Shown here: positions 1 to 64,000 of the stretch, in pieces | How the letters are laid out: every line of letters starts with the position of its first letter | How positions within the stretch are numbered: position 1 is the stretch's first letter | Assembly (NCBI GenBank): GCA_034440535.1 | Contig: JAWXCD010000004.1 | Coordinates: forward strand, 2,803 to 66,802 | Source of the DNA: Verrucomicrobiota bacterium | Lineage (GTDB): Bacteria; Verrucomicrobiota; Verrucomicrobiia; JAWXBN01; JAWXCD01 | DNA length: 64,000 bases | Reading direction: 5' to 3' | The notes under the pieces: model-generated | Told to the model about the DNA's origin: nothing | Database searches by the model: none | Seen by the model: only the letters and a program-made list of their open reading frames with translations | Program-made: the position numbers and the translations under genes

Positions 1-244
1 AAACCCATGGAGAATAGAGATTTGTTGCCTACGATTATCGAGAGATTGCCAATAGGAGCGATGCAGATTGATAAAGAGAGGCGATTTCCCAAAAAGGCGT
101 GCACGGCAGATTTTCAGGTTCTGGTTGAAAAACCACCGAACTTTTAATGTTCGCGGCAAGGGGCTGGGAAAAGGACGCATAGTCATTAGAAAACATTTTT
201 CACATGGACTTGTCAAAATGTTTTATCTGTGATAATTAGAATCA

Positions 245-1270
245 ATGCAGGAACTGGAAGGCCTTAGGCCTTATTTATCAGGAAAAATTAAGGGTCAACA
301 CGAAGCTATTGAGGTCGTGGCATCGGCTATCATTCGAGCGCAAATGGGGCATGTCAAACGGGACCGGCCGAAGGGCGTGTTCCTCTTTCTTGGTCCCACC
401 GGCGTGGGCAAGACCGAAACCGCTCATGCGCTTTGTGATTATTTTAATCAGACACAGGATAACCGTAGTCGTGAGCCTTTTATGTGGCGGTGTGACATGG
501 CAGAGTTTCAAAGGCAGGAATCCATTGACCTTTTGATAGGCGGCAAAGGGGATCATGGTACATTAGGCTCAGCTTTGGAACGACTTGAAGTAGGGAAATC
601 CGGCGTTAAAATATTGTTATTTGATGAAATCGAAAAGGCGCATCCAAGAATCACGACTCTTTTTTTCAGTGCGTTGGATGCTGCACGAATAACATTAGGG
701 GATGGGAGAACGAGGAATTTAGCATCCTATTACATCGTTTTTACGAGTAATCTTGGAAGTCATGAGACCGTAAAAATGGAGCATGTGCCGTTTGCAACGC
801 TGAAACGGCATGTCGAAAGTGTCGCACAAAAGTTTTTCAGTCCTCCTTTGTATGCGCGATTTGGGGAAAAGGTTGTGTATCGAAAGTTAGGATACGAAAC
901 ACAGTTGGAAATTTGCCGGTCTATGCTTGAAAAGGATTTGAAAGAGTTTTTCGGAGTTCGATGGAAACGACAGATAATAGCAGACGCAGCCGTATTTAAT
1001 TATTTGGTCAAAAAAGGGTATTCGAGAATGTTAGGAGCCCGTCCCATGCGGGATGTGATCGAACGCGAAATAGGAAATGCCCTTTCAAAATGGGCACTTA
1101 ATCATTTTAATATTACCGGTGTAGAACCAGCCGGGGCAGGCCACATTCACTTAAAAGTAGATGAAATTGCAGAGTCAGGTGAGTGCCTTTACGTGGAAGA
1201 CAAACTGGGAGATGTCTTTATAGACCAAAAGATAAGATCATTGGTTTCTGTAAATAACGCAAATATATGA
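245..1270 (+). CDS. AAA+ ATPase, ClpB/ClpA D2-domain-like (standalone; in-frame stop immediately upstream at 233-235)
   Basis: Walker A 'FLFLGPTGVGKTE', 'LLFDEIEKAHP', 'VFTSNLGS' match the ClpB D2 module; ORF begins exactly at D2 boundary; no D1/N domain in frame. Confidence 0.6.
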   Translation: MQELEGLRPYLSGKIKGQHEAIEVVASAIIRAQMGHVKRDRPKGVFLFLGPTGVGKTETAHALCDYFNQTQDNRSREPFMWRCDMAEFQRQESIDLLIGGKGDHGTLGSALERLEVGKSGVKILLFDEIEKAHPRITTLFFSALDAARITLGDGRTRNLASYYIVFTSNLGSHETVKMEHVPFATLKRHVESVAQKFFSPPLYARFGEKVVYRKLGYETQLEICRSMLEKDLKEFFGVRWKRQIIADAAVFNYLVKKGYSRMLGARPMRDVIEREIGNALSKWALNHFNITGVEPAGAGHIHLKVDEIAESGECLYVEDKLGDVFIDQKIRSLVSVNNANI

Positions 1271-1319
1271 GGTTACCGAAATTGTAATGTATTAGCTTGC
1301 GTCACCACATTGTAACAAT

Positions 1320-3611
1320 TTGGAACTTTCCCTGTCGCAATGTCTATGTAGTGTGCCGAACCAATATATGCCAGTAGCCCCCCCAGAGCCCCAAACAACT
1401 CAAAAGAGAGATGCGGAACTTCGTAAATTGATTCGTGGAAAGCGGAGATCCGTGAAGTTTATGGATGTGGCCGCGGCTTGGGTCATTCGGCTTGGGGGTT
1501 TAGGAGTTTTGTTATGTTTGTTGGGCATATTTGTGTACATGGGAAAAGAAGCCATCCCATTATTTTTTAAAGCCTCAGCTGAACAAAAGCAGGAGTTAGC
1601 CCAGACACAGGTCTCAAACATTGTTTCCATTGATGAATATGAAAACTGGGTGTACCGATTAAACGCCGCGCAAGTTCAATTGGATTTTAATCCACTTATT
1701 CCCGAAACCGCGCCCATTTCGATCCCACTTGCGCAGCTTGCTGGGAAATCCATTTCTTCAGCGTTTCGCACGCCTTCCAAGGACAAATTGTTTATTGGAA
1801 CGACCGATGGGCATGTGCTCATTGCAAGTATTGATTTTACTGCAGATTTTACAGGGCCCAAGCGCACCGTGACTCCATCCGTTAAAGAAGACAAAATAAT
1901 TCAGGTTTCAACAAATGCTCAACCCGTTGTACGAGTCACTGGGCACGTCCATGAAGATGGAAAAATTGTTTTAGCAGGACTTTTCGCCGACGGTTCAATG
2001 TTTTCAACCATCCTCAGCGAGGAAGCGCCCCAAGAGGTATTGCCGATAACTCCCACGATGATAGGAGAAGTTACAGGTTTTGTTATAGATGATGCAGGAG
2101 AAAAACTTTTTGTAAGCACAAAGAGCGGCGACCTTTACCATTGGTACTTGAATGAGTCGCGCGAGAAACCGTATTCCGTGCAAAAAGTGGGTAATACAGA
2201 ACGCCACATCACGGCACTTAAAGCCATTATTGGGGGCAACTCGTTGATTCTAGGTTACAACACCGGAGAACTTGAACAGTGGTTCGGAGTGATGGAAACT
2301 GAAAGTGGAACGTCCAAACCGTATAGAAAAATAAGGGCATTCGATCCATCACCCGCACAGGTGACTGTGATTCAACCATCGGGGCGTGACCGTGGATTTT
2401 TAGCGGGAGATTTGGAAGGAAACGTAACCGTTTATTTTACGACTTCAGCACGAACGATGTTTACAACAAAACTGGGTGAACCGATCAGCGCTCTTTCTTA
2501 CGCGCCAAAACTAACCTCATTTGTTGTGAATTCCACCACAGGGCGTACTTGGTTTTATGCTTTGGATAACAAGCACCCTGAAGTGTCGCCACAGGTATTA
2601 TTTGGCAAAGTATGGTATGAAGGCTATCGCAAACCCGGTTTTGAATGGCAATCAAGTGGTGGCTCGGATGACTTTGAATCGAAGTTGAGTCTTGTGCCCC
2701 TTATTTTTGGAACCATTAAAGCCGCATTTTACGGCCTTCTTTTTGCTGTACCCATTGCGGTTCTTGCAGCGTTATACACCTCTCAATTCATGGCTCCAAA
2801 ATTAAGGACGTATGTCAAGTCGACCGTCGAAATCATGGCAGCCTTACCCAGCGTGGTCATTGGATTTATTGCGGGCTTATGGCTTGCGCCTGTGCTTGAG
2901 AATCACATGATTTCGTTGCTTTTGATCATGGTCCTCTTGCCATTTAGCATCGTATTGGCTGTGGCCCTTTGGTTTAACGCATCAAGGTCTTTTCAAGAGA
3001 AATGGAAAGGATTTGATCTTATGGTTATTCTAGTTGCTGTAGGAGTAGCCCTTTATACAAGCTTAAGTCTTGGGCCGATTCTTGAGACATTTTTCTTCCC
3101 TGCTGGTGTTAAGCAATGGATCTTTGAAGCGTTTGGGCATCAGTTTGACCAAAAAAATAGCATTATCATTGCATTTGCGCTCGGGTTTACCGTCATTCCG
3201 ATTATTTTCACTATATCTGAAGATGCCATATCCAATGTGCCTCCACACTTTGCTACCGGATCATTAGCACTGGGTGCAAGCCGTTGGCAAACTGCCATGC
3301 GTGTGATATTACCGACAGCCAGTCCTGGGATATTTTCTGCCATTATGGTTGGGTTTGGACGTGCCGTGGGTGAAACGATGATTGTGCTCATGGCCACGGG
3401 AAATACGGCTATTCTGAGTTTAAGTCCCTTTAATGGAATGCGCACCATGTCAGCGAATATCGCAACAGAAATCCCTGAAGCCGCAGCAGGTTCCACGTTG
3501 TACAGAATTCTTTTCCTAACGGCTATTCTCCTCTTTATTTTCACCTTTTTTGCAAACACGGTGGCTGAAGTGATACGCCAGCGGCTACGCGAGAAATACA
3601 AGGTTGTGTAA
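1320..3611 (+). CDS. pstC: phosphate ABC transporter permease PstC (long form with large N-terminal periplasmic extension)
   Basis: C-terminal 'GASRWQTAMRVILPTASPGIFSAIMVGFGRAVGETMIVLMATGN' PstC/PstA signature; multiple TM helices; operon with pstA/pstB/phoU. Confidence 0.85.
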   Translation: MELSLSQCLCSVPNQYMPVAPPEPQTTQKRDAELRKLIRGKRRSVKFMDVAAAWVIRLGGLGVLLCLLGIFVYMGKEAIPLFFKASAEQKQELAQTQVSNIVSIDEYENWVYRLNAAQVQLDFNPLIPETAPISIPLAQLAGKSISSAFRTPSKDKLFIGTTDGHVLIASIDFTADFTGPKRTVTPSVKEDKIIQVSTNAQPVVRVTGHVHEDGKIVLAGLFADGSMFSTILSEEAPQEVLPITPTMIGEVTGFVIDDAGEKLFVSTKSGDLYHWYLNESREKPYSVQKVGNTERHITALKAIIGGNSLILGYNTGELEQWFGVMETESGTSKPYRKIRAFDPSPAQVTVIQPSGRDRGFLAGDLEGNVTVYFTTSARTMFTTKLGEPISALSYAPKLTSFVVNSTTGRTWFYALDNKHPEVSPQVLFGKVWYEGYRKPGFEWQSSGGSDDFESKLSLVPLIFGTIKAAFYGLLFAVPIAVLAALYTSQFMAPKLRTYVKSTVEIMAALPSVVIGFIAGLWLAPVLENHMISLLLIMVLLPFSIVLAVALWFNASRSFQEKWKGFDLMVILVAVGVALYTSLSLGPILETFFFPAGVKQWIFEAFGHQFDQKNSIIIAFALGFTVIPIIFTISEDAISNVPPHFATGSLALGASRWQTAMRVILPTASPGIFSAIMVGFGRAVGETMIVLMATGNTAILSLSPFNGMRTMSANIATEIPEAAAGSTLYRILFLTAILLFIFTFFANTVAEVIRQRLREKYKVV

Positions 3612-3613
3612 TC

Positions 3614-5233
3614 ATGAACAGTATAGAGAAACTCAAAAAAATGTTCACCCGTGGCGAAGCCTTTGTATGGCTGACAGGGTCGGCCATGGGCTTATGTCTT
3701 GTCCTGGTATTTGGGCTAATTTTTGTCATCGTTATTAATGGGATGGGAATGTTTTGGCCGCACCAGGTGACTGAGTTTAAACTTAAAGAAGGCCCCGTTT
3801 ATGTGGGTATACATACACGATCTGAAGTCGTGAAAGATGAACAAGGCGGGAAGTTAGAGCGGTACCAGGTTAAAGTGGGCAATCGCGAGTCTGGGGCTGA
3901 TTTTATGTGGATGGACGTGCCTAAAGTGGAAGCTAAGGCCATACCTAAGGATGTTATTGTCTTAGAGCGATTTGAGTACGGTGATTTTATTGGATACGTC
4001 TCCGGGTTCCAACAGGATGGGGTGTTGGTCCCAGGTGCTGACGCGAAGGCTTTATTGGCGGAGAAACTCCCTCAAGCTCAAGAGGCCTTTAAAAAGGTGA
4101 GTCATATTCAGCGGGGCGAAATGGAAAATATCGCCACGAAGGTTAATAAGTTAAAGTTGCGAAAAGACAAATTAGCTAAAGCCACAAGTGATAAGTCACA
4201 GGAAATAGCAAAATTAGATGCACAATTGGCAGTACTTCTGGCAGAAAATAATAAACACAGCGCGCGTATATTAGATTTGAATAAAGACCCAGCTCGGTAT
4301 GGGTTGGTCGTTAAATCGGCAGATGGAGTTGAACGAGTAGTGCCCATGCCGAATATCGTGAGGTATTATTATCCAAACGACATGTCATTCTTTCAAAAAA
4401 CAGGCCATTACGGAGCGAAAGTGTGGGAATTTTTGTTTGCAGAACCTCGGGAATCGAATACCGAAGGCGGGGTTTATCCTGCCATATTTGGAACGGTTTT
4501 GATGACCCTCCTCATGAGTGTTGCCGTCACACCATTTGGAGTGCTTACAGCGTTCTACCTTGGTGAATATGCCAAAGACGGGATTTTCCTTAAACTCGTT
4601 CGAATTGCGGTTAACAATTTGGCTGGGGTTCCCTCAATTGTCTTTGGGGTCTTTGGCCTAGGCTTCTTGGTATACGGGGTGGGCGGTGGAATTGATAGAT
4701 TGTTTTATTCTGATATATTGCCCACACCCACTTTTGGAACAGGCGGACTCATTTGGGCATCATTAACGTTGGCGCTACTCACGTTGCCAGTTGTGATTGT
4801 GGCGACAGAAGAATCAATCGCAGCCGTTCCGCGCGGGGTTAAAGAGGGTTCTTTGGCGATGGGTGCCTCAAAATTTCAGACGATTCTCAAAGTGGTCTTG
4901 CCAGCTTCGGTCCCTGGGATAATGACGGGAGTTATCTTGGCCATTGCCCGTGGAGCGGGAGAAGTAGCGCCACTCATGATTACCGGAGTAGCCAAAATGG
5001 CTACTGAGCTTCCGTTGGATGGGAACGCTCCTTATTTTCATCCCGAACGAAAAATCATGCACCTTGGATTTCATATTTATGATGTCGGATTTCAATCGCC
5101 AAATATCGAAGCCTCAAAACCCATGGTGTTTACAACGGCTTTGCTATTGTTGGTTATTGTATTGGCCCTTAATATAGTGGCCATTGTCATTCGGGATCAT
5201 GTTAAAAAGAAATATAGGACAGGAGCCTTTTGA
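3614..5233 (+). CDS. pstA: phosphate ABC transporter permease PstA (long form with ~250-aa periplasmic insert)
   Basis: 'GASKFQTILKVVLPASVPGIMTGVILAIARGAGEVAPLMITG' EAA-loop; starts 3 nt after pstC stop. Confidence 0.85.
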   Translation: MNSIEKLKKMFTRGEAFVWLTGSAMGLCLVLVFGLIFVIVINGMGMFWPHQVTEFKLKEGPVYVGIHTRSEVVKDEQGGKLERYQVKVGNRESGADFMWMDVPKVEAKAIPKDVIVLERFEYGDFIGYVSGFQQDGVLVPGADAKALLAEKLPQAQEAFKKVSHIQRGEMENIATKVNKLKLRKDKLAKATSDKSQEIAKLDAQLAVLLAENNKHSARILDLNKDPARYGLVVKSADGVERVVPMPNIVRYYYPNDMSFFQKTGHYGAKVWEFLFAEPRESNTEGGVYPAIFGTVLMTLLMSVAVTPFGVLTAFYLGEYAKDGIFLKLVRIAVNNLAGVPSIVFGVFGLGFLVYGVGGGIDRLFYSDILPTPTFGTGGLIWASLTLALLTLPVVIVATEESIAAVPRGVKEGSLAMGASKFQTILKVVLPASVPGIMTGVILAIARGAGEVAPLMITGVAKMATELPLDGNAPYFHPERKIMHLGFHIYDVGFQSPNIEASKPMVFTTALLLLVIVLALNIVAIVIRDHVKKKYRTGAF

Positions 5234-5260
5234 TCCTTTACGATTTAACCTGGAGTCCCT

Positions 5261-6142
5261 ATGTCAAATGAGAGCCTGATAGCAAAAACAAAGAATGTTA
5301 TGCCGGAAGAAACTAAAAAGCGCGTTGAGTCTGAAGTGCAAATGAAATCTCTAAAGACCTCCATTGCGGAGACACCTGAGGGAACATATGCGACTTGCAT
5401 CGACATTAAAAAACTCAATTTATACTACGGGACAAAACAAGCCCTATATGACATCAGCCTGACCATTCCTAGGCACCAAGTCACGGCGTTCATTGGGCCG
5501 TCAGGCTGTGGAAAAAGCACGCTGTTGCGTTGTTTGAATCGGATGAACGATCTGGTTGACAATGTGCGTATTGACGGGGAGGTGTTAATTGACAGTAAGA
5601 ACATTTATAACCCTGAACTAGACGTCATTAATCTTCGGAAAAACATCGGAATGGTATTCCAGAAATCAAACCCATTTCCGAAAAGTATATACGAAAATGT
5701 GGCTTACGGCTTGCGTATCGCCGGGATTACGAATAAAAAAATTCTGGATGAAGTCGTGGAATCAAGTCTCAAAGGAGCTGCACTTTGGGAAGAGGCTAAG
5801 GACCGCTTGAATGACAGTGCATTGGGGTTATCGGGCGGCCAACAACAAAGACTTTGTATTGCACGCGCCATTGCCATTAAACCAGAAGTTATTTTGATGG
5901 ACGAACCCGCTTCGGCGCTTGATCCGATTGCGACAGGAAAGATTGAAGAACTGATTCTTCAACTCAAGGACCGGTATACGATCGTCATTGTTACGCATAA
6001 CATGCAGCAGGCGGCCCGTATATCTGACCTCACGGCATTCTTTTATCTGGGTAAATTGATTGAGTATGATAAAACTCGAACGATCTTTATGAACCCAACG
6101 ATAAAACAGACAGAAGATTATGTGACCGGACGGTTCGGTTAA
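5261..6142 (+). CDS. pstB: phosphate import ATP-binding protein PstB
   Basis: Walker A 'GPSGCGKST', signature '[16 protein letters not shown]', Walker B '[11 protein letters not shown]'; characteristic PstB N-terminal extension. Confidence 0.95.
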
Positions 6143-6162
6143 ACGCAGTAAATTAACATAGT

Positions 6163-6837
6163 ATGGAACGCACATTCGAAAATGATTTGTCGCAAATTAA
6201 AGAGGCCATTTTGACCATGGCCAGTCTCGTTGAAAAAAACTTTAAGGTTGCCATTCGCGCCTTAGTGGAACGCGACGAAAGCCTCATTGATGAAGTGATG
6301 CGCGGTGAGGAAGAGATTGACCAGTATGATGTCAAAATCAACGATATGGCTATCTTGTACATTGCGCGACAAGCCCCAGTGGCCAGTGATCTTCGGTTTA
6401 TCACAACGGTAATGAAAGTTTCATCGGACTTAGAACGAGTGGGCGATCAAGCTGTTAATATTTGCAAACGCACACGGGAGCTGAATAAAGAACCGTTACT
6501 TAAACCCCTGATTGATATTCCACGACTTGCCCATATGTCGCTTGAAATGCTGCGCGACGCGATGGACGCCTTTGTAAATAACAAGATGTACTTGGTGTCA
6601 GAAATTACGACGCGGGACAAAGATGTGAACGAGTTGAAGAACCAATTATATCGTGAACTGACATCGTACATGATTGAAAACCCAAAGACGATCACTCGCG
6701 CATTAAATTTGATGTCGACATCCCGTCATCTTGAACGTGTTGCGGATCACGCCAAGAATATCGCTAAAAAAGTATACTTCATGTACGAAGGCAAAGATAT
6801 CTCACATCAAGATCCCCCCGTCGTTTCTAAATATTAA
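6163..6837 (+). CDS. phoU: phosphate transport system regulator PhoU
   Basis: two PhoU repeats with 'DLERVGDQAVNI' / 'HLERVADHAKNIA' motifs; position after pstB. Confidence 0.9.
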   Translation: MERTFENDLSQIKEAILTMASLVEKNFKVAIRALVERDESLIDEVMRGEEEIDQYDVKINDMAILYIARQAPVASDLRFITTVMKVSSDLERVGDQAVNICKRTRELNKEPLLKPLIDIPRLAHMSLEMLRDAMDAFVNNKMYLVSEITTRDKDVNELKNQLYRELTSYMIENPKTITRALNLMSTSRHLERVADHAKNIAKKVYFMYEGKDISHQDPPVVSKY

Positions 6838-6910
6838 CCCAAATAAATCGGGAAAAAGTAAACGATAAGGACAGAGAAAAGGCATTTTTTAGGTGCCATT
6901 TTTTCCGTAA

Positions 6911-6936
6911 GAGGAAGAACACTTTTCCTCATTTTT
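6911..6936 (+). terminator. possible rho-independent terminator after phoU
   Basis: GAGGAA-loop-TTCCTC hairpin followed by ATTTTT. Confidence 0.35.
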
Positions 6937-7042
6937 AAATGTTCCCCCTCCATTTTTAACAAAATTTAGGGGGAAAGGGTAAGTCGTGCCGAGGAATTAT
7001 CTTTTTTTCCTTACCGTCGTGTGGTTTGATCACGGTTCTTAA

Positions 7043-7504
7043 ATGGAGAAAACCATGACATTCCTTATAATTGGTGACGAAACACAGAACCTCCCCGCGC
7101 TTAAAGAACGCACCCGGGACGCGAGTATCAAATTGGAAGTGAACATAGATTTACCAACTGATTACATCGCCATTCTTGCTGTTTCGGTTGCGGAAGGTCT
7201 TTCTTCGGGCACATTCAAAGCTCTCGAAAAGTACTCCGATAAAATTCTATATCTTTCTGCGATCCTACTGACTGATATTGACGACAAGACCTCTCAAGAG
7301 ACGATCACGGAAGCCACGGATGAGCTTAAAAGTATGCTTCCTAACTTGATAAGCCAACAAGCGAATGACCTGCCCATATTTAAGATTAACAGCCAGGACT
7401 TATTTTCTCAGTTAGATGCTTTGGCGAAAGAAACATCGCGATCGGTTGCCGCTTTTACACCCGCCAAAGTCACAAAAAACAAAAAAAGTTGGTGGAAGCT
7501 GTAA
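7043..7504 (+). CDS. hypothetical protein (153 aa)
   Basis: ORF with acidic composition, no recognisable motif; downstream of pst operon. Confidence 0.4.
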   Translation: MEKTMTFLIIGDETQNLPALKERTRDASIKLEVNIDLPTDYIAILAVSVAEGLSSGTFKALEKYSDKILYLSAILLTDIDDKTSQETITEATDELKSMLPNLISQQANDLPIFKINSQDLFSQLDALAKETSRSVAAFTPAKVTKNKKSWWKL

Positions 7505-7580
7505 TAAATTAATGAAATCCGGCCCGTTAAGGCATCAGGCACCCTCTGCCGGCGGATATGAAAATGAGAGGGCATCCTGG

Positions 7581-9602
7581 ATGGCTGAGTTTATTCGACG
7601 AGTGGTCCTTTTTGGCGTGATCAGCTTTGCGACTTCCGTGGCTAGTGCCCTGCCTGGTGCAAACCCACCTCAAGCTCCCGCATTTCGGGAATGGAAATAC
7701 GTTTCATCGTTTGAGCTCACTCAAAAGGGACCGGTAGTTGTCGTGGTCCCGCCAGAGGTCGTGGGTGTTTCTTTGCCGGACTTAAGCGATTTGAGAGTGG
7801 TCGCCCCGGATGGAATCCCAGTGCCTCTCCGCCTCATTGTGCAGGGAAAGGACGCCCGATTTTTTGCAGTCTCAAATCTAAAATGGGCCAGCGATGGTCG
7901 ATCGTGCACTTTCTCGGCACCCAGTCGTTCGATCCGCCCAGACCTCCTCATCTTCGTGCCTGTACATCCAAATTTAAAAGTTGAAGTACGGATTCAAGGA
8001 TCTTCAAATAATAAATCATGGACGGAACTTTCTCGAAGTGAAATTGATTTTACGGGAGCAGGGGGCAATTCGGTAGTCTTAGCCGGAGAACAAATCAGAA
8101 ATTTTCGAGCGATCTTCAATGTGCCGTTCCGGGAAGCGATTAAATCAATTCTCATTCGTGCATCGCCCCACATTTCCGAACTCCCTTCAAAAAAAACACC
8201 CGTGAATTTGAATCGCACGTTTATGTCCGGTCCCGACACCGTCGCAGAAATTAGTTGGAACGCGAAAAATCAGTACGTTAAAGCTGTGCACATAGGTGTA
8301 CCGGAGAACGAACTGGTGGACGTGGTGAGTTTCCTTGTTCCCACTTTAATTCGATCGCGCGCTAGACCGTCTATCATCGCCACGGGATCAGGTACGCGTA
8401 ATGGGCAGGGTCTTGTCGAATTGCCGGTGGAAAGCCGAATAAGTGCGAAACGCGCCTATTTAAAATTTACGTCGCGCACGCAGAATCTAGTTTTGCCAGA
8501 GAATATTTTTATTGAAACAGTGGACGGCGGATTTTCATTTTTGGCTCAACACACAGGGGTTTACCGTGTGTTTGCAGGAAATACTGCAGTAATAGACGAC
8601 CCTCAAGAAGTGGCCAAGGTCCCAAGAATCGAAGAAGAAAACCGGGTACGTCCGCTCACTCTGGATTGGGCGAACCTTGATGATAACCCGGACTACGTCC
8701 TCCAAGATTTGACAGTCGCTGACAAAAAGACGCCGCCCACGGATATGGACGAATATCGTTGGCGATTTAGGCAAAAGTTGACGGTTAAGGAGAGAGGAGT
8801 TCAGGAACTTCGCATCATTCAAGAAGTGGCCCAGAAAGCACAGCGCACGCTCCAGGACATACGCATTGTTGTGATGGATGATTTTTCACTTATCCCTCAA
8901 CCCTGCATTATTGAAAAAACTCTCGAACTTTCTTCGTGGCCACTGACAGCGACATCCACCCATACGACTCAGGAAGAAACGATACTTCAGCTTGTTGGTT
9001 CGCCTCAGACAAATGCGAGAATAAGCGATGGTCGAAATACGTATTTAAGTTTTACAGCCTCGACTACCGGGTTGTACACCGCAGGCATACGCGAAACTTT
9101 AAAGGACGGGACCATTGCCGAAAAAGGAAGTACCAGAGTCAGCGTTGCTAAGGAGGGAGCCCGAGTTTACGTTCCCGTACATACGGACATTAAGGATTTG
9201 TCGCGAACAACCCTTGTCGTGTCGCATCCCACGGGGGCATCGCCCTCATTCGAGTCAGTGCAAATGGATGAACCGCTGGTGCGGATCCTTTTTCCTTATC
9301 ATGCTGGGAAAATGTACATGTTAATTGGTAATGACATCGCATCTCCCGGGCCGACGGTAGATACAGAAACCGCTGAGCTTTGGCTTCAAAGCCAAGTCAC
9401 AGCCGTTGATGCATCCCCACTGGAAACGAACTATGTAAGTTGGGGAAGGGAAATCAGGAAAGCATTTTATAGTTGGTTTTGGGGTGTCTTGCTAGGAATT
9501 TTGATTGCTGCGGTGTTATATGTATTTTTTAAGCGCCGCGCTATATCGCAGAACCGCGCTAAGACACGTAGGGAAACTATAAAACGGAGATGGAGGAGAT
9601 GA
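7581..9602 (+). CDS. hypothetical secreted protein with N-terminal signal peptide and C-terminal TM anchor plus Arg-rich tail
   Basis: start chosen at 'MAEFIRRVVLFGVISFATSVASA' signal-like segment inside the longer ORF 7416..9602; C-terminal 'WFWGVLLGILIAAVLYVFF' TM followed by 'KRRAISQNRAKTRRETIKRRWRR'. Confidence 0.5.
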   Translation: MAEFIRRVVLFGVISFATSVASALPGANPPQAPAFREWKYVSSFELTQKGPVVVVVPPEVVGVSLPDLSDLRVVAPDGIPVPLRLIVQGKDARFFAVSNLKWASDGRSCTFSAPSRSIRPDLLIFVPVHPNLKVEVRIQGSSNNKSWTELSRSEIDFTGAGGNSVVLAGEQIRNFRAIFNVPFREAIKSILIRASPHISELPSKKTPVNLNRTFMSGPDTVAEISWNAKNQYVKAVHIGVPENELVDVVSFLVPTLIRSRARPSIIATGSGTRNGQGLVELPVESRISAKRAYLKFTSRTQNLVLPENIFIETVDGGFSFLAQHTGVYRVFAGNTAVIDDPQEVAKVPRIEEENRVRPLTLDWANLDDNPDYVLQDLTVADKKTPPTDMDEYRWRFRQKLTVKERGVQELRIIQEVAQKAQRTLQDIRIVVMDDFSLIPQPCIIEKTLELSSWPLTATSTHTTQEETILQLVGSPQTNARISDGRNTYLSFTASTTGLYTAGIRETLKDGTIAEKGSTRVSVAKEGARVYVPVHTDIKDLSRTTLVVSHPTGASPSFESVQMDEPLVRILFPYHAGKMYMLIGNDIASPGPTVDTETAELWLQSQVTAVDASPLETNYVSWGREIRKAFYSWFWGVLLGILIAAVLYVFFKRRAISQNRAKTRRETIKRRWRR

Positions 9603-9619
9603 AGTGCCAAACCAGATGG

Positions 9620-10258
9620 TTAAGGCGTAAATGGTTTGCCTAAAATAATCTCTGGGAGAAGGAACTTTGGATACTTTTCCTTCACGCGGTTGTAAGTCCA
9701 CAAAGTGGCGAAAATTAAGGGGAGCACATAAAGGAACGGAAGCAGAATGCCTACAATCACATCTGTGGGATAATGCGAACCCGTATAAATCCGCGCAAAT
9801 GCCATCATTACAGGTAAAATAAAGACCAGAGTTATTGCCTTTTTTGACCTGTAAAAAAAGAATAAGCACAAAGCTACGATCATATTGTTCGTCACGTGGC
9901 TGGAGGGCATGGACCTTCCTCGGGACTGGCCTTTTATTTCAGGGGAGGACACTTTGATTTTGGAATAGCCCTCAATTTCCCGGACCTTTGTGCCCGGCAA
10001 AGCTTCGTGTGGGCGAGGCCGGTGTATGGCTCGCTTTAAGTTGACATTGACTAAACCGTCCCCGATTGCAATGCCTAGCAGGATGGTGAGCACACACAAC
10101 CGACCGCGGGCGTTGCCGAACAGAGCGACAGCTCCCACTGCAAGAGCCAACGGAATTTTAAAAAGTTTAAAACTTACGAGGATCGTAAAAAAAATGTCCA
10201 AGAATGGGTGCGACCATCCATGATTAATTAATTTAAATAACTCGATATCCCACTGCAT
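9620..10258 (-). CDS. PAP2-family phosphatase (phosphatidic acid phosphatase type 2 / undecaprenyl-PP phosphatase-like)
   Basis: PAP2 motifs 'KRAIHRPRP', 'PSSH', 'SGSHYPTDV'; several TM helices. Confidence 0.75.
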   Translation of the reverse strand: MQWDIELFKLINHGWSHPFLDIFFTILVSFKLFKIPLALAVGAVALFGNARGRLCVLTILLGIAIGDGLVNVNLKRAIHRPRPHEALPGTKVREIEGYSKIKVSSPEIKGQSRGRSMPSSHVTNNMIVALCLFFFYRSKKAITLVFILPVMMAFARIYTGSHYPTDVIVGILLPFLYVLPLIFATLWTYNRVKEKYPKFLLPEIILGKPFTP

Positions 10259-10377
10259 TTACATGCCAAGGCCTAGGCTAATCACCAGAAAACGCAAGGC
10301 ATAGGAATTGAACGACCAACGACGAGCTGTGGTTTACCTGAGATTGATCTCCTGGGCGCAACAGTTAAACTTTTGAA

Positions 10378-11436
10378 ATGAAAGACCGACAGGTTTTTGG
10401 AATTTGCATGGGGACGATGCTCGTGCTCAGCCTTTTTGCGTTCGCGGAGCAAGGGGACGGCAGCTGGGACAATGTAATTAATATTGAGCCTCTCGGCCCC
10501 CCGATTCATCGTGATGGGACTCCCCTTAATGAAAAAGAGATGCACCACTACGAAGATGCCTATCTCTCTTATGAGTCTGAAAAAATAGAGGCTCTGCAGC
10601 TCTACCTTGCGAAATATCCCAAAGGCATATACGCGAACGTTGCACTCATTCAACTAGCCGAAATCTGTAGTCCTGCTCTGGCGGCATCAAAAGAGAACCT
10701 TGAAAAAAATATGCTCATGGAATTGAAATCCAAAGTTGCCCATGAGCTTTTGGCGCGAGCCAAGATAAATGCAAAAGTCGCGACTCCACTTTACCAAGGT
10801 TTAATCACGCGCGATTTAAAAGACGCGGCCAAAGTTGGTACGCACATCGCGGAGTTCTCCGTCAAGTTTGGAAGTGACAAGGCGGAGAAAGTTAAAATGT
10901 TCACAGCAATCATGTTAATGGAAAAGGACCCAGCACGGGCCAAAGAAATATTAGCGTCCCTCCCTGAGACGGCTTCAGCAGATATTAAAGCTCAAGCGGC
11001 TGTCATGATGAAATCGGCCACTATTTTAGGGCAAATGCCGGGTATGTCATTCGTTGCACTCGACGGAAAGAAATTCGATCTTGCCGCTTTAAAGGGAAAG
11101 GTGGTTATTATTGATTTTTGGGCGACGTGGTGTGGACCATGTGTTGCCGAATTGCCGCATTTGAAGAAAGTATACGAAACCTTTCATGCTCAAGGTCTAG
11201 AAGTTGTGGGGATCAGTTTGGATAAGGAAAAAGCGGAACTGGAAGCTTTTATTAAAAAGCAGTCGATACCATGGCCCATGCACTTTGATGGGAAAGGATT
11301 TCAGAATCAATATGCCGCGGAGCACGGCATTCAGGGCATTCCAACTGTTTGGCTGGTGGATAAAACGGGAAAAATCGTTGATATCGATGGGCGGCAAGAC
11401 TTGGAGGGTAAGGTGAAGAAGCTATTAGCAGAGTGA
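10378..11436 (+). CDS. TlpA/ResA-like thiol:disulfide oxidoreductase (thioredoxin fold) with N-terminal TPR-like domain
   Basis: 'IIDFWATWCGPCVAELP' CxxC thioredoxin motif; signal peptide. Confidence 0.8.
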   Translation: MKDRQVFGICMGTMLVLSLFAFAEQGDGSWDNVINIEPLGPPIHRDGTPLNEKEMHHYEDAYLSYESEKIEALQLYLAKYPKGIYANVALIQLAEICSPALAASKENLEKNMLMELKSKVAHELLARAKINAKVATPLYQGLITRDLKDAAKVGTHIAEFSVKFGSDKAEKVKMFTAIMLMEKDPARAKEILASLPETASADIKAQAAVMMKSATILGQMPGMSFVALDGKKFDLAALKGKVVIIDFWATWCGPCVAELPHLKKVYETFHAQGLEVVGISLDKEKAELEAFIKKQSIPWPMHFDGKGFQNQYAAEHGIQGIPTVWLVDKTGKIVDIDGRQDLEGKVKKLLAE

Positions 11437-11628
11437 ACTTGGCTGGGAATTAAATTTAAAATTATTAATCCACAAGCCGCTTTGAGCTTCTCTTCTTGGA
11501 AGTGGTGTTAGTGACCATAACTAGTTAAATTACTTATAGTCAGTAATTTAGGTGCAAAATAAAGCGAGGAAAGCTTAAGTCGTAAAAGTCTACTAAGGAG
11601 CTAGATTTTTGGAATTCCCAAAAAAACC

Positions 11629-11955
11629 GTGCAATTTTGGCACTTTTATGGTACCGTCTGCGTCCTTTCTTACCCTATGAAAAATCGTGTACAAAAATTA
11701 TCAAAAAAGCTGGAGCTCGTCGAAAAGGTAACAACACCTAAAAACGTTACAGTTTTCTGTACGCAATGTGGTGTGAGACTTTCTGAAGCGAACCATGCCG
11801 CTCCCTTTAGCGGGGTGTGTAATGCGTGTCGTACGGCGCAGGGCCAAAAAGAAGCAGAAGCCGCCCGCCGGAAACAATCTCAAACAGTTGCCGGTTTTAA
11901 ACACTCAACTTACGTCAAAAAAGCACTCAAGGGAATTGAACCCTGGTTGAGTTAA
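11629..11955 (+). CDS. hypothetical small zinc-ribbon protein
   Basis: 'CTQCGVRL...CNACRTA' two CxxC pairs; weak, start uncertain (alternative M at 11677). Confidence 0.3.
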   Translation: MQFWHFYGTVCVLSYPMKNRVQKLSKKLELVEKVTTPKNVTVFCTQCGVRLSEANHAAPFSGVCNACRTAQGQKEAEAARRKQSQTVAGFKHSTYVKKALKGIEPWLS

Positions 11956-12136
11956 AGAACCAATAGGAACTATACCTTTAAGGTTGCGTCTTTTTCCCCG
12001 GCCCGTGACGCTTCGACAAGATAAGATAAAAATCAAATCTGCTCGAACCGTCCACAGAAGCTGGGGATTTTTTTGCCTTTTTATGGCGCGCCTCCCTTGA
12101 GTCACCAGCGACTCATCCGCACTTTCATTAAACGTT

Positions 12137-13021
12137 ATGCTCACTTCTCCTGCACCAGCGAACTTTTTTAAACTTGCTCATTCAGGGATGTATAACCTCG
12201 GACACACGCTTGAATGTGGGCAAACCTTTTGTTGGCTTCCATGGGAGAAAGGGTATCTCGGTGTGTTGGGAAAGCATGCAGTCTATGTGAAGTCGGGTTC
12301 TGGTTATTTGGCTGTTGAAACAAACCCCGGACTCGATAAAGCAAACATCACAAATTATTTTCAAACACACATTAACGTTGAGGCCGTGATCCAATCGTTC
12401 CCGCCTCAGGATCGATATTTACAGGCCGCGATTGCTCGTTACGCGGGATTACGGCTTGTGCGGCAGGATCCTTGGGAATGTCTCGCGTCGTTTCTCATGT
12501 CCCCGCTCAAACAGATACTCCAGATTCGCCAAGTACTTATGAAACTGCGTTCCACCTATGGCGCCCCGATTTCATCCTTCAAAAAAATCGGCCCCGTTCT
12601 TTATGCATTCCCTGACATCCCAACCATCGCCAGGTGTTCAGAATTGGACTTGCGCGCCATGCAAATGGGGTTTAGGGCAAAGAATCTTTTAAAAACCTCG
12701 CGCCAACTTGAATCGGGGTTAGTGGATCTATGCAGACTAGAGACGCTCCCGTATGAAGAAGCGAAAGAACAACTAACCAAACTTCATGGAGTCGGAGTTA
12801 AAGTGGCCGATTGTGTGTTGCTTTTCGCGTATGGAAAACAGGAAGCATTCCCCGTCGATGTGTGGATCGCTCGAGCTTTACGAAAGCTTTATTTCGGACG
12901 CAGGAAATTTGACTTGGACCGCGCCACACAGTTTTCAAAAACACATTTTGGTCCCAATGGCGGATACGCCCAGCAGTACCTCTTCCACTATGTGCGGAAT
13001 AATCCAGAGATCCTCGAATAA
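12137..13021 (+). CDS. 8-oxoguanine DNA glycosylase, OGG1 type (HhH-GPD superfamily)
   Basis: 'LHGVGVKVADCVLLFAYGKQEAFPVDVWIARA' closely matches OGG1 HhH-GPD motif '[28 protein letters not shown]'. Confidence 0.75.
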   Translation: MLTSPAPANFFKLAHSGMYNLGHTLECGQTFCWLPWEKGYLGVLGKHAVYVKSGSGYLAVETNPGLDKANITNYFQTHINVEAVIQSFPPQDRYLQAAIARYAGLRLVRQDPWECLASFLMSPLKQILQIRQVLMKLRSTYGAPISSFKKIGPVLYAFPDIPTIARCSELDLRAMQMGFRAKNLLKTSRQLESGLVDLCRLETLPYEEAKEQLTKLHGVGVKVADCVLLFAYGKQEAFPVDVWIARALRKLYFGRRKFDLDRATQFSKTHFGPNGGYAQQYLFHYVRNNPEILE

Positions 13022-13095
13022 TCAGCTACTGACAACGACAAAGGAGGGTACTTTTAACTTTTGTTTTATCAGCGCACGTTCAGGATGAGGGGCGC

Positions 13096-14706
13096 ATGCG
13101 TTCAGCACAATTTCTTCATCGACCCTGGGCCATAGGTTTGTCTCTCGCTCTCATTCTTCTAAGTCCATCACTTATCTGGGTCTCGCTGGACAGACAAATA
13201 TTTAGCTTTGACCAAGCGTGGTACGGCCGTATTTCCATTGAACTATACAGGTTATGGGGCGATGGGATTATCCCATGGGCGTCCGGGATGATTCAAGTTA
13301 GCGAAGATAAAGCTCCAGGGCTATCTTGGATCGGTCAATTCTTTGTGCCGTTGGGTGATCTAATGGGGTCAATTGATTTTGCATTACACCTGTCGGTAAT
13401 CATTCAACAAGTATTGGTGCTTCTCTTTCTTTATTTGGCGTGTGAAAGATTTGGAAGGGCAGCCGCGATCATGGGTGTGACCCTTGTGGCCGCCAGTCAG
13501 ATGGGGATTGGATTAAGCCAACAGTTCTTAACCGAACCATTGCAAGCTATGTGCATCGCATGGGGGATTTTTTTAATGAGCCGCTATGTGATGCCAGGCG
13601 CAGGAGGAAAAGGGGGAGGAGAAATAACTGCCGAATTTATGCTTCATTTTATTGCATGGGGCACCATGTGTATGCTCGCCAAGACCAGTTCACCACTTTA
13701 CCTGTTTTTTCCAGGGCTCATCTTACTCGCGCATTTATGGGTGCGTCCAAAAAATATTAGTTTCACCCGTTGCCAAAAAATAATGGCGGTACCCATCTGT
13801 ATAAGTGGTTTTGTCACAATCGTTTATTACGTCGTAAACCTTCACTTTCTCGTTGGCCTTCTCTCCTATAGTTCCAAATCAACTTTATGGGGACAACAAC
13901 GACCCTTTGGAGAAAAAATCCTGTATTGGAGCGAAAAGCTATTTGAGGCTCTATCCTCCATGCCATATTTTGGAGGGATTTTATTATGTGGGATCATTTG
14001 GTTTTTAGTTTTTGGGATGCGTGCACAAACAATTTGGATCAAAGCCGTCCTATGGGCATGCGCACTTGAAATCCCTTTGGTTCTCAGCATTTTCTCATTT
14101 CAATTAAATGAAACCACACGCTATCTCTATCCGCTGTTGCCCATTGTAGGATTTTTGGGTGCGGCAATGGTATCACGGTTAAATAGGGCTTGGATATATG
14201 CGCTCGTCATCTGCGTGAACCTAGGACAATGGGCATTTTTGCATCATCGATCTTTTACAACCTCAGGTTATGAGGAAGTTGCCGGGCTAACCACCGATAC
14301 CCGACCATCCCTCGGTGTGGCCCAATTGGTGGAATCGACATGCCTGACACTACCAAAAACAGACGTGAACATGGTCGGGGTTGATTTAGGGTGGCTGAAC
14401 ATGTTTACGTTGAATTATTATGCCGCCAAAGACCGCCGCATCCGCTACCACAAGCTGACATACATCGGGTATGGTTTTGCTGAAACAGACCCCAAAAAAG
14501 CCGCGTACAGAGTTTTTTATCATAGGCCCTTACATTATGTAACTTTGAAAGATGAAGTAATGCCATCGTCCGACGACTCGCATAATCGTGTGTCCGCTGA
14601 GTTGAAGAATTTTGTGATTAAGAGTGGATTGTACTCGGAAGTTCCGCAAAGAATTGGGCCAATTGAAATCTATAGGCGCCGTGACGTGGCGGATCCATCA
14701 CAGTGA
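13096..14706 (+). CDS. polytopic membrane protein, GT-C glycosyltransferase-like (ArnT/PMT family-like)
   Basis: ~12 predicted TM helices, early 'LDRQIFSFDQAWY' acidic loop typical of GT-C fold; no closer assignment possible. Confidence 0.5.
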   Translation: MRSAQFLHRPWAIGLSLALILLSPSLIWVSLDRQIFSFDQAWYGRISIELYRLWGDGIIPWASGMIQVSEDKAPGLSWIGQFFVPLGDLMGSIDFALHLSVIIQQVLVLLFLYLACERFGRAAAIMGVTLVAASQMGIGLSQQFLTEPLQAMCIAWGIFLMSRYVMPGAGGKGGGEITAEFMLHFIAWGTMCMLAKTSSPLYLFFPGLILLAHLWVRPKNISFTRCQKIMAVPICISGFVTIVYYVVNLHFLVGLLSYSSKSTLWGQQRPFGEKILYWSEKLFEALSSMPYFGGILLCGIIWFLVFGMRAQTIWIKAVLWACALEIPLVLSIFSFQLNETTRYLYPLLPIVGFLGAAMVSRLNRAWIYALVICVNLGQWAFLHHRSFTTSGYEEVAGLTTDTRPSLGVAQLVESTCLTLPKTDVNMVGVDLGWLNMFTLNYYAAKDRRIRYHKLTYIGYGFAETDPKKAAYRVFYHRPLHYVTLKDEVMPSSDDSHNRVSAELKNFVIKSGLYSEVPQRIGPIEIYRRRDVADPSQ

Positions 14707-14738
14707 TCGTTTGCTGAGTTTATATTTTTGCTCTCGTC

Positions 14739-15677
14739 ATGACAAATGATTACGGTAAAAAGGTGGATATGGATGCTCCTTATCTTGAACTGCTCGATGG
14801 ACCTGATGCAGGGAAGCAGTTTCCTTTGGTTGAAAACGAAAAGATTTCCGTAGGGCGGTTACCCGATTGTAGCATCATTTTATCTGATGGATCGGTCTCC
14901 CGATTACATTCCTCCGTGGAAATGACGAATGAAAAAGTTGAAGCCGCCGATAATGAATCGCGGAACGGTACATTTGTTAACGAAGAAAAAATTCAAAAGA
15001 AGGAATTGCGTCACGAGGATATTTTACGGTGTGGCGACATTCGGTTCCGAGTCATATTAGGCCAAGCGCGATGGGCAAAGCAGGTTGTTGAGGCATTGCA
15101 AACGACCAGCGATACAACGGGTCCCGGAACAGGAAAGCCTGTGAGTACGGGTGAGATTCGCTTGCTCGGTTGGCCGTACATCATACAAACACTCTCGGAA
15201 CATAAATGCAGTGCGCGAATGGTATTGGCCTATAGAGGGCAGAAAGGGGAGGTATGCTTTCATCAGGGGAAAATTTTTAAAGCATCGCTCCTGAGGTTTG
15301 CACCCTTACAGGCCTTGCTGCGAATGACGAGTTGGGATAAGGCACTGTTTATTTTGTTTCAATACCTCCCCGTGAACAAAGGGCAAACGAATCAAGAGCT
15401 CGAAGGGGCCTTGGACGAATGTTTGAAACAGAGGGATGAGCTTCAGGATATTTTAAATTCATGGGCCGGGCCCTGTCCAAAGTTCATGACACTGCAACCC
15501 TTAATCCCAAAACTGTCGGTACTTTCAAAAGATGAACTTGATATGTGGCAAAGCGCCTACCAGGGAAGTACATTTGAAGATATGATGGAGGATACGAACC
15601 TTCCTCCTCTCGAAATAGCGCGAAAACTTCAGGAGTTGATGGAGCGCCATTATATTGTGATGGCGCAAAAGGGTTAA
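14739..15677 (+). CDS. FHA domain-containing protein
   Basis: 'FPLVENEKISVGRLPDCSIILSDGSVSRLHSSVEM...GTFVNEEKI' FHA signature (G-R ... S-x-x-H ... N-G). Confidence 0.7.
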   Translation: MTNDYGKKVDMDAPYLELLDGPDAGKQFPLVENEKISVGRLPDCSIILSDGSVSRLHSSVEMTNEKVEAADNESRNGTFVNEEKIQKKELRHEDILRCGDIRFRVILGQARWAKQVVEALQTTSDTTGPGTGKPVSTGEIRLLGWPYIIQTLSEHKCSARMVLAYRGQKGEVCFHQGKIFKASLLRFAPLQALLRMTSWDKALFILFQYLPVNKGQTNQELEGALDECLKQRDELQDILNSWAGPCPKFMTLQPLIPKLSVLSKDELDMWQSAYQGSTFEDMMEDTNLPPLEIARKLQELMERHYIVMAQKG

Positions 15678-15691
15678 CCAGAAAGTTACAT

Positions 15692-16810
15692 ATGAGCGAC
15701 GCTACACTTAATCCTGGATCCGAGCATATTGTTACCATTGTCGATATAGGCTTCGGCGGCGAAGGCATTGCGCGGATTAATGGGCAAGTCATCTTTGTGC
15801 CTTTTGTCATCACAGGGGAAAAAGTGCGAGTTAAACTAAAAGTCGCACGGAAAAACTCATTCACAGCAGACCTAATCGAAGTCATTGAGCCTCATCCTTC
15901 GCGCGTCGCCCCTCCTTGTCCTGTATTTGGGCGGTGCGGGGGTTGTGATTACCAGCATATGAGTTATCCCGCTCAATTGGCAGCGAAGGAAAAGCAAGTG
16001 CGCGATGTCATTGAACGGATCGGAAAAATACCCAACCCGCCGATGGAACCCATCATTGGCTCGCCCTGTGATTATGGGTACAGAAACAAGGTTACGCTGC
16101 ACGCAAATGGATCAGAACTCGGGTACATGGACCGGTCTGGTTCAAAAATAGTGAGCGTGAACCAATGTCCGATTGCTTCGGAAGGCGTAAATATTAAGAT
16201 TCAAAACTTTGTGAAGGAGTTTAAGGAAGGCGAAGGAGATTATGTTTTCCGGGATATTCCTCAAAAAATGGTGTCTCTCGAATCATTTTTTCAAATTAAT
16301 TCATCAATGCTTCCCCAGCTATTGGACGTTGTAAAAAACGCGATTTCACCGGTTACAACTCATTTGATTGATGCTTACTGCGGTGTGGGATTGTTCGCTT
16401 TCCATTTAGCCGACAGGTTTAAATACATTGTCGGAATAGAGCTTGAGCCAAAAGCCATTGAAACAGCCAACCAAGAAGCAGCTCAACGAAAACTCTCCCA
16501 TATTGCTTTCGTGCGGGGATCTGTTGAGACCTACCTGCCTGACATGCTCGAACCTGTTCGAACTGAAAAGGTGTGTCTGATCATTGATCCGCCACGGACT
16601 GGTTGCACGCGCAGGGTGTTGGAAGCCACCTTACTTTATGCGCCTGAACAAGTTATTTACGTTTCCTGCAATCCAGCAACCTTAGCGCGGGATCTCAAGG
16701 AAATGATGGGTATTTATCAAGTCCGCGCCCTTATACCCCTCGATATGTTTCCACAAACGGCCCATGTTGAGGTGGTGTGTATTTTGGATAAACGGCAGGT
16801 GCCACTCTAG
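15692..16810 (+). CDS. 23S rRNA (uracil-C5)-methyltransferase RlmD/RumA family (TRAM + Fe-S + SAM MTase)
   Basis: N-terminal TRAM-like 'IVDIGFGGEGIARINGQVIFVPFVITGEKVRV', Cys cluster 'CPVFGRCGGCDYQHM', SAM motif 'LIDAYCGVGLF', 'IIDPPRTG'. Confidence 0.8.
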   Translation: MSDATLNPGSEHIVTIVDIGFGGEGIARINGQVIFVPFVITGEKVRVKLKVARKNSFTADLIEVIEPHPSRVAPPCPVFGRCGGCDYQHMSYPAQLAAKEKQVRDVIERIGKIPNPPMEPIIGSPCDYGYRNKVTLHANGSELGYMDRSGSKIVSVNQCPIASEGVNIKIQNFVKEFKEGEGDYVFRDIPQKMVSLESFFQINSSMLPQLLDVVKNAISPVTTHLIDAYCGVGLFAFHLADRFKYIVGIELEPKAIETANQEAAQRKLSHIAFVRGSVETYLPDMLEPVRTEKVCLIIDPPRTGCTRRVLEATLLYAPEQVIYVSCNPATLARDLKEMMGIYQVRALIPLDMFPQTAHVEVVCILDKRQVPL

Positions 16811-16918
16811 AACCGTACTGAGAATCAAAAGACGTTTGCGACGAGTTTAATTTTTTCCCATTTTGCGCTTTGCCTTTGCGGAGATTTTCATACTGTATGG
16901 CAGCCAAACTTTCTTCCT

Positions 16919-19900
16919 ATGCCTAAGCGTACTGATATTAAAAAAATTCTAGTGATTGGATCCGGCCCCATTGTTATTGGACAAGGTTGTGAATTCGACT
17001 ATTCGGGTGTTCAAGCGTGCAAAGCCCTGAAGGAGGAGGGATACCAAGTCGTCTTGATTAATAGTAATCCTGCTACGATTATGACCGATCCGGAATTCGC
17101 CCAAGGCACATACATTGAGCCTATCACTCGGGACATGATTGAGAAGATCATCATCAGGGAGAAACCTGACGCATTATTGCCCACGCTTGGCGGACAAACG
17201 GCGCTTAACGCAGCGATGGATCTTCATCGCTCCGGCATTCTCCAAAAACATAATGTGGAGATGATAGGAGCTAAGGCCGAGGCCATCGATAAAGGGGAGG
17301 ACAGGCAGAAGTTCAAAGACGAAATGATCAAGATCGGATTGGATATGCCCATTTCTGGTACGGCGCATACGATCGAGGAAGCTCGCCAAGTAGCCACAAT
17401 GATAGGCCGCTTTCCATTGATTATCCGCCCCGCATTCACGTTAGGCGGAACAGGTGGGGGCATTGCCTATAACAAGGAAGAATTTGAGACGATTGCCGCG
17501 AATGGGATTGATCTGAGTCCGGTCAGCGAAATTTTGGTCGAAGAATCGTTGCTCGGATGGAAGGAATTTGAAATGGAAGTCATGCGCGATTGCGCAGACA
17601 ACTGTGTGATTATATGTTCGATTGAAAACTTCGATCCAATGGGCGTGCACACCGGGGATAGTATTACAGTGGCACCCATCCAAACATTGACGGATCGTGA
17701 ATACCAAATCATGCGTGACGCTTCCTTTGCGTGTATTCGCGCTATTGGCGTTGAAACAGGAGGGTCGAACATTCAATTTTCGGTCAACCCAGAAACAGGT
17801 CGGATGATTGTGATCGAGATGAACCCGCGAGTTTCCCGTTCGTCTGCATTAGCATCAAAGGCGACGGGGTTTCCCATAGCAAAAATTGCAGCCAAGCTCG
17901 CAGTGGGATATACGCTCGACGAAATTCGCAACGACATCACACGCAAAACACCTGCCAGTTTCGAGCCGACCATCGATTATGTGGTCACAAAAATCCCTCG
18001 GTTTACTTTCGAGAAATTTCCCAAGGCTGATACAACTCTCAATACGCAGATGAAGTCTGTGGGTGAGGCCATGGCGATTGGACGGACGTTTAAAGAATCG
18101 TTCCAAAAGGCTCTCAGATCATTGGAGACCGGACGCGCCGGTTTCGGTGGGGACGGCAAGGATAAGGAGCCCCGCAAGGCAGATGGGTCATGGGACGTTG
18201 ATGCCATAAAATCAATGATCATCAGGCCTAACGCTGAACGGGTTTTCTATCTTCGATACGCGATGCAAGCCGGTTTGACGCTGGAAGAAATTTATCAGAT
18301 TACAAAAATCGACCGCTGGTTCCTGCAGAATCTTCAGGAAATTTTTGAGGCGGAATCCCGTTTGGGCTTAGGAGATAGTTTGCTGGAATCTAAATCTCTT
18401 GGATTTTCCGATCGCCAGATCGCTTTCCATTCAAAAACTACAGAAGCCGCAGTGCGCGAAGCACGTTTTAAAAAATCGATCAAACCTTCCTACAGACTTG
18501 TTGACACATGCGCCGCCGAGTTTGAGGCGTACACACCCTATTATTATTCAACTTACGATACCGGAGATGATGAAGTTTTGTCCACGGGCAAGAAAAAGAT
18601 CATGATCATTGGGGGCGGCCCCAACCGTATCGGCCAAGGTATAGAGTTTGATTATTGTTGTGTGCACGCATCGTTTGCGCTCAAGGAACTTGGATTTGAA
18701 ACGATCATGGTGAACTCGAACCCAGAAACGGTGTCCACTGATTACGACACGAGCGATAAGCTTTATTTTGAACCATTGACCTTGGAAGACGTGTTGAACA
18801 TACACAACAGCGAAAACAAGGATGATTCTGTTTTTGGAGTGATTGTGCAATTTGGGGGGCAGACGCCTTTAAATTTGGCAGAGGGATTAAAAGCTGGGGG
18901 AGTTCGCATCATTGGAACGAGTCCTGAGAACATTGCGATGGCGGAAGACAGAAAACTTTTTTCAGAAATGCTGAATAAGCTGGGGCTGCATCAACCTCCT
19001 AACGGTACAGCGACCAACGAAGAGGAAGCCATCGAAAGGGCAAATACCATCGGGTACCCGGTGTTGGTTCGGCCCAGTTTTGTCCTCGGAGGCAGAGCGA
19101 TGCAGATCGTTTATAACGAAAAAGATCTCCGCTATTACATGCGCAATGCCGTGGAGGCATCACCTGAACGCCCTGTATTGGTTGACTCCTTTTTGGAAGA
19201 CGCGATTGAGGTGGATGTTGATTGTATCAGCGATGGAGAGACGATCGTTATTGGGGCGATCATGGAACACATTGAGCAGGCGGGGATCCATAGTGGTGAC
19301 AGCGCTTGCGTCATTCCACCGTTTAGTTTGAGTGACAAGGTAAAGGATGACATTAGGAGCGCGACTCGGGCGATGGCCCAATCCCTCAATGTGCGAGGAT
19401 TAATGAATGTCCAGTACGCCGTTAAGAATGAAAGAGTTTACGTGCTGGAGGTTAATCCGCGCGCGTCACGAACAGTGCCCTTTGTTTCGAAGGCGATAGG
19501 AGTCCCTCTTGCAAAGATGGCCGCAAAAATAATGGCTGGTAAAACATTAAAAGAACTTGGGTTCACAGCCGAAGTGACTCCAAAATATTATTGTGTAAAA
19601 GAAGCCGTGTTCCCCTTTTCTAAATTCGCCGGGGTGGATATTTTGCTCGGACCGGAAATGCGCTCAACGGGGGAGGTCATGGGCATTGATAGCGACCTTG
19701 GGATTGCTTATGCAAAAGCACAAATGGCCGCTCAACCTGCCTTACCATTAAAAGGAAAAGTTTTTGTGAGCGTCAAGGATTCCGACAAGGAGTGTGTGGT
19801 GGCGATAGCTGCTGATCTCGTACGTTTGGGATTTGAAATTTGTGCGACGGGCGGAACAGCGGAGGTGCTCAAAGCCAACAGGTTGGAAGTCACTAAACTC

Positions 19901-20149
19901 TTTAAAATTGCAGAGGGGCGCCCCAACGTTCTTGATTTGATGAAAAATGACGAGATTTCTTTTATCATCAATACACCATTCGGACCTACGGCCCGCGAGG
20001 ATGAAGTTCGCATACGTACGACAGCCGTCACGAAACGGATTTCGATTATGACGACCATGCGCGCAGCCAGGGCCAGTGTGATGGGGATAGAATCATTGCA
20101 GAAAAAAGGATGCTCTGTGACTCCACTCCAAGAGTACCACGCCAGATAG
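16919..20149 (+). CDS. carB: carbamoyl-phosphate synthase large subunit
   Basis: duplicated ATP-grasp modules, '[21 protein letters not shown]' and '[21 protein letters not shown]', MGS-like C-terminus; 1076 aa. Confidence 0.97.
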
Positions 20150-21415
20150 ATGCGATTGACTCACACTCACCATGGATTGTTTTTTGCATGGCTGCGTGCG
20201 GGTTTTGCATGGATCAGCATCCTTGCATGTTGTTCCTCATTGACCGGCCAAAATTTGGACATTGAGCATCATCTCACCGTGTTCACGAACATGGCGCGAG
20301 AGGCTTCTTTAGAAGCCTTGGAACAAGAGGTGCCCCTAGCTGAGAAAAATTTGGTTCCGAGACTGATTGAAGCTCTTTATGAAGTGGGGCGGATGGAGGA
20401 GGCGCGCAGAATATCTATCCAGTATCCGACATTTGCATCGTCCCGGTTTCGGTATTTGGAGATCAGGCAGGAACTGGGTCAGGATGCGTATGATCAGGCA
20501 TGGGCACTCCTTGAGAAAATTGAAACACCCAAGGATTATGTCGAAGCAGCACTTTTGTTTCCATCGCATCAATATTGGATCCAGAAATTTTCACATTACG
20601 AAAGAGTGAAGAAGCGGTTTTTTCGCGATATTGCGGGATTTCCTGTTGAAGAAAGAAATAGACTTACGGGAGCATTTGCCACTCGACAAGCCGTCGCAGG
20701 AGACATGGATGGAGCTTTGAGAACAATGGCTAAAATTGCTGAGGAAACTCAAAGACTCAAGCCATCCATTCTCATTGCCCAAATCATGGTGCGATCGAAA
20801 CATCCCAGAGGAGGAGAGTATATCCAAAATATCGAGGAAAAAACGCGAACGACCACCAACCAATGGGATTTGGTGGCTTTGGCTGATCTTTATAGCCTCG
20901 CGGGAATGGAGGAGGATTATGTAGAAGCTTGCGAAAGGTATCGCCAGGAAATGATGAAGAGCAAAGATTTTTCGAGTTACGGGTATTTTTTAGAAGTGTT
21001 AGGGAATGACAAAACTGAGACGCGGAAAATGCGTATGGAGTTTGAAAAGCATTTCAAAATCATGACCCCCATGGAAATTAAGATTGCTATAAATTCCCTT
21101 AATAATTCGTCCGACAAAAAATTTGCCAAAGAACTTGAGATGGAAGTCATGGCTCGACTTGGGCGTGAAAAAACGAGCCATAATAATAATGACGAACTTT
21201 ATCTATTAATATTGATGACGACTGGAAGACTGGAAGAAGGGGAAGCTTTTTTAAAAGGAAAACCCTTAGAAACCCAGGCGAGATTATCTGCCGCATATTC
21301 GATCGCCCTCTGCCGGGCTGAGCATTATGAAGATACAAAAAGGCACCTACTTGAAATTAAAGATTCGTTCACGCGCGCGAAGGAGTCACTCGATTGCCTT
21401 GCCGAAATGAAATGA
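20150..21415 (+). CDS. hypothetical lipoprotein with TPR-like helical repeats
   Basis: lipobox-like 'ILAC' after hydrophobic segment; alpha-helical repeat composition; ATG overlaps carB stop. Confidence 0.45.
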   Translation: MRLTHTHHGLFFAWLRAGFAWISILACCSSLTGQNLDIEHHLTVFTNMAREASLEALEQEVPLAEKNLVPRLIEALYEVGRMEEARRISIQYPTFASSRFRYLEIRQELGQDAYDQAWALLEKIETPKDYVEAALLFPSHQYWIQKFSHYERVKKRFFRDIAGFPVEERNRLTGAFATRQAVAGDMDGALRTMAKIAEETQRLKPSILIAQIMVRSKHPRGGEYIQNIEEKTRTTTNQWDLVALADLYSLAGMEEDYVEACERYRQEMMKSKDFSSYGYFLEVLGNDKTETRKMRMEFEKHFKIMTPMEIKIAINSLNNSSDKKFAKELEMEVMARLGREKTSHNNNDELYLLILMTTGRLEEGEAFLKGKPLETQARLSAAYSIALCRAEHYEDTKRHLLEIKDSFTRAKESLDCLAEMK

Positions 21416-21450
21416 ACGGTGGAAAGGGCTAGTTTTATGACTAAAAAAAG

Positions 21451-21525
21451 TGGCTGCCCCTGTTGGGCTCGAACCAACAACCTACCGGTTAACAGCCGGT
21501 CGCTCTACCATTGAGCTAAGGGGCA
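21451..21525 (-). tRNA. tRNA-Asn (anticodon GTT)
   Basis: minus-strand cloverleaf: acceptor TGCCCCT/AGGGGCA, D stem GCTC/GAGC, anticodon stem ACCGG/CCGGT, loop CTGTTAA, T arm GTTGG-TTCGAGC-CCAAC, 3' CCA encoded. Confidence 0.85.
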
Positions 21526-21585
21526 TCAAAAGAGGAAGTGCAATTTACTGTTTGCGATTTCGAAATCAACCAGAAAATTTAAAAA

Positions 21586-23247
21586 TTACCCGATGGAGAC
21601 TTGGCTTGCCTGCCAGAGCAGGAAAACGGCGATCATTGAAACCACAGCGGCAGCGGCAGCTAATGAGTCCCAAAGAATAGTACTCTTAGGTTCAGCAGGC
21701 TGCATGGCACCTGGTCGATTCATTTGACCGGCAGGAGCGGGTTGGTTTGGTTGAAGAAAAGCCTGGGTTTGAGGAAGTTTGACAGTGGCGCTTTGAGCAG
21801 CGCTGACAGGGACGGCGGCAGGTTTAATGGCAGCGGGAACCACTGCTGAGGGGACTGCAGCAACCGGCCTTGGAGCGATGACTGGTGCTTGGGGCGTACT
21901 TGCGGCAGGGGCAGAAATAGGTGCAGTCCCCGTTTTGGGTTGCGGTGGAGGAACAGCGACGCGCGCCGTTTCTTTTTTTGGAGCCACAATAGGTCGAGGA
22001 GCATTTGGCGAGCTTCCAGAGCCTGGAGCCATTGGTTTTGGAGCCACCGTCGGAGAGGAAATCGTTTGATTCGGAAGACTTGGAGGAGAAAACGAAGCGG
22101 TCTTCGGCGGTAAATTAATGCGGACCGTTTCCTTTTTCGCAGGGGGTTTTGGTATGGTAGGAGACGACCCAGATTCCTGCGCAACCGCCGCGATGGGAGC
22201 AGGTGCGGCCACAGGTTTAGGTGATGCCAAACTACTGGCTCCCGGAGGCCCAGGAGGTACAACCGGTTTTACACCTGCAACAGGAGCGGGTGCAGCGACA
22301 GGGACTGACGAAGGTCTTGGTTGGACCCCAGGGTATGAGGCAGAAGGTGATTTCGCAATAACCGTAGCACCTGCATCAATGGGACTAACGGCGGCGGGCC
22401 GTGGTGCAGCGGCAGGCATGGGAGCGACAACCGGAACAGCGGGTTTTGGGATCGCGGTAGCGCTAGGATTTACGGGAGCCACGGGCCGAGGCATGGGAGT
22501 TGCCGCCGCAGGTGGGGCAGGATTTGCACCGGCAGGAACAACAGGAATTATAGGGCGGAGAGCAGGATTTGCAGCTTGTGGCGGAGTCGTCGTTGTGGAC
22601 GTGACAGCTCCGGGAACGATCGAGGGAATATTGACAACACGAGTCACCTTGGCTTCGTTTGCTGGCTCGGTCGATTCTGGTGGTTGCGAGGCGGGGGCAA
22701 TTGTTTTTGGGGCAAAACCTGATCCTACAAAAAGTGTTTCCCCACCAGCAGCGTTTTCTGCTGGGTTTACCGGTGTCGGAACCGCACGAGCCGTCGGACT
22801 AGGAGGGGGTTGAGCAGGCTTGATCGAAGGAATATTGACAATCGTCGTTTCCTTTTTGCTTCCAGGAGGGGCTGACGGTCCTTCCGATTCGATTGCTGGG
22901 GCTGGAGTCGGTGAGCTAGGCTTTGTTTTTGCAAAAGCAGATCCGGCAAAAAGTGTTTCGCCACCACTTGTTGAATTTAAAGGAGAAACCGGTGGAGCAA
23001 CAGGCTTAACAGGAGGCGGTGCCGGTGCACCCACAGGAGTCGGAGAGGGAGGTGCATTTGGATTAAGCGGTTCTTTTGCCCTTGGAACCATTCCCAATGG
23101 AACGTTTTCGCCAGGTGCTTTCGCAGAGATAATGGCGGTCTTTTGTCCTGCGTCCACAACAGCTTTTGGAGTAACACCCTTACTCCGGCGGATATTAATC
23201 ACCGGCTTTTTGACGTTACCTAGACCTGATGGGAGCTGTGTCGCCAT
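21586..23247 (-). CDS. Pro/Ala-rich low-complexity repeat protein with C-terminal TM anchor (tail-anchored)
   Basis: 553-aa uninterrupted ORF. Two ~95-aa internal repeats ('GGETLF(A/V)GS(A/G)FA...VNIPSI(K/V)P'). C-terminal 'AAAAVVSMIAVFLLW' hydrophobic segment. Opposite-strand Gly/Ala-rich ORFs are mirror artefacts. Confidence 0.5.
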   Translation of the reverse strand: MATQLPSGLGNVKKPVINIRRSKGVTPKAVVDAGQKTAIISAKAPGENVPLGMVPRAKEPLNPNAPPSPTPVGAPAPPPVKPVAPPVSPLNSTSGGETLFAGSAFAKTKPSSPTPAPAIESEGPSAPPGSKKETTIVNIPSIKPAQPPPSPTARAVPTPVNPAENAAGGETLFVGSGFAPKTIAPASQPPESTEPANEAKVTRVVNIPSIVPGAVTSTTTTPPQAANPALRPIIPVVPAGANPAPPAAATPMPRPVAPVNPSATAIPKPAVPVVAPMPAAAPRPAAVSPIDAGATVIAKSPSASYPGVQPRPSSVPVAAPAPVAGVKPVVPPGPPGASSLASPKPVAAPAPIAAVAQESGSSPTIPKPPAKKETVRINLPPKTASFSPPSLPNQTISSPTVAPKPMAPGSGSSPNAPRPIVAPKKETARVAVPPPQPKTGTAPISAPAASTPQAPVIAPRPVAAVPSAVVPAAIKPAAVPVSAAQSATVKLPQTQAFLQPNQPAPAGQMNRPGAMQPAEPKSTILWDSLAAAAAVVSMIAVFLLWQASQVSIG

Positions 23248-23421
23248 AATTTATTATTCCGTATTTAAGCGTAAAAAAGTATCTAAGCCTATAACATTAT
23301 AGTGTCAAGCGAGAATCAAATAGTTGCAATTCATCGTCAGACCTGACCCGAATCGTTCCAAACTCCATTTTGTAGAGCCATGGGATAATTTATTCATAAT
23401 TTTCTGAGAAGCCAGTAGGAG

Positions 23422-24384
23422 TTAAGTTTTTTTTCTGGCCAAATAAGCCTTAAAATAATCAACGGTCTCTTTTAATCCTTCTTCAAGCGCAACTTTCGGT
23501 TCCCACGCCAAAAGGTTTTTGGCTTTCGTGATATCTGGACGACGTTGTTTGGGATCGTCCACAGGCAGCGATTTATATTCAACCGGAACGTTGCTGCCCA
23601 TATACTCTTTAATCAGCTCGGCAAACTGTTTAATCGTCAGTTCAGTGGGGTTTCCAATATTTACAGGCTCGTGGTAACTCGATTGGGACAGTTTAAAAAT
23701 CCCATCAATCAGATCGCTGACATAACAAAAACTGCGGGTTTGAGAACCGTCCCCAAAAATGCTTAAGGGTTCACCTTTGAGCGCTTGTCCGATAAAAGCA
23801 GGAACCACGCGTCCATCCCTCAAACGCATGCGAGGCCCGTATGTATTGAAGATGCGAACGATGTGTGTGTCGATTTTATGATGACGGTGATACGCCATTG
23901 TGATCGCCTCAGCAAAACGTTTGGCTTCATCATAACAGCCCCGCGGTCCGATAGGGTTGACGTTTCCCCAGTAATCCTCTGTTTGGGGATGCACCAGCGG
24001 GTCGCCATAACATTCGGAAGTTGAAGCCAACAGAAATGAGGCGCCCTTAGATTTAGCGAGACCGAGGGCATTGTGGGTTCCTAAAGAACCTACTTTTAAT
24101 GTTTGAATGGGGATCTCTAGGTAATCAATGGGACTCGCAGGCGATGCAAAATGGAAAACAAAATTGACCGCGTCAGGCAGATAAATGAAATTGGTCACGT
24201 CCTGTTTTATGAACTTAAAATTTTCATTACCGGCAAGATGGGCAATGTTGTCGGGTGATCCCGTGACAAAATTATCTAGGGCGATCACTCGATGGCCTTC
24301 TTTAAGCAGGCGGTCGCAGAGATGTGATCCTAAAAATCCGGCACCACCAGTGACGACGGAAGTTGGCTGTGAGTGTGTCATCAT
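23422..24384 (-). CDS. UDP-glucuronate decarboxylase (UDP-xylose synthase)-like NAD-dependent epimerase/dehydratase
   Basis: '[18 protein letters not shown]' Rossmann motif, YxxxK 'YDEAKRFAE', overall UXS/ArnA-C-like sequence. Confidence 0.85.
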
Positions 24385-24406
24385 TGAGTATTCAATTTTT
24401 TTTAGT

Positions 24407-24490
24407 TGGTGCGCACGAGAGGACTTGAACCTCCACCCCTTACGGGACCAGATCCTAAGTCTGGCGTGTCTGCCATTTCACCACGCGCGC
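24407..24490 (-). tRNA. tRNA-Leu (anticodon TAG)
   Basis: minus-strand: acceptor GCGCGCG/CGTGCGC (one G-U), anticodon stem CCAGA/TCTGG, loop CTTAGGA, long variable arm, T arm GGAGG-TTCAAGT-CCTCT, CCA encoded. Confidence 0.85.
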
Positions 24491-24590
24491 AAACAGAACC
24501 CTAATAAATAACGGTTTTTGGAAGAGAATCAAGAGGCAATAGGGTTTTGTCTTGTGCAACTACCACGAAGCGGTAAAGCAAAAGAAGCAT

Positions 24591-25577
24591 ATGGCTATTC
24601 ATTCTAACCGCCAGAAATTCGTCATCCTTTCGTTTGTACTGGGGATTGCAACGATTACCTCCGTTTCAACCGCCATCTACTTCCATCATCGCATGACTTT
24701 CCGCGAAAAACAGTTGCAGCAAACCCAGGATGATTTAGCCCAACAACAGGATGCTAATCGCCAATCGGAAGATCGGATCGCGGCGCTCGAGTTGAATATT
24801 AAAAATCGCTCCTCTGAAATGGAGAAAAAGGTAGGGGAGGTTCAGCAACTTTCTCTTAATTTGGCGGAATCAAAAGTTCAAATGCAGCAGCTCAATGAGG
24901 AAAAAGATAAAATTGCTGATTCCCTCAATAAATTAAAAGACGAACTGCAGAAACAGTCCGGCACAAACAAAGATGTTCCCGTGGGTGAAGCCGAGGGTGT
25001 CTTGACGATTCGCGTGGCCGAAAAAATAATCTCTGAACCCGGGAAAATCGGATTGTCGGATCAAGGTAAACAGGTGCTCGACAAAATTTGTTTGCTCATG
25101 AAAAAGTATCCTGAGCGCAAGGTGCGGATCGAAGGTCACACGGATAACTCCCCCGTCTCCGCCAAGATGCGCGATGAATATCCAACCAACTGGGAACTTT
25201 CTTCAATGCGCGCCACTGCGGCAGTGCGTTATCTTCAGGATCACTGTAACGTTGAATCCTCCAGACTCCAAGCGCTGGCACTCGCGGATTCAAAACCGCT
25301 TGCCCCCAATGATACCGAAGAGAACCGGGCTAAGAATCGACGGCTCGAAATTGTGCTTCTTCCTGCGTTGAATGAAATCCCTAAAAAAGCCCCCGCCCAA
25401 AAATCAGCGGGTGCTCCCGAAAAAAAGACCGACGCAGCGCCTGAAACGGATCCGGGAAGCGTTATGCAAGCTACTCCGTCGACTGGAGGGACAGCCGACG
25501 TCATAGCCGGTGAAAATCCAGTAGAACCGCCCGCAAAACCAGCCCCCGCTTCAAAGAAAAAAAGTAAGAAAAAATAA
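24591..25577 (+). CDS. OmpA/MotB-domain protein with N-terminal TM and coiled coil
   Basis: C-terminal OmpA-like 'VRIEGHTDNSPV...NWELSSMRATAAVRYL...NRRLEIVLL'; start chosen at 'MAIHSNRQKFVILSFVLGIAT'. Confidence 0.75.
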   Translation: MAIHSNRQKFVILSFVLGIATITSVSTAIYFHHRMTFREKQLQQTQDDLAQQQDANRQSEDRIAALELNIKNRSSEMEKKVGEVQQLSLNLAESKVQMQQLNEEKDKIADSLNKLKDELQKQSGTNKDVPVGEAEGVLTIRVAEKIISEPGKIGLSDQGKQVLDKICLLMKKYPERKVRIEGHTDNSPVSAKMRDEYPTNWELSSMRATAAVRYLQDHCNVESSRLQALALADSKPLAPNDTEENRAKNRRLEIVLLPALNEIPKKAPAQKSAGAPEKKTDAAPETDPGSVMQATPSTGGTADVIAGENPVEPPAKPAPASKKKSKKK

Positions 25578-25581
25578 TCAG

Positions 25582-26577
25582 ATGGCGATAATTGACGTTA
25601 ACAACCTGACAAAGGTTTATCGCACCTATAAAAAGAAACCCGGCTTAGGGGGTGCTCTACGAGGATTGGTAAAACGCGATTACATTTCTACACGCGCGGC
25701 TGATTCAATTTCCTTTTCGATTCAAGAAGGAGAGTTAGTTGGTTTTCTTGGGCCGAATGGCGCCGGGAAAACAACCGTCCTCAAAATGTTGTCAGGACTT
25801 TTATTTCCTACGTCAGGCTCTGCAACTGTCCTCGGGCATACGCCATGGAAACGGGAAAATGCCTTTAAGAAACATTTTGCGCTGATCATGGGTCAGAAAA
25901 ATGCCTTGTGGTGGGACTTGCCAGCCGAAGAATCCTTAGACCTGAGTCGTGTGATCTATGGGGTGCAGGAGGATGTGTTCCGAAAAAGGTTAGACGAACT
26001 GACGCAACTCTTGGATGTACACGATAAGCTGAATGTCATGGTTCGGGAATTATCGCTCGGCGAACGTATGAAATTTGAGCTGATCAATGCACTGATTCAT
26101 TCCCCAAAAGTCCTGTTCCTTGATGAACCCACCATAGGCCTGGATGTGACATCGCAAAAGAAGGTGCGCGACTTTTTAAAACAGTACACCAAAGAAAAAA
26201 AGATTACCTCCATCCTTACCAGTCATTACATGCAAGACATTCAGGAATTGTGTGAGCGCGTCATTATTATTGATCATGGACAAATGATGTACGACGGTAA
26301 ACTGGCCAACGTCATGGCCAAGTTTGCCGATTACAAGATGATCACCCTTCAATGCGAAGGAGGTTTCAACCGCACCCAACTTGAAGCATATGGTGAAATT
26401 GTTGAGTTGGAGCATGGCCGTGCCCGACTGAAGGTCTCGCGGGAGAAAGCGGTCGGGGCGTGCCGGGATATATTGGCCACAGTCGCTGTTTCAGATTTTA
26501 CGATCCAAGAAGTGCCAGTTGAGGATGTTATTCGTGAGTTTTTTGCAGAAAAACATCGTTTGATCTTCACTGATTAA
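25582..26577 (+). CDS. ABC transporter ATP-binding protein (ABC-2 type)
   Basis: Walker A 'GPNGAGKTT', signature 'LSLGERMK', Walker B 'LFLDEPT'. Confidence 0.85.
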   Translation: MAIIDVNNLTKVYRTYKKKPGLGGALRGLVKRDYISTRAADSISFSIQEGELVGFLGPNGAGKTTVLKMLSGLLFPTSGSATVLGHTPWKRENAFKKHFALIMGQKNALWWDLPAEESLDLSRVIYGVQEDVFRKRLDELTQLLDVHDKLNVMVRELSLGERMKFELINALIHSPKVLFLDEPTIGLDVTSQKKVRDFLKQYTKEKKITSILTSHYMQDIQELCERVIIIDHGQMMYDGKLANVMAKFADYKMITLQCEGGFNRTQLEAYGEIVELEHGRARLKVSREKAVGACRDILATVAVSDFTIQEVPVEDVIREFFAEKHRLIFTD

Positions 26578-26587
26578 TCCCTGTCCT

Positions 26588-27403
26588 ATGCATGCGTTGG
26601 TATCGAAATACGTGAAGATCTTTCAACTCGGGTTGCAAGATACGTTCGTGTACCGGTGGAACTTTTTTATCCGACTCTTTTTTGCCGCGATTCCCTTGCT
26701 GGGATTAGTCTTTTATTGGCGCGCCATATTCGATTCCGGACAAACCACAACCATTGGTGGATATAGTTATCATGGAATGGTTTTTTATTTTCTACTGACA
26801 CTTTTTTTTGAGGCCATGCTAAGTCCAGTTGAAGATGACTGGCGAATTGCTGCCGACATCCGAGAAGGCACGCTCAATGCCCTGTTACTACGTCCGATCA
26901 ACTATCGAGCGTACAGGTTTACACTGTTCCTTTCTTACCGTGTTGTATATGCCATCGTGGCGCTGTTTCCTATCTTGATCGTGGCCTTCTTTTTTCGGGA
27001 ATACATCGACCTTTCGCGTAGTTGGGAAACTTATGCGTTGACCGTTCTCGCAGCTATTGGGGCAGGCATACTGGGATTTATGATTACATACACCGTGGCC
27101 CTTTTTGCATTTTGGATTTTGGAGGTGTCGACGTTGGTGTTTATCGTTTTTTCCTTAGAATACTTTTTTTCCGGGCACATGTTCCCGCTCGATATCATGC
27201 CTGAATGGATTTACCGGATCGTTCAATGGACACCTTTCCCGTACGAATTGTTTTTTGTCATTGCCGTTTACAATAACAAGATGAACGGAACAGAACTGTT
27301 AAAAGGATTCTGCATTCAACTTTTGTGGATCGTGTTCTTTTATCTCTTTTCGAAATGGTTATGGAACCGAGGGATTAAAAAATATACAGCGGTGGGAGGG
27401 TGA
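26588..27403 (+). CDS. ABC-2 family transporter permease
   Basis: 6 TM helices; immediately follows ATPase. Confidence 0.7.
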   Translation: MHALVSKYVKIFQLGLQDTFVYRWNFFIRLFFAAIPLLGLVFYWRAIFDSGQTTTIGGYSYHGMVFYFLLTLFFEAMLSPVEDDWRIAADIREGTLNALLLRPINYRAYRFTLFLSYRVVYAIVALFPILIVAFFFREYIDLSRSWETYALTVLAAIGAGILGFMITYTVALFAFWILEVSTLVFIVFSLEYFFSGHMFPLDIMPEWIYRIVQWTPFPYELFFVIAVYNNKMNGTELLKGFCIQLLWIVFFYLFSKWLWNRGIKKYTAVGG

Positions 27404-27404
27404 G

Positions 27405-28211
27405 ATGAAGCGGTACATAGAAGTATATAAAATCATGCTTCGCAATTCACTCATTCGAGAGATGAATTTTGCGGTCAATTTTTGGTTATGGTTGCTGACC
27501 GAATTTTTGTGGTTCATGGCACAAGTCGGACTGGTGCATGTCGTCTTTAGTTTTACCGATGCGATCTATGGCTGGAACAAATGGCATGTGGTTGTGCTTA
27601 TTGGAACACACCAACTTACAAGTCAGTTATTTACCGCTTTCTTTTTTATGAACCTCGCAAATCTTTCCGAGCTCATTCGAACCGGAAAACTCGATTTTCT
27701 TTTGCTCCAACCCGTTAACAGTCAGTTTATTGTATCGAGTAAACAGTTCGGGTTCGATAACCTCATAAACGCCTTAGTGGGCGTAGTATTTATCATTTTC
27801 GGATGTTACAAGCTGGCTCTTGTTCCATCGATCGGCCAAGTCTTTGCCTTTTGCGTCACCGTTATTTTTTCGGTGGTGATCCACTATGCCTTTTCCTTTT
27901 CACTAGTCTCAATCTCATTTTGGTTTGTACGAGCGCAAGGAATGATTTACGGGTATTACAGTATAATGAATATGGCGCGGTACCCGGACGTAGTTTGGGC
28001 GCGTGCGCATATCGCCTTGCGGGCCGTGTTATCGATTGTCATACCTGTCATTGTCGTCGCTAATGTGCCCACCCGCACTTTATTGGGCCTTACGACTGGC
28101 CCTTCGCTCCTGTGGAGTACTGGATGCCTGATTGGCGCAGCCATTGGGATTTTGATTTTTTCAAACCGTTTCTGGAAGTTTGCTTTGCGGCATTATACCA
28201 GTGCGAGTTAG
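27405..28211 (+). CDS. ABC-2 family transporter permease (second subunit)
   Basis: 6 TM helices; 2-nt gap from preceding permease. Confidence 0.7.
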   Translation: MKRYIEVYKIMLRNSLIREMNFAVNFWLWLLTEFLWFMAQVGLVHVVFSFTDAIYGWNKWHVVVLIGTHQLTSQLFTAFFFMNLANLSELIRTGKLDFLLLQPVNSQFIVSSKQFGFDNLINALVGVVFIIFGCYKLALVPSIGQVFAFCVTVIFSVVIHYAFSFSLVSISFWFVRAQGMIYGYYSIMNMARYPDVVWARAHIALRAVLSIVIPVIVVANVPTRTLLGLTTGPSLLWSTGCLIGAAIGILIFSNRFWKFALRHYTSAS

Positions 28212-28222
28212 AAAACGTTTGA

Positions 28223-28432
28223 GAATTAGGTCAGGATGCCTTTGAATTATATTACATTATGGGACAGGCCTTTAAGACCAAGGGGAGCCAGCGCTTTTTC
28301 ATATCGGGTGCATTACAGGCCATGGGTTACGCGCTGCCTGCAAGTATTGTCCTGCGCAATAAAAATACGGCGCTGAAACAAACCATTTTTGGCATCAGGA
28401 ATTATGGGAGTGATCGGTTATTAAAGAGGTAA
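28223..28432 (+). pseudogene. remnant of a thiamine-pyrophosphate enzyme (acetolactate-synthase-like) gene, ~70 codons without start
   Basis: frame encodes '...KGSQRFFISGALQAMGYALPASIV...' matching the TPP-binding 'R(W/F)I.SGGLGTMG(F/Y)(G/A)LPAAIG' region; no start codon, bounded by stops. Confidence 0.35.
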
Positions 28433-28455
28433 ATTATTTGTGAGAAGAAAACCGC

Positions 28456-29463
28456 GTGAGTAGGAGCCGACACGACTTTAAACCAAAAACCGCTTGGCGA
28501 AAGTTCAGGTATCAACTTGAATTTCTCGTGTCTCAACTTGGGTTTATACTGGTGCCGCTCATACCTCGTTCCTGTGTGTATCCATTAGCGCAGTTTCTCG
28601 GGACGGTGGCTTTTAAGTGCATTAGACGAGACCGGGAACTGGCCCTTACCAATCTCAGGTTTGTTTACGGAACGGAAAAGTCGGAGCAGGAAATATTTGC
28701 GTTGGCATTAAAGTCCATGCGGAATTTCGCCTTAGTTATCATTGATTCCCTTTGGTGTCGGAACTTAAAAAATTCTAATATAGATCAGTACGTGACATTT
28801 GATCCAATCGGCCTTGCGCTTTACGATAGGTTAGTCGCGGAAGGAAAAGGAGTAATTCTAATCGGAATGCATCATGGCAATTGGGAGTGGATGAGCCTGG
28901 GCATAGGGTTTAAGGGGCGACCGGTAAATATTGTTGTCCAAGAAATGCGCAACCGAAAAATCAACGACGCTTTTAACGTTGTACGCACGCGCGCGGGACA
29001 CAGGCTGTTGTATCGAGAAAGCCCGGCGTTAGCGCTTAAACTATTTAAAGCCCTAAAAAAAGGTGAGACCTTGGGGCTGCTCACCGATCTTAACGCCAAG
29101 GAACATGAAGGGGCGATTGCCGTGGATTTTATGGGTAAGAAAATCCATGCGAACTCCGCCCCCGCCTTGCTCGCGTTGCGTACTGGTGCGGCCATTGTAA
29201 TGATGACCACATACTGGGAAGACGGGAAATATCAAACTCACTTCGGGCCGATTATGCCGACGGATTTTGAGGGGGCAGAGGATGAAAAAATAAAAGCGAT
29301 CACACAACATTGGTTGAATGTTTTTGAGACGACGATACGTGACCGCCCGGAGCGTTGGCTCTGGAGTTATAAACGTTTCAAGTACCGACCCACTGAAGAA
29401 CTAGAAGGGTATCCGGAGTACTCTCGCTATTCTCCGATTTTAGGCCGGGGTAACAAGAAATGA
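28456..29463 (+). CDS. lipid A biosynthesis lauroyl/myristoyl acyltransferase (LpxL/HtrB family)
   Basis: LABLAT/LPLAT features 'ILIGMHHGNWEW' (HX4D-like), GTG start. Confidence 0.7.
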   Translation: MSRSRHDFKPKTAWRKFRYQLEFLVSQLGFILVPLIPRSCVYPLAQFLGTVAFKCIRRDRELALTNLRFVYGTEKSEQEIFALALKSMRNFALVIIDSLWCRNLKNSNIDQYVTFDPIGLALYDRLVAEGKGVILIGMHHGNWEWMSLGIGFKGRPVNIVVQEMRNRKINDAFNVVRTRAGHRLLYRESPALALKLFKALKKGETLGLLTDLNAKEHEGAIAVDFMGKKIHANSAPALLALRTGAAIVMMTTYWEDGKYQTHFGPIMPTDFEGAEDEKIKAITQHWLNVFETTIRDRPERWLWSYKRFKYRPTEELEGYPEYSRYSPILGRGNKK

Positions 29464-30683
29464 CCAAACTCAAGTTGTCCACCACAGCAACTGAGGGAAC
29501 CGAAATTGAGGTGGCAGTAATCGGTGGAGGTCCTGCGGGGTTAATGGCGGCGGAAGGCCTCGCACAAAAAGGTAAACAGGTCGTCCTGTTTGATCGCATG
29601 CCTTCCGTCGGGCGCAAAATCCTTGTTGCTGGAAAGAGCGGCCTTAATGTGTCTAACGCCCTTGAAGCAAAAGACTTTATAAGTTGTTACAGGCACTCTT
29701 CACCCTCGTTTATTCGTGCGTTAGAATCGTTTGATACTGAAACATTGCGGGAATGGCTGGAGCGCGAGCATGCGGTTAAAACCTTTGTAGGGACAAGCGG
29801 ACGAGTCTTTCCTCAGGAAATGAAGGCGGGCCGGTTTTTGAGGAACTGGATCAAGGCGTTGAAAGGCAAAAATGTCGACTTTCGGATGAATCATCGCTGG
29901 GAAGGTTGGTCCAAAAACGGGGGACTGGTTTTCGAATGTGCAGGAAAAATGACAACGGTACCGGCGGCCCAAACGATTCTGGCATTGGGCGGGGCTTCTT
30001 GGCCTGAGACGGGATCCGATGGTTCATGGGTGAAATGGTTTCAATCAGAAGGTATTCAAGTATTACCCCTCGAACCTTCGAACGTAGGTGTGGAAATCCA
30101 ATGGCCTCCCGGTGTCGTAAGTTGTGGGCGACAAGCGCTTAAAAACGTTGCCCTTAGTTTTGAATCCCAAACACATCGTGGGGATCTTTTGGTAACTGAT
30201 TACGGATTAGAAGGAACCCCTGTTTATCATTTGAGTGCGGCAATAGGCGAATCTTTAAAAAGCGGAGGCGGATCGAAAATGATCCTTGATTTGAAGCCTG
30301 ACAGAGAGGTTGCAGATCTATTATTGATGGGGACAACAACCAGCAAAGATTCTGTATCGAATTTGTTGAGGAAAAAATTTAGATTATCGGAAATAGCCAT
30401 CGAGTTGCTCAAGATGTCCGTGCCATATGAGAAGCGGAATGAGCTTGGGTGCTATATAAAAGCACTTAAAAGCATTCCATTGAAAGTGGATAATGTGCGC
30501 CCGATAGCAGAAGCTATTTCATCACGAGGCGGAGTCGCATGGGATGAAGTGGACCATAATTTTCAACTGCACCGGAAGCCCGGAGTATACGTGATCGGCG
30601 AGATGCTTGGCTGGGATGCTCCTACCGGAGGGTTCCTTATACACGGCTGCCTTGCAATGGGACGAGCCGCTGGAAAATTGTGA
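29460..30683 (+). CDS. HI0933/YhiN-family FAD-dependent flavoprotein
   Basis: 'VAVIGGGPAGLMAAEGLAQKGKQVVLFD' FAD motif, 'ILVAGKSGLNVSN' ~ HI0933 'GKGRCN' region; 4-nt overlap with upstream gene. Confidence 0.85.
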   Translation: MTKLKLSTTATEGTEIEVAVIGGGPAGLMAAEGLAQKGKQVVLFDRMPSVGRKILVAGKSGLNVSNALEAKDFISCYRHSSPSFIRALESFDTETLREWLEREHAVKTFVGTSGRVFPQEMKAGRFLRNWIKALKGKNVDFRMNHRWEGWSKNGGLVFECAGKMTTVPAAQTILALGGASWPETGSDGSWVKWFQSEGIQVLPLEPSNVGVEIQWPPGVVSCGRQALKNVALSFESQTHRGDLLVTDYGLEGTPVYHLSAAIGESLKSGGGSKMILDLKPDREVADLLLMGTTTSKDSVSNLLRKKFRLSEIAIELLKMSVPYEKRNELGCYIKALKSIPLKVDNVRPIAEAISSRGGVAWDEVDHNFQLHRKPGVYVIGEMLGWDAPTGGFLIHGCLAMGRAAGKL

Positions 30684-30702
30684 ATGGTTCACCCAAAAGT
30701 GT

Positions 30703-30733
30703 AAAAAAAAGGCGGAAGAGAAACTCTTCCGCC
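30703..30733 (-). terminator. rho-independent terminator for rplI operon (minus strand)
   Basis: GGCGGAAGAG-AAAC-TCTTCCGCC hairpin followed on the minus strand by T8. Confidence 0.4.
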
Positions 30734-30748
30734 TTGAAATACTGTAAA

Positions 30749-30781
30749 CGACTTAATGTAGAAATTAAGTCGTCGTTTTTT
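30749..30781 (+). terminator. rho-independent terminator for HI0933-like gene (plus strand)
   Basis: CGACTTAAT-GTAGAA-ATTAAGTCG hairpin followed by TCGTTTTTT. Confidence 0.45.
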
Positions 30782-31316
30782 AGTCTTTTTTAGGTTTGCG
30801 AGGAGCGCGTTCCTTCTTGTCGCCTTTTTCGAATTTGTCGTTCTTCTCGAATTTTGGCTTTTCTTTAACTTCTGGGACGACATCAATATTGACTTTTGCG
30901 ATAATGTCGGCGAGCAGAGTAATTTCTAATTCTGTTTTTCCGATAGCCCTAATAGGCTTCTCGAGTTTGATCTGTTTACGATCAAAATCGTAACCTTCGG
31001 CTTTAAGGCGTTCCTGAATATCATTTGCTGAGATAGTTCCGAAAGCTTTATCTTCGTGGCCTGTTTTGAGTGTGAACGTGAGCGTCAACTTGTTGAGCTT
31101 CGTCGCAAGTGCGTTCGCTTCGTTGAGTTCACCGGCTTCACGCTCAGCGCGTTTACGCTTAAGTTCTTCAAGACGGCGCACACTGGCTTGGGTGGCAGGA
31201 ATAGCGCGTCCCGTCGGGATCAAAAAGTTGCGTGCATACCCGGGGCGGACAGTGACTTTATCACCTTCAGAACCGAGGTTTCGAATGTTTGTTGTCAAAA
31301 TAACTTCAATTACCAT
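30780..31316 (-). CDS. rplI: 50S ribosomal protein L9 (with Lys/Glu-rich C-terminal tail)
   Basis: 'MVIEVILTTNIRNLGSEGDKVTVRPGYARNFLIPTGRAIPAT' canonical L9 N-domain. Confidence 0.95.
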   Translation of the reverse strand: MVIEVILTTNIRNLGSEGDKVTVRPGYARNFLIPTGRAIPATQASVRRLEELKRKRAEREAGELNEANALATKLNKLTLTFTLKTGHEDKAFGTISANDIQERLKAEGYDFDRKQIKLEKPIRAIGKTELEITLLADIIAKVNIDVVPEVKEKPKFEKNDKFEKGDKKERAPRKPKKD

Positions 31317-31373
31317 AAATACTTTCTTTAAATTTTAATTTTAGATATGCGGCAGGAATTTGCCACGGATTGT

Positions 31374-31850
31374 TTAGAACGGAATATCATCTTCTTCGAT
31401 AGGAACTTCATCTGGACCGGAGTCGTTTTGTGGAGCTGAGGCCGCTGGTTTTGAAGCAGGACGAGCGGGTTTTTCGGATCCGCCGCCGGTTCCCCCTGCT
31501 TCGCCGAATTCAGCGTTGCGCGGACGTCCAAGAAACTGAATACGATCTGCACGGACTTTTAAGCGGCTTTCTTTTTTGCCTTCTTTATTTGTCCAACTAT
31601 CGTATTTCAGTTCGCCTTCGACAAACGCCGGTGAACCTTTAGTCAGGTATTGACCTGCGGTTTCAGCCTGACGTCCCCACACCTCGATGGTCACGAAACA
31701 AACTTCTTCACGTTCTTCGCCCGTGTCTAATTTGTATTTGCGACTCACGGCGAGACCGATATCTGTTACTGCAGTTCCCTTAGGAGTGTAACGAATCTCG
31801 GGATCGCGAGTCAGATTCCCCATTAATATTACTTTATTAAAGCTTGCCAT
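31374..31850 (-). CDS. ssb: single-stranded DNA-binding protein
   Basis: 'MASFNKVILMGNLTRDPEIRYT' OB fold start, Gly-rich linker, acidic tail '...EEDDIPF'. Confidence 0.95.
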   Translation of the reverse strand: MASFNKVILMGNLTRDPEIRYTPKGTAVTDIGLAVSRKYKLDTGEEREEVCFVTIEVWGRQAETAGQYLTKGSPAFVEGELKYDSWTNKEGKKESRLKVRADRIQFLGRPRNAEFGEAGGTGGGSEKPARPASKPAASAPQNDSGPDEVPIEEDDIPF

Positions 31851-31873
31851 ACGGGAGCCCTCAATCTTTTGGG

Positions 31874-32203
31874 TTAAGTCGTGGCTGTAGGAGCGGGAGT
31901 TCTACTTTTACGGACCTGCAAAGGGCTGTTAGTCACCTGGATGCGGTACACGTCGACGTCGTCAAGGAAACGCGTCTGCAATTTATGCGCGAGCTCAGGT
32001 TCAGCTTCAAAAATGTAATTAACGTAAGTTCCGGAAGTTAATCCATTGGAGGCATAAGCAAATTGGCGCTTATCCAACTTTTGGACTGACGAGACTTTAA
32101 TACCCAGTTTCTGCATGTCACCCTTAACGCGGTCAATTTGATCCTGGATTCCTTCTTCCTTACCTTGCGTATTGATAATAATCAGCGCTTCGTATCTTTT
32201 CAT
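31874..32203 (-). CDS. rpsF: 30S ribosomal protein S6
   Basis: 'MKRYEALIIINTQ' typical S6 start (internal M of listed ORF 31874..32233; this start removes overlap with pth). Confidence 0.9.
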   Translation of the reverse strand: MKRYEALIIINTQGKEEGIQDQIDRVKGDMQKLGIKVSSVQKLDKRQFAYASNGLTSGTYVNYIFEAEPELAHKLQTRFLDDVDVYRIQVTNSPLQVRKSRTPAPTATT

Positions 32204-32213
32204 ATATATTTTA

Positions 32214-32813
32214 TTATTTACTGTTGAATTCATTCATTGCTCTTTCGAGCCCGGCGGTTACCCACCGTTTGGCCGCACTTACAGCCTTTGGAACTATTTC
32301 TTTCTGCAACGCCTGTCGCTCATCTGGGGTAAACCTTCCGAGGACATGTCCCACCAGGCACTCACCCGGCGCGTCTTTTCTGCCTACGCCTATGCGCAGT
32401 CTTGAGTAACTCTCTCCAAAATGGTCAATCACGGATTTTAAACCGTTATGACCTCCGCTGCTGCCGTTTCCCCGCAGCCGCAGACGTCCGAAATCTAGAG
32501 CTACATCGTCCACTATGATGAGGCATTGTGTAGTGGGAATTTTAAAAAAACTCGCCACAGCTCCAACGGCCTCTCCACTCAAGTTCATAAAAGTGTTGGG
32601 TTTAATTACCATCACTTTTTGTCCCTCGATATTTACTTCGGCTAGTTCACATTTGAACACTTTTTCCTCGCGGAAAGAGCGATCTGACTCACGAACCAAC
32701 TCATCTACTACAATAAACCCGATGTTATGGCGGGTTGACTGATAATTTTTTCCAGGGTTGCCGAGGCCCGCCACCAAAAACCGGTTGGCTTCAGTTGACA
32801 CAAGCTCCGACAT
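32214..32813 (-). CDS. pth: peptidyl-tRNA hydrolase
   Basis: 'LVAGLGNPGKNYQSTRHNIGFIVVDEL' Pth signature. Confidence 0.95.
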   Translation of the reverse strand: MSELVSTEANRFLVAGLGNPGKNYQSTRHNIGFIVVDELVRESDRSFREEKVFKCELAEVNIEGQKVMVIKPNTFMNLSGEAVGAVASFFKIPTTQCLIIVDDVALDFGRLRLRGNGSSGGHNGLKSVIDHFGESYSRLRIGVGRKDAPGECLVGHVLGRFTPDERQALQKEIVPKAVSAAKRWVTAGLERAMNEFNSK

Positions 32814-32840
32814 AATGTCCGGATCTCCGTTACCGGGAGA

Positions 32841-33554
32841 TTATTTCTTAGCGTCCTTGCCAGCGTCTTTTTTGGCATCAGGTTTAGCTGCTGCTGCAGG
32901 AGCGGCACCGTCAGCTGCCTTCTTCTCGTTAATAACTTCCAGCTCGCCTGTGGCGGCATCAGCACCGGTCTTCTCTTCTTCGACACGTGGCATTACGCAA
33001 GCAAATACGGATAAGTCTTTCATGCTCGTGACGGTTACACCTTCAGGAACGGCGATCTCATGCACGTGAATTGATTGTCCAGCTTCGAGCTTGGACACAT
33101 CCACGCGAATAGATTCAGGAAGATCTTTTGGTAAACATTCAATGTGCAGAGAGCGAAGCACTTGTTCGAGCAATGCGCCTTGGCTTTTGACGCCAGCGGG
33201 TTCGCCCATGGGTTCGACAGAAACTTCAACGCGGAGTTTTTCATCCTGAGCGATCTCATGCAAGTCGAGATGTAACACTTTGCCGCTCATGACATCGTGT
33301 TGTACGTCTTGAATAAGGGCAAAACGGCTTTCTGTCTTACCGTCATTTTCGAGCTTTAGATCGACCAACACGTTTTCGCTGGTTAAATTCTTTAAAGCTG
33401 TGGTGAGTTCACGGGCGTCCAAGGCGATACTCACCGGTTGGGTCTTTTTTCCGTAAACAATTCCGGGAACGCGTCCTGCGTTGCGGATTTTTTTAGTTGC
33501 TGTGCGTCCGCTGCTGGGTCGTAGTGCGGCTTTAAGGCTGATTTGTTTGGCCAT
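32841..33554 (-). CDS. rplY: 50S ribosomal protein L25 / general stress protein Ctc
   Basis: 'RPSSGRTATKKIRNAGRVPGIVYGKK' L25 N-domain plus Ctc-type C-terminal extension. Confidence 0.9.
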   Translation of the reverse strand: MAKQISLKAALRPSSGRTATKKIRNAGRVPGIVYGKKTQPVSIALDARELTTALKNLTSENVLVDLKLENDGKTESRFALIQDVQHDVMSGKVLHLDLHEIAQDEKLRVEVSVEPMGEPAGVKSQGALLEQVLRSLHIECLPKDLPESIRVDVSKLEAGQSIHVHEIAVPEGVTVTSMKDLSVFACVMPRVEEEKTGADAATGELEVINEKKAADGAAPAAAAKPDAKKDAGKDAKK

Positions 33555-33584
33555 GATGTTCTCCGTTTCGTCTTCAGTTCTTGA

Positions 33585-34538
33585 TTATTTTTGTAAAATG
33601 AAAAGATTATTAACCGACTCGTTTCGATGAATGCGCAGAATAGCTTCTCCAAGCAAGTCCGCAACACTCAAAACCGTCAGGTTCACTCCCTTTGTGTCAA
33701 CCTTGTGCGGAACGGTATCAGTCGTGATCAATTCTTCAATCGCCGAGGCTTTTAACCGGTCCACACTTAGTTTATTTAATATCGCATGCGACACCACCGC
33801 GATAATCTTTTTTGCGCCAAGCTTTTTAAGGCTCGCAGCAGCAGAACATAACGTACCTGCTGTCTCAGTCAAATCGTCCACCATGACTACATCCTTGTCT
33901 TTGACGTCCCCGACAACGTACAACGCCTCAGTTTCAGTCGCGCTTTTACGGTTTTTGGCTACAATCGCCAAGTCCGCCCCAAGCAGGTTCGCATAGGCAT
34001 GGGCCATTTTCATCCCACCCACATCCGGCGATACCACGACAAGGTTCTTAATCGCTTTTTTCTTTAAATAACTATAAAACACAGGAGCCGCATACAAGTG
34101 ATCTACTGGGATATCAAAAAACCCCTGTATTTGCTGTGCATGCAAATCCATTGCGATCACTCGGTCCGCTCCCGCTTTTACCACCAAATTCGCAACCAAT
34201 TTCGCCGTAATCGGCACGCGCGGTTGATCTTTTCGATCTTGCCGAGCATACCCATAAAAAGGAATGACAGCCGTTATCCGCGTGGCACTCGCTCGGCGCG
34301 CGGCATCGATCATGATGAACAGCTCCATCAAATGATGATTCGTCGGCGGACAGGTGCTCTGAATAATGAAAACGTCGCGTCCACGAATGTTTTCATTAAT
34401 CTTAACAAACGTTTCCCCATCCGGAAACGACGTAACCGTCGCATCCCCAAGTTTGATTCCCACGTATTTTGAAATACGGGTAGCCAATTCCGTGTTAGAG
34501 GAACCACTAAAAATTTTTAACTCTGCCAAGCTTTTCAT
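33585..34538 (-). CDS. prs: ribose-phosphate pyrophosphokinase
   Basis: 'KIFSGSSNTELA', 'DLHAQQIQGFFDIPVDHL', 'VVSPDVGG', 'VDDLTETAGT' PRPP synthetase motifs. Confidence 0.97.
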   Translation of the reverse strand: MKSLAELKIFSGSSNTELATRISKYVGIKLGDATVTSFPDGETFVKINENIRGRDVFIIQSTCPPTNHHLMELFIMIDAARRASATRITAVIPFYGYARQDRKDQPRVPITAKLVANLVVKAGADRVIAMDLHAQQIQGFFDIPVDHLYAAPVFYSYLKKKAIKNLVVVSPDVGGMKMAHAYANLLGADLAIVAKNRKSATETEALYVVGDVKDKDVVMVDDLTETAGTLCSAAASLKKLGAKKIIAVVSHAILNKLSVDRLKASAIEELITTDTVPHKVDTKGVNLTVLSVADLLGEAILRIHRNESVNNLFILQK

Positions 34539-35162
34539 CTGGACGCTCCAAGGGAACGTTGAAGCTAGGGAAAGAAAACACTACCTGCAACTAGAAAATT
34601 AAAGTTTTTAGTGGAAAAAGTCGCACCTGAGTCGGGTTATTAAGGTGAATTTAGTAAATCTGGCTTAGGCGAGGGCTCAACGGGTAGGCTATAGGTTAGA
34701 GAATCGAGCGGACGTAGGAGTCTTTTTTCCTGAATATGCCTTAGGCGATCAAGAGCGAATGACGAACGCCCGCTTGGCGCTCGTATGTCGATCGAGTATA
34801 AAGTACCCTCAGACTGGGGCTTTGGTCCCTTCATGCAGAGATGCAAACATAAACTTTGGGGTTAGAATAGGGAAATTCCCCTATATTTATTCCTCACCGC
34901 GCAGTTGATGGCAATTTGCACGACCTTTGTCGACTCACTGGGATCGTCCCCGTAGTGAAGACCTGCAATCCAAATTCCAAGGATTTCGAGAGGTACCTAA
35001 ATATCTCTCTAGTAGCTAAAGTCGGGCTATGTTTTTGGGGCGCACCCCCTTTGAGGGGTGGGCTCCTCGCAAGTTCTCGAGACGATTCCCAAAGGGATTC
35101 CGGCCTACTGCGGGAAAGATCGAAAAAAATCCGTCATACCCCTGCCAATGTCTAAGGGGGTG

Positions 35163-35171
35163 TGATATAAT
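35163..35171 (+). promoter_or_regulatory. extended -10 element (TGaTATAAT) upstream of sbcD
   Basis: TGATATAAT 12 nt before the ATG at 35183; implies very short leader. Confidence 0.25.
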
Positions 35172-35182
35172 AGGGCACTCAT

Positions 35183-36334
35183 ATGATTCGGTTTCTACAC
35201 ACATCCGATTGGCAATTAGGGGCAGGTTTCGGGCAGGTTCCCGGGGACCAAGGGGCGCGGCTGCGCCGACAACGAATTGAAACGATTGCCACGATCGCGG
35301 AGATCGCAGAGAAGCAGAAAGTTGATTTTGTCCTATTGGCGGGGGATCTTTTTGATGATCATTCGGTCAGCAAGGAAGTGATTGCGCACTCGTGTCAGGC
35401 GATGGCGCGGATAACCTGTCCGGTTTACATTATACCGGGTAACCACGACTACGCAGGGAGCGAGCATAGCGTTTATCGCGGGAAAAAATGGCTGGAATCA
35501 AAGCCGCCTCACGTGCACGTGTACGAAACCACCGACCCCGTCATGATAGCCGACGGACAGGTTGTCCTTTATCCTTGTCCGCTTCGTCAACGCCGGGTTT
35601 TGATCGACCCCACCTATCATCTCCCTGAGACATTGGTAGATCCAGCGATTTGCGTTGTGGGACCTATTCGGATCGCACTGGCGCATGGGTCAGTGATTGG
35701 TTTTGGCTCTGAGGACGAAGGAACTTCGCCTAACCTGATCAATCGGGACGTCGTTTTAAAGGCCAACCTAGATTACCTTGCGTTAGGGGACTGGCATGGA
35801 ACATTGCAAGTGGGTGAAAAAGTCTGGTACAGCGGAACGCCCGAAACAGACAGATTTAAAGAGAATGACTCAGGCAATGTACTGCTTGTTGCAATTGAAA
35901 AACATGGCGCAACGCCCGTTGTAGAAAAGGTGCGCACCTCTGGCCTCAAATGGTTATTCCATTCTGTCTCCTTACGAACCCCTGAAGATGTGACAGCTCT
36001 GGGGTTATGGTTCTCGGGGTTGGACAAACCAGATCGCACGCTGATTAAACTCAAAGTGAATGGTGTCCTTAATCTTTTCGAATCAAAACGCACAAACGAA
36101 TGTGTCGAAAGGATGCGCGATACTCTTGTGCATCTGCGCGATACGGTCGAACTGTTTCTGGAACCCACACTCGAGGAATTACAGTCCATTGCGGACGGAG
36201 GGTTCATGAAAGTTGCCGTGGATAAGCTTTGTGAAAAAATGGCGGGGGGCGGCACGGACGGTGAAACGGCGCGTATGGCCTTGAATTTGTTATACCATTA
36301 TAATGAGGAATCGTCAGTGAAGGTGGTCAAATGA
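35183..36334 (+). CDS. sbcD: DNA repair exonuclease SbcD/Mre11 family (YhaO-like metallophosphoesterase)
   Basis: 'FLHTSDWQLG', 'LLAGDLFDD', 'IIPGNHD', 'GDWH' calcineurin-like phosphoesterase motifs. Confidence 0.85.
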   Translation: MIRFLHTSDWQLGAGFGQVPGDQGARLRRQRIETIATIAEIAEKQKVDFVLLAGDLFDDHSVSKEVIAHSCQAMARITCPVYIIPGNHDYAGSEHSVYRGKKWLESKPPHVHVYETTDPVMIADGQVVLYPCPLRQRRVLIDPTYHLPETLVDPAICVVGPIRIALAHGSVIGFGSEDEGTSPNLINRDVVLKANLDYLALGDWHGTLQVGEKVWYSGTPETDRFKENDSGNVLLVAIEKHGATPVVEKVRTSGLKWLFHSVSLRTPEDVTALGLWFSGLDKPDRTLIKLKVNGVLNLFESKRTNECVERMRDTLVHLRDTVELFLEPTLEELQSIADGGFMKVAVDKLCEKMAGGGTDGETARMALNLLYHYNEESSVKVVK

Positions 36335-39057
36335 GACTCATTTATGCTTCGGTCAAAAACTACCGTATTCATCAAGGGGACACGCCTGTCACCGTGACCT
36401 TTCAGCCAAATCTCACGTTAATTACTGGAGAAAACGAGACAGGAAAATCGAGTTTTATTCAGGCGATTCACGATTGTTTATTTGTCAAAGCCCGAGGCGA
36501 ATCAGCGATACATAGGCTAATGTGTTGTTCAACGGATATACGGCCAGAAGTAAAAGTGGTGTTTGAATCTAGCGGTGTCGAATACACCGTTTCCAAACAT
36601 TTTCGCGGAGCTAACGGCACCTGCGAATTAAAGAAGGATATCCTTGGGCAATCACCACAAATTTTTTCTGGGAACGATGCTGAAGCTGAGTTGCTTCGGG
36701 CCTTGGGGCTTGATTCTCGAGGATCAGAGCCGACACCTGCCCATTGGCAGCTCTGCTGGGTGCATCAGGGCGTCAGCGGTTTAAACCCCGCAAAACAGAT
36801 TAATGCTGAGGCACGGAATACACTGGATTCGATATTAAAGGAGCAAACAGGGCGCGTCATTTCAACGGGACATGAGCAGATTGTCCTGCGGTGTGTTTTG
36901 GAAAACTTTACGGAGCTGATGACTGAAGATGGCAAGCCGCGAGTGCCGTCAGCCTTAGGTCAGGCGCTGAAATCTTTTGGGGAAGCAGAAAAAATGCTTG
37001 CCGGGATTTTGGATAAATCAAACAGGATGCAGCTCGATCTCACGGACCTTGAGACTTTAAATCGTACGGTCAAGGAGTGTGAAAGTTCCTTTCCAGAAAA
37101 AGAAAAGGCGGTTTTTGAGAATCAGTTAAAACTTCAAACCGCACGCGAGCTTGAGGCAGAGTTGAAGGAATTGGAATCGGCCGTTAAGTTACGTGATTAT
37201 GAAAACAACACTCTGGAGGAAAAATATAAGAGGGGACTGACTCTTCAGTCGGAAATGGAATCCCAGACATTAGGATTAAAAAAGATTTCTGCTGATAGTA
37301 TCGCGGCCCAACAGGAATATGAAACTTGGATAAATAGGGCGTCTGAAAAAGAAGCTGAAACCCAAAAGTGCAGGGAGCGGGAAGCGGCGCTTTACCAAGA
37401 AGTTCAATTTTTGAAACAACGCCAAGAATTGAGCCAGGTTTCCGTTCAGGTGCAAAGTTTACGGGGGACGCTACAAAATGTGACATCCGAAAATGACGCC
37501 CTCAAAAAAGCACAGGCCGAATGTGGTGAGATAAAAATTACGGCGAAAGCGTTCGAAAAAATCAAAGATTTAAAAGCTGAAGTTGAACGGGTGAGCATGA
37601 GCATCCAGGTCTCAGCCGTGAGGGTCAAAGTGACCACCAAATTAAAAACCACGGTCATGATGGGTCGGGTGCCCGCCGATGCATCAAAGGCTCCCGAATA
37701 TGTTCTGACCCAACCTGCGACAATTCATATCGGGGATGATCAGGCTGTGATAGAAGTCATACCAGGGGCAGGCGAGTTGTCCCGGCTTAAGCAAGAGCTG
37801 ACCGAAAAGGAAAATGAATTGCGGATGGCTTTGGGTAAAGCGGGCGAAGTTACTTTTGAGAGCGCCATGGTTAATGATGCGAGGAAGAGGGACCTGGAGG
37901 GTGAAATAAGGCAGTTGCAATTTAAAGTGGGCCTTTTAGCGCCCGAAGGCGTGGACGCGTGTCGTTCTGCTTATGAGGTTGCGCACACAAAGGAAGCTCA
38001 ATTAATCCGAGCTTTAGAAAATTTTGCTCCTTCCACAGTGGGGGCTGAAGTCAGCATCGAGCAGCTGGAAGAGCAATTGAGTGTGGCACGGCAGGCTGCT
38101 GAATGTGCGAGGAACGAACACACTACGGCCACGGCGTCATGCCAAGTTCAACAAAATCTTTTAAGCTCATTTCGCCAAAGTATTCAGGAACGAAAACAAC
38201 GATTGGCTGCGAATGAGGCTCAATGGGCATTAGTCAAAGTCGGTATTAAAGATTGGAACAAAGTCTCAGAAATATTGGAGGATCGGAAACGGGTCGCATT
38301 ACTGCTTAGGAACGATTTCAACGCTAAAAAAAGGGAGTCCGAAGGTTTAGACTGTGCGTCGCTGGAAAAAATATGCGCAGTGTCTAGGACAACTCTAGAA
38401 GGTTTGAAAGCTGACAAGGAGTCAAAGTCACGCGATCGAAGTGAACTTGTGGGGCGATTATCCACTTACGAAGGCACCGGGTTGAATGAAGAGGTCGGCG
38501 ACGCAGGTGCGAAAGTCGAACATTTGCGGAGCCAGGTTGCCCGTGAGAAAAAACATACGGACGCCTTGTGCCTCCTTAAAAACACATTGGTAGATGCTCA
38601 AAGGGAATCCGCCCAGTCTCTTTTAGCCCCTTTACGTGAAACCATAAAACCCTTGTTAGAAATTTTGTTTCCCAAAGCAGACATGCATTTCGAAATCGGT
38701 GAGAAAGGGGGCATCAGTCTCCAGCCTTTAACGCGTTCAGGGCGAGTGGACGATTTTTCAACCTTGAGCGGAGGCACAGCAGAACAGGTGGGTGTCGTTG
38801 TCAGGCTGGGAATAGCACAAGTACTTGCGACCCGATACGGTGGGACCTTGCCCGTTATTCTGGATGACGCCCTTGTCAGCTCTGACTCCGGACGTCACAA
38901 GCAAATGATGGCCGTTCTGCGTCAGGCCTCGCATAAATTGCAGCTCATTATTCTGACTTGCGGGCATCAGGACTATCACTGTCTTGGCGTTCCCGAAGAC
39001 CACGTGTTACACTTAAAACGACCTCTGCCGAAGAAATTACGCGCTATTATAAATTAA
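36331..39057 (+). CDS. sbcC: SbcC/Rad50-like SMC ATPase (YhaN-like)
   Basis: N-terminal Walker A 'LITGENETGKSS', ~600-aa coiled coil, C-terminal signature 'LSGGTAEQVGVVVRLGIAQVL' and Walker B 'PVILDDALVSSD'; start overlaps sbcD stop (ATGA). Confidence 0.85.
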   Translation: MRLIYASVKNYRIHQGDTPVTVTFQPNLTLITGENETGKSSFIQAIHDCLFVKARGESAIHRLMCCSTDIRPEVKVVFESSGVEYTVSKHFRGANGTCELKKDILGQSPQIFSGNDAEAELLRALGLDSRGSEPTPAHWQLCWVHQGVSGLNPAKQINAEARNTLDSILKEQTGRVISTGHEQIVLRCVLENFTELMTEDGKPRVPSALGQALKSFGEAEKMLAGILDKSNRMQLDLTDLETLNRTVKECESSFPEKEKAVFENQLKLQTARELEAELKELESAVKLRDYENNTLEEKYKRGLTLQSEMESQTLGLKKISADSIAAQQEYETWINRASEKEAETQKCREREAALYQEVQFLKQRQELSQVSVQVQSLRGTLQNVTSENDALKKAQAECGEIKITAKAFEKIKDLKAEVERVSMSIQVSAVRVKVTTKLKTTVMMGRVPADASKAPEYVLTQPATIHIGDDQAVIEVIPGAGELSRLKQELTEKENELRMALGKAGEVTFESAMVNDARKRDLEGEIRQLQFKVGLLAPEGVDACRSAYEVAHTKEAQLIRALENFAPSTVGAEVSIEQLEEQLSVARQAAECARNEHTTATASCQVQQNLLSSFRQSIQERKQRLAANEAQWALVKVGIKDWNKVSEILEDRKRVALLLRNDFNAKKRESEGLDCASLEKICAVSRTTLEGLKADKESKSRDRSELVGRLSTYEGTGLNEEVGDAGAKVEHLRSQVAREKKHTDALCLLKNTLVDAQRESAQSLLAPLRETIKPLLEILFPKADMHFEIGEKGGISLQPLTRSGRVDDFSTLSGGTAEQVGVVVRLGIAQVLATRYGGTLPVILDDALVSSDSGRHKQMMAVLRQASHKLQLIILTCGHQDYHCLGVPEDHVLHLKRPLPKKLRAIIN

Positions 39058-39094
39058 CATGGGGGATTTTAGACACGCATACGTAAATTAAGAT

Positions 39095-39412
39095 ATGAGC
39101 TCATTTGATGATTCGATTCGCCACGCATGTCAGAACTCTGCGCCCCCTGTTCCGAATGTTTCGCAAGACGTGATACGTCATATCCGGGAATCTGAATTTG
39201 ACCTGACCCAGCAACGGAAAAAAACTGAGATATTCGTTTACGGGTTAATGCGCCCCACCCTCCTCACAAGCGCCCTTGCGTTGTGTCTCTTGGCTGGACT
39301 CATCGGAGGAGCTCTCTTCAAACATCGCGACGAAAAGGTATTCCTAGCCCGGAATTCCCTTCACGTGGATGTCTTCACCCCGTCCCCTCCGTTGTTTGGC
39401 TCTAATCGTTAA
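39095..39412 (+). CDS. hypothetical small membrane protein
   Basis: ORF with one predicted TM ('LLTSALALCLLAGLIGGALF'); no homology signal. Confidence 0.25.
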   Translation: MSSFDDSIRHACQNSAPPVPNVSQDVIRHIRESEFDLTQQRKKTEIFVYGLMRPTLLTSALALCLLAGLIGGALFKHRDEKVFLARNSLHVDVFTPSPPLFGSNR

Positions 39413-39711
39413 AAATTCAGGTCATACAATTTCGAGAAGCGCAGAAAAAGCTTATAAATGGCGAATAATTTGTCTGTCCCCGTTGAACGCAATCAGTTTG
39501 ATCTAAGAGAAGTTGCTGTCGGTTTTGTTCATCCGATTCATAACCTTGTAGCTGTCATGATCATCAATGGCACGTGCGGCGAGATGAAACACCACAAGCG
39601 TATCCGTGATCTCTGTAGCGCTATTTACGAGGATTTGTAGCTGGTGAAAAAGTACGCGGGGCGCACTTAACCGGGCAATCCCGAAGTCGTTCGGGCATAT
39701 TCCCAAAAAAA

Positions 39712-41985
39712 CTATATTTCCAATTTACCTCTTACCCACTGGGAGAAAATGTCAAATTGCGAGGGAGTGCATAAAATGAGAAGGGCATCGTAGGCAATAA
39801 GATGTTCCGTGTTCAAAGGATTAAGAATTGTTTTCCCCTCACGATGGATGCCGAGAACTTGCACGCCGGTTTTCTTCTGAATGCCCAGCTGAGCTAAAGA
39901 CCTACTAATTAAAGGGGAATAATCCGGAAGTGAAATGGTTTCCAGGGCGGTATCAGACAGTTTCCACTGATGATTATGTGCCTTGGATCTGGAAAGGAAT
40001 TCTAACGCTTTTCTTAAGTACTCTTCATCCCCAAAAAGCAAAACTTTGTCTTCAGGAAATAACATTTCTTCAGGATTAGGATTAGAAATTACAACCCCGT
40101 TTCTTTCTATCTCGATAATTGAACATGAAAACCGATTCCTTAAATCAAGGTCAACTAGTGTTTGACCTACTGCCTGAGCATCTTCTGAGACTGTAAATTC
40201 GCTAAGCTCGACATTCCAATCCATCTGCAGCGAATTTTTAAAGGAACCGGGCATTTGGTTCTCTTCCAAAGCTTGGTTGAAGCTGATTTGAAGCTTACTG
40301 TGCCATCGGATCAACTTGGTCCAAAAGATACCGATGAAAAGGCCAAGTCCAACGAGCATAAAAGTCAGCGTTGTAAGACTGAGCGATTCAAATGGGAGAA
40401 AGACCACCATCCAGAGAAACAGGCAGATGACTGCAAGTATGTGGATGAGCCTGAGCCACATAGCTTGTGTTTGTGATATGGCATCGGAGCCGGCGGTTAG
40501 TCCATCTAAAATTATAAGGATTAAAGCCTCAAAATTCCTCCAAACCGCAACCAATACGAGAGCCACGATCACAAAAACGAACGACCAATAGAAGGCCATC
40601 CACACTGGGAAATCCCATCCCGCTTGGATAAGCAGTGAGTCGATTAATTCCTTTAGTAATCCTGAATAACTGAGCACCCCCGCGATAAGGAATAGTTCTA
40701 TTAAAGCATGCCCCAAACGATTTCGTGCGAGGTTTAAAAAGGCCTTTTGTTGTGTCGTTCTTGAAATTTCTTCGGTAAACCGGCCGTAACTATCAATGAG
40801 TTTAAAAATAATCTTGGGGGCGTGGCTGTCAATTTTTCCGGATATGCCGTCCGAAAAGCGAGCCAGAATGGGAACAATGGCGGCAGTGATTACTGAAACT
40901 CCAACGGCAATAGAGAATAAGCGAGTAGGCATGCCAGCTTCTAGGCCCATTTGGGCAATCACGTATGAAAACTCGCCAATGGGAATTAAAAGCATGGCAG
41001 TACATACGGCTGAACGAAAAGTCGAGCCTCCCAAGATTGATCCCAGAGTGGCTCCTACCATTCTTGCTCCAATAGTGAGAACGGATACAGCGAGGATCCA
41101 CTGCCAATCACGCATGAGGGAATGAATGTCGATCATCATTCCTATAGCCACAAAGAATACGGCGCTAAAGATGTCCTGAGTCCCCATGAGCGCCTTTTCA
41201 ACTTTTTCGCGGAAAGGAGTTTCAGCGACGATCATTCCGAAAAGGAATGCCCCCAGCGCTGGTGAAAAATTAGCTTTATAGGTGGCATATGCGGTAAGAA
41301 AAACGAGTCCCGCGACGAGTATGGTTTTTACGTCTAAATTTCCGGACTTTGAGAAGTGTTTGAGCAATGGAGGAATTACGGATAGGCCTATGACGACCAT
41401 GAGAATTACCAAGCCAGCCAAAAGAAGGAGGGTTTTGAACGGATTGGCATTGGAAGCTCCACTCACCGCATGACCAGAAAGAATCGTCAACATGACAACG
41501 GCTACGATGTCCTCCATGACAACCATGCCTAAGGCCCTTTGAGCAAATCGTTCGTGGGTTAATCTGGCTTCGGCCATAACTTTGGTGATAATCGCCGAAC
41601 TAGAGATCATGAGCATGCCTGCGAGAAATAGGCCTTCATTAGCTGACCATCCCATGGCGTGCGCAAAGAATCGGCTGGCAAAAAATACAACAATAGAAGT
41701 GGTCGCTGTGGCCAGGACAACGGCCAAACCAAGTTTGCGGAGTTTGGCGAGACTCAAATGAAGCCCTACAAAAAACATCACTAGAACCAAGCCTAGGTGC
41801 GAGAAGGTATGAACGCGGTGTTCGTCGATCAATTCGACAATTGGGGAGTGGGGGCCAATGATTAAACCAGCGGCGAGGAACCCTACAATTGATGACAACT
41901 TAAGGGATCGAAAAAAGAGACCGAACACCCCTGCGAAAACAAGCAGAATGGCTAGGTCCTTTAAGAATAAAATACCTTCATCCAC
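39712..41985 (-). CDS. monovalent cation:proton antiporter (CPA2/Kef-type) with C-terminal RCK_C (TrkA-C) domains
   Basis: 12-13 TM Na+/H+ exchanger core, C-terminal 'VSEDAQAVGQTLVDLDLRNRFSCSIIEIERNGVVISNP' TrkA-C-like repeats. Confidence 0.85.
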   Translation of the reverse strand: MDEGILFLKDLAILLVFAGVFGLFFRSLKLSSIVGFLAAGLIIGPHSPIVELIDEHRVHTFSHLGLVLVMFFVGLHLSLAKLRKLGLAVVLATATTSIVVFFASRFFAHAMGWSANEGLFLAGMLMISSSAIITKVMAEARLTHERFAQRALGMVVMEDIVAVVMLTILSGHAVSGASNANPFKTLLLLAGLVILMVVIGLSVIPPLLKHFSKSGNLDVKTILVAGLVFLTAYATYKANFSPALGAFLFGMIVAETPFREKVEKALMGTQDIFSAVFFVAIGMMIDIHSLMRDWQWILAVSVLTIGARMVGATLGSILGGSTFRSAVCTAMLLIPIGEFSYVIAQMGLEAGMPTRLFSIAVGVSVITAAIVPILARFSDGISGKIDSHAPKIIFKLIDSYGRFTEEISRTTQQKAFLNLARNRLGHALIELFLIAGVLSYSGLLKELIDSLLIQAGWDFPVWMAFYWSFVFVIVALVLVAVWRNFEALILIILDGLTAGSDAISQTQAMWLRLIHILAVICLFLWMVVFLPFESLSLTTLTFMLVGLGLFIGIFWTKLIRWHSKLQISFNQALEENQMPGSFKNSLQMDWNVELSEFTVSEDAQAVGQTLVDLDLRNRFSCSIIEIERNGVVISNPNPEEMLFPEDKVLLFGDEEYLRKALEFLSRSKAHNHQWKLSDTALETISLPDYSPLISRSLAQLGIQKKTGVQVLGIHREGKTILNPLNTEHLIAYDALLILCTPSQFDIFSQWVRGKLEI

Positions 41986-42468
41986 GAACCATCGTTATTA
42001 AGGTCTTTGGTTAAGAGAGGAAGCTAATTTTGTTTCTTTGATCTTAATGTGATAAGGCGCAGACAGGTTCTTCACCAAGGTTAAGCCAACTGATCTCCTC
42101 GGGAGAAAGCGTAATATCCAAGGCAAGGAGTCGATGTCAAACTTTTACCGAGCACTGGGGAACTTTATGTTTTGGCGTGTTCTGGAAACCGGTTGGCCAT
42201 AGAACGCGCCATGCGACGACGGCAACTCAAGAAACTCTGGGCCCGCCTAGCGGAATTAAAGAAAATGACGATCCCGCGAGATGCGTTGACGCTAAAACTT
42301 GGAGCGGCCTGCTTTCGACTTCATAAGAAAAACAAAACAGCGCCCGTAGTGAAGACCTTTGGTCAAAATTTCAAGCATCACGAGAGAGGGCTACCAAAAT
42401 ATCCATCCAGTAGCGAAAGTCGGGTTAGGACACCCATGTGTATCACCCAGAGGGACAGAGATTGAGAA

Positions 42469-42870
42469 TTATGGTGTGGCCCTATTCCCGATATCGAGTA
42501 GGTGCCCTTCAGGAAATGTGAGTGTCATGGAAGCGGGAGATATTTTGGGGGCATATTGCACACGGTCAACCGTCCCATTTTTATCCAGAGAAATCAAATA
42601 CTCAGCCCTAAAGGTCATTGGCATGGTGGGATTTTTTCCTGCAATGGTTCCCCACACACCCGGGCGTGCAAAGAGACCAGTGACTATTGTCACTTCAATT
42701 TTAGGAGGGAGTGTCCCGGTGGATTTGACGTATTGGTCACGAAACCAAGGGATAAGTGTTTCAGCCCAGATCCGTTGACCAGCAGGGTTTTTGGCTCCCA
42801 TGCGCATACTGAGGATTTTGCTGATAAAGACAGGGTAATTGGGCCGAAAGACAAGCTGTCCATAGTCGAA
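42469..42870 (-). pseudogene. 5'-truncated gene of unknown function whose open frame runs into the repeat array
   Basis: frame stays open upstream of the listed ATG (42807) through 42870 with no start codon before the repeats; encodes '...MRMGAKNPAGQRIWAETLIPWFRDQYV...'. Confidence 0.35.
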
Positions 42871-43011
42871 AAAAATTAGGGACAGAAAAAAATTAGGGAC
42901 AGGCTATTAGTCGTTGTGCCCGAGGGACAAAAAAAATTAGGGACAGGCTATTAGTCGTTGTGCCCGAGGGACAAAAAAAATTAGGGACAGGCTATTAGTC
43001 GTTGTGCCCGA
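42869..43011 (+). repeat. contiguous array of about 3.5 ~45-nt REP-like units, 'AAAAAAATTAGGGACAGGCTATTAGTCGTTGTGCCCGAGGGACA'
   Basis: direct reading: unit repeated head-to-tail at 42869-42886 (partial), 42887-42930, 42931-42976, 42977-43011 (partial end); no spacers. Confidence 0.9.
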
Positions 43012-43181
43012 AATCTGAAGGGCAAACTATTTTTCATTTATGGAAGACGTCTGGCAGATTACCAATGGAGCCGAATATAAGCGGCGAAGATGAGTCCGAT
43101 GTCATCCTAGGGAAAGCAGGATTAAAAGAAAAAACCGTTCCCAGTGTTGTTTTGATCCTCTTTTGATGCTAACAATGTCCT

Positions 43182-43466
43182 ATGCACAGCCTTCTTGAAG
43201 TCAAAGCCTTGGAACACTTCCAGCTCTGGCTCCGTTACGATGACGGAACACAGGGAGCCGTAGATGTTTCCTCCTATGCCTCTCAGCCAGTGTTTGCCTG
43301 CTGGCATAATCCCGGTGGCTTTGAGGCCGCCCACAAGGGGGAAGGGGGATCAGTTGAATGGAGTGAATCGGCAGACTTGTGTGCGGATGCCCTTTATTTG
43401 AAATTAACCGGACGTCGCCCCGAAGACATTTTTCCCGCACTTAAAAAGGTGACTGTTCATGCCTGA
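43182..43466 (+). CDS. DUF2442-family protein
   Basis: 'LEVKALEHFQLWLRYDDGTQGAVDVS' resembles DUF2442 consensus; 8-nt overlap with following DUF4160 gene (typical pair). Confidence 0.7.
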   Translation: MHSLLEVKALEHFQLWLRYDDGTQGAVDVSSYASQPVFACWHNPGGFEAAHKGEGGSVEWSESADLCADALYLKLTGRRPEDIFPALKKVTVHA

Positions 43467-43719
43467 AATCAGCCGTTTCTTTGGCATCATCATCCGCATG
43501 TATCATGACGACCACGCACCGCCCCACTTCCATGCTGATTACGCCGAATGTAAGGCCGTTATCGACATTCGCACCCTGATGGTGTTGCAAGGGAATATGC
43601 CCGCACGGGCCCTAGGCATGGTCACAGAATGGGCTACCCTTCACCAAGGCGAATTGCTCGCCTTCTGGGACCGCGCCCAATCTGGCCAACCCCTCGAAAA
43701 GATTCCCCCTCTGGCCTGA
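43459..43719 (+). CDS. DUF4160-family protein
   Basis: 'ISRFFGIIIRMYHDDHAPPHFHADYAECKAVIDI' is the hallmark DUF4160 N-terminus. Confidence 0.8.
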   Translation: MPEISRFFGIIIRMYHDDHAPPHFHADYAECKAVIDIRTLMVLQGNMPARALGMVTEWATLHQGELLAFWDRAQSGQPLEKIPPLA

Positions 43720-44050
43720 TTTTTCCTTTTAGCCGTCTCACAGAATTGAAAGTTTGTATCCCTTCGCGCATCTTTTTTTGCAGCTGATATCATCGGCGTT
43801 TCCTCTAAAACAGAGTCAACGGTGTCCTCAAAGGGGACAGACAAATTATTGGTCATTTAAAAGCCATTTTCTACGTTTCCTGTTTTTGTACTATCCATAA
43901 ACCCTATGATCAGAATGCGATCATTAAAATGTAAGGAATTTTCCTTCGAAGTATTGAATCAAAGCATCAAAGCCATGTCTGGGCTGGCCAAGGCATTTCG
44001 AAGGCAAGAAAATGCCCCGTGTTATCCGCCTCTCTGTTTGCTTAAAACTT

Positions 44051-44449
44051 CTAAATCTGGCCCGGGTATCCAATCGTACTCATCTTTAAGTCCCGGAGTG
44101 TCATTATATCCACATCGTCCGCTGCGTGTCTGATTCGACGGGCTCCGGTTTCACGGTTCTTGCCAAACCACTTCCGGTTCTTTTCGAAAACTTTCTCCAC
44201 AAACGCTTCGGTTCCGATGGCAACGCCATCACTAAAGTATCGCACTCGGCACATAAGCAGTTGTCCCAAAGACAGTTTTCCCTCTGAATCCACAACTTTC
44301 CGAACCTCCTCTCGGTCTATCCCGCACCGCATCCGGGGTTGACCGTCATGTGCCGCTCGCGGAGCGTCTTTCGTCTCTGTGCTTTCCGCTACTAAATACA
44401 TGTGCACCCGATACCTTGCCATCTTGTGCTCTGTCTTTCGCAGGTCCAC
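44051..44449 (-). pseudogene. internally deleted COG1943 (IS200-like / REP-associated-type) transposase remnant
   Basis: N-terminal 'MARYRVHMYLV' resembles 'MARP.RIEYPGA.YHVM' starts of this family; C-terminal 'RVRYFSDGVAIGTEAFVEKVFEKNRK' resembles the '...RYRQFVEEG...ILGGEEFLERMK' tail; HuH/Tyr catalytic core absent. Confidence 0.45.
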
Positions 44450-44465
44450 CGCGCACTTTTCCAGA

Positions 44466-44490
44466 ACTAATAGCCTGTCCCTAAGTTTTT
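44466..44490 (-). repeat. single inverted copy of the REP-like unit core (rc = AAAAAACTTAGGGACAGGCTATTAGT)
   Basis: 25/26 nt identical to the array unit at 42887, in reverse complement, 17 nt upstream of the transposase remnant start. Confidence 0.8.
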
Positions 44491-44746
44491 TGTGCGTCCG
44501 GCCCCAAAATACAACTTATCCCATAGCCACGGCTGCGGAATAAGTTGTTTAAATGTCCATCCATTTTAGGTGACCATCCATCTCAAAAAGCCAAAAGATA
44601 AACCTGAGGTTACCAATGCCATCACAACATCGCCCAACCCATACGACATCCCCGAGCAAAATGGACAGTCTTAATCTGGAATTATGCCCAAAACCATACG
44701 ACGCCAATTGTGAGTTTCGATATGATGTTAATTATGAAAATAACAG

Positions 44747-45199
44747 TTACACCCAATCTTTACCTTGGCCGATTTCCATTACTTTCAGTTTTAGCAGGTC
44801 AATCCCTTGCGCGTTCCCGCCTTTGTCTTTTAATAGATCAAGACTACGTAAAAGAAGGCTAAAAAGGAGTCGCCTCCTTTGATGTTCATTAGCAATTTTA
44901 AAGTCTGAATATCTGATTACCAAACGGAAATCCATATCCCTCTTTTTCTTGAAAAATTTAATAACTTCAGAGAAATCTGAATCGTCCCTTAGAATAACTA
45001 TACAATCCCAAGCGTCTACACCAATATCGTATGTTTGTTTTTCAATATCCCCATTGATCACTGCCTCTAGATCTTTTCTGACAGGTTGAAAAACGTCAAC
45101 TATGTCCGCTTGAGTTTCAGTGCCGATCCATAATTTCATATTAATAATCCGATTTGTTAAACGCAGGTCTATTGCCGCCATGATTAGATTTATGGTCAC
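44747..45199 (-). CDS. hypothetical protein, possible barstar-like immunity protein
   Basis: 'EAVINGDIEKQTYDIGVDAWDCIVIL' echoes barstar 'KAVINGEQI...YYGENLDALWDCLTG'; alternative start 'MKLWIG' at 45139 would sit 1 nt after the upstream fragment stop. Confidence 0.35.
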   Translation of the reverse strand: MTINLIMAAIDLRLTNRIINMKLWIGTETQADIVDVFQPVRKDLEAVINGDIEKQTYDIGVDAWDCIVILRDDSDFSEVIKFFKKKRDMDFRLVIRYSDFKIANEHQRRRLLFSLLLRSLDLLKDKGGNAQGIDLLKLKVMEIGQGKDWV

Positions 45200-45467
45200 G
45201 GATTTTTTCTGTTTGCCATTTGTGCATTTCCTTTTTTGTGCCGGAAGTCTCTTTCACATATTCGAGGTTATTATCTTTTAAATATTTTTTCGAGTATCTT
45301 TTTTGCTTTCCGGACCCAAATTTATCTTCCCCACGAGTGGTTTCTCCAAACTTTTTCACCTCTCCAGTATCCCGTTCCCTGAGCGTGTATCCTTCGGCTG
45401 GTTTGTCATCTAACTTATCCCCATGCGTTTTGGATTTTTCAACCGGCGATTGAACCTCTTTTCCGAT
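45141..45467 (-). pseudogene. start-less basic C-terminal ORF fragment (possible orphan toxin C-terminal module)
   Basis: frame open from the in-frame TAA at 45468-45470 down to the stop at 45141-45143, with no ATG. Only a GTG at 45359. Lys-rich sequence with 'EMHKWQTEKIRDHKSNHGGN'. Confidence 0.25.
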
Positions 45468-45800
45468 TTATTTTGAACTCCCACTCGGACTATCTCCAGC
45501 TGCCCGGAGTTTATTCCAACACAGGTTTACGTAGGTAGGAAAAATTGGGAAAAGGGAATCGGCGAAGACGCCGAAGAACAGACAGGATTGTCTATTCCAC
45601 ATTGGGCGTAGGTGCTGGATCATGCCAAGCAAAACTCGGTCAGAGATGCGACTTTTCAACCAAGGGGAATCTGGTTATGGTCTGCTTCAATTTTCTGTCG
45701 ATGAAACATGTTAGACTTAAAGACTATTTGAAACTCCGACTTTTTCAAGTTTCTTGGTTTTATGCATATTTCCTAATGAGATGAAAGTGAAACAAAACTT

Positions 45801-46244
45801 ATGTTGAAACCTTATCGTATTTACATCTGCCTCCTATTGATCATGAGCATTTTGTCGGGTGCCGGGGCATATATCGGGTGCCGGTTTTTTCATGTGAAGG
45901 AAGTGACGCTCGACGCGCACCAATGGTTGCATGAAAAATTAAAACTGACCGCGGAGCAGGAACGACAATTAATCCCCATTGAGAAGAGTTTTGCTCAGAG
46001 GGACACGGATCTTCGGGAAAAGGTCGCTCTTGCAAACATGAAACTTGGCCAGGCCATTAGCGAAGATAAAGCGCTTACTCCGCGAGTGACAAGCATTCTG
46101 AAGGAGACTCAGGACCTCCATGCGCAACTTCAGCAACTGACTCTTGAGCACGTCTTTGACATGGCTTCGGTGCTCTCCCCAGAACAAAAAGAAAAGCTTT
46201 ATAATATCACTGCCACTGCCCTTTTCCGCGGCCAAGGAAAATAA
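45801..46244 (+). CDS. membrane-anchored periplasmic LTXXQ-motif protein (CpxP/Spy/ZraP/CnrX-like metal-stress sensor family)
   Basis: N-terminal TM, then 'LTAEQERQL' and 'LSPEQKEKL' LTXXQ-like motifs in helical repeats. Confidence 0.65.
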   Translation: MLKPYRIYICLLLIMSILSGAGAYIGCRFFHVKEVTLDAHQWLHEKLKLTAEQERQLIPIEKSFAQRDTDLREKVALANMKLGQAISEDKALTPRVTSILKETQDLHAQLQQLTLEHVFDMASVLSPEQKEKLYNITATALFRGQGK

Positions 46245-46248
46245 GGCC

Positions 46249-46791
46249 ATGGACCAGGACACGGCGTGGATTGAACAGATCAAGCAAGGTGATTACGCCG
46301 CTTTAAACTCATTAATGGAAAAGTACAACGCTCCGCTGTACTACTTTATTTATCGGTTCATTCATGACGAGCACGAGGCGCGGGATGTGTTGCAGGAGAC
46401 TTTTGTGAAGGTCTATTTTCGGGCGGCGTCATTTAAGCCGGGGTACACCGTTAGAACATGGATATATTCAATCGCGGCCAACCTGTGTCGTGATCATTAC
46501 CGACGCAAGCAAACGCTCCTAGAAAGATCACTGACAACCTTGGAGGATTGGAGCTTATTGCCTGGAAAAGAATTGTCTCCTTCTCAAACTGTGGAGCAAA
46601 GTGAATTTGCGAACCACGTGCAGAAGGCCATCGATTCATTGTCACCCGAACTCAAGTTGGCTTTTGTATTGAGCGTGTTTGACGGAATGAGTCACAAGGA
46701 ATGTGGTAAGGTATTAGGCAAAACGGCAAAAGCAGTGGAACGGATGGTCTCCCGAGCGCGCCAAAAATTGCAAGCGATTTTAGGAGAATAA
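46249..46791 (+). CDS. ECF-type RNA polymerase sigma-70 factor
   Basis: region 2 'LYYFIYRFIHDEHEARDVLQETFVKVY', region 4 'VFDGMSHKECGKVLGKTAKAVERMVSRARQKL'; true start ATG at 46249 (listed ORF starts earlier inside preceding gene). Confidence 0.85.
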   Translation: MDQDTAWIEQIKQGDYAALNSLMEKYNAPLYYFIYRFIHDEHEARDVLQETFVKVYFRAASFKPGYTVRTWIYSIAANLCRDHYRRKQTLLERSLTTLEDWSLLPGKELSPSQTVEQSEFANHVQKAIDSLSPELKLAFVLSVFDGMSHKECGKVLGKTAKAVERMVSRARQKLQAILGE

Positions 46792-46833
46792 AAAATATAG
46801 GGGGATAATATAAGGCACTTCGTAAGAGTAAGT

Positions 46834-48123
46834 ATGAAACAATTTTTCCGAACGACTTCGCTTTGTCTTTTCCTGACTGCAGTAAATGGACTTATGGCGC
46901 ATGAAGAACCCGCGCATGCGGAATCAGCCCATGGAGTTCCCGCCACAACTTATTCCTCAGTGCCGCAGGCATGGCAGAGTTTGACGACCGCCGTGACTGA
47001 AACAACTAAGGCTCTCGCTTCACAAAACCTGGATTCAATTCATCACCAGGCGGGGACAATGACCGCTGCGGGTCAATACCTGCAGAAGAATAGCTCGATG
47101 GTGACCGGCGATAAACAAGTTCGGCTTGCCAGTGCATTAAAACAATTCTTGCAGATTACTGATCATTTCCATCATGCTGCCGATGATAAGGACAAGGTCC
47201 GGGCTGAGAGTGAACTTAAAAAATTGAACGGAGCACTACTGCTCATTAAAGCTCAATACCCCGCTGGTTTATTGGATGAACCAACCCCAACAAAAGACGC
47301 CGTGTCTACAGCTGGACATGGCCAATCACATGCTCAAGTCGTGCCGAGTTCGACTCCTCTGCAAATGGAAGTCAAGTCCGCCCCCTTGTTGGTACCGGGG
47401 AAGGAGTCCACGGTGACTGTGACTTTAAAAACACAGGAGGGGAAAGTGTTATCGTATGCGGATCTCAATACCAGTCACACCGAGAAACTTCATATGCTCA
47501 TAATTGATCAGACGCTTACGGAATATTTTCATATCCATCCCCGCGAGGAAAAGGGAGTGGCTCAATTTAAAATTAAACCGACATTACCTGGTCCTTACTT
47601 AGTTTGGGCCGACATCGTGCCCAAGAGCACCGGTGAACAACAATACGTTCGTGGGGAGTTAATTTCAGCACAGAAGTCCACCGGCATTATTAATAAGACT
47701 TTGAAAATGACCGATGAAATTGACGGATACAAATTCACGATGACGATGACCGCAACGCCTACAGCCGGGAGCATGGGGGAAGGCAAATTTTCTGTATTTG
47801 ACGCCAAAGGTAAACCAGTGACTTTTCTTGAACCCATCATGGGAGCATACGCGCACATTGTAGGGTTCAATGAAGATCGAACATCGATTGCGCATATTCA
47901 TCCAATGGGTGCTGAACCCACTAAACCGACTGACCGCGGAGGTCCAGACTTAACGTTTCATTTTGGACCTGAAAAACCTGGATATTACAAATTATTTGGT
48001 CAAGTTAAGATCAAAGGAAAAGAGTACTTTGCAGATTTTGGGCTCTTAGTATCGCCTAGCGAAGAGAAATCCAAAGCACCTTCTTCTCCAGTGCCTCAAG
48101 AGGCAAAGCCTCATCATCATTAA
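46834..48123 (+). CDS. hypothetical periplasmic His-rich protein (putative metal-binding), ends in HHH
   Basis: signal peptide; repeated H-x-H motifs ('FHIHP', 'IAHIHPMG'), C-terminal 'KPHHH'; context in metal efflux cluster. Confidence 0.5.
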   Translation: MKQFFRTTSLCLFLTAVNGLMAHEEPAHAESAHGVPATTYSSVPQAWQSLTTAVTETTKALASQNLDSIHHQAGTMTAAGQYLQKNSSMVTGDKQVRLASALKQFLQITDHFHHAADDKDKVRAESELKKLNGALLLIKAQYPAGLLDEPTPTKDAVSTAGHGQSHAQVVPSSTPLQMEVKSAPLLVPGKESTVTVTLKTQEGKVLSYADLNTSHTEKLHMLIIDQTLTEYFHIHPREEKGVAQFKIKPTLPGPYLVWADIVPKSTGEQQYVRGELISAQKSTGIINKTLKMTDEIDGYKFTMTMTATPTAGSMGEGKFSVFDAKGKPVTFLEPIMGAYAHIVGFNEDRTSIAHIHPMGAEPTKPTDRGGPDLTFHFGPEKPGYYKLFGQVKIKGKEYFADFGLLVSPSEEKSKAPSSPVPQEAKPHHH

Positions 48124-48141
48124 CTTGGTGATTCTGAATTC

Positions 48142-49398
48142 ATGAAAGTTTGCCTCTCCACTTTGATTGTTATATTTGCCCTTGCTCAATCCATACATGC
48201 AGGATCGGGGGAGGAAGTAATTTCTGATGAAAAAACACTCACATTGGAGCAGGTACTCAATCATGCTGTTAAAAAAAGTCCTGAAATTTTAAAGGTTCGC
48301 CGGGATTTATTAACCCGACTTGCGGAGGCCACGGACGTGCAGACACCCGAAAGTCCCGAGGTTCAAGTCGACTACCTGCAACCTACTGGGGACATTGGCG
48401 AGGAGGAAAGCCCCTCAAGCGTGGATTTTGAATTCACCATGCCATTACGAATTTCCTACTTTGGAGTACGTCAAGCGTACGCCTCCGCGTTAAAAGACGT
48501 GGCGCGTCAAGAGAATCAAGCAGCGGTATACGCGGGTCTGAATAATGTGACGCTCGCTTATTACAGATTATGGGCTTTGGAACAAAGGATGGCCTATCTG
48601 GAAAATGCCGAGGCTCTGTCCAAGGATATCATCATCCGCATTCAAGCTCGCAAGGACGAAGTGCCAGAGCAACAGGCTTTGCTTTTTGAAGCTGAAGCTT
48701 ACCGGTTTGGAGCAGAAGCTGGAGCCGCGCGCGCTCAGATACTTGAAGCGCATCAGGAAATCATTCGTATGACAGGCTTGCCTTATTCCGGAATAAAAAC
48801 AGTGCGCCCCATGTTTGTTCCCGTGCCGCTTAATGAATCACAGCTCAAACAGTTTGCCCGTAGTCGCTCAGGTATGCGGCAGCTTATTCAAGCTCGGACA
48901 CGCGCAGCGGATCGCGCACTTGATGTCGCACGATTGGACGTTATCCCCGAGTTCTCACCTCGATTTTTATATGAATGGTCTGAGGCTGAAGAAGAAAAAA
49001 GATGGGGCGTGGGCGTGGCAGTGAAAATTCCATTTTTGAATCAGAACAAAGCTGAAATCCAAAAAGCCCGCGCTGAAGTTGACCTCGCGCACGCAGAAGA
49101 AAAAGCGTTTCAAACGATTAGTTTGGATCGCCTCATTGAAATGCGTGTCCGCACCGCGCGTGCCTTTCAGACACGTGCCGATTCTTATTGGACGAAAATT
49201 TTGCCAGCGTATCGCAAACTTTATTTGGTGACCCTGATCAATTTCGAGGCGGGTACAGCAACAGTTTTAGATGTGCGCGATGCACAAACTCGTTTGTTAG
49301 ACGCGGAAAATCAGGCTCTGCAAAATACAATAGAATCTCTCTCTGCTCGGGCCTTACTCGAACAACTTTTGGGCGGGAAAATTGAGGAGATCAAATGA
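48142..49398 (+). CDS. outer membrane efflux protein (TolC/CzcC family)
   Basis: signal peptide, two helical repeats typical of OMF, position directly upstream of adaptor and RND pump. Confidence 0.75.
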   Translation: MKVCLSTLIVIFALAQSIHAGSGEEVISDEKTLTLEQVLNHAVKKSPEILKVRRDLLTRLAEATDVQTPESPEVQVDYLQPTGDIGEEESPSSVDFEFTMPLRISYFGVRQAYASALKDVARQENQAAVYAGLNNVTLAYYRLWALEQRMAYLENAEALSKDIIIRIQARKDEVPEQQALLFEAEAYRFGAEAGAARAQILEAHQEIIRMTGLPYSGIKTVRPMFVPVPLNESQLKQFARSRSGMRQLIQARTRAADRALDVARLDVIPEFSPRFLYEWSEAEEEKRWGVGVAVKIPFLNQNKAEIQKARAEVDLAHAEEKAFQTISLDRLIEMRVRTARAFQTRADSYWTKILPAYRKLYLVTLINFEAGTATVLDVRDAQTRLLDAENQALQNTIESLSARALLEQLLGGKIEEIK

Positions 49399-50486
49399 GT
49401 CGTCTGTTTTGTTTCTTGGTTATCACTGCGGCGTTCATTTCGGTTACCGTGTACGGGCACGAAGGCCATGTTCATGGTCCAGAGTTGACAGATCAACCTG
49501 CAGCCACTACTAACGCCGCGGCTAGCCCTGGGGCTATTGTATTGGCCGAAACGTCGATTATTAATCTCCAGGTTGAAACTGTGATCGCACAGATTGCAAC
49601 CTTGGAAAAAGTTTTAGAAATACCCGCGCGGTTGGAGTATCTGCCTGAAAAACACGCGGTTCTTACAGCGCGATTTGAAGGGAAAGTGTCGCGCATTCAC
49701 GTCAAACAAGGACAGGCCGTGAGTTTAGGGGATCCCGTAATGACGCTCGATCCGGTGTCTATTGGAAATCCTCCCGTGATATTACGCTCCAGACTTTCCG
49801 GTCATGTGGCATCTGTGAATGCGATTATAGGCCAAGCTTTTACTCCGGAAACTATTTTAGCAGAAGTCGGTGATTCCTCCGTTTTACTTGCGAAAGGATC
49901 GGCATACGAAATAAATGCTCTGCATAAAGTGGAATTAGGGAGTCTGGCGACATTAAAAGTTGAAATGTTTCCGGACGCTATTTTTAACGGCAAAATAACG
50001 CGCAAAGATATTGGAGTCGGGCCAGAGAATCGAGTGGCCGAGCTTTACGTGGGTGTGGAGAATGCTTCGCTTCAACTGTTGCCTTACACTTCAGGAACAC
50101 TGTTTGTCCAGACGGAATCAATTCCCGGAATTTTAAGTGTTCCTCGGCGAGCCGTTTTGGGTGAAATCGGCAATTTATTTGTTTTTGTTCGTAACGGGAA
50201 TTCATTTGAACGGCGTACAGTCGTTTTGGGAATAAAATCAGGTGAGCTTGTGGAGGTTTTGGAAGGCGTGTTCCCCGGAGAAAATGTCGTGGTTAAAGGA
50301 AATTATCAATTGCAGTATCTCAACCCGTCCGCGGTGGCTCCCGTTGTCGCTGAAGAACAAACGCGTTCGTGGTTCTGGTGGATCATTGCGGGCGTGGTGA
50401 CGGGGGCCGCTCTCCTACTGATAGGACTCTATCGAAAGCGGCCTGAGCTTTTCCGACAGGTGCAAATTTTTCACAGGAAAAAATAA
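49395..50486 (+). CDS. efflux RND transporter periplasmic adaptor subunit (CzcB/CusB-like) with His-rich N-terminus
   Basis: 'HEGHVHGPE' metal-site-like N-terminus, biotinyl/lipoyl and beta-barrel segments, 4-nt overlap with OMF gene. Confidence 0.8.
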   Translation: MSRLFCFLVITAAFISVTVYGHEGHVHGPELTDQPAATTNAAASPGAIVLAETSIINLQVETVIAQIATLEKVLEIPARLEYLPEKHAVLTARFEGKVSRIHVKQGQAVSLGDPVMTLDPVSIGNPPVILRSRLSGHVASVNAIIGQAFTPETILAEVGDSSVLLAKGSAYEINALHKVELGSLATLKVEMFPDAIFNGKITRKDIGVGPENRVAELYVGVENASLQLLPYTSGTLFVQTESIPGILSVPRRAVLGEIGNLFVFVRNGNSFERRTVVLGIKSGELVEVLEGVFPGENVVVKGNYQLQYLNPSAVAPVVAEEQTRSWFWWIIAGVVTGAALLLIGLYRKRPELFRQVQIFHRKK

Positions 50487-50489
50487 TTC

Positions 50490-53400
50490 ATGCTGAACCG
50501 CATCATCAGTTTTTCGTTGCACAACCGGTTGTTCGTTGTGGCGTTCGCCTCGCTCCTGATGGTCTATGGAGTGATTATCCTATTGCGATTACCGGTGGAT
50601 GTCTTTCCGGACTTGAACCGTCCGACCGTCACCATTTTTTCGGAAGCTGGAGATTTAGCCCCAGAGGAAGTGGAGTCGTTGGTTACACTCCCATTGGAAA
50701 CGGCCATGAACGGTGCCAAGGGCGTATCGCGAGTGCGGTCCGCATCGAGTATTGGGCTTTCCATCGTATGGGTGGAATTTGAGTGGGGGACGGATATCTA
50801 TATTGATCGACAGATTGTCACCGAAAAACTGCAACAAGTTTCCCTACCCGAAAACGTTCGTCCTTTCCTTGCTCCGATTTCGTCCATTATGGGTGAGATC
50901 ATGCTGGTTGGTTTAGCCTCTGATGATCAATCAGTGTCGCCAATGGATCTTCGGACCTTGGCTGATTGGACGATCCGAAGGCGCTTATTATCCATCCCGG
51001 GCATCTCCCAGGTTTCAGTGATCGGCGGAGAGCTGAAGCAATACCAAGTGTTGGTCAACCCCGCTCAGTTGGCGTCATATCACCTCAGCCTTCACGACTT
51101 GGAAGAAACTCTTCAGAACGATAACGTGAATTCGACGGGAGGCTTTTTTAAGGATGGGTATCGGGAAGTTTTGGTTAGGAACATGGCCCGCATCCAAAGT
51201 CTCGACGACCTGCGCCAGACGACCGTGCGCACTGAAAATAATCAAGCCGTGCCGTTGTCGGCTTTTGCGGAAGTTCGCATAGGTGGGCCTTTGACAAAAC
51301 GCGGAGATGGATCCATCAATGGGAATCCAGCCATTATTTTATCTGTTCAGAAACAACCTTCGGCCGATACGGTGGCTCTAACCAAACGAGTCGATCGCGA
51401 ATTGGCAGACATCCAACGCGCGTTGCCATCGGGCATCACGCTCCACGCCGATCTTTTTCGTCAAAGCACTTTTATTCAGCGCGCTATTCGCAACGTTGAA
51501 GATGCGCTGCGTGACGGGTCGATTCTTGTCATTATAATTCTCTTTCTGTTCCTCCTGAATTTCCGCACAACGTTTATAACGCTCACGGCGATTCCGCTCT
51601 CCATTATAATCACGGTTATAGTGTTTCATCTATTCGGGATGACGATTAACACGATGACCCTTGGAGGACTTGCCGTAGCCATCGGGGAGTTGGTTGATGA
51701 CGCCATCGTGGATGTGGAAAACGTGTTTCGACGGTTAAGGGAGAATCAACTCTTGGACCAGCCGCTTCCAACGATTGACGTGGTTTATTCAGCCTCCAGT
51801 GAAGTGCGGAACTCAATTGTTTTTGCGTCGATCATTGTGGTGTTAGTCTTTCTTCCCTTGTTTGCGCTCGGTGGGGTGGAAGGTCGAATTTTTGCTCCGT
51901 TAGGAATTGCTTACATCACGTCTATTTTGGCTTCGTTAGTGGTCTCGCTGACCGTGACGCCTGCGTTATGTCAGTATTTGCTGCCCAAGCTAAAGCGGTT
52001 AAAAGAGGAAAAAGACGGTTGGGTCGTGCGTCAGATAAAACAGAAAGTAGCGACACTCCTTGCGTGGGGTTTTCCCCGAACAAAACCCGTGCTCCTTGCA
52101 GTGCTGATTGCGTTTATTCTGGCAATGATATGTGTCCCTTTTCTCGGTAAAGAATTTTTGCCCACTTTTAACGAAGGCAGTTTGACAGTCACCGTGTTAA
52201 CCAGCCCGGGGACCTCACTGGAGGAATCGAATCGTATTGGATCAATTGCAGAAAGAGTGCTCAAAGAAGTTCCAGAAATTAAAAAAACCGCCCGTCGTAC
52301 AGGACGTGCTGAGCAGGACGAGCATGCCGAAGGGGTGCACTCCTCGGAAATCGAGCTTGAACTGTCAGAGTCGGATCGAGACCGGGAAACAATACTTCAA
52401 GACGTCCGCGACAAACTGGCAACCATTCCAGGGATTTCTGTGAACATAGGTCAGCCGATCTCACACCGGATTGATCACATGCTCTCCGGGGTGCGCGCTC
52501 AAATCGCGGTAAAGATATTTGGTGCCGACTTAGCAGTACTTCGGGCAAAAGGCATAGAGATCCAATCGGTGATGGGCACGGTTCCTGGCATTGTCGACCT
52601 GCAAGTGGAGCGTCAGGTATTAATCCCACAGGTCCATGTGCTCGTTGACCGCAAGAAAGCCGCGCAGTTCAATGTCTCAGCTGGAGAAGTCGCACAATAC
52701 GCTGAGCTTTCCATGCAAGGTCGTACCGTTACTCAAGTTGTGGACGGACAAATGCAATTCGATGTTGTTCTACGTCTTCAAGAATCTTTCCGGGCATCAA
52801 GGGAGGTCTTGGCGCAGATTCCTATCGATACGCGGGATAACAAAGTGGTTCCCCTCGGGATGGTCGCGAGGATTGAGGAGGCAAAAGGTCCGAACGTTAT
52901 TAACCGAGAGAACGTTCAACGCCGGATGGTTGTGTCCGCTAACGTCGCCGATCGCGATCTAGTGGCCACAGTAAAAGAGGTTCAAGAGCGCGTCGCGCAA
53001 AAGGTGACACTTCCTGCTGGTTACTTTCTCGAGTACGGTGGTCAATTTGAAAGCCAAGCGTCCGCATCCCGCTTGATCGTCCTCCTTAGCTTGTTTTCTT
53101 TTGCAGGTATGTTCCTCGTTCTTTATTCCCACTTCGGGAGTGCCATGTTCGCCACACAAATCATGCTCAATATTCCATTGGCGTTTATGGGGGCCATTAT
53201 CGGGGTCCTTCTAACAGGAGGTGTTTTTTCCATTGCCTCCATGGTCGGGTTTATCGCGCTCACCGGAATCGCCGCGCGCAATGGAATCATGATGATCTCG
53301 CATTATATTCATCTGATTGAGCATGAAGGTCAAAAATTCGGAGTCGAAATGATCGTGCGCGGAACCCAAGAACGCCTTGTCCCGGTGCTGATGACGGCAC

Positions 53401-53597
53401 TGACGGCATCACTTGCGCTCCTTCCGCTTATTCTTTCGGGTAAGGAACCCGGCCGTGAAATTTTGCACCCGGTTGCGGTGGTCATTTTTTCCGGATTGTT
53501 TACATCGACGCTCCTTGACTTTATTGTGACGCCCCTTGTTTTCCTTAGGTTTGGTCGGGCTTCGATTGCGCGGGCCTTTCCAAAAGCGGTAGAATAG
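50490..53597 (+). CDS. heavy-metal efflux RND transporter (CzcA/CusA family)
   Basis: 1035 aa, 12 TM with two large periplasmic loops, 'AIGELVDDAIVDVENV' HME-RND TM4 motif. Confidence 0.93.
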   Translation: MLNRIISFSLHNRLFVVAFASLLMVYGVIILLRLPVDVFPDLNRPTVTIFSEAGDLAPEEVESLVTLPLETAMNGAKGVSRVRSASSIGLSIVWVEFEWGTDIYIDRQIVTEKLQQVSLPENVRPFLAPISSIMGEIMLVGLASDDQSVSPMDLRTLADWTIRRRLLSIPGISQVSVIGGELKQYQVLVNPAQLASYHLSLHDLEETLQNDNVNSTGGFFKDGYREVLVRNMARIQSLDDLRQTTVRTENNQAVPLSAFAEVRIGGPLTKRGDGSINGNPAIILSVQKQPSADTVALTKRVDRELADIQRALPSGITLHADLFRQSTFIQRAIRNVEDALRDGSILVIIILFLFLLNFRTTFITLTAIPLSIIITVIVFHLFGMTINTMTLGGLAVAIGELVDDAIVDVENVFRRLRENQLLDQPLPTIDVVYSASSEVRNSIVFASIIVVLVFLPLFALGGVEGRIFAPLGIAYITSILASLVVSLTVTPALCQYLLPKLKRLKEEKDGWVVRQIKQKVATLLAWGFPRTKPVLLAVLIAFILAMICVPFLGKEFLPTFNEGSLTVTVLTSPGTSLEESNRIGSIAERVLKEVPEIKKTARRTGRAEQDEHAEGVHSSEIELELSESDRDRETILQDVRDKLATIPGISVNIGQPISHRIDHMLSGVRAQIAVKIFGADLAVLRAKGIEIQSVMGTVPGIVDLQVERQVLIPQVHVLVDRKKAAQFNVSAGEVAQYAELSMQGRTVTQVVDGQMQFDVVLRLQESFRASREVLAQIPIDTRDNKVVPLGMVARIEEAKGPNVINRENVQRRMVVSANVADRDLVATVKEVQERVAQKVTLPAGYFLEYGGQFESQASASRLIVLLSLFSFAGMFLVLYSHFGSAMFATQIMLNIPLAFMGAIIGVLLTGGVFSIASMVGFIALTGIAARNGIMMISHYIHLIEHEGQKFGVEMIVRGTQERLVPVLMTALTASLALLPLILSGKEPGREILHPVAVVIFSGLFTSTLLDFIVTPLVFLRFGRASIARAFPKAVE

Positions 53598-53664
53598 GAA
53601 ACCGCCTAAAAATATTAATAAGAGTTAATTGATTTATTCCAAACTTTTGATATCATTAACGTTC

Positions 53665-54045
53665 ATGAAAAAAATCCTCCTTATATTGGTAGCTTCAACT
53701 CTGATTCTGAACACATACGCTAGCGACAAACATAAAGGTGACCCTAGCCACAACAAGTGGAACATCACTTCAGTAAAATGGATTCGCAGTACAAACAATC
53801 GCCTCAAAGACGATGACCGCCACGTTGTTCTCATTGGAAAAATTAAAAAGCAGATCAACGGCGATACCTACCTCTTTAATGATGGCACAGGCGACATAGA
53901 ATTAGATAGCCACCACGCGCTTCCAGTCGGAAAAGCGATCGTTGTTCGCGGGACGTTGGATCAAGCATGGTTAAATATGGGATTCAACAAACACAACGCT
54001 GACCTTGACGTTAAAAGCTGGCGCTACAACAAGCACGTGAAGTAA
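53665..54045 (+). CDS. YgiW/YdeI (BOF, bacterial OB-fold) family periplasmic protein
   Basis: signal peptide 'MKKILLILVASTLILNTYA'; 'VVLIGKIKKQINGDTYLFNDGTGDIELD' matches BOF consensus. Confidence 0.65.
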   Translation: MKKILLILVASTLILNTYASDKHKGDPSHNKWNITSVKWIRSTNNRLKDDDRHVVLIGKIKKQINGDTYLFNDGTGDIELDSHHALPVGKAIVVRGTLDQAWLNMGFNKHNADLDVKSWRYNKHVK

Positions 54046-54066
54046 ATTTTTTGTATTAGAATATCG

Positions 54067-54098
54067 AAGGCAAGGTCTGTGTGACCTTGCCTTTTTTT
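54067..54098 (+). terminator. rho-independent terminator after the metal-efflux operon
   Basis: AAGGCAAGGTC-TGTGTG-GACCTTGCCTT hairpin followed by T7. Confidence 0.55.
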
Positions 54099-54252
54099 AT
54101 GTAGAGGGAAAGTAGAGAAGATGCTGGGCCACGAACCAAAGTGCCAGATTAGCAATTAAATAGAGGCCAGGAGAGTGATTAATATCCGCTTTGAAGCTTT
54201 AACAAAGGCGTGGGCACATGGCCAAACCTTGCTGCTGATGTAAATAAAAGCT

Positions 54253-54618
54253 TTAAGTTTTCTCCGTCGGGTCGAATGGTTTTGCGCCATCTTCCTTGAC
54301 CACTTTACCACCCCAAGAAAGAACTTTGGCTTTTGTCCCAGCAGCTTCGGCTTCCGGAATTTGGTTATTCCTCACATAAGCCAAAGAAAGGCTGGTCCAA
54401 GCAATTTGATCGTTGGGGCTGAGTTCCGTAGCCTTTATTCCCGCAGCGATGGCCTCAGGAAATTTGTCGAGTTTCATATAGGTCATCCCAAGGGCATGCC
54501 ACCCGTCGAAAAAGGAGGGATCCTGTTCGACGCATTTTTCAAATAATTCAGCCGCGCGCGCGAGTTCCCCTATTGCAAATTCCCCATTCGCTTCGTCAAA
54601 AATCTCTTCTACGCTCAT
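54253..54618 (-). CDS. TPR-repeat protein
   Basis: three TPR-like helical hairpins ('WHALGMTYMKLDKFPEAIAAGIKATELSPN'). Confidence 0.6.
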   Translation of the reverse strand: MSVEEIFDEANGEFAIGELARAAELFEKCVEQDPSFFDGWHALGMTYMKLDKFPEAIAAGIKATELSPNDQIAWTSLSLAYVRNNQIPEAEAAGTKAKVLSWGGKVVKEDGAKPFDPTEKT

Positions 54619-54686
54619 TTGTATATGGTGTCATCTTTTGTGGGGCGGGTAAAGCTCCATGAACCGATTTTCTAAAGTGTTTCACT

Positions 54687-55090
54687 CACATCCATGATGT
54701 GTGGACACGGAGCTTCCGTGTTTTCCGATGCCGGAGGCATGACGGGTGCTGGCATCCCTCCGGGATGCGATCGCTTTGGGGACTGTGATCCGGTGGTGTC
54801 GCTCGTACCTCGCTCAACCACCGGCTACATGCTGGGAAGCCTCCGGCTTCTCTGATTGCGACCTTGGATGCCGTCATGGTCTTCAACTTCGACACATCCA
54901 TGATGTGTGGACACGGAGCTTCCGTGTTTTTCATGCCGGAGGTATGAAAGCCTGTAGCCGGTGGTTGAGCGAAGTGACACCACCGGATTACCAAATTAAC
55001 ATGAATCGCACCCCAGCAGGGGTGCCAGCCAAAATCCGCCCAGGCCATCGACACACCAATTAAACGCGGACACGGAGTTTCCGTGTTTCC
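54687..55090 (+). repeat. about 2.5 tandem copies of a ~206-bp hairpin-rich repeat (non-coding)
   Basis: 'CACATCCATGATGTGTGGACACGGAGCTTCCGTGTTTT' at 54687 and 54893, partial at 55066. Palindrome ACACGGA-GCT-TCCGTGT. Internal ~60-nt segment of unit 2 is an imperfect reverse complement of that in unit 1. Overlapping six-frame ORFs are artefacts. Confidence 0.85.
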
Positions 55091-55188
55091 CGAGTCGGAC
55101 ACATGACGTTGATGGCATCCGCAAAAATGAATGGGGAGTCCGTTATAATCGTATTGCGTATAGCGCACGGTGGGTTAAAAGACACGTT

Positions 55189-56214
55189 ATGAAATTTATT
55201 CACGTGGGAGTGGGCGGGTTCGGGCAACAATGGGTGCGGACTTTAAAAGCGTCGAAGGCGGCGGAAGTCGTTGCGATGGTGGATGTGAGTGAAAAATCGC
55301 TAGAAGCGGCTCGTGAAATAGGTGGATATTCCAAAAACATTTGCTATTCGAACCTCAAAGAGGCGATGGCCCATGTCAAAGCAGACGCGGTTGTTTCTAC
55401 GACACCCCCCGCGTTTCACAAAAAAGATGTCATCACATCTCTTAAATCTGGTTTGCATGTGATCAGTGAAAAGCCAATGAGCGACACGCTTCCTGCCTGC
55501 CTGGAAATGGTCCGCACGGCGCAGGCTACCGGGAAAACATACGTCGTTTCGCAAAACTACCGGACAAATCCCGGCATGTGGACCCTTTCTAAACTTATTC
55601 GCTCCGGGAAACTTGGGCAAGTTGGACAAATTAAAATTGATTTCTATATGGGCATCGATTTCGGGGGTGGGTTCCGTCATGAAATGCCGTATCCGGTGAT
55701 TGTTGACATGGCGATTCATCATTTTGATTTAATCCGGTTTATTACCGGCATGGATGCCATTGACGTTCAAGGAGTGTCGTGGAATCCACTTTGGTCGAAC
55801 TACAAAGGGGACTGTTCCAGTAACACTGTTTTTACAATGTCGAACAACGCCAAGGTTCTCTACACCGCCAGTTGGTGTGCCAAAGGTTCGTTTTGTGATT
55901 GGAATGGGAACTGGCAAATTGAATGTGAGAAGGGAACTGTAACTTATTCTCATGGCCAAATTAAATTGCACCGAACCAAAGGACTTTATCATGTCCAAAA
56001 AGTCGAGGACGTGAAGGCTGTGGGCCCTAAACGAAGCGGACAAGACTATGTGCTCGAAGAGTTTATGAGCGCTGTAAAGACTGGCAGCAAATCAATGACC
56101 GATTGCTTGGATAACATACGGAGTGTATCGATGGTTTTATCAGCGGTTGCTGCATTAAAATCGGGTAAAAAAGTGAAGGTACTTGATCCGAGGATCATAA
56201 AGTTGTTGGAATAA
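55189..56214 (+). CDS. Gfo/Idh/MocA-family NAD(P)-dependent oxidoreductase
   Basis: 'MKFIHVGVGGFGQQW' Rossmann start, 'EKP' motif 'VISEKPMSD', family-typical C-terminal domain. Confidence 0.85.
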   Translation: MKFIHVGVGGFGQQWVRTLKASKAAEVVAMVDVSEKSLEAAREIGGYSKNICYSNLKEAMAHVKADAVVSTTPPAFHKKDVITSLKSGLHVISEKPMSDTLPACLEMVRTAQATGKTYVVSQNYRTNPGMWTLSKLIRSGKLGQVGQIKIDFYMGIDFGGGFRHEMPYPVIVDMAIHHFDLIRFITGMDAIDVQGVSWNPLWSNYKGDCSSNTVFTMSNNAKVLYTASWCAKGSFCDWNGNWQIECEKGTVTYSHGQIKLHRTKGLYHVQKVEDVKAVGPKRSGQDYVLEEFMSAVKTGSKSMTDCLDNIRSVSMVLSAVAALKSGKKVKVLDPRIIKLLE

Positions 56215-56371
56215 CGGCCTTTCTCTAACAGTCATCTACGAAGTAAGCTTATCGAGGCCTAGAAGAACTCGTAATTTCTTCCAGGAAATCAAGTTTGTCT
56301 TTCGCGCAGGGCTTGAGTCTGTTATTATTAAATTGTTCCTTCTGTTTCTGACAAGGAATTCACCAAATTAG

Positions 56372-56647
56372 GTGGGTCACATGCGCAAACGTAGGGCACG
56401 TCGCAAGAAAACATTGCTCAATTCACATTTCTTATTAAACGAAAATCCGAGTCTTCATAATAAGGCTCCGAAAAAGAAAACGTTCGAAGACTGGTTCACC
56501 ATCGTACGGAGTCATCAGGATATTTTTGGGGTCGTAGTAGACGAAACACGGGCGCGCAAATATTTTGCCATGCGCTTTTCTCCAGTGCGCGCCCTTGAAA
56601 CTGAGACTGACCTCAATTCATCGACGATCACGCCGCTCGCAATGTAA
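56372..56647 (+). CDS. hypothetical small basic protein
   Basis: ORF only; Arg/Lys-rich N-terminus. Confidence 0.2.
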   Translation: MGHMRKRRARRKKTLLNSHFLLNENPSLHNKAPKKKTFEDWFTIVRSHQDIFGVVVDETRARKYFAMRFSPVRALETETDLNSSTITPLAM

Positions 56648-56922
56648 TCCGGTTTTTAGATGGGCGATCTCATCACCTCTTGTGACCGCGATTTTCAATT
56701 TTGAAAACTGGCCATGATCAGGTAGTCTTGGGCCATGCCTTTTTGTTTATACCGCCAGCTCGAAAGTCATCAGAGCGTAATAAATTCATTGCTCAACGTG
56801 CATCCTGAATCTCGGTTAGTGGTAAGGCCAATGAGTGCCGGGGTTTTTGAATCCATAGGTTTGCCCAGAAGTATTAACCCTTTAGGTGGGTCGTCTGGAA
56901 CTACCGGCAGGCGCGCTTAAGT

Positions 56923-57420
56923 ATGGAGAACAGACCTCATGGTTGTGAAGACTGCAAGGCTGCGTGCACTATTCATTTGACCCAAATTGTCGATGAAATG
57001 ATGCATAAGGTGGATATGTGCGAAGGATGTCCGCAAGCTAAAAAAATTGATGACCCGATAGGCTTTTCTATCGCGGATCAACTTTTAGGATTGGAGGTAA
57101 GTGAGGAGTTGGGGTCCCAAAAGGATCTGCGATGCGTTGCTTGCGGTTTTATCCAAGACGATTTTAAAAAACAGGGACGCTTAGGATGTCCCTCCTGCTA
57201 CGAGGCTTTTCTTCCGGGGATTACTCAATTACTCAAGAATATGCACAAGGGGTTGACCCATAAAGGCAAGGTCCCATTGAGGCTAAAAAAGGTATGGGCC
57301 ACCAAACTTCGGCTAGAAGAATTGCAGAAGGAACTCAAAACGTGCATTTCGAATGAGGACTTCGAAAACGCAGCCGCTCTGCGTGATCAAATCAGTCAGC
57401 TTAAAGCAGAGCTCTCTTGA
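56923..57420 (+). CDS. UvrB/UvrC-motif (UVR) protein with four CxxC pairs, McsA-like
   Basis: 'CEDCKAAC...CEGCPQA...CVACGF...CPSCYEAF' plus C-terminal UVR 'EDFENAAALRDQISQLKAE'. Confidence 0.6.
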   Translation: MENRPHGCEDCKAACTIHLTQIVDEMMHKVDMCEGCPQAKKIDDPIGFSIADQLLGLEVSEELGSQKDLRCVACGFIQDDFKKQGRLGCPSCYEAFLPGITQLLKNMHKGLTHKGKVPLRLKKVWATKLRLEELQKELKTCISNEDFENAAALRDQISQLKAELS

Positions 57421-57442
57421 ATAAGAGGGGCTAGGTAAGGCG

Positions 57443-60400
57443 CTATTCGATCAAATATTCATCGGGCCCACGCTCTCCCGCATCGGGATTCGCCTGTTCC
57501 GAATCTGGTTTTACTTCAGCTTCAGACTCCAGCGCTCCAGGATACCAAGGGAGAAAAGTTTCGCGTAGGAGCGGGCCCACAGTTTTACCGCCACCGATAT
57601 CTTCGCTCGGAGCACCCTCGGTCATCACAGTAAAGGCGTATTTAGGTTTATCAGCGGGGAGATAACCGGACATCCACGCCACGGATTTTGGAGATGCTTT
57701 GGTCCCGACCTGTGCGGTTCCCGTTTTGGCGGCAACTCGGATTCCTTTAAAGCGTACGGCTGAGCCCGTGCCCATTTCAGATACGGAAACCATGCCCTCG
57801 CGGAGTCTTGCTAGATCCGATGTGGCAAAGGTCACGGTTTTATCCACTTTGACTGGCGTGACCTGGATAGACCCGTCCGCGCGCCGGACTTGTTTAACCA
57901 AGCGAGGATGAAAAAGTTTCCCGTTACTGGCCAGCATCGCCATCACCCGCGCCATCTGTAAGGGCGTGACTAAAACATCCCCTTGTCCGATGGAGGCGTT
58001 CGTCACGTCCCCGGGTCCTAGAGTCCTTTTATGAGTCTTTCGGACAAACTCTGCTGTGGGTACGCGTCCTTCGACCTCGCCCGGTAAAATGATGCCCGTT
58101 GGCTGGCCTAAACCCACTTCGCGTGCGGTAGCAAATAAAAATTCCTTTCCAGTTCTCAAACCTAGGTCGAAAAAATATGTGTTATAGGAGTACGCCAGAG
58201 CTGTATTGAACGACACAACCCCCCGCTCTTTAGGAAGGTTATACGTGACGTTACCCACTTGAAAGTATCCGGGACAATTGACTGTTCGTGTGGGATCAAA
58301 AACCCCGGCCCGCATGGCGGCCAGTGCAGTCACTACCTTAAAAATGGAGCCGGGAGGATAATGTAATTGCATGGCGCGATTCAACAGTGGTTTTTGAGAA
58401 TCTGAAGTAAGGGTCTTCCACTTTTGAGGGGGTAACGCAGGTAGAAACTCATTGGGATTAAACGAAGGGAGTGAAGCCATGGCCAACACATCACCGGTCG
58501 CAATATCTATAATGACCCCCGCTGAGGCTTGTCGTTTGGCTAATGCTTTTTCGAGGGAAGCTTGCAATTTTGAGTCAATGGTTAACGTCACTTCCGCCCC
58601 AGGTTTTGGAGTTTTGGTAATGGAGGCGGACCGCGTAAACCCGTCGGGGGTAGTGGCAATTTGGAATGTCCCTTCCTGGCCAGCTAGTTCTTCGTCCAGC
58701 ATTTGTTCGATGCCTGTGGCCCCCGCAAAACTGTCTTGCACGACTTCTCGGGCGACAAAGATCCCGTCGTTTGGTTTTTGAGTACGGCGAAGGTAACCGA
58801 TCCCGTGAGCAAACATCGCATTACCAGGATAAGCCCGCGTAGGTTTTCCACGGAGCCCAAAGCCGACGGCATTAAGCTTGGTTTGATAATAGGAATCGAT
58901 TTGGCCGCGGGTTAAATTTTCAACTACCGTGACCGGTTCAAAGCGTCGATTGACATAGAGTTGTTCGAGGAACGAGTCGGGCGGAAGTTTAGCTCGGGGC
59001 AAAATCGGAGGGATCACGAGAACCTGTTTTTTAACCCAGGCCACCGCCAGCGCAGCGGTCGGTGCCACATCGGTTGAAGGCCAGCTCAGGACGAGGTCAT
59101 ACGTTTGAACCGTGTGAGCCAAAGGAGCTCCGTCACTTGTGATCACTTGCCCGCGAACACCCGGGACACGCATTTCAAGCACAGGAGGTATGCCCGTGCG
59201 CGTGAAAGTTGATTGATCCGTCGGGCCTTTAAGTTCTCCTTCTAATATCATGGAAGTTAAACGGGCGGACCACCCTTCCGGCGCTGCATTTTCATCCGTC
59301 GCCAGACTTTGTGCTTTGGACACCTGGTCTTTAGTGAGATAACACACCACGCCATTTCTTTGAGGTGCCAACAAGGCCAAACCTCGGACCTTTCCGGAGT
59401 ACCGATTCACTTCATATTTCTGCAATCCTTCCGGTGCAGGATATTCAATCAACCCGGGTTGAACCACCAAAGCTTTCGACATCAATGACACCCACAGCGG
59501 CACAGCCATATCCCTTATGTGTGCCCGAGTACCTAAGCCCCCTCCATCGTCACGCCCCAACCACACAGCAGTGACCAACGCTTCAGGCGAATATCCCACA
59601 AATAACGTATCGCGCATGCCTTCGCTTATCCCAGACATCCCCACAACAGCTGAGGGGAGTGTCGTTGCCAAAAAAGAACCGCCCGCCGTCCCGTCACTGA
59701 GCGCTTGTTTTAAAGTTAAACTCACTTGTTGCGCAGTCATGGGCTGAAAAATTACCCGACTTTCAGGTTTTGCGTTGTACAAAACCTCGCCCTCCTGAGT
59801 CACAACCTTTTCAATGATATGCGGCTTTAAATACTGCCCTTCATTGGAGAATGTTTGGAACAAAGAACATAATGTGATGAGGTTAAGAGGCACCGTACCA
59901 TTTTTTTGAACCTGCGGATTTTCCAGGCCGACCTTGGTGAGAACAGCCGAAACCTGAGCCGGTCCAAGAGTATTAAATAAACGCCGCGCTGTAGAAAAAT
60001 TTCCAGTGGCGAGAGCGTCTTGGATCGTGATAAAAAATGCTGCGGGGTTTTGAGCAGGGCTCCCCGAAAGCGGTCCCCATTGGTCAGGTTTGGTGCCCGG
60101 CTCAATGGCGCTTGCGTTCATGAGTGTCGCAGGCGAAAACCCCATCTGCTCAAAGGCCATGGCATATAATAAAGGATGTAACGCCGTTCCAACGTCGCGG
60201 TATGCCATGGTTGCACGGTCAAAAGGAGTTTTTGAAAATTCACTGCCTCCCACCAAAGCGCGGATTCCACCTGATTTTGAATCAAGCATCACACACGCAC
60301 CTTGCAGGTCAGGAATAGGGTTGGCCGGATTTTTCCGCATGCTCTCAATATTACGGCGCACCTCGAACTCGGCAATGCGTTGGAGCGGCTCATCGATTGT

Positions 60401-61300
60401 GGTCGTGACACGCAAACCTTGAGGGCCTTCTTCATCGTTGAGTGATAAGATTTCTTGCAACTCGTCCATGGTCTTGGCCATGAAATAACTGTTTATACCC
60501 GATGAACGTGAGGCGACTACTTTGACCGGACGGGATTTAAGGAGACTGCTTGCTTGGGCAGTCAAGTGCCCTTCAGTGGCCAAAACTTCCAGTACAAGGT
60601 CCCGCCGAACTTTTGCTTTTTCCGCGTTGCGCCTAGGCGATCCGCTGGTCGGGGCGCGAATCACGCCTGCAAGGAGGGCGCATTCATCCACGGTTAATTC
60701 CATCGGTTTTTTGTCAAAATACCCGCGCGCAGCCGCGCCAAGCCCGAAGTAGCCACTTCCGAAATAAATGCGGTTGGCGTACAGATCAAGTATCTCCGAC
60801 TTGGTATATTGGCCTTCAATGCGGAGAGCCAGAAACGCTTCAAGTATTTTGCGATCGAGCGTTCGCTCAAACTTCCCCAGAACGTGTTTGGAAAGTTGTT
60901 GACTGATTGTACTTCCGCCTTGAGCCATTTTGCCCGCACGCACGTTCTGAACAGCAGCGCGTAAAATGCCGCGAGAATCAATTCCACCGTGTTTATAGAA
61001 ACGTCTATCTTCAGCAGCCATGAGGGCTAGCCGGAAATTGTCCGGAATTTCATCGTGCGTCAGCAAGAGCCGATCTTCGATGAACAACCGTCCAATTTCT
61101 CGTCCGTACCGGTCAAAGAACTGGTTGGTGGTGTTGACATCCCCGATCCCAGATAAGTCGATGCTCTGAGCGCGTTCGTAATAATAAATCATCCGGGTCG
61201 ACGCCCAGAAAGAGAAAAGAAGAAAAGGCGTCACGGTGCCCCAAAAAATCAGGCGTTTCCAACGACGCCAAAAGGCAGCTAGGGGGGCGCGTATTTCCAT
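57443..61300 (-). CDS. multi-domain penicillin-binding protein: GT51 transglycosylase + degenerate class-A transpeptidase-like module + class-B (PBP2/FtsI-like) transpeptidase
   Basis: TG motifs 'EDRRFYKHGGID', 'QGGSTISQQLSKHV', 'RIYFGSGYFGL'. C-terminal TP with SxxK 'GSIFK', SxN 'SYN', 'KTGT'. Middle module has 'GTALHP' where SxxK is expected. Confidence 0.8.
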   Translation of the reverse strand: MEIRAPLAAFWRRWKRLIFWGTVTPFLLFSFWASTRMIYYYERAQSIDLSGIGDVNTTNQFFDRYGREIGRLFIEDRLLLTHDEIPDNFRLALMAAEDRRFYKHGGIDSRGILRAAVQNVRAGKMAQGGSTISQQLSKHVLGKFERTLDRKILEAFLALRIEGQYTKSEILDLYANRIYFGSGYFGLGAAARGYFDKKPMELTVDECALLAGVIRAPTSGSPRRNAEKAKVRRDLVLEVLATEGHLTAQASSLLKSRPVKVVASRSSGINSYFMAKTMDELQEILSLNDEEGPQGLRVTTTIDEPLQRIAEFEVRRNIESMRKNPANPIPDLQGACVMLDSKSGGIRALVGGSEFSKTPFDRATMAYRDVGTALHPLLYAMAFEQMGFSPATLMNASAIEPGTKPDQWGPLSGSPAQNPAAFFITIQDALATGNFSTARRLFNTLGPAQVSAVLTKVGLENPQVQKNGTVPLNLITLCSLFQTFSNEGQYLKPHIIEKVVTQEGEVLYNAKPESRVIFQPMTAQQVSLTLKQALSDGTAGGSFLATTLPSAVVGMSGISEGMRDTLFVGYSPEALVTAVWLGRDDGGGLGTRAHIRDMAVPLWVSLMSKALVVQPGLIEYPAPEGLQKYEVNRYSGKVRGLALLAPQRNGVVCYLTKDQVSKAQSLATDENAAPEGWSARLTSMILEGELKGPTDQSTFTRTGIPPVLEMRVPGVRGQVITSDGAPLAHTVQTYDLVLSWPSTDVAPTAALAVAWVKKQVLVIPPILPRAKLPPDSFLEQLYVNRRFEPVTVVENLTRGQIDSYYQTKLNAVGFGLRGKPTRAYPGNAMFAHGIGYLRRTQKPNDGIFVAREVVQDSFAGATGIEQMLDEELAGQEGTFQIATTPDGFTRSASITKTPKPGAEVTLTIDSKLQASLEKALAKRQASAGVIIDIATGDVLAMASLPSFNPNEFLPALPPQKWKTLTSDSQKPLLNRAMQLHYPPGSIFKVVTALAAMRAGVFDPTRTVNCPGYFQVGNVTYNLPKERGVVSFNTALAYSYNTYFFDLGLRTGKEFLFATAREVGLGQPTGIILPGEVEGRVPTAEFVRKTHKRTLGPGDVTNASIGQGDVLVTPLQMARVMAMLASNGKLFHPRLVKQVRRADGSIQVTPVKVDKTVTFATSDLARLREGMVSVSEMGTGSAVRFKGIRVAAKTGTAQVGTKASPKSVAWMSGYLPADKPKYAFTVMTEGAPSEDIGGGKTVGPLLRETFLPWYPGALESEAEVKPDSEQANPDAGERGPDEYLIE

Positions 61301-61310
61301 ATATCAAATA

Positions 61311-63641
61311 TTATAAAGCTGGTCGTGCATCGTCGACATCTTCTTCAAAAATATTTGCGCCCTTTGAAAACTCAGCAGGCACAGGTGGTCCAATCAGGTA
61401 AGGCTTAGGTTCGTTGTGTTCATCAGAGGATGGGCTTGAATTCACCGGTTCCGCGACGGGTGGAGTGCGAGTTTCGGCTTTGGAAGCGTCAGGCGTCTGG
61501 ATATCTTGCACGGCCACAGGCAGGGGATCATTAGTTGATTTTACAGGGGTAATGACCGGTTTTTCCGCTTTTATGACTTGCACAGGAGACGTGGATACCG
61601 GAAGGGGAGATTTAACCGCCGCAACGATGGCTGGGGGCTTGGGTGCCTTGCGCTCGGCCAAGACTTGTGCGGCTTCGGGTGAGTGTAGGGCCATGTAAAA
61701 AGCCGTTTTTTTGTCGGGTTTACTTCCAAGTAACCAGGCCATATGTCCTAACAATGCTGCGCGCCGATACTCCCGGGCCGCTTCCATTTTACCAGCAAAT
61801 GAGGGTATGCTCGCAAACGAATCAGCACGCTCTAAGGACAATAAAATAATCGTCGTGGGTATGTTAGCTTGAGTTAAACTTTTTATCTTCGAAAGCACTT
61901 GTAACCGAGCACTGCGGATATCCTGATCAGTAATCTTCTTTTCTGCATCCTGTCCGTACTTGTTTTCAAGATAGGAAGTTTCAGCGAATGCGTTTACCCA
62001 CAGGAAACAACGAGCGGTATCGCTCACCTTTTCAAGGTCCGCTATGGCCACGGTCGGTTGAGGCGCACTATACGCCGTGCCCGGATCAAACCCGGGTTGG
62101 ACAGAAGTAAGCGAGGCTTTGAATTTTTTCATTTCGGCTTGTCTATTCGTTAAATATTGGAGATCGCGAATGGTGCGAGCATGCGAGAGCACCCGGGTAT
62201 CCGTGACATTTTCAGCGAAATTTGCCGAAGCGATTATTGAAGAAAAATGCTCCCCTGAAGAAAGAAGTGTGGAAGTGAGTTGAGGCAACAATAGAGTGCC
62301 ACGGTTCAAATCGGGTACATTTGATGTAACCACCAACGGCGCCAATTGATCATAAAATGCAGCACACTTCATGGAATACTTAGATTGCGCTAACGCAAAA
62401 GCAAGTAGCTCGCGTGACTTTTGGCGGTCCGCAACGGGTGCGTTCGAACGATCATGATGCGTTTGTCTCGCCAAAACTAATGCACCGTCGAGTTCGGAAG
62501 TGATACGCGTCAACGCTTCGTTGCGCTCCGCTAGAAAAAGGGCGGAGGCCACTTCGTCCTTATCGAAAGTCGATCCGTATTTTAACTTATCGATGGATTT
62601 GATTAAGGCATCACCCTCGTTGAGGGCGGTTTGAATGTCTGCTTCTGATACGGGCTTAGAATTGGTGAGGCCCATGGATCGAGCATTGGCTTGTTCGAAG
62701 GACGTACGCGCCGCATACACCCGTCCGTTTCTAAATTGTTCCATTCCCTTTTCATGCAGGGTAAAAATTTCTTCCCAAGAACGTTTGTTCGCTCGACTCA
62801 AGGAGGTCTGTGTCGTGGGGTCTTGGGGCCAAAGGGCTAAGTTTTTTTCAAGCGCACCCAGTTCTTCACGAGCTTGTTTTTCAAGGAAATCAAACACTTT
62901 ACCTTCCACTTGGGCCATCACTGTGGAGGGTGGAGTCATGGACAAATCTTTCTTCAACGTTTGCTCAACAGCATCAAGTAACGTGTCGGCTGTGGTGCAA
63001 CGAAGCCCAAGTTCAGCTGCCAGTTTGGCCACGTTAACGAGTTCTTTATTTCCACGTTCATCCATTTTTTGGGCGGTTGGGATAATCACATGCTTGATCC
63101 CGGACTTAGCGGCGATACTGATCCGCTCAGCTAAATGGGTGACCGCGCTCAATGAACCATCCGCATTGAGATTTCCAATGACAGCAATATCTTGAGGAAT
63201 TGGATGTCCGGAAGAAATGGCGACGAGACCAACCCCTAATCCTGCACTGAGACCTGACCCGTCCGTTTTGGGGATTCCAGTGATCTCCCAATGTGCCGCG
63301 AGCCAGGGCTGTTGCGAGACAACTGTGCTACCGATTGCGGCAAGCCACATCTGTGCTCGAAAAGCTTCTAAGGTCTTCGGGTCGGACGGGTTCTTGAAAT
63401 CGAATGTCAGGGCTTCATCGATTTCGTTTGCTTCTATCTTTGGTTGCCAATGAAGTTTGACCTTCACGAGAGTCGGCGTTTGACCATGGGCAGTAACTAC
63501 GATCAAAGGTACCTCTTGGGCGTATTGATTTTCAGTTCTCACCAGCGGCTGTTGTGTCTCAGCCGACAATATGAAACATGCTGAAATCTGTGTTAATACA
63601 CACAAAACCGATACTCGCTTGCTCAATCCAAATACATTCAC
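61311..63641 (-). CDS. secreted protein with Lon-protease (S16) C-terminal-type proteolytic domain near N-terminus, long helical region and Pro-rich tail
   Basis: signal peptide; 'DGSGLSAGLGVGLVAISSGHPIPQDIAVIGNLNADGSLSAVTHLAERISIAAKSGIKHVIIP' resembles Lon_C 'DGPSAG...TGE..L.G.V..IGG...K..AA..AG...V.IP'. Confidence 0.55.
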   Translation of the reverse strand: MNVFGLSKRVSVLCVLTQISACFILSAETQQPLVRTENQYAQEVPLIVVTAHGQTPTLVKVKLHWQPKIEANEIDEALTFDFKNPSDPKTLEAFRAQMWLAAIGSTVVSQQPWLAAHWEITGIPKTDGSGLSAGLGVGLVAISSGHPIPQDIAVIGNLNADGSLSAVTHLAERISIAAKSGIKHVIIPTAQKMDERGNKELVNVAKLAAELGLRCTTADTLLDAVEQTLKKDLSMTPPSTVMAQVEGKVFDFLEKQAREELGALEKNLALWPQDPTTQTSLSRANKRSWEEIFTLHEKGMEQFRNGRVYAARTSFEQANARSMGLTNSKPVSEADIQTALNEGDALIKSIDKLKYGSTFDKDEVASALFLAERNEALTRITSELDGALVLARQTHHDRSNAPVADRQKSRELLAFALAQSKYSMKCAAFYDQLAPLVVTSNVPDLNRGTLLLPQLTSTLLSSGEHFSSIIASANFAENVTDTRVLSHARTIRDLQYLTNRQAEMKKFKASLTSVQPGFDPGTAYSAPQPTVAIADLEKVSDTARCFLWVNAFAETSYLENKYGQDAEKKITDQDIRSARLQVLSKIKSLTQANIPTTIILLSLERADSFASIPSFAGKMEAAREYRRAALLGHMAWLLGSKPDKKTAFYMALHSPEAAQVLAERKAPKPPAIVAAVKSPLPVSTSPVQVIKAEKPVITPVKSTNDPLPVAVQDIQTPDASKAETRTPPVAEPVNSSPSSDEHNEPKPYLIGPPVPAEFSKGANIFEEDVDDARPAL

Positions 63642-63868
63642 GCAGTACCTTAAGCCTTTGTCGTGCCATGTATCCCAGCTTTCATATATAACGACCTTGA
63701 AATGCGGTTAAGATCCTCAATTTTAATGGGTTATATCAAATGAGTTACTTGCTCAGCGGAAAGCATTAATAAGAATAGTCATGGTATCGATTCACATTGC
63801 CATTTAGTGCGTCCAACAATGTTATTTGAGGTGCAACGCTTTTTTGGACCAGGGACCAGGGGACGGAA

Positions 63869-64000
63869 GAATTTAGGGACAGGAAGACAACGGTGTCCAA
63901 AATTTGAGATTATAAAGTCGCATAAAGGCGTTGTAATTGAGACAAAGAATTTAGGGACAAGAGACAAAGAATTTAGGGACAGGCTAATAGTTGTAGACAG
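63869..64000 (+). repeat. second cluster of the REP-like family (GAATTTAGGGACAGG...; GAGACAAAGAATTTAGGGACA x2; ...GGGACAGGCTAATAGTTGTAGACAG)
   Basis: three copies of 'AATTTAGGGACA(G/A)G' with the 'GCTA(A/T)TAGT' extension on the last, same orientation as the array at 42.9 kb; runs off window end. Confidence 0.8.

Follow-up and report, generated by a model that had tools for sequence, protein, structure and literature searches.

The closest described relatives of the locus analyzed here are the TIRYT elements, or TIRtrons. Most of their terminal inverted repeats (TIRs) follow the consensus GGGGWSAS, i.e., GGGG[AT][CG]A[CG], according to the original description (Di Nocera 2013, PMC3733652). 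In two later studies, TIRtrons are equated with TnpAY1 subclass 2.1 and with RAYT group 1 (Quentin 2018, PMC6006769; Bertels 2017, PMC5581495). The former describes TnpAY1 subclass 2.3 as proteins of ~325 aa with the motifs NHYH, WE and YVDLNP, an insertion of ~55 aa between beta3 and alphaC and a long subclass-specific tail, found mainly in Chromatiales and Alteromonadales and without identifiable flanking REP-like structures (PMC6006769). Neither a host from the Verrucomicrobiota nor the 19-27-nt end reported below is described in the accessible text of these TIRYT/TnpAY1 papers (PMC3733652, PMC6006769, PMC5581495). TIRYT and TnpAY1 subclass 2.1-2.3 enzymes are widespread and little studied, and none of their DNA substrates or cleavage sites was reported in the literature searched. 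A further system of relevance is the toxin-antitoxin pair DhiTA, which was validated in Dickeya (PMC8198452; PMC12065111).

The window, i.e., the whole 64-kb stretch of DNA that was analyzed, contains the following features:

39436-39486, minus strand: solo right-end-type (type B) repeat, intergenic (repeat comparison)
42868-42901, plus strand: outer left-end tip GAAAAAAATTAGGGACA as a 17-nt x2 "stutter" ending exactly at GGGACA (Tandem Repeats Finder, repeat-family comparison)
42886-43017, plus strand: three 44-nt units AAAAAAATTAGGGACAGGCTATTAGTCGTTGTGCCCGAGGGACA, type-A end repeats in direct orientation (Tandem Repeats Finder, repeat-family comparison)
43041-43091, plus strand: short module also present in repeat clusters of L025/L012 (82%), encoding the C-terminal remnant ...EDVWQITNGAEYKRRR up to its stop (sequence comparison)
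43182-43466, plus strand: DUF2442 gene, 94 aa, DhiA-like putative antitoxin, short form (Pfam PF10387, 3.4e-9)
43459-43719, plus strand: DUF4160 gene, 86 aa, DhiT-like putative toxin (Pfam PF13711, 1.2e-20)
43832-43853, plus strand: right TIR AGGGGACAGACAAATTATTGGT, fitting GGGG[AT][CG]A[CG] (end of the alignment to the full-length element L032; recurs in many loci)
43854-44050, minus strand: conserved 3' non-coding region of the element, ~200 nt from stop codon to right end (96% to L018/19/28/30)
44051-44449, minus strand: what remains of a ~345-aa RAYT-like Y1 transposase gene after loss of its 5' part (protein and nucleotide alignments)
44446-44491, minus strand: left-end (type A) terminal repeat AAAAAACTTAGGGACAGGCTATTAGTTCTGGAAAAGTGCGCGGTGGAC (repeat comparison, alignment to L032)
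63873-63991, plus strand: second type-A cluster, with TTAGGGACA, a 78-nt spacer, a 22-nt stutter x2 and GGCTAATAGTTGTAGACA, running off the window end (tandem-repeat and motif search)

Taken together, the locus is ordinary genome debris, made up of a dead element copy, end fragments and a common toxin-antitoxin-type pair.

The element copy at 43832-44491 and its relatives

A previous, sequence-only reading of this DNA took the 132-codon ORF for a remnant of a COG1943/PF01797-type Y1 transposase that retained the N-terminus and the tail and lacked the HuH-Tyr core. The family assignment was confirmed, with the ORF falling in the RAYT-like branch, and neither the HuH nor the Tyr motif was found in the ORF when it was aligned to its relatives and to L032, the whole catalytic core being missing. 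The supposed N-terminus was a misreading: MARYRVHMYLV aligns to residues ~234-244 of the ~345-aa relatives, so that the ORF represents an uninterrupted C-terminal third (~residues 225-345), and it is probably a pseudogene. An AlphaFold model of the retained fragment reached a pLDDT of 76, and a Foldseek search of this model against the PDB returned no match (best E = 5.7).

Since a word-index homologue search returned only 3 proteins, an exhaustive search was needed, in which the ORF matched 1052 representative proteins; the full-length ones have ~340 aa and were matched only at residues ~225-345. These relatives, which have a length of ~345 aa and in which about 100 aa separate HuH from W, carry the motifs NHFH, WE and YIDLNP and match NCBIfam REP_Tyr_transpos at 5e-18, which is below its cut-off. 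Pfam Y1_Tnp was present in 8/8 long relatives tested and in 41 of the 87 aligned members, and the Pfam domains Bac_DnaA_C, HTH_23 and HTH_28 were not found in 10 full-length relatives or in the 87 aligned members. NCBIfam transpos_IS200 scored 28 bits on the relatives vs. a cut-off of 55 (E 1.8e-6), and ISDra2/IS608-type TnpA from the PDB matched them over the HuH half only (E ~1e-3).

In related contigs, full-length genes are flanked by inverted ends which the repeats of the window match, and the proposed association of the repeats with this transposase gene family was correct. The gene of L032 lies between inverted copies of GGGACAGACAAAYTATTATT, a second subfamily (L036/L037) has the inverted ends CTAGGGACGGAC...TATCAAC, and a type-A end is located ~60 nt upstream of the gene N-terminus in L017, L024 and L033. 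Overall, the family comprises three subfamilies with clear inverted ends, and its TIRs are imperfect, with the core GGGAC(A/G)G(A/G)C. No full-length Y1 gene was found in the 64-kb window, and the link between the repeats and an active enzyme in the host genome is therefore indirect. Several full and fragmentary copies, not all of them assignable to one genome, were encountered in differing surroundings within the same mat samples (L006, L007, L011, L032 and the window).

The window copy aligns to L032 from GGACCTGCGAA (44441) to TTGTCTGTCCCCT (43832), with a nucleotide identity of 84-92%. The element's own right end, at 43832-43853, reads GGGGACAGACAAATTATTGGT, and, because the copy ends there, 43832-44491 is, as judged by this alignment, one internally deleted element copy consisting of left end, C-terminal gene third, 3' non-coding region and right end. 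A GGAC microhomology at about 44444-44453 marks the point where the left end is joined to mid-gene sequence. The two ends of this copy, type A on the left and type B-like on the right, have only about 10-12 nt in common. A small hairpin, TGTCCT/GGGACA, with GGGACA as its 3' foot, is located at 43823-43839; its fold was not significant (z -1.55).

This alignment bears directly on the earlier proposal that the locus is a decayed classical REPtron, bracketed by inverted REPs (the 42.9-kb array and the 44.47-kb copy), which carried or captured the DUF2442/DUF4160 pair. A reverse-complement copy does exist near 44466 (44466-44491, 26 nt, 96% complementary to the array, or 29 nt at 93%), so array and copy are truly inverted; moreover, the gene family is RAYT-like and the repeats are dispersed and clustered as REPs are. 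However, the alignment to L032 gives the right end at 43832-43853, rather than the array, as the partner of the 44466 copy. Since this right end separates the ORF from the DUF pair, the pair lies outside the element, and, because none of the 30+ further repeat loci inspected contains it, its carriage or capture is unsupported. Further, the units are non-palindromic and have neither a GTAG nor a CGTC foot, and single-stranded folding gave z = -0.39 for the array unit and z = +0.67 for the left end, which does not agree with the REP-type palindromes that had been proposed. Full-length copies bear TIRs rather than REP hairpins, and repeat clusters at other loci are in direct orientation, not inverted. 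We thus consider the REPtron proposal, which the alignment to L032 largely refutes, quite improbable.

The array, its neighbors and the dispersal of the repeats

The head-to-tail array of ~45-nt units noted previously at 42869-43011 was recovered by Tandem Repeats Finder with a period of 44 (42878-43011, 3.0 copies, 98% matches), preceded by a repeat of period 17 (42868-42902, 2.1 copies). The complete array, at 42868-43017, consists of a 17-nt unit x2 and then a 44-nt unit x3, the third of which begins to diverge after CCCGA. An identical array is present in the assemblies L034 and L035; in the search for an empty site, both covered the left flank and terminated within the array, so that the search yielded no such site. 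The 19-mer TTAGGGACAGGCTATTAGT occurs four times exactly in the 64-kb window and once more with 1 mismatch at 63973, while shuffled sequences are expected to give 0. The right end at 43832-43853 and the further copies at 39436-39486 and 63873-63991 had been missed by the earlier reading.

The predicted dispersal of the repeats in the genome and in relatives was also observed. Forty-four exact copies of the 19-mer were found in 25 microbial-mat metagenome contigs, which may represent several strains; many of these copies precede ordinary genes and have no transposase in their vicinity. The 19-mer was also present in 5/5 genomes placed by GTDB in Verrucomicrobiota, four of which likewise have a stutter or tandem copy upstream. 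In both sets the 19-mer is often found in intergenic arrays, and the 19-27-mer end sequence is conserved across Verrucomicrobiota classes. Inverted doublets, REPIN- or MITE-like, occur as well (e.g., L032 355-430 and L025 7250-7340). In this genome, which to judge from the distribution of the motif is probably of the Verrucomicrobiota, the ends behave like a REP-analogous family of dispersed intergenic repeats, showing that elements of this type can give rise to REP-like dispersed repeats outside Proteobacteria. Neither end type was matched in the viral contigs searched. Rfam scans, one at the gathering threshold (window and 7 loci) and one permissive (42000-45500), gave no match on the repeats, reporting only tRNAs and Acido-Lenti-1 in L005.

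Other identities were considered for the 27-mer. By inspection, a CRISPR-like repeat, a dif/att site and a sigma-54 or sigma-70 promoter were all rejected: the spacers are identical, dyad symmetry is confined to CTAWTAG, and a -12 GC is missing. The promoter/terminator scan remained at background.

Downstream of the array, the DUF2442 and DUF4160 genes overlap by 8 nt, and both domain assignments made previously hold (E-values as listed above). An exact look-up of the DUF4160 protein retrieved no identical record, and PADLOC gave no match on five local ORFs. Upstream, the ORF at 42469-42870 had been regarded as a truncated gene lacking a start. It has an ATG at 42807 (112 aa), two other assemblies call it as a gene, and the homologue search retrieved nothing except the ORF itself; a truncation thus cannot be shown, and the ORF is best described as an orphan with its own ATG. 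Searches with this ORF and with that at 42172-42465 yielded only self matches or short unannotated fragments. Farther out, a kefB-like gene is located at 39712-41985 and an Imm44-like gene at 44747-45199.

The array precedes the DUF2442 start by ~165 nt, which raises the alternative that it is functional and binds a protein, as an operator, iteron or nucleoid-protein site would, to control the DUF2442/DUF4160 operon or a neighbor; a conserved 19-27-mer in direct repeats could indeed be bound, perhaps by the extra domains of the Y1 protein. However, the motif also precedes various unrelated genes, e.g., ThiH-like and TerC-like ones, and is found within disrupted transposase genes, and no promoter-like site rose above background. 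Toxin-antitoxin operators are normally palindromic and adjoin the promoter, which also counts against a binding array. We regard this role as extremely unlikely.

Break points and a candidate nick site

Eight independent short duplications (periods 17-42) have variable left borders and a right border that is always at +9 or +10, directly after GGGACA. Dispersed copies stop after TGTGGACA, at +27 to +29, and in L032 a fragment of an upstream gene stops at GCGACA. Not all junctions follow this rule: the 44-nt unit is bordered between TTA and GGGACA and between CCCGA and AATC, so not ending at GGGACA, nor do some longer duplications (L009, L015), and the stutter in L003-L005 stops after TTAG(G). 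Since the eight duplications share the exact end after GGGACA, we infer from these break points that its 3' edge would be the nick site of the enzyme.

Overall, the locus is probably the debris of a TIRtron-type family with a ~345-aa RAYT-like Y1 (HuH) gene and imperfect TIRs, in which the arrays would have been made by the enzyme and the DUF pair would be independent. The cognate Y1 enzyme would nick single-stranded DNA directly after GGGACA, and likewise after a second box, TGGACA, located 18 nt downstream, and would then rejoin ends. Mis-joining of a true site with nearby GACA-like sites or with sister copies would give rise to the short stutter duplications, to longer tandem units and to internal deletions that have the left end as their anchor. 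The segment 42868-43017 would then be a pile-up of left-end fragments, and the DUF2442/DUF4160 pair an independent DhiA/DhiT-like type II module that came by chance to lie in a recombination-prone patch.

Alternatively, the repeats may be Y1 element ends whose arrays, stutters and deletions arose by ordinary slippage during replication or by microhomology-mediated recombination at A-rich/GACA repeats, with no site-specific cleavage. Several junctions show 1-5 nt of microhomology (GACA, GGACA, GGAC), the borders of some long duplications fall elsewhere, the enzyme gene is absent from the window, and ordinary slippage could explain the window's own GGAC deletion junction. However, slippage does not readily account for a right border that is identical to the nucleotide in 8/8 short duplications with differing periods and left borders, nor for at least one duplication (L009) with zero microhomology. 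The pattern is repeated in L037, which belongs to another subfamily and where it ends at GGGAC, and recurs in distant Verrucomicrobiota genomes. On balance, we consider slippage unlikely.

The enzyme-driven reading, in which the subfamilies, the conserved 19-27-mer and the 8 duplications are combined, yields a concrete prediction of substrate and nick site. The candidate single-stranded substrate of the 345-aa Y1 protein (e.g., the L032 copy) is TTAGGGACAGGCTAWTAGTTGTGGACA; candidate substrates also include AAAAACTTAGGGACAGGCTAWTAGTTGTGGACA and the right end, with predicted nicks 3' of GGGACA and, secondly, after TGGACA. Because two plus-strand GGGACA sites, in the 42.9-kb array and at the 43.83-kb right end, flank the DhiTA-like genes, the enzyme could conceivably excise and re-insert this ~0.85-kb cassette as a single-stranded circle. 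We think this very improbable; if true, the dispersed repeats would go beyond debris and constitute an IS608-like or integron-like cassette-mobilizing system. The window locus itself is of little significance, and it is the wider family that is more useful.

Comparison with known systems

The DUF2442/DUF4160 pair resembles DhiT/DhiA of Dickeya dadantii, which likewise consists of a DUF4160 and a DUF2442 protein from overlapping genes (PMC8198452). The gene order differs, with DUF2442 first here and DUF4160 followed by DUF2442 in Dickeya and in the usual arrangement (PMC8198452, PMC12065111). Neither protein reaches its NCBIfam cut-off: the DUF4160 protein matches DhiT over its full length (1.3e-22, 80.2 bits vs. 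100), whereas the 94-aa DUF2442 protein matches only 67 of the 160 profile positions of DhiA, at the N-terminus (3.3e-7, 30.9 bits vs. 200). The pair is DhiT/DhiA-like, of a validated toxin-antitoxin family characterized by a growth-inhibiting toxin, an antitoxin that neutralizes it and an autoregulating complex, and may have a toxin-antitoxin function here.

With regard to the element, REP/RAYT systems (REPtrons, REPINs) share with it a Y1 HuH enzyme of the same branch and short inverted flanks that are also dispersed intergenically. In those systems, however, the repeats are GTAG-footed palindromes of 20-40 nt, as opposed to units with no significant fold here, and the gene is single-copy, vertically inherited and domesticated; multiple copies and fragments, not all assignable to one genome, were seen here. 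The arrays described above also differ in being direct, head-to-tail and marked by a nucleotide-precise stutter. IS200/IS605 elements (IS608, ISDra2) have the same HuH/Tyr chemistry, and the cleavage proposed here, beside a short specific sequence at the foot of a small hairpin or close to it, would be analogous to their TTAC/TTGAT target-guided cleavage. Their transposase, however, has ~150 aa vs. 345 aa, and their subterminal hairpins are in direct orientation with no TIRs, which are present here.

The possible resemblance to TnpAY1 subclass 2.3 includes length (about 325-345 aa), the motifs NH[YF]H, WE and Y[VI]DLNP, apparently several copies per genome, a large core insertion and a long two-part C-terminal tail, whereas the clear TIRs and the derived dispersed repeat family constitute a difference. 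Assignment to this subclass would be tentative, as it comes from a comparison of motifs and lengths.

In line with TIRtrons/TIRYT, a RAYT-like Y1 HuH gene lies, in the full-length relatives, between TIRs instead of REP hairpins, moderately abundant TIR families occur as singles, dimers and clusters, and the elements, with their duplicates and fragments, are more IS-like than classical RAYTs. The motif GGGG[AT][CG]A[CG] is matched by GGGGACAG at 43833-43840, and in 7/8 positions by AGGGACAG in the array and left-end copies. The protein is longer than the subclass 2.1 median (345 vs. 238 aa), with an insertion of ~60 aa between the HuH and W motifs, and subclass 2.1 has a C-terminal HTH extension, in contrast to a tail here with no Bac_DnaA_C/HTH Pfam domain. 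As far as these comparisons go, the repeats are TIRs of the TIRtron/TIRYT type.

The transposase remnant and its full-length relatives

The features of the locus are listed below in window coordinates.

Features of the locus
42469-42807, minus strand: ORF with an ATG, 112 aa
42886-43017: three 44-nt units (repeat search of the window)
43182-43466: DUF2442 gene (Pfam 3.4e-9)
43459-43719: DUF4160 gene (Pfam 1.2e-20)
43832-43853: right end, plus strand reads AGGGGACAGACAAATTATTGGT (alignment to L032)
44051-44449, minus strand: 132-codon ORF
44446-44491: type-A left end, 86% identity over 44 nt to the L020/L022 variant
44466-44491: inverted arm, 26 nt at 96% or 29 nt at 93% (repeat search)

The 132-codon ORF had no Pfam or NCBIfam match of its own, and an exhaustive phmmer search of 1.84 billion representative proteins recovered 1052 relatives. 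Full-length relatives span ~330-350 aa and carry PF01797 (Y1_Tnp) at the N-terminus (8 of 8 long relatives tested; 41 of 87 aligned members), in line with the Y1-type identity proposed at the superfamily level by the sequence-only reading. That reading had also described the ORF as an N-terminus joined to a C-terminal tail. However, MARYRVHMYLV aligns internally (e.g., with LARYRTHMYLE, ~234-244 of the full-length relative P0004), and the ORF, which corresponds solely to residues ~225-345, is therefore one contiguous C-terminal third. The C-terminal domain matched no Pfam family, and its AlphaFold model (pLDDT 76) no PDB entry.

An intact gene (345 aa) was found in L032, a contig from the same microbial-mat sample series as the window copy, with 84% DNA identity to the latter over 630 nt. 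Its protein carries the motifs NHFH (HuH), TLWEDRF and AAYIDLNPVRA (Tyr); it matched the NCBIfam 'REP-associated tyrosine transposase' model at 5e-18, below the cut-off and with the match divided in two by an insertion, the IS200 model weakly and, among PDB sequences, only ISDra2-type TnpA, over the HuH half. The gene lies between near-perfect inverted repeats: the left end reads AAGGGACAGACAAACTATTATTGACAAAT, including TTGACA, a -35-like hexamer, and the right end, reverse-complemented, GAGGGGACAGACAAATTATTATTCATTTT. A second subfamily (P0004; loci L036/L037) has inverted CTAGGGACGGAC...TATCAAC ends, and the type-A (left-end) sequence of the window, AAAAACTTAGGGACAGGCTAATAGTTGTGGACA, is located ~60 nt upstream of the start of a related gene in L017, L024 and L033. 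In L036 (~1270-1510), the right end of the P0004-subfamily element is present in tandem, with a 113-nt unit. L032 also encodes a P-loop ATPase ORF (691-1236, minus strand, 181 aa, GPNGAGKTT) and, after it, a small ORF, both located where the right end of the full-length element gives way to an end-repeat cluster. The ATPase is zeta-toxin/AAA-like by appearance, with weak database support; this is another small module, possibly of addiction type, among dense repeats.

Homology of the window copy to L032 runs from GGACCTGCGAA (44441) past the stop codon and through ~200 nt of 3' non-coding sequence, up to TTGTCTGTCCCCT (43832), and its left end is joined to mid-gene at a GGAC microhomology. With the left end at 44446-44491 and the right end at 43832, the element thus comprises 43832-44491 and, judging from these alignments, is an internally deleted copy that has kept both ends. 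The 3' non-coding region contains an 8-nt tandem duplication (ATCAAAGC twice, 43958-43973), where L018 and its relatives show a 6-nt deletion relative to the window.

The DUF2442/DUF4160 pair and neighbouring ORFs

Pfam confirmed the proposed DUF2442 and DUF4160 genes, which overlap by 8 nt. The pair had been taken as possibly carried or captured by the element, a geometry that did not hold: the right end lies at 43832-43853, and the pair falls between the array and that end, i.e., outside the element. Nearly all other pieces of the 42.87-44.75 kb stretch recur in other loci, but the DUF pair was found in none of the 35 fetched loci (tblastn, blastn). The pair is a member of the DhiT/DhiA family and independent of the element. 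In Dickeya, DhiT/DhiA has been shown to act as a type II toxin-antitoxin system (PMC8198452), and the usual order is DUF4160 followed by DUF2442 (PMC12065111). In contrast, DUF2442 comes first in the window, its protein is short, and both proteins score below the NCBIfam cut-offs.

The frame at 42469-42870 had been regarded as a truncated gene without a start. However, 42469-42807 has an ATG, this ORF appears among the called genes of one Logan and one JGI contig, both with an identical array, and a homologue search returned only the ORF itself; that the frame stays open beyond the ATG therefore does not count as evidence for truncation.

Other neighbours include a 97-aa ORF (42172-42465, plus strand) whose homologues are short unannotated fragments only, possibly another mobile-element remnant, and a short remnant (43041-43091, plus strand) encoding ...EDVWQITNGAEYKRRR*, with 82% DNA identity to the terminal part of a longer L025 ORF (6850-7100, minus strand), whose C-terminus may resemble a DDE-transposase tail. 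Abutting the repeat cluster, a 150-aa ORF (44747-45199, minus strand) matched Imm44, a polymorphic-toxin immunity protein (Pfam 3.4e-9), with no toxin gene evident beside it.

Repeat family and breakpoints

The repeat array and inverted copy reported from sequence were recovered by Tandem Repeats Finder (42878-43011, period 44, 3.0 copies, 98% matches; 42868-42902, period 17, 2.1 copies) and by the repeat search, which gave four copies of GAAAAAAATTAGGGACA in the window. Exact copies of the 19-mer TTAGGGACAGGCTATTAGT number four, where shuffles expect 0, and a fifth copy, at 63973, has a single mismatch; TTAGGGACA occurs eight times vs. 0.35 expected. A solo right-end-type repeat, GAATAATTTGTCTGTCCCCG (39436-39486, minus strand), is intergenic between an SbcCD-like gene pair and a Na/H-exchanger (Kef-like) gene, and a further repeated module (44632-44745) is 94.7% identical to L031 and L009 stretches adjoining type-A arrays.

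Counting beyond the window yielded 44 exact metagenomic copies of the 19-mer across 25 contigs, nearly all belonging to a single series of microbial-mat samples and many being repeat views of the same locus in different samples, as well as matches in five GTDB representative genomes (Kiritimatiellia, Verrucomicrobiia, Lentisphaeria, Opitutales, Puniceicoccaceae). Under uniform composition, several matches would be expected by chance in 596 Gb. This is countered by the restriction of all five genome matches to a single phylum, GTDB Verrucomicrobiota, by their common ATTAGGG flank, and by upstream partial or tandem copies at four of them. The extended consensus, AAAAAC-TTAGGGACA-GGCTAWTAGT-TGTGGACA, places a small palindrome, CTAWTAG, between two GGACA boxes spaced 18 nt. 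Some copies precede ordinary genes (ThiH-like, TerC-like, dioxygenase-like) that have no transposase close by; others sit within broken transposase genes, joined at differing positions (~residue 225 in the window, ~residue 175 in L011, the 3' non-coding region in L018/19/28/30); inverted, MITE/REPIN-like doublets are also present. Repeat units did not fold beyond shuffles (z = -0.39, array unit; +0.67, left end), the only recurring hairpin was one of 5-6 bp, TGTCC(T)/GGGACA, at type-B (right) ends, and Rfam gave no match on the repeats. In the Opitutales chromosome (L004, 5560-5970), the motif comes after a sulfatase-like N-terminus cut off after ~40 codons, with a tRNA-Leu(CAG) gene 160 nt downstream; in the Puniceicoccaceae contig (L005), which is full of GC-rich palindromic repeats, two copies of the Acido-Lenti-1 RNA motif (Rfam; 4717-4762 and 5039-5084; 40-43 bits, exceeding the gathering threshold) lie on either side of the 19-mer.

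A script was used to map tandem duplications near each TTAGGGACA. Eight independent short ones emerged (L009, L014, L018, L023, L031, L032, and the window at 42.87 and 63.95 kb), with periods of 17, 17, 18, 20, 22, 27, 29 and 42 nt and differing left borders, and all eight stop at +9 or +10, directly after GGGACA, that in L009 without microhomology. For dispersed copies the endpoint is +27 to +29, following TGTGGACA, the gene fragment upstream in L032 stops at GCGACA, and the left-end tip of L037 (1-45) carries a 14-nt duplication stopping at GGGAC. Exceptions are the 44-nt unit itself and two long duplications, of L009 and L015, whose borders fall elsewhere. We infer from these breakpoints that DNA is probably broken site-specifically 3' of GGGACA and of TGGACA; the simplest cause would be nicking by the Y1 enzyme, after which mis-joining would give rise to duplications, deletions and arrays. 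In L003-L005, partial copies that precede the motif stop after TTAG(G) rather than GGGACA, which hints that breakage has a second position or a different one; they come from three distant Verrucomicrobiota genomes (L003 ~6384-6420, L004 ~5665-5711, L005 ~4841-4870; e.g., AAAAATTAG-CAAAATTAG-CACAAAATTAGGGACAGG).

Comparison with known systems

RAYT-like genes flanked by terminal inverted repeats (TIRs) were named TIRtrons/TIRYT in the account of Di Nocera et al. (PMC3733652), where many TIRs are described as having GGGGWSAS in common and as occurring singly, as dimers or in clusters; GGGGACAG, at 43833-43840, fits this motif exactly. In Quentin et al. (PMC6006769), TIRYT corresponds to TnpAY1 subclass 2.1, of ~238 aa with an HTH tail, whereas the proteins studied here have 345 aa and no HTH Pfam match. 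Subclass 2.3 is described there as having 325 aa, NHYH/WE/YVDLNP, a 55-aa core insertion and a long tail, with several copies per genome, no REP identified in that description, and a distribution mainly in Chromatiales and Alteromonadales. With 345 aa, NHFH/WE/YIDLNP and a large insertion, the proteins of the full-length relatives look 2.3-like. Group 1 RAYTs are presented by Bertels et al. (PMC5581495) as the most IS-like RAYTs.

Overall, the sequence features and superfamily-level assignment of the sequence-only reading stood, while its geometry and detail did not: at this locus, an independent DhiTA-like pair sits next to a TIRtron-type element that has decayed, together with repeat debris derived from element ends. 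TIRtron-type elements are already known, though poorly studied; the value of the present locus lies mainly in a nick-site prediction open to test and in the extension of TIR-derived, REP-like repeat families to Verrucomicrobiota.

Follow-up and report, generated by a model that had tools for sequence, protein, structure and literature searches.

An immunity gene behind a start-less open reading frame

The window, by which we mean the whole 64-kb stretch of DNA that was analysed, carries on its minus strand a compact cassette (44747–45467). It consists of an open reading frame that has no start codon and, separated from it by exactly 1 nt, an immunity gene of the Imm44 family (Table 1). An earlier note on this DNA had correctly delimited the open frame, from an in-frame TAA (45468–45470) to the stop at 45141, and had rightly seen that a second gene begins 1 nt behind it, the stop codon TAA (45143–45141) being followed by ATG 45139. 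It had also called the encoded peptide very basic, which agrees with the computed pI of 9.5 and a lysine content of 18.5%.

Table 1 Features of the cassette and its immediate surroundings (positions in the window)
Feature	Position	Strand	Remarks
Imm44-family immunity gene, 130 aa	44747–45139	minus	ATG 45139, stop TAA 44749–44747; Pfam
Start-less open frame, 108 codons, plus stop	45141–45467	minus	sense codons 45467–45144, stop TAA 45143–45141; complete Tox-URI2-like toxin domain (predicted GIY-YIG fold)
In-frame TAA closing the toxin frame at its 5' side	45468–45470	minus	reading-frame inspection
GTG, first canonical start in the toxin frame	45357–45359	minus	start of the NCBI 72-aa 'hypothetical protein' (P0002)
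GAT codon (Asp17) in the HGN motif	45417–45419	minus	unique substitution at a near-invariant Asn
Terminator-like GC hairpin with T-rich tail	45559–45574	minus	consensus match only; putative
Imperfect palindrome, 18-nt arms	44511–44548		83% complementary, 2-nt loop

The earlier statement that the frame holds no ATG and only a GTG at 45359 is accurate for the part ahead of the conserved domain, where neither ATG, GTG nor TTG occurs in frame, but not for the domain itself: the sole ATG of the frame (45227, Met81) lies deep within it. A 72-aa product initiated at GTG 45359 would be devoid of strand 1 and of the invariant Tyr27, and a GGAGA is found just 1 nt ahead of this codon. As the frame has neither a delivery region nor a start codon nor a ribosome-binding context, the toxin domain is most likely not made and the frame most likely silent.

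The immunity protein belongs to the Imm44 family

The 130-aa product of the second gene matches the Pfam family PF15571 (Imm44) at 38 bits and E 2.3e-9 (cutoff 25 bits), with residues 1–106 of the protein aligning with positions 1–112 of the 126 in the profile, and it is 100% identical to an NCBI protein annotated as an Imm44 family immunity protein of a Verrucomicrobiota bacterium (P0020). The family is also present in each of 13 homologues, which share 41–58% identity with the window protein. Nearly all of the 13–14 Imm44 homologues start at MKLWI and the NCBI annotation likewise starts at MKLWIG, so the true start of the gene is ATG 45139 (MKLWIG...). The 150-codon ORF (44747–45199) from which the earlier note had set out does exist and does include the strings AVING and DAWDC; it represents the frame of the immunity gene lengthened upstream to GTG 45199, and the two strings cover N29 and W44, which are conserved in Imm44. 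The description of the product as acidic is right in direction (pI 5.85) and overstated in degree, since acidic residues barely outnumber basic ones (D+E 23 vs K+R 22).

The AlphaFold2 (AF2) model of the protein has a pLDDT of 93 and a secondary-structure order of beta-alpha-beta-beta-beta-alpha-alpha-alpha; a sequence search of the PDB returned only noise, and no promoter was identified for the gene. The gene is intact. Imm44-type proteins bind and block their cognate toxin domain, and the protein encoded in the window presumably binds and neutralises its own in the same manner.

The open frame encodes a complete URI-like domain

Sequence searches with the 108-codon frame retrieved 19 homologues at 52–71% identity (E 1e-19 to 1e-40), and a profile search of 1.84 billion representatives extended the family to 379 relatives, so that the conservation which the earlier note had made a test of its proposal was found. 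The homologues have in common the motif HGNxLDDKPAEGYxLRDxxTGEVxKYGETTRG...QKRY...GTKKxMHxWQxxKI...RPxLNKSDY, and conservation spans roughly 95 residues, from about K13 (45431) to Y108 (45144). Since this whole region is present in the window copy, what had been regarded as a C-terminal fragment or tip of a toxin is a full domain. When the profile was built from the other members only, the window copy scored 182 bits, the highest value of all loci, compared to 169–176 bits for the Rhs-borne copies. At position 17, in the HGN motif, 63 of the 65 diverse family members have N, and the window copy alone has D (N17D); all other invariant and near-invariant residues are kept. Judged by its sequence, the domain is complete and intact. 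No protein more than 77% identical to it was found in any of the databases searched, its own 72-aa ORF aside, and a search of 5.8 billion proteins, including those of this metagenome-assembled genome (MAG), gave no further copy above 71% identity, which is weak evidence against a full-length toxin with this C-terminus in the same genome.

The closest described family is Tox-URI2 (PF15653). The window copy aligns with profile positions 5–77 of 86 at 14.9 bits (E 0.034). Because the gathering cutoff of 20 bits is thereby missed, the domain is to be called Tox-URI2-like and is no formal Pfam member. Eleven of the 19 close relatives match the model at E≤1 (best E 5.6e-5), the precomputed Pfam assignment is empty for all 19, and an E≤0.01 is attained by no more than 4 out of 65 diverse members of the family, for which reason we regard the clade as a sister group outside the formal Pfam Tox-URI2 model. 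The AF2 model (pLDDT 79) displays the order beta-beta-alpha-alpha-beta-alpha, which is that of the GIY-YIG nucleases; in a Foldseek search with this model UvrC was top-ranked at a non-significant E of 0.9, and a PDB sequence search with the domain gave no match.

The Tox-URI2 toxins have been defined by a 'Y, KxG, [EQ]' signature, with RHS and HINT among their carriers and Imm44 among their immunity partners, and the toxin partners of Imm44 are in turn URI-fold or ParBL1 domains (Zhang et al. 2012, PMC3482391). This signature is present throughout the family studied here (Y27 in 65/65 members, K39 in 64/65, G41 in 65/65, E42 in 64/65 and Q85 in 64/65), and the window copy has Y27, K39-x-G41, E42 and Q85. 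Given the sub-cutoff Pfam score, the 4 of 65 members and the non-significant match to UvrC, there is moderate evidence that the domain has a URI/GIY-YIG fold and belongs next to Tox-URI2. It is presumably a nuclease; the toxin classes proposed earlier (barnase-like, EndoU or Ntox) are wrong insofar as the domain has the predicted URI/GIY-YIG fold.

Relatives are C-terminal parts of delivery proteins and are paired with Imm44

In all of the 150 relatives listed, of the 379 found, the domain is located at the extreme C-terminus. The long carriers include proteins with RHS repeats (P0038, P0047, P0057 and P0083), which as a group range from 1110 to over 2400 aa, as well as a Big_7/SBBP protein (P0068), a PT-HINT protein (P0041) and a CdiA-like protein with DUF637 (P0061). 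A scan of one genome per species yielded 26 loci distributed over Bacteroidota, Proteobacteria, Acidobacteriota, Spirochaetota, Firmicutes and Verrucomicrobiota. The last phylum contributes an Opitutia MAG (L023) that encodes a LamG-Big_7-DUF6531-RHS-toxin protein of at least 2096 aa, followed by an Imm44 gene. When 32 related loci from many phyla were scanned with profiles, 27 proved to have an Imm44 gene immediately 3' of their toxin domain; on the strength of this adjacency the toxin domain and Imm44 form a conserved toxin-immunity unit. The proposal of the earlier note that the locus is an orphan toxin/immunity cassette of a polymorphic-toxin system thus holds, the domain being C-terminal in Rhs, PT-HINT and DUF637 proteins and accompanied by Imm44.

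Several relatives are orphans themselves. In Acinetobacter (L003) a 111-codon frame with TTG only and no Shine-Dalgarno sequence is flanked by IS6-family genes and occurs on 14 contigs. The window copy and this Acinetobacter copy are cut at nearly the same point, 11–13 codons ahead of the KTHGN motif. The orphans of Hahella (L006) and of a further locus (L027) are N-truncated, and therefore clearly non-functional, and have kept their Imm44 gene. A comparable orphan is a short internal frame (L001), and at L019 a second, truncated pair lies behind the main Rhs pair. Another set of orphans (L015, L018, L026 and L029–L031) is situated downstream of the main rhs gene and retains the end of the Rhs core. 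Among viral contigs only 1 carries a relative of the domain, and a phage origin was rejected on these grounds.

Genomic surroundings and origin of the cassette

The GC content of the cassette is 38.7%, compared to a mean of 47.3% (sd 3.0) for the window; this places it within the lowest 0.5% of segments of equal size and makes it the lowest-GC place in the window. The cassette was most likely acquired horizontally, and a foreign origin fits its odd base composition. It resides in a 3.8-kb stretch that extends from a cation/proton antiporter gene (39712–41985) to a metal-resistance/ECF-sigma/efflux operon (from 45801), and that also accommodates a DUF2442/DUF4160 pair and a 132-aa ORF (44051–44449). 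The earlier note had regarded this part of the stretch as a REP/transposase remnant. The ORF gave no match in Pfam, in NCBIfam or in a tblastn search of plasmids, and has three short homologues only, one of them behind recG, which leaves that designation unconfirmed; its motif RVRYFSDG...FVEKVF is similar, as a lead only, to what COG1943 (RayT/IS200-like) transposases carry towards their C-terminus. The palindrome listed in Table 1 sits 200 nt 3' of the Imm44 stop codon, has no second copy in the window and could function as a terminator or represent a REP-like hairpin.

No delivery protein, be it Rhs, CdiA or another type, was found among the nine largest ORFs of the window and the neighbours of the cassette; these nine ORFs encode housekeeping proteins or proteins without an assignment (a PBP, CarB, an AcrB-type pump, an SMC-like protein and others). 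Metagenomes were scanned twice for an insert-free site in relatives, first with the Metal_resist protein and then with the antiporter as query, and gave no match. Likewise, no ncRNA or tRNA integration site was seen in 38000–50000, and the search for repeats or target-site duplications flanking the cassette produced short matches at chance level only.

Probable nature of the cassette: a solitary orphan with a silent toxin and a protective immunity gene

We consider it probable that the cassette is a solitary, horizontally acquired orphan of an Rhs-type system in which the toxin is silent and Imm44 is protective. The explanation is built upon the results described above, namely the family and fold assignments, the pairing, the C-terminal position, the intact domain, the missing start and the unusual GC content. 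Where it is native, the domain would be the C-terminal warhead of Rhs, PT-HINT or CdiA-like proteins that deliver it into a rival cell, in whose cytoplasm it would presumably cut nucleic acid, and Imm44 would block the domain in the producer. The toxin domain in the window would be a silent passenger without start or delivery region that gives rise to a 72-aa product from GTG 45359 at most. Since the domain is most likely not made and Imm44 is intact, the immunity gene is most likely the part under selection; it would act as an orphan immunity gene and presumably protects the cell against the toxins of neighbours armed with the same toxin type. As there is no Rhs-core sequence upstream, the domain is unlikely to be reactivated through homologous recombination with a resident rhs gene.

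Two observations run against a silent passenger. Apart from N17D the toxin domain is undecayed, although some damage would be expected if it had been silent for long, and a distance of just 1 nt between it and the immunity gene is what is seen in translationally coupled pairs. An undecayed domain implies either a recent acquisition or something that keeps it intact. The latter is the basis of an unlikely variant, according to which the bare, start-less toxin domain and Imm44 together are a mobile unit whose domain is kept intact by selection; this might come about by unconventional translation, as in an Rhs-derived addiction module, or because the domain serves as a transferable warhead reservoir. 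The best score of the family in the window copy, the minimal Acinetobacter copy amid IS6-family elements on 14 contigs and the near-identical cut point of the two fit this variant.

Alternative explanations

The earlier note had read the locus as a barstar-like inhibitor next to the tip of a barnase, EndoU or Ntox-type RNase. There is a local match of 13 in 45 residues (I..E...I.D plus DAWDC) to a barstar sequence, with a pairwise BLASTP E of 0.016, yet Pfam returns no match to Barstar (PF01337) at E≤1 for a protein that clears the Imm44 cutoff. Barstar has a topology of alternating beta/alpha order, from which the order in the Imm44 model departs, and the partner toxin has a predicted GIY-YIG fold instead of a barnase fold; the reading is refuted and retains virtually no probability. 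A decidedly improbable alternative is that a longer toxin gene once occupied this site and was recently inactivated there by a nonsense mutation, the TAA at 45470–45468; the frame would then be the 3' end of that gene, and 45659–45471 would formerly have been coding. The same frame does continue open for a further 63 codons on the 5' side of the TAA, and the residues before it (...AAGDSPSGSSK) loosely resemble Ser/Pro-rich linkers in some homologues (P0005). However, tblastn with the 200-aa pre-toxin regions of long-frame relatives (>250 codons) revealed no pre-toxin or Rhs similarity upstream in 44400–46000, the best match (E 0.021) lying elsewhere in the region, and DNA similarity to relatives is confined to 45122–45438. 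Moreover, this upstream frame includes a terminator-like hairpin of the same strand, some 90 nt 5' of where the toxin frame begins. With the upstream frame unable to reach past 45659 and the next gene, which is divergent, beginning at 45801, there is no room for a delivery domain.

The pair could also be a working stand-alone module of the toxin-antitoxin or addiction type, whose role would be island stabilisation or abortive infection. Its toxin would have to be translated from a non-canonical start, such as ATC 45467, or by read-through of the TAA, with Imm44 translationally coupled to it. The full integrity of a domain that is the top scorer against the family profile speaks for this explanation, the 1-nt gap is consistent with coupling, a GGGAG (45482–45478) is placed 10 nt ahead of ATC 45467, and equally minimal mobile cassettes exist elsewhere, for example the Acinetobacter copy between IS6-family genes on its 14 contigs. 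Nonetheless, there is no canonical start ahead of the domain, and ATC starts are extremely rare. The Acinetobacter copy fares no better in this respect, having TTG only and no Shine-Dalgarno sequence, and the N-truncated orphans of Hahella and L027 are clearly dead and still keep Imm44. The unique N17D at a near-invariant site suits relaxed constraint or attenuation, and the domain is a C-terminal fusion, never a free protein, in all 150 relatives listed. Taken with the points in its favour, we think a functional module of this kind improbable.

Comparison with known systems

As an orphan cassette with a most likely silent toxin and a presumably protective immunity gene, the locus invites comparison with three kinds of described systems and with barstar. 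The nearest are the Tox-URI2/Imm44 pairs (PF15653/PF15571) of polymorphic toxin systems (Zhang, de Souza, Anantharaman, Iyer and Aravind 2012, Biol Direct 7:18, PMC3482391), with which the cassette shares the predicted URI fold, the Y/KxG/[EQ] signature, relatives that are C-terminal on RHS and HINT proteins and an Imm44 gene immediately downstream. In contrast to Tox-URI2, the clade of the window copy, which itself scores 14.9 against the 20 bits of the gathering cutoff, has an extra N-terminal HGN motif; Verrucomicrobiota are not in the list of phyla given for Tox-URI2 in that paper (PMC3482391), and the window copy is joined to no delivery protein.

In the orphan rhs-CT/rhsI modules, as outlined by Koskiniemi et al. 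(2014, PLoS Genet 10:e1004255), there is likewise a toxin C-terminal domain without its delivery part, then an immunity gene, and the toxin is silent unless recombined onto the main rhs gene. A 113-aa Tox-URI2 ORF (SED_RS24315) adjoins RHSmain in Salmonella Dublin (PMC8867033). Classical modules of this type directly follow the main rhs gene and have retained part of the conserved core, which allows recombination. Unlike these, the window cassette is solitary, has no core remnant and has an antiporter gene and metal-resistance/ECF-sigma genes as neighbours.

Orphan or acquired immunity genes against T6SS and Rhs toxins, which can be assembled into poly-immunity arrays, offer a further parallel in that immunity is intact, no usable toxin is present and the origin is probably horizontal. 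The window differs from such arrays by holding a single gene with a complete toxin domain adjoining it, and the protective role of this gene is presumptive. The resemblance to barstar (PF01337) amounts to a gene for a small cytoplasmic inhibitor directly after a putative nuclease toxin and to a short local similarity in sequence; family and predicted fold are different, and the partner is no barnase-type RNase.

Significance

The Tox-URI2/Imm44 type of system, orphan Rhs modules and orphan immunity genes were all known, and NCBI has annotated the immunity gene correctly. The importance of the locus is therefore mainly one of annotation, and it opens no new question: what is annotated as a 72-aa 'hypothetical protein' forms the tail of a complete URI-like toxin domain, and the Pfam Tox-URI2 model, applied with its gathering score, overlooks a clade of 379 relatives. 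The toxin/Imm44 pair is now placed in Verrucomicrobiota, both as the warhead of an Rhs protein (L023) and as the solitary cassette of the window. For the organism itself, an immunity gene that is kept without a usable toxin points to contact-dependent attack in the community in which it lives.

Toxin/Imm44 pairs in other genomes

The combination of a toxin domain without a start codon and an Imm44 gene recurs elsewhere, and in an Acinetobacter sp. (locus L003, 7247-10079; GCA_045628685.1) it is as minimal as the cassette of the window. This minimal cassette, found on 14 contigs, is flanked on both sides by IS6-family (DDE_Tnp_IS240) genes, and may move in its bare form within a pseudo-compound transposon. 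A toxin/Imm44 pair in a further genome (locus L001, 1-9800; GCA_965185005.1) lies within a same-strand series of about 15 small genes, DUF4240 and DUF2251 genes among them, which has the appearance of a poly-immunity array or an orphan array.

Surroundings of the cassette in the window

The features that accompany the cassette are collected in the table below. Pairs of DUF2442 and DUF4160 genes are frequently treated as a putative toxin–antitoxin-like module; one such pair resides in the inter-operon stretch that also contains the cassette, at a distance of 1 kb from it. At 41986-43181 (~1.2 kb), three ORFs of 112-139 aa each overlap the others and occupy both strands. None of the three has an NCBIfam match, the minus-strand ORF, the one searched against Pfam, gave no match there, and Rfam returned none for the stretch, which may represent a decayed gene or unannotated sequence. 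The 132-aa ORF, the putative REP/transposase remnant of the earlier note, has a 166-aa copy of 91% identity directly following a recG gene on a JGI metagenome contig (L033, 3027-3527) and a second relative (52%) at another place, and looks like a piece of a dispersed element. On the other side of the cassette, no obvious gene lies upstream of the hairpin that the latter could terminate.

Features accompanying the cassette in the window
Feature	Position	Strand	Remarks
ORF	42359-42778	+	one of three overlapping ORFs in 41986-43181
ORF	42469-42807	minus	one of three overlapping ORFs in 41986-43181
ORF	42502-42879	+	one of three overlapping ORFs in 41986-43181
DUF2442/DUF4160 genes	43182-43466 and 43459-43719	+	overlapping pair; GC 54.5%
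132-aa ORF	44051-44449	minus	no family match
GC-rich hairpin with T-rich tail	45559-45574	minus	within the 330-bp gap from cassette to divergent gene at 45801

Characteristics of the toxin frame

In many carriers, a Gly/Ala-rich hydrophobic segment (e.g. GAAITTGGVAGGIFAASLATGGVVATGG...) joins the end of the Rhs core to the toxin domain, as exemplified by loci L009 and L011 and by the homologues P0005, P0010 and P0012. This segment, which may mediate membrane entry, is missing from the window copy. Codon 17 of the window toxin frame (45417-45419, minus strand) falls within an HGD motif that reads HGN in 63 of 65 diverse family members; among the members compared, the window copy alone carries Asp at this position. 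The change from HGN to HGD in the orphan may be attenuating, or may be a sign of relaxed constraint.

Follow-up and report, generated by a model that had tools for sequence, protein, structure and literature searches.

Layout of the repeat cluster

The stretch of DNA analyzed here (hereafter, the window) comprises 64,000 nt of contig JAWXCD010000004.1 from a Verrucomicrobiota bacterium. The repeats under study lie in a 570 bp spacer between two divergently oriented genes, and Pfam families bear out the preliminary description, made from the sequence alone, which had named these as a TPR protein and an oxidoreductase.

54253–54618, − strand: flanking TPR protein gene (Pfam TPR_2 and related families)
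55189–56214, + strand: flanking GFO/IDH/MocA oxidoreductase gene (the gene's Pfam families)

The repeat cluster itself (54683–55122) is built from H and T modules in the order H1, T1, H2, T2 (inverted), H3 and a truncated T1. The true period (H-T1-H-T2′) is about 365 nt and is present about 1.15 times.

54683–54745, + strand: H copy 1 (direct-repeat family D1, pattern search, fold, H alignment A5)
54745–54855, + strand: T1 module, long-loop subtype (profile nhmmer, 102.5 bits; alignment A2, covariation, subtype classification)
54889–54950, + strand: H copy 2 (repeat finder, pattern search, assembly comparison, fold, alignment A5)
54928–55033, − strand: T2 module, short-loop subtype, inverted relative to T1 (profile nhmmer, 91.5 bits; inverted repeats I1, I2 and I9; alignment A2, covariation, subtypes)
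55048–55110, + strand: H copy 3, degenerate (repeat finder, pattern search, fold, alignment A5)
55108–55122, + strand: truncated start of a further T1, GTTGATGGCATCCGC, compare GGTGCTGGCATCCCT at 54745 (read from the sequence; blastn)

The region had been described as a tandem repeat of about 206 bp. However, Tandem Repeats Finder reported no tandem repeat in it, and the repeat finder (family D1) showed that direct repetition is limited to the H module, which is about 59 nt long and lies at 54683, 54889, and 55048 (spacings of 206 and 159 nt). The identical unit starts at 54687 and 54893 are real and consist of the 38-nt string CACATCCATGATGTGTGGACACGGAGCTTCCGTGTTTT. A partial third unit had also been reported: its hairpin core was recovered at 55068–55088 with one mismatch (three pattern matches in total, compared to zero expected from shuffles), but it belongs to the degenerate H3 and not to a tandem unit. 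Here blastn gave a 55-nt match (55068–55120 to 54703–54757), and the homology to the family ends at the truncated T1. The stretches that separate the H copies resemble each other as inverted repeats (I1: 41 nt, 83%; I2: 19 nt, 89%; also I3 and I9), and I1 and I2 confirm that the internal segment of the second unit is the reverse complement of that of the first, with a 6-nt deletion in a loop. A CRISPR, already rejected in the preliminary description, does not fit, given spacings of 206 and 159 nt instead of a regular 55–75-nt period and ‘spacers’ that repeat one another in inverted orientation; the window proteins tested contain no cas domain.

The region is identical to the window in an NCBI MAG contig (L001), and a JGI metagenome contig (L002) differs by one SNP across 601 nt, a C-to-T change at window position 54922 in the 3′ arm of the H2 hairpin. 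Because it is present in two independent assemblies, the repeat cluster is not an assembly artefact.

A perfect TATAAT (55144–55149) lies downstream of the cluster and 40 nt upstream of the oxidoreductase start codon. It was not called by the consensus promoter scan, as it lacks a matching −35 box; if it were a −10 box, the cluster would lie outside the oxidoreductase transcript.

The H module

The general plan of H is an ACACGGA-GNT-TCCGTGT hairpin, then a run of a few T residues, then another hairpin, CATGCC-GGA-GGCATG. The palindrome ACACGGA-GCT-TCCGTGT, noted previously as perfect, indeed forms a perfect 7-bp stem with a 3-nt loop in the first two copies.

54687–54701: H1, small upstream hairpin CACATC-CAT-GATGTG
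54705–54721: H1, hairpin ACACGGA-GCT-TCCGTGT, followed by TTT
54728–54740: H1, hairpin ATGCC-GGA-GGCAT
54911–54927: H2, hairpin ACACGGA-GCT-TCCGTGT, followed by TTTT (54928–54931)
54932–54946: H2, hairpin CATGCC-GGA-GGTATG, which doubles as hairpin hp3 of T2
55070–55086: H3, hairpin ACACGGA-GTT-TCCGTGT, followed by only TT; the next hairpin is decayed

H2 lies within the spacer of the T1/T2 dimer, and H3 shows 73% identity to H2 with a fold z-score of −0.33. In the alignment of 11 H copies (A5), all from contigs of 47–50% GC, the stem is conserved in sequence without compensatory changes, variation occurs mainly in the loop (GCT, GTT, GAT, GCC), and the small upstream hairpin is confined to the window copies.

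The preliminary description had read the palindrome as a terminator or attenuator followed by T4–5. The post-stem T runs in H1, H2, and H3 are only 3, 4, and 2 nt (4, 5, and 3 when the last T of the stem is counted), and there is none in the related locus L098. Like Rho-independent terminators, H has a GC-containing 7-bp stem, a 3-nt loop, and T residues on one strand only. Unlike them, its T tract is just 2–4 nt and is not conserved, and the window H copies have no upstream gene on the same strand to terminate. An intrinsic terminator was taken to be a GC-rich stem-loop with roughly five or more U residues in the 8 nt directly after it; H lacks such a U tract, and H1–H3 were not called by the consensus terminator scan. 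The earlier reading is thus weakened, and H, with its conserved stem, looks like a lineage-specific structured spacer motif that is at most a weak one-directional terminator on the + strand.

T1 and T2 modules

The T module was defined by a profile search and an alignment (A2) of 36 distinct copies, in which it is 96–110 nt long and reads GCTGGC, hp1, a variable linker of about 22 nt, hp2, CTAC, about 8 nt, and hp3.

54752–54768: T1, hp1, GCATCCC-TCC-GGGATGC, followed by the variable linker
54790–54824: T1, hp2, CCGGTGGT / 19-nt loop / ACCACCGG
54825–54828: T1, CTAC tag
54836–54850: T1, hp3, GAAGCC-TCC-GGCTTC
54932–54946: T2 on the + strand, hp3′
54954–54957: T2 on the + strand, GTAG tag
54958–54986: T2 on the + strand, hp2′, CCGGTGGT / 13-nt loop / ACCACCGG
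55008–55025: T2 on the + strand, hp1′, GCACCCC-AGCA-GGGGTGC

RNAalifold recovered exactly the helices hp1, hp2, and hp3. Over the 36 copies, 98.3% of cells are paired, compared to 87.6% in shuffles and 28–48% when the partners were slid, with changes on both sides in 8 of the 21 pairs. The covariation score (0.25 vs. 0.07 in shuffles) was reached by none of 500 shuffles. Variants of hp3 include GAAGCC/GGCTTC, GATCCC/GGGATC, GAACCC/GGGTTC, and CATGCC/GGCATG, and the 8-bp stem of hp2 has compensatory variants in locus L096 (CCGGGGGT/ACCCCCGG and CCGGGGAT/ATCCCCGG). Together with its loop, hp2 hardly varies: the window (47% GC) and locus L087 (57% GC) share 39 identical nt. Directly after hp2, 34 of 46 copies, among them both in the window, carry the CTAC tag; a CTAA variant, which alters the first G of GTAG, occurs in two loci (L087 and L096). 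A fourth hairpin, proposed for the linker between hp1 and hp2, was dropped, as it folds no better than shuffles (mean z-score +0.23).

Two subtypes were distinguished. T1 has a T-A pair in hp1 and a 19-nt hp2 loop (GTCGCTCGTACCTCGCTCA), and T2 has C-G at the same position of hp1 and a 13-nt loop (GTCGCTTCGCTCA), although the T2 loop of locus L093 is 22 nt long and self-pairing. The T-A and C-G forms of hp1 number 20 and 16 of the 36 copies. In all 10 loci that hold both subtypes (19 T1 and 23 T2 copies), T1 and T2 lie on opposite strands, therefore the ‘small deletion’ and ‘inversion’ of the second unit are the family-wide T2 form, and the local inversion or recombination between copies suggested previously is not borne out. 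In the window the two modules form a tail-to-tail heterodimer with inward-facing tags, and its 125 bp spacer has complementary ends (hp3 and hp3′) and contains the H2 stem-loop. The whole T1-H-T2 dimer folds as an imperfect hairpin of about 300 nt (−173 kcal/mol, z-score −8.3). The hp1 difference between the subtypes is compensated inside each local hairpin, whereas in the long T1:T2 duplex it would produce a G-T pair and an A-C mismatch, therefore selection acts on the local hairpins. In this respect the dimer differs from ERIC/IRU and other long imperfect palindromes, which it resembles in being a single intergenic and dispersed hairpin of about 300 nt: covariation maintains the small hairpins and not the long duplex, and the modules also occur singly or in alternating arrays.

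Inverted repeats around a short segment in a divergent promoter region might also indicate an inverton, in which a recombinase flips the H2 segment of about 80 bp via T1 and T2 to control both divergent genes. We regard this as very improbable. Three independent assemblies show a single orientation, there is no recombinase gene next to the cluster, the central segment lacks any promoter-like site, the arms are only about 75–83% alike, and the same architecture occurs in non-promoter contexts (downstream of purC; between hsdM and hsdS).

Conserved hairpins could likewise reflect structured RNAs, either sRNAs that each end at an H terminator or a leader/attenuator of the oxidoreductase gene, with mutually complementary T1 and T2 transcripts. 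The T runs of all three H hairpins are on the + strand, which is the strand of the downstream gene, and H is also co-directional with the downstream gene in loci L086, L088, and L098. The sole SNP in L002 keeps a G-U pair on the + strand but becomes an A-C mismatch on the − strand, the RNAs fold strongly (z-scores −8 to −10), and hairpins covary. On the other hand, both strands fold equally well, and the pairing exceptions in the modules (two G-U, four A-C) show no strand bias. Because module orientation alternates, half of the modules would be antisense on any transcript. The T run and stem of H argue against termination, as above, and no promoter signal exceeds chance. The covariance search against Rfam, one of the checks proposed with the preliminary description, found nothing for the window region at gathering thresholds or even at E ≤ 10, nor on nine related loci. 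Only tRNAs reached the gathering thresholds; the other matches, to microRNA-precursor and similar models, were far below them and are consistent with generic long hairpins. The previously suggested ‘family of small structured RNAs’ therefore stands as a dispersed family of structured repeats, but small RNA genes have no support, and an RNA function of either kind appears unlikely.

Overlapping open reading frames

Two long open reading frames overlap the cluster, one on each strand.

54746–55063, + strand: spurious 105-aa ORF across T1-H2-T2 (ORF list, protein searches, copy comparison)
54686–55168, − strand: spurious 160-aa ORF across the whole cluster (ORF list, protein searches)

Judged from the nucleotide sequence, neither is coding, in agreement with the preliminary description. 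Comparison of the window copy with a second locus (L003, see below) revealed indels in either sequence (3, 1, and 8 nt in one, 2 and 1 nt in the other); those of 1, 2, and 8 nt shift the reading frame. Substitutions are spread evenly over the three codon positions (15/18/22), and gene callers left the region without genes in both L001 and L002.

The translations of these ORFs were used as probes for repeat copies that gene callers had mistaken for proteins. In a library of 1.84 billion proteins, 120 cluster representatives matched at E ≤ 1e-3, many of them in 2–8 stretches, often in tandem, and nearly all were other ORFs without Pfam domains. Ten long hits were scanned with Pfam: six lacked a match at E ≤ 0.001, two more gave sub-threshold matches only, and the last two proved to be real surface proteins. 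The latter (P0054 and P0090, with MBG and HYR-like domains) look like chance matches and were rejected as relatives. The other ‘homologues’ match via the common DNA repeat. Open frames on both strands and 120 apparent homologues notwithstanding, it is close to inconceivable that either ORF is a real gene.

These results identify as translated repeats one class of ‘hypothetical proteins’ from genomes and metagenomes of Verrucomicrobiota and Planctomycetota; among their peptide motifs are SRWLSE.TPPD, RTPAGVPA, LASLRDA, and DPVVSL..RSTTGY. The window repeat ORF matches at least 120 protein clusters (50% identity), of which ten were scanned with Pfam, and annotators could mask those that are repeat-borne.

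Dispersal and copy number

The preliminary description had proposed a search for a dispersed element. A metagenome scan with the H hairpin led to another locus (L003), whose gene context differs from that of the window cluster and which shows 81.6% identity to window positions 54746–55056 over 315 nt. Together with the loci retrieved through the protein matches, the host loci range from 47 to 66% GC. A low-GC group (47–50% GC; L085/L086, L088–L091, and L098/L099), mostly from one metagenome series, carries H plus T1/T2, and its copies, like that of L003, are homologous but lie in differing gene contexts. A high-GC group (56–66% GC; L092–L097) consists of alternating arrays of 5–9 modules in contigs unrelated to that of the window. 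Five loci, at least four of them outside the window, are in contigs of 47–50% GC, and the 64-kb window itself contains one cluster only. Among the spurious ORFs, one NCBI protein is labeled Verrucomicrobiota bacterium and another Gemmataceae bacterium.

The exact H-hairpin pattern had no match in GTDB species genomes, IMG/VR viral contigs had no match to the H-hairpin, T2-end, or hp2 patterns, and blastn found none in plasmids and phages. Among 80 loci of oxidoreductase homologues from GTDB genomes (best homologue 61% identical), there was no three-hairpin module, no TPR neighbor, and no empty site that would show an insertion. A literature search with sequence strings of the family returned nothing relevant.

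Copy number varies between close relatives. L099 contains two tandem T1+H units compared to one in the otherwise 99.9% identical L098, and in L086 a cluster has collapsed to a ‘mini-palindrome’ of just the two outer ends (GCTGGCATCCttccGGGATGCCAGCC), which indicates that clusters expand and contract.

The L086 mini version, the conserved inverted outer ends (GCTGGCA(T/C)CCC), and the dispersal of the family would also be expected of a MITE-like derivative of a DDE-type insertion sequence, in which T1 and T2 would serve as long terminal inverted repeats and mobilization would depend on a transposase not related to RAYTs. No target-site duplication was found at the window, L003, or L088 junctions, however, and conservation extends beyond the termini to the local hairpins. 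Single T1 modules and head-to-head, tail-to-tail, and tandem arrangements fit REP clusters better than an element with fixed terminal inverted repeats. A MITE-like origin is therefore improbable.

A second small palindrome, GCAACCCC-N4-GGGGTTGC, often preceded by GTCGCAAAAC, accompanies T1/T2 in low-GC contigs and is absent from the window.

L098, 8900–9010: second-palindrome site
L088, 1420–1445 and 2140–2175: second-palindrome sites
L086, about 400–365, − strand: second-palindrome site
L003, 1–30: second-palindrome site

Relationship to REP, REPIN, and BIME repeats

The E. coli REP has the form GCCGGAT...ATCCGGC-CTAC. The modules studied here have the same kind of stem-loop, with an 8-bp stem that also starts with CCGG and an unpaired GTAG/CTAC tag at its foot (on the other strand, GTAG-CCGGTGGT...ACCACCGG). 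As in GTAG REPs, complementary changes preserve the stem-loop, and as in REPINs and BIMEs, the modules form inverted heterodimers and arrays of up to nine modules. The two subtypes of different loop length, always in inverted pairs, parallel the alternating Y and Z REPs of E. coli BIMEs. On these grounds, window positions 54683–55122 probably represent, with some room for doubt, one cluster of a dispersed, non-autonomous family of REP/REPIN/BIME-like palindromic repeats.

Published GTAG REPs have stems of 6–13 bp and complex loops, and they form head-to-head and tail-to-tail dimers, among which heterodimers with unequal loops are the rule in enterobacteria (PMC3733652). Their spacers, given as 20–100 bp or up to 130 bp, bear small stem-loops, and they occur in clusters and give rise to spurious short ORFs (PMC3733652). 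The present family shares with REPINs and GTAG REPs both dimer orientations, stem-loop spacers, clusters of variable copy number, intergenic location, and spurious ORF calls. GTAG REPs are also present in Planctomycetes and in the verrucomicrobium Opitutus terrae (PMC3733652, Di Nocera et al.). The peptides encoded by the REPs of R. baltica and O. terrae (PMC3733652) do not resemble those of the window family, which is probably outside the 24 published GTAG families, insofar as the peptides of these two species set it apart.

Several features depart from known REPs. Compared to the classical 20–40-bp REP, the module of about 100 nt is three times longer: hp2 with its tag spans 33–42 nt, but the unit actually conserved includes two extra covarying hairpins, hp1 and hp3. 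Unlike in usual REPs, the loop and flanks are conserved across phyla (contigs of 47% GC vs. 56–66% GC, one Gemmataceae-labeled). The CTAA tag of L087 and L096 differs from the GTAG REPs listed in PMC3733652, and the position of the window cluster between divergent genes differs from the sites favored by REPs.

REPtron-like Y1 HUH genes have been reported from Planctomycetes (PMC6006769). Repeats of the class 3 TnpA-Y1 ‘REPtron-like’ systems (Planctomycetes and Acidobacteria), which share phyla with the present family, are linked to Y1 HUH genes, have a high copy number, and form atypical, more complex secondary structures (PMC6006769). Unlike the GTAG of the window, however, class 3 structures have a CnGA 5′ foot (PMC6006769), and no class 3 gene turned up beside the modules examined here.

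From this architecture we infer a RAYT-type mobilization. In single-stranded DNA the modules would adopt their hairpin form, and a RAYT-type Y1 HUH transposase that recognizes hp2 and the GTAG tag may copy them in trans. Clusters could then grow and shrink through unequal recombination or slippage. A Y1_Tnp gene (PF01797, 148 aa; IS200/RAYT-type) lies about 1.8 kb from one array. No RAYT flanked by modules was seen, and neither the fetched loci nor the small ORFs tested in the window yielded a Y1_Tnp.

The repeat cluster does not reveal a new kind of system. It is a fairly ordinary kind of repeat in Verrucomicrobiota and Planctomycetota, a group in which this family is apparently undescribed. 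Located between two divergent genes, the cluster probably amounts to neutral or selfish DNA, and its effect on the + strand would be at most a weak block of read-through transcription. The PVC group thereby gains a REP-like family that is defined and can be aligned, of use for the search for a cognate RAYT, for studies of long REPIN-type persistence, and for strain typing.

Long arrays and type I restriction-modification loci

Three of the six long arrays fetched are located inside type I restriction-modification (R-M) loci.

L092, 3150–4509: array in a type I R-M locus
L095, 3086–4058: array in a type I R-M locus
L096, 1254–2079 and 3164–3406: arrays in a type I R-M locus

One of them occupies the exact gap between hsdM and hsdS, another has a short N6_Mtase gene before it and HATPase/HsdR genes after it, and one flanks rhuM between hsdS and hsdM; on a sister contig, a Y1_Tnp gene adjoins hsdS. 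This enrichment looks above chance, in a sample that is biased toward long spurious ORFs. It is conceivable, albeit doubtful, that the module is an ancient replicator found throughout the PVC group, or else a co-opted element of the host, with its loop and flanks fixed across phyla by a dedicated protein partner, and that its arrays settle preferentially in type I R-M operons, where they might tune expression of the defence locus or promote rearrangement.

In L095, sub-threshold matches to the Acido-Lenti-1 RNA motif (RF01687) were observed at 803–847 and 4151–4196 (29.6 and 24.2 bits, compared to a gathering threshold of 37), the second just after the repeat array. About 10 kb upstream of the repeat cluster in the window, a 150-aa ORF (44747–45199, − strand) matches Pfam Imm44 (Immunity protein 44; E = 3.4e-9) and may be an immunity gene against a polymorphic toxin.
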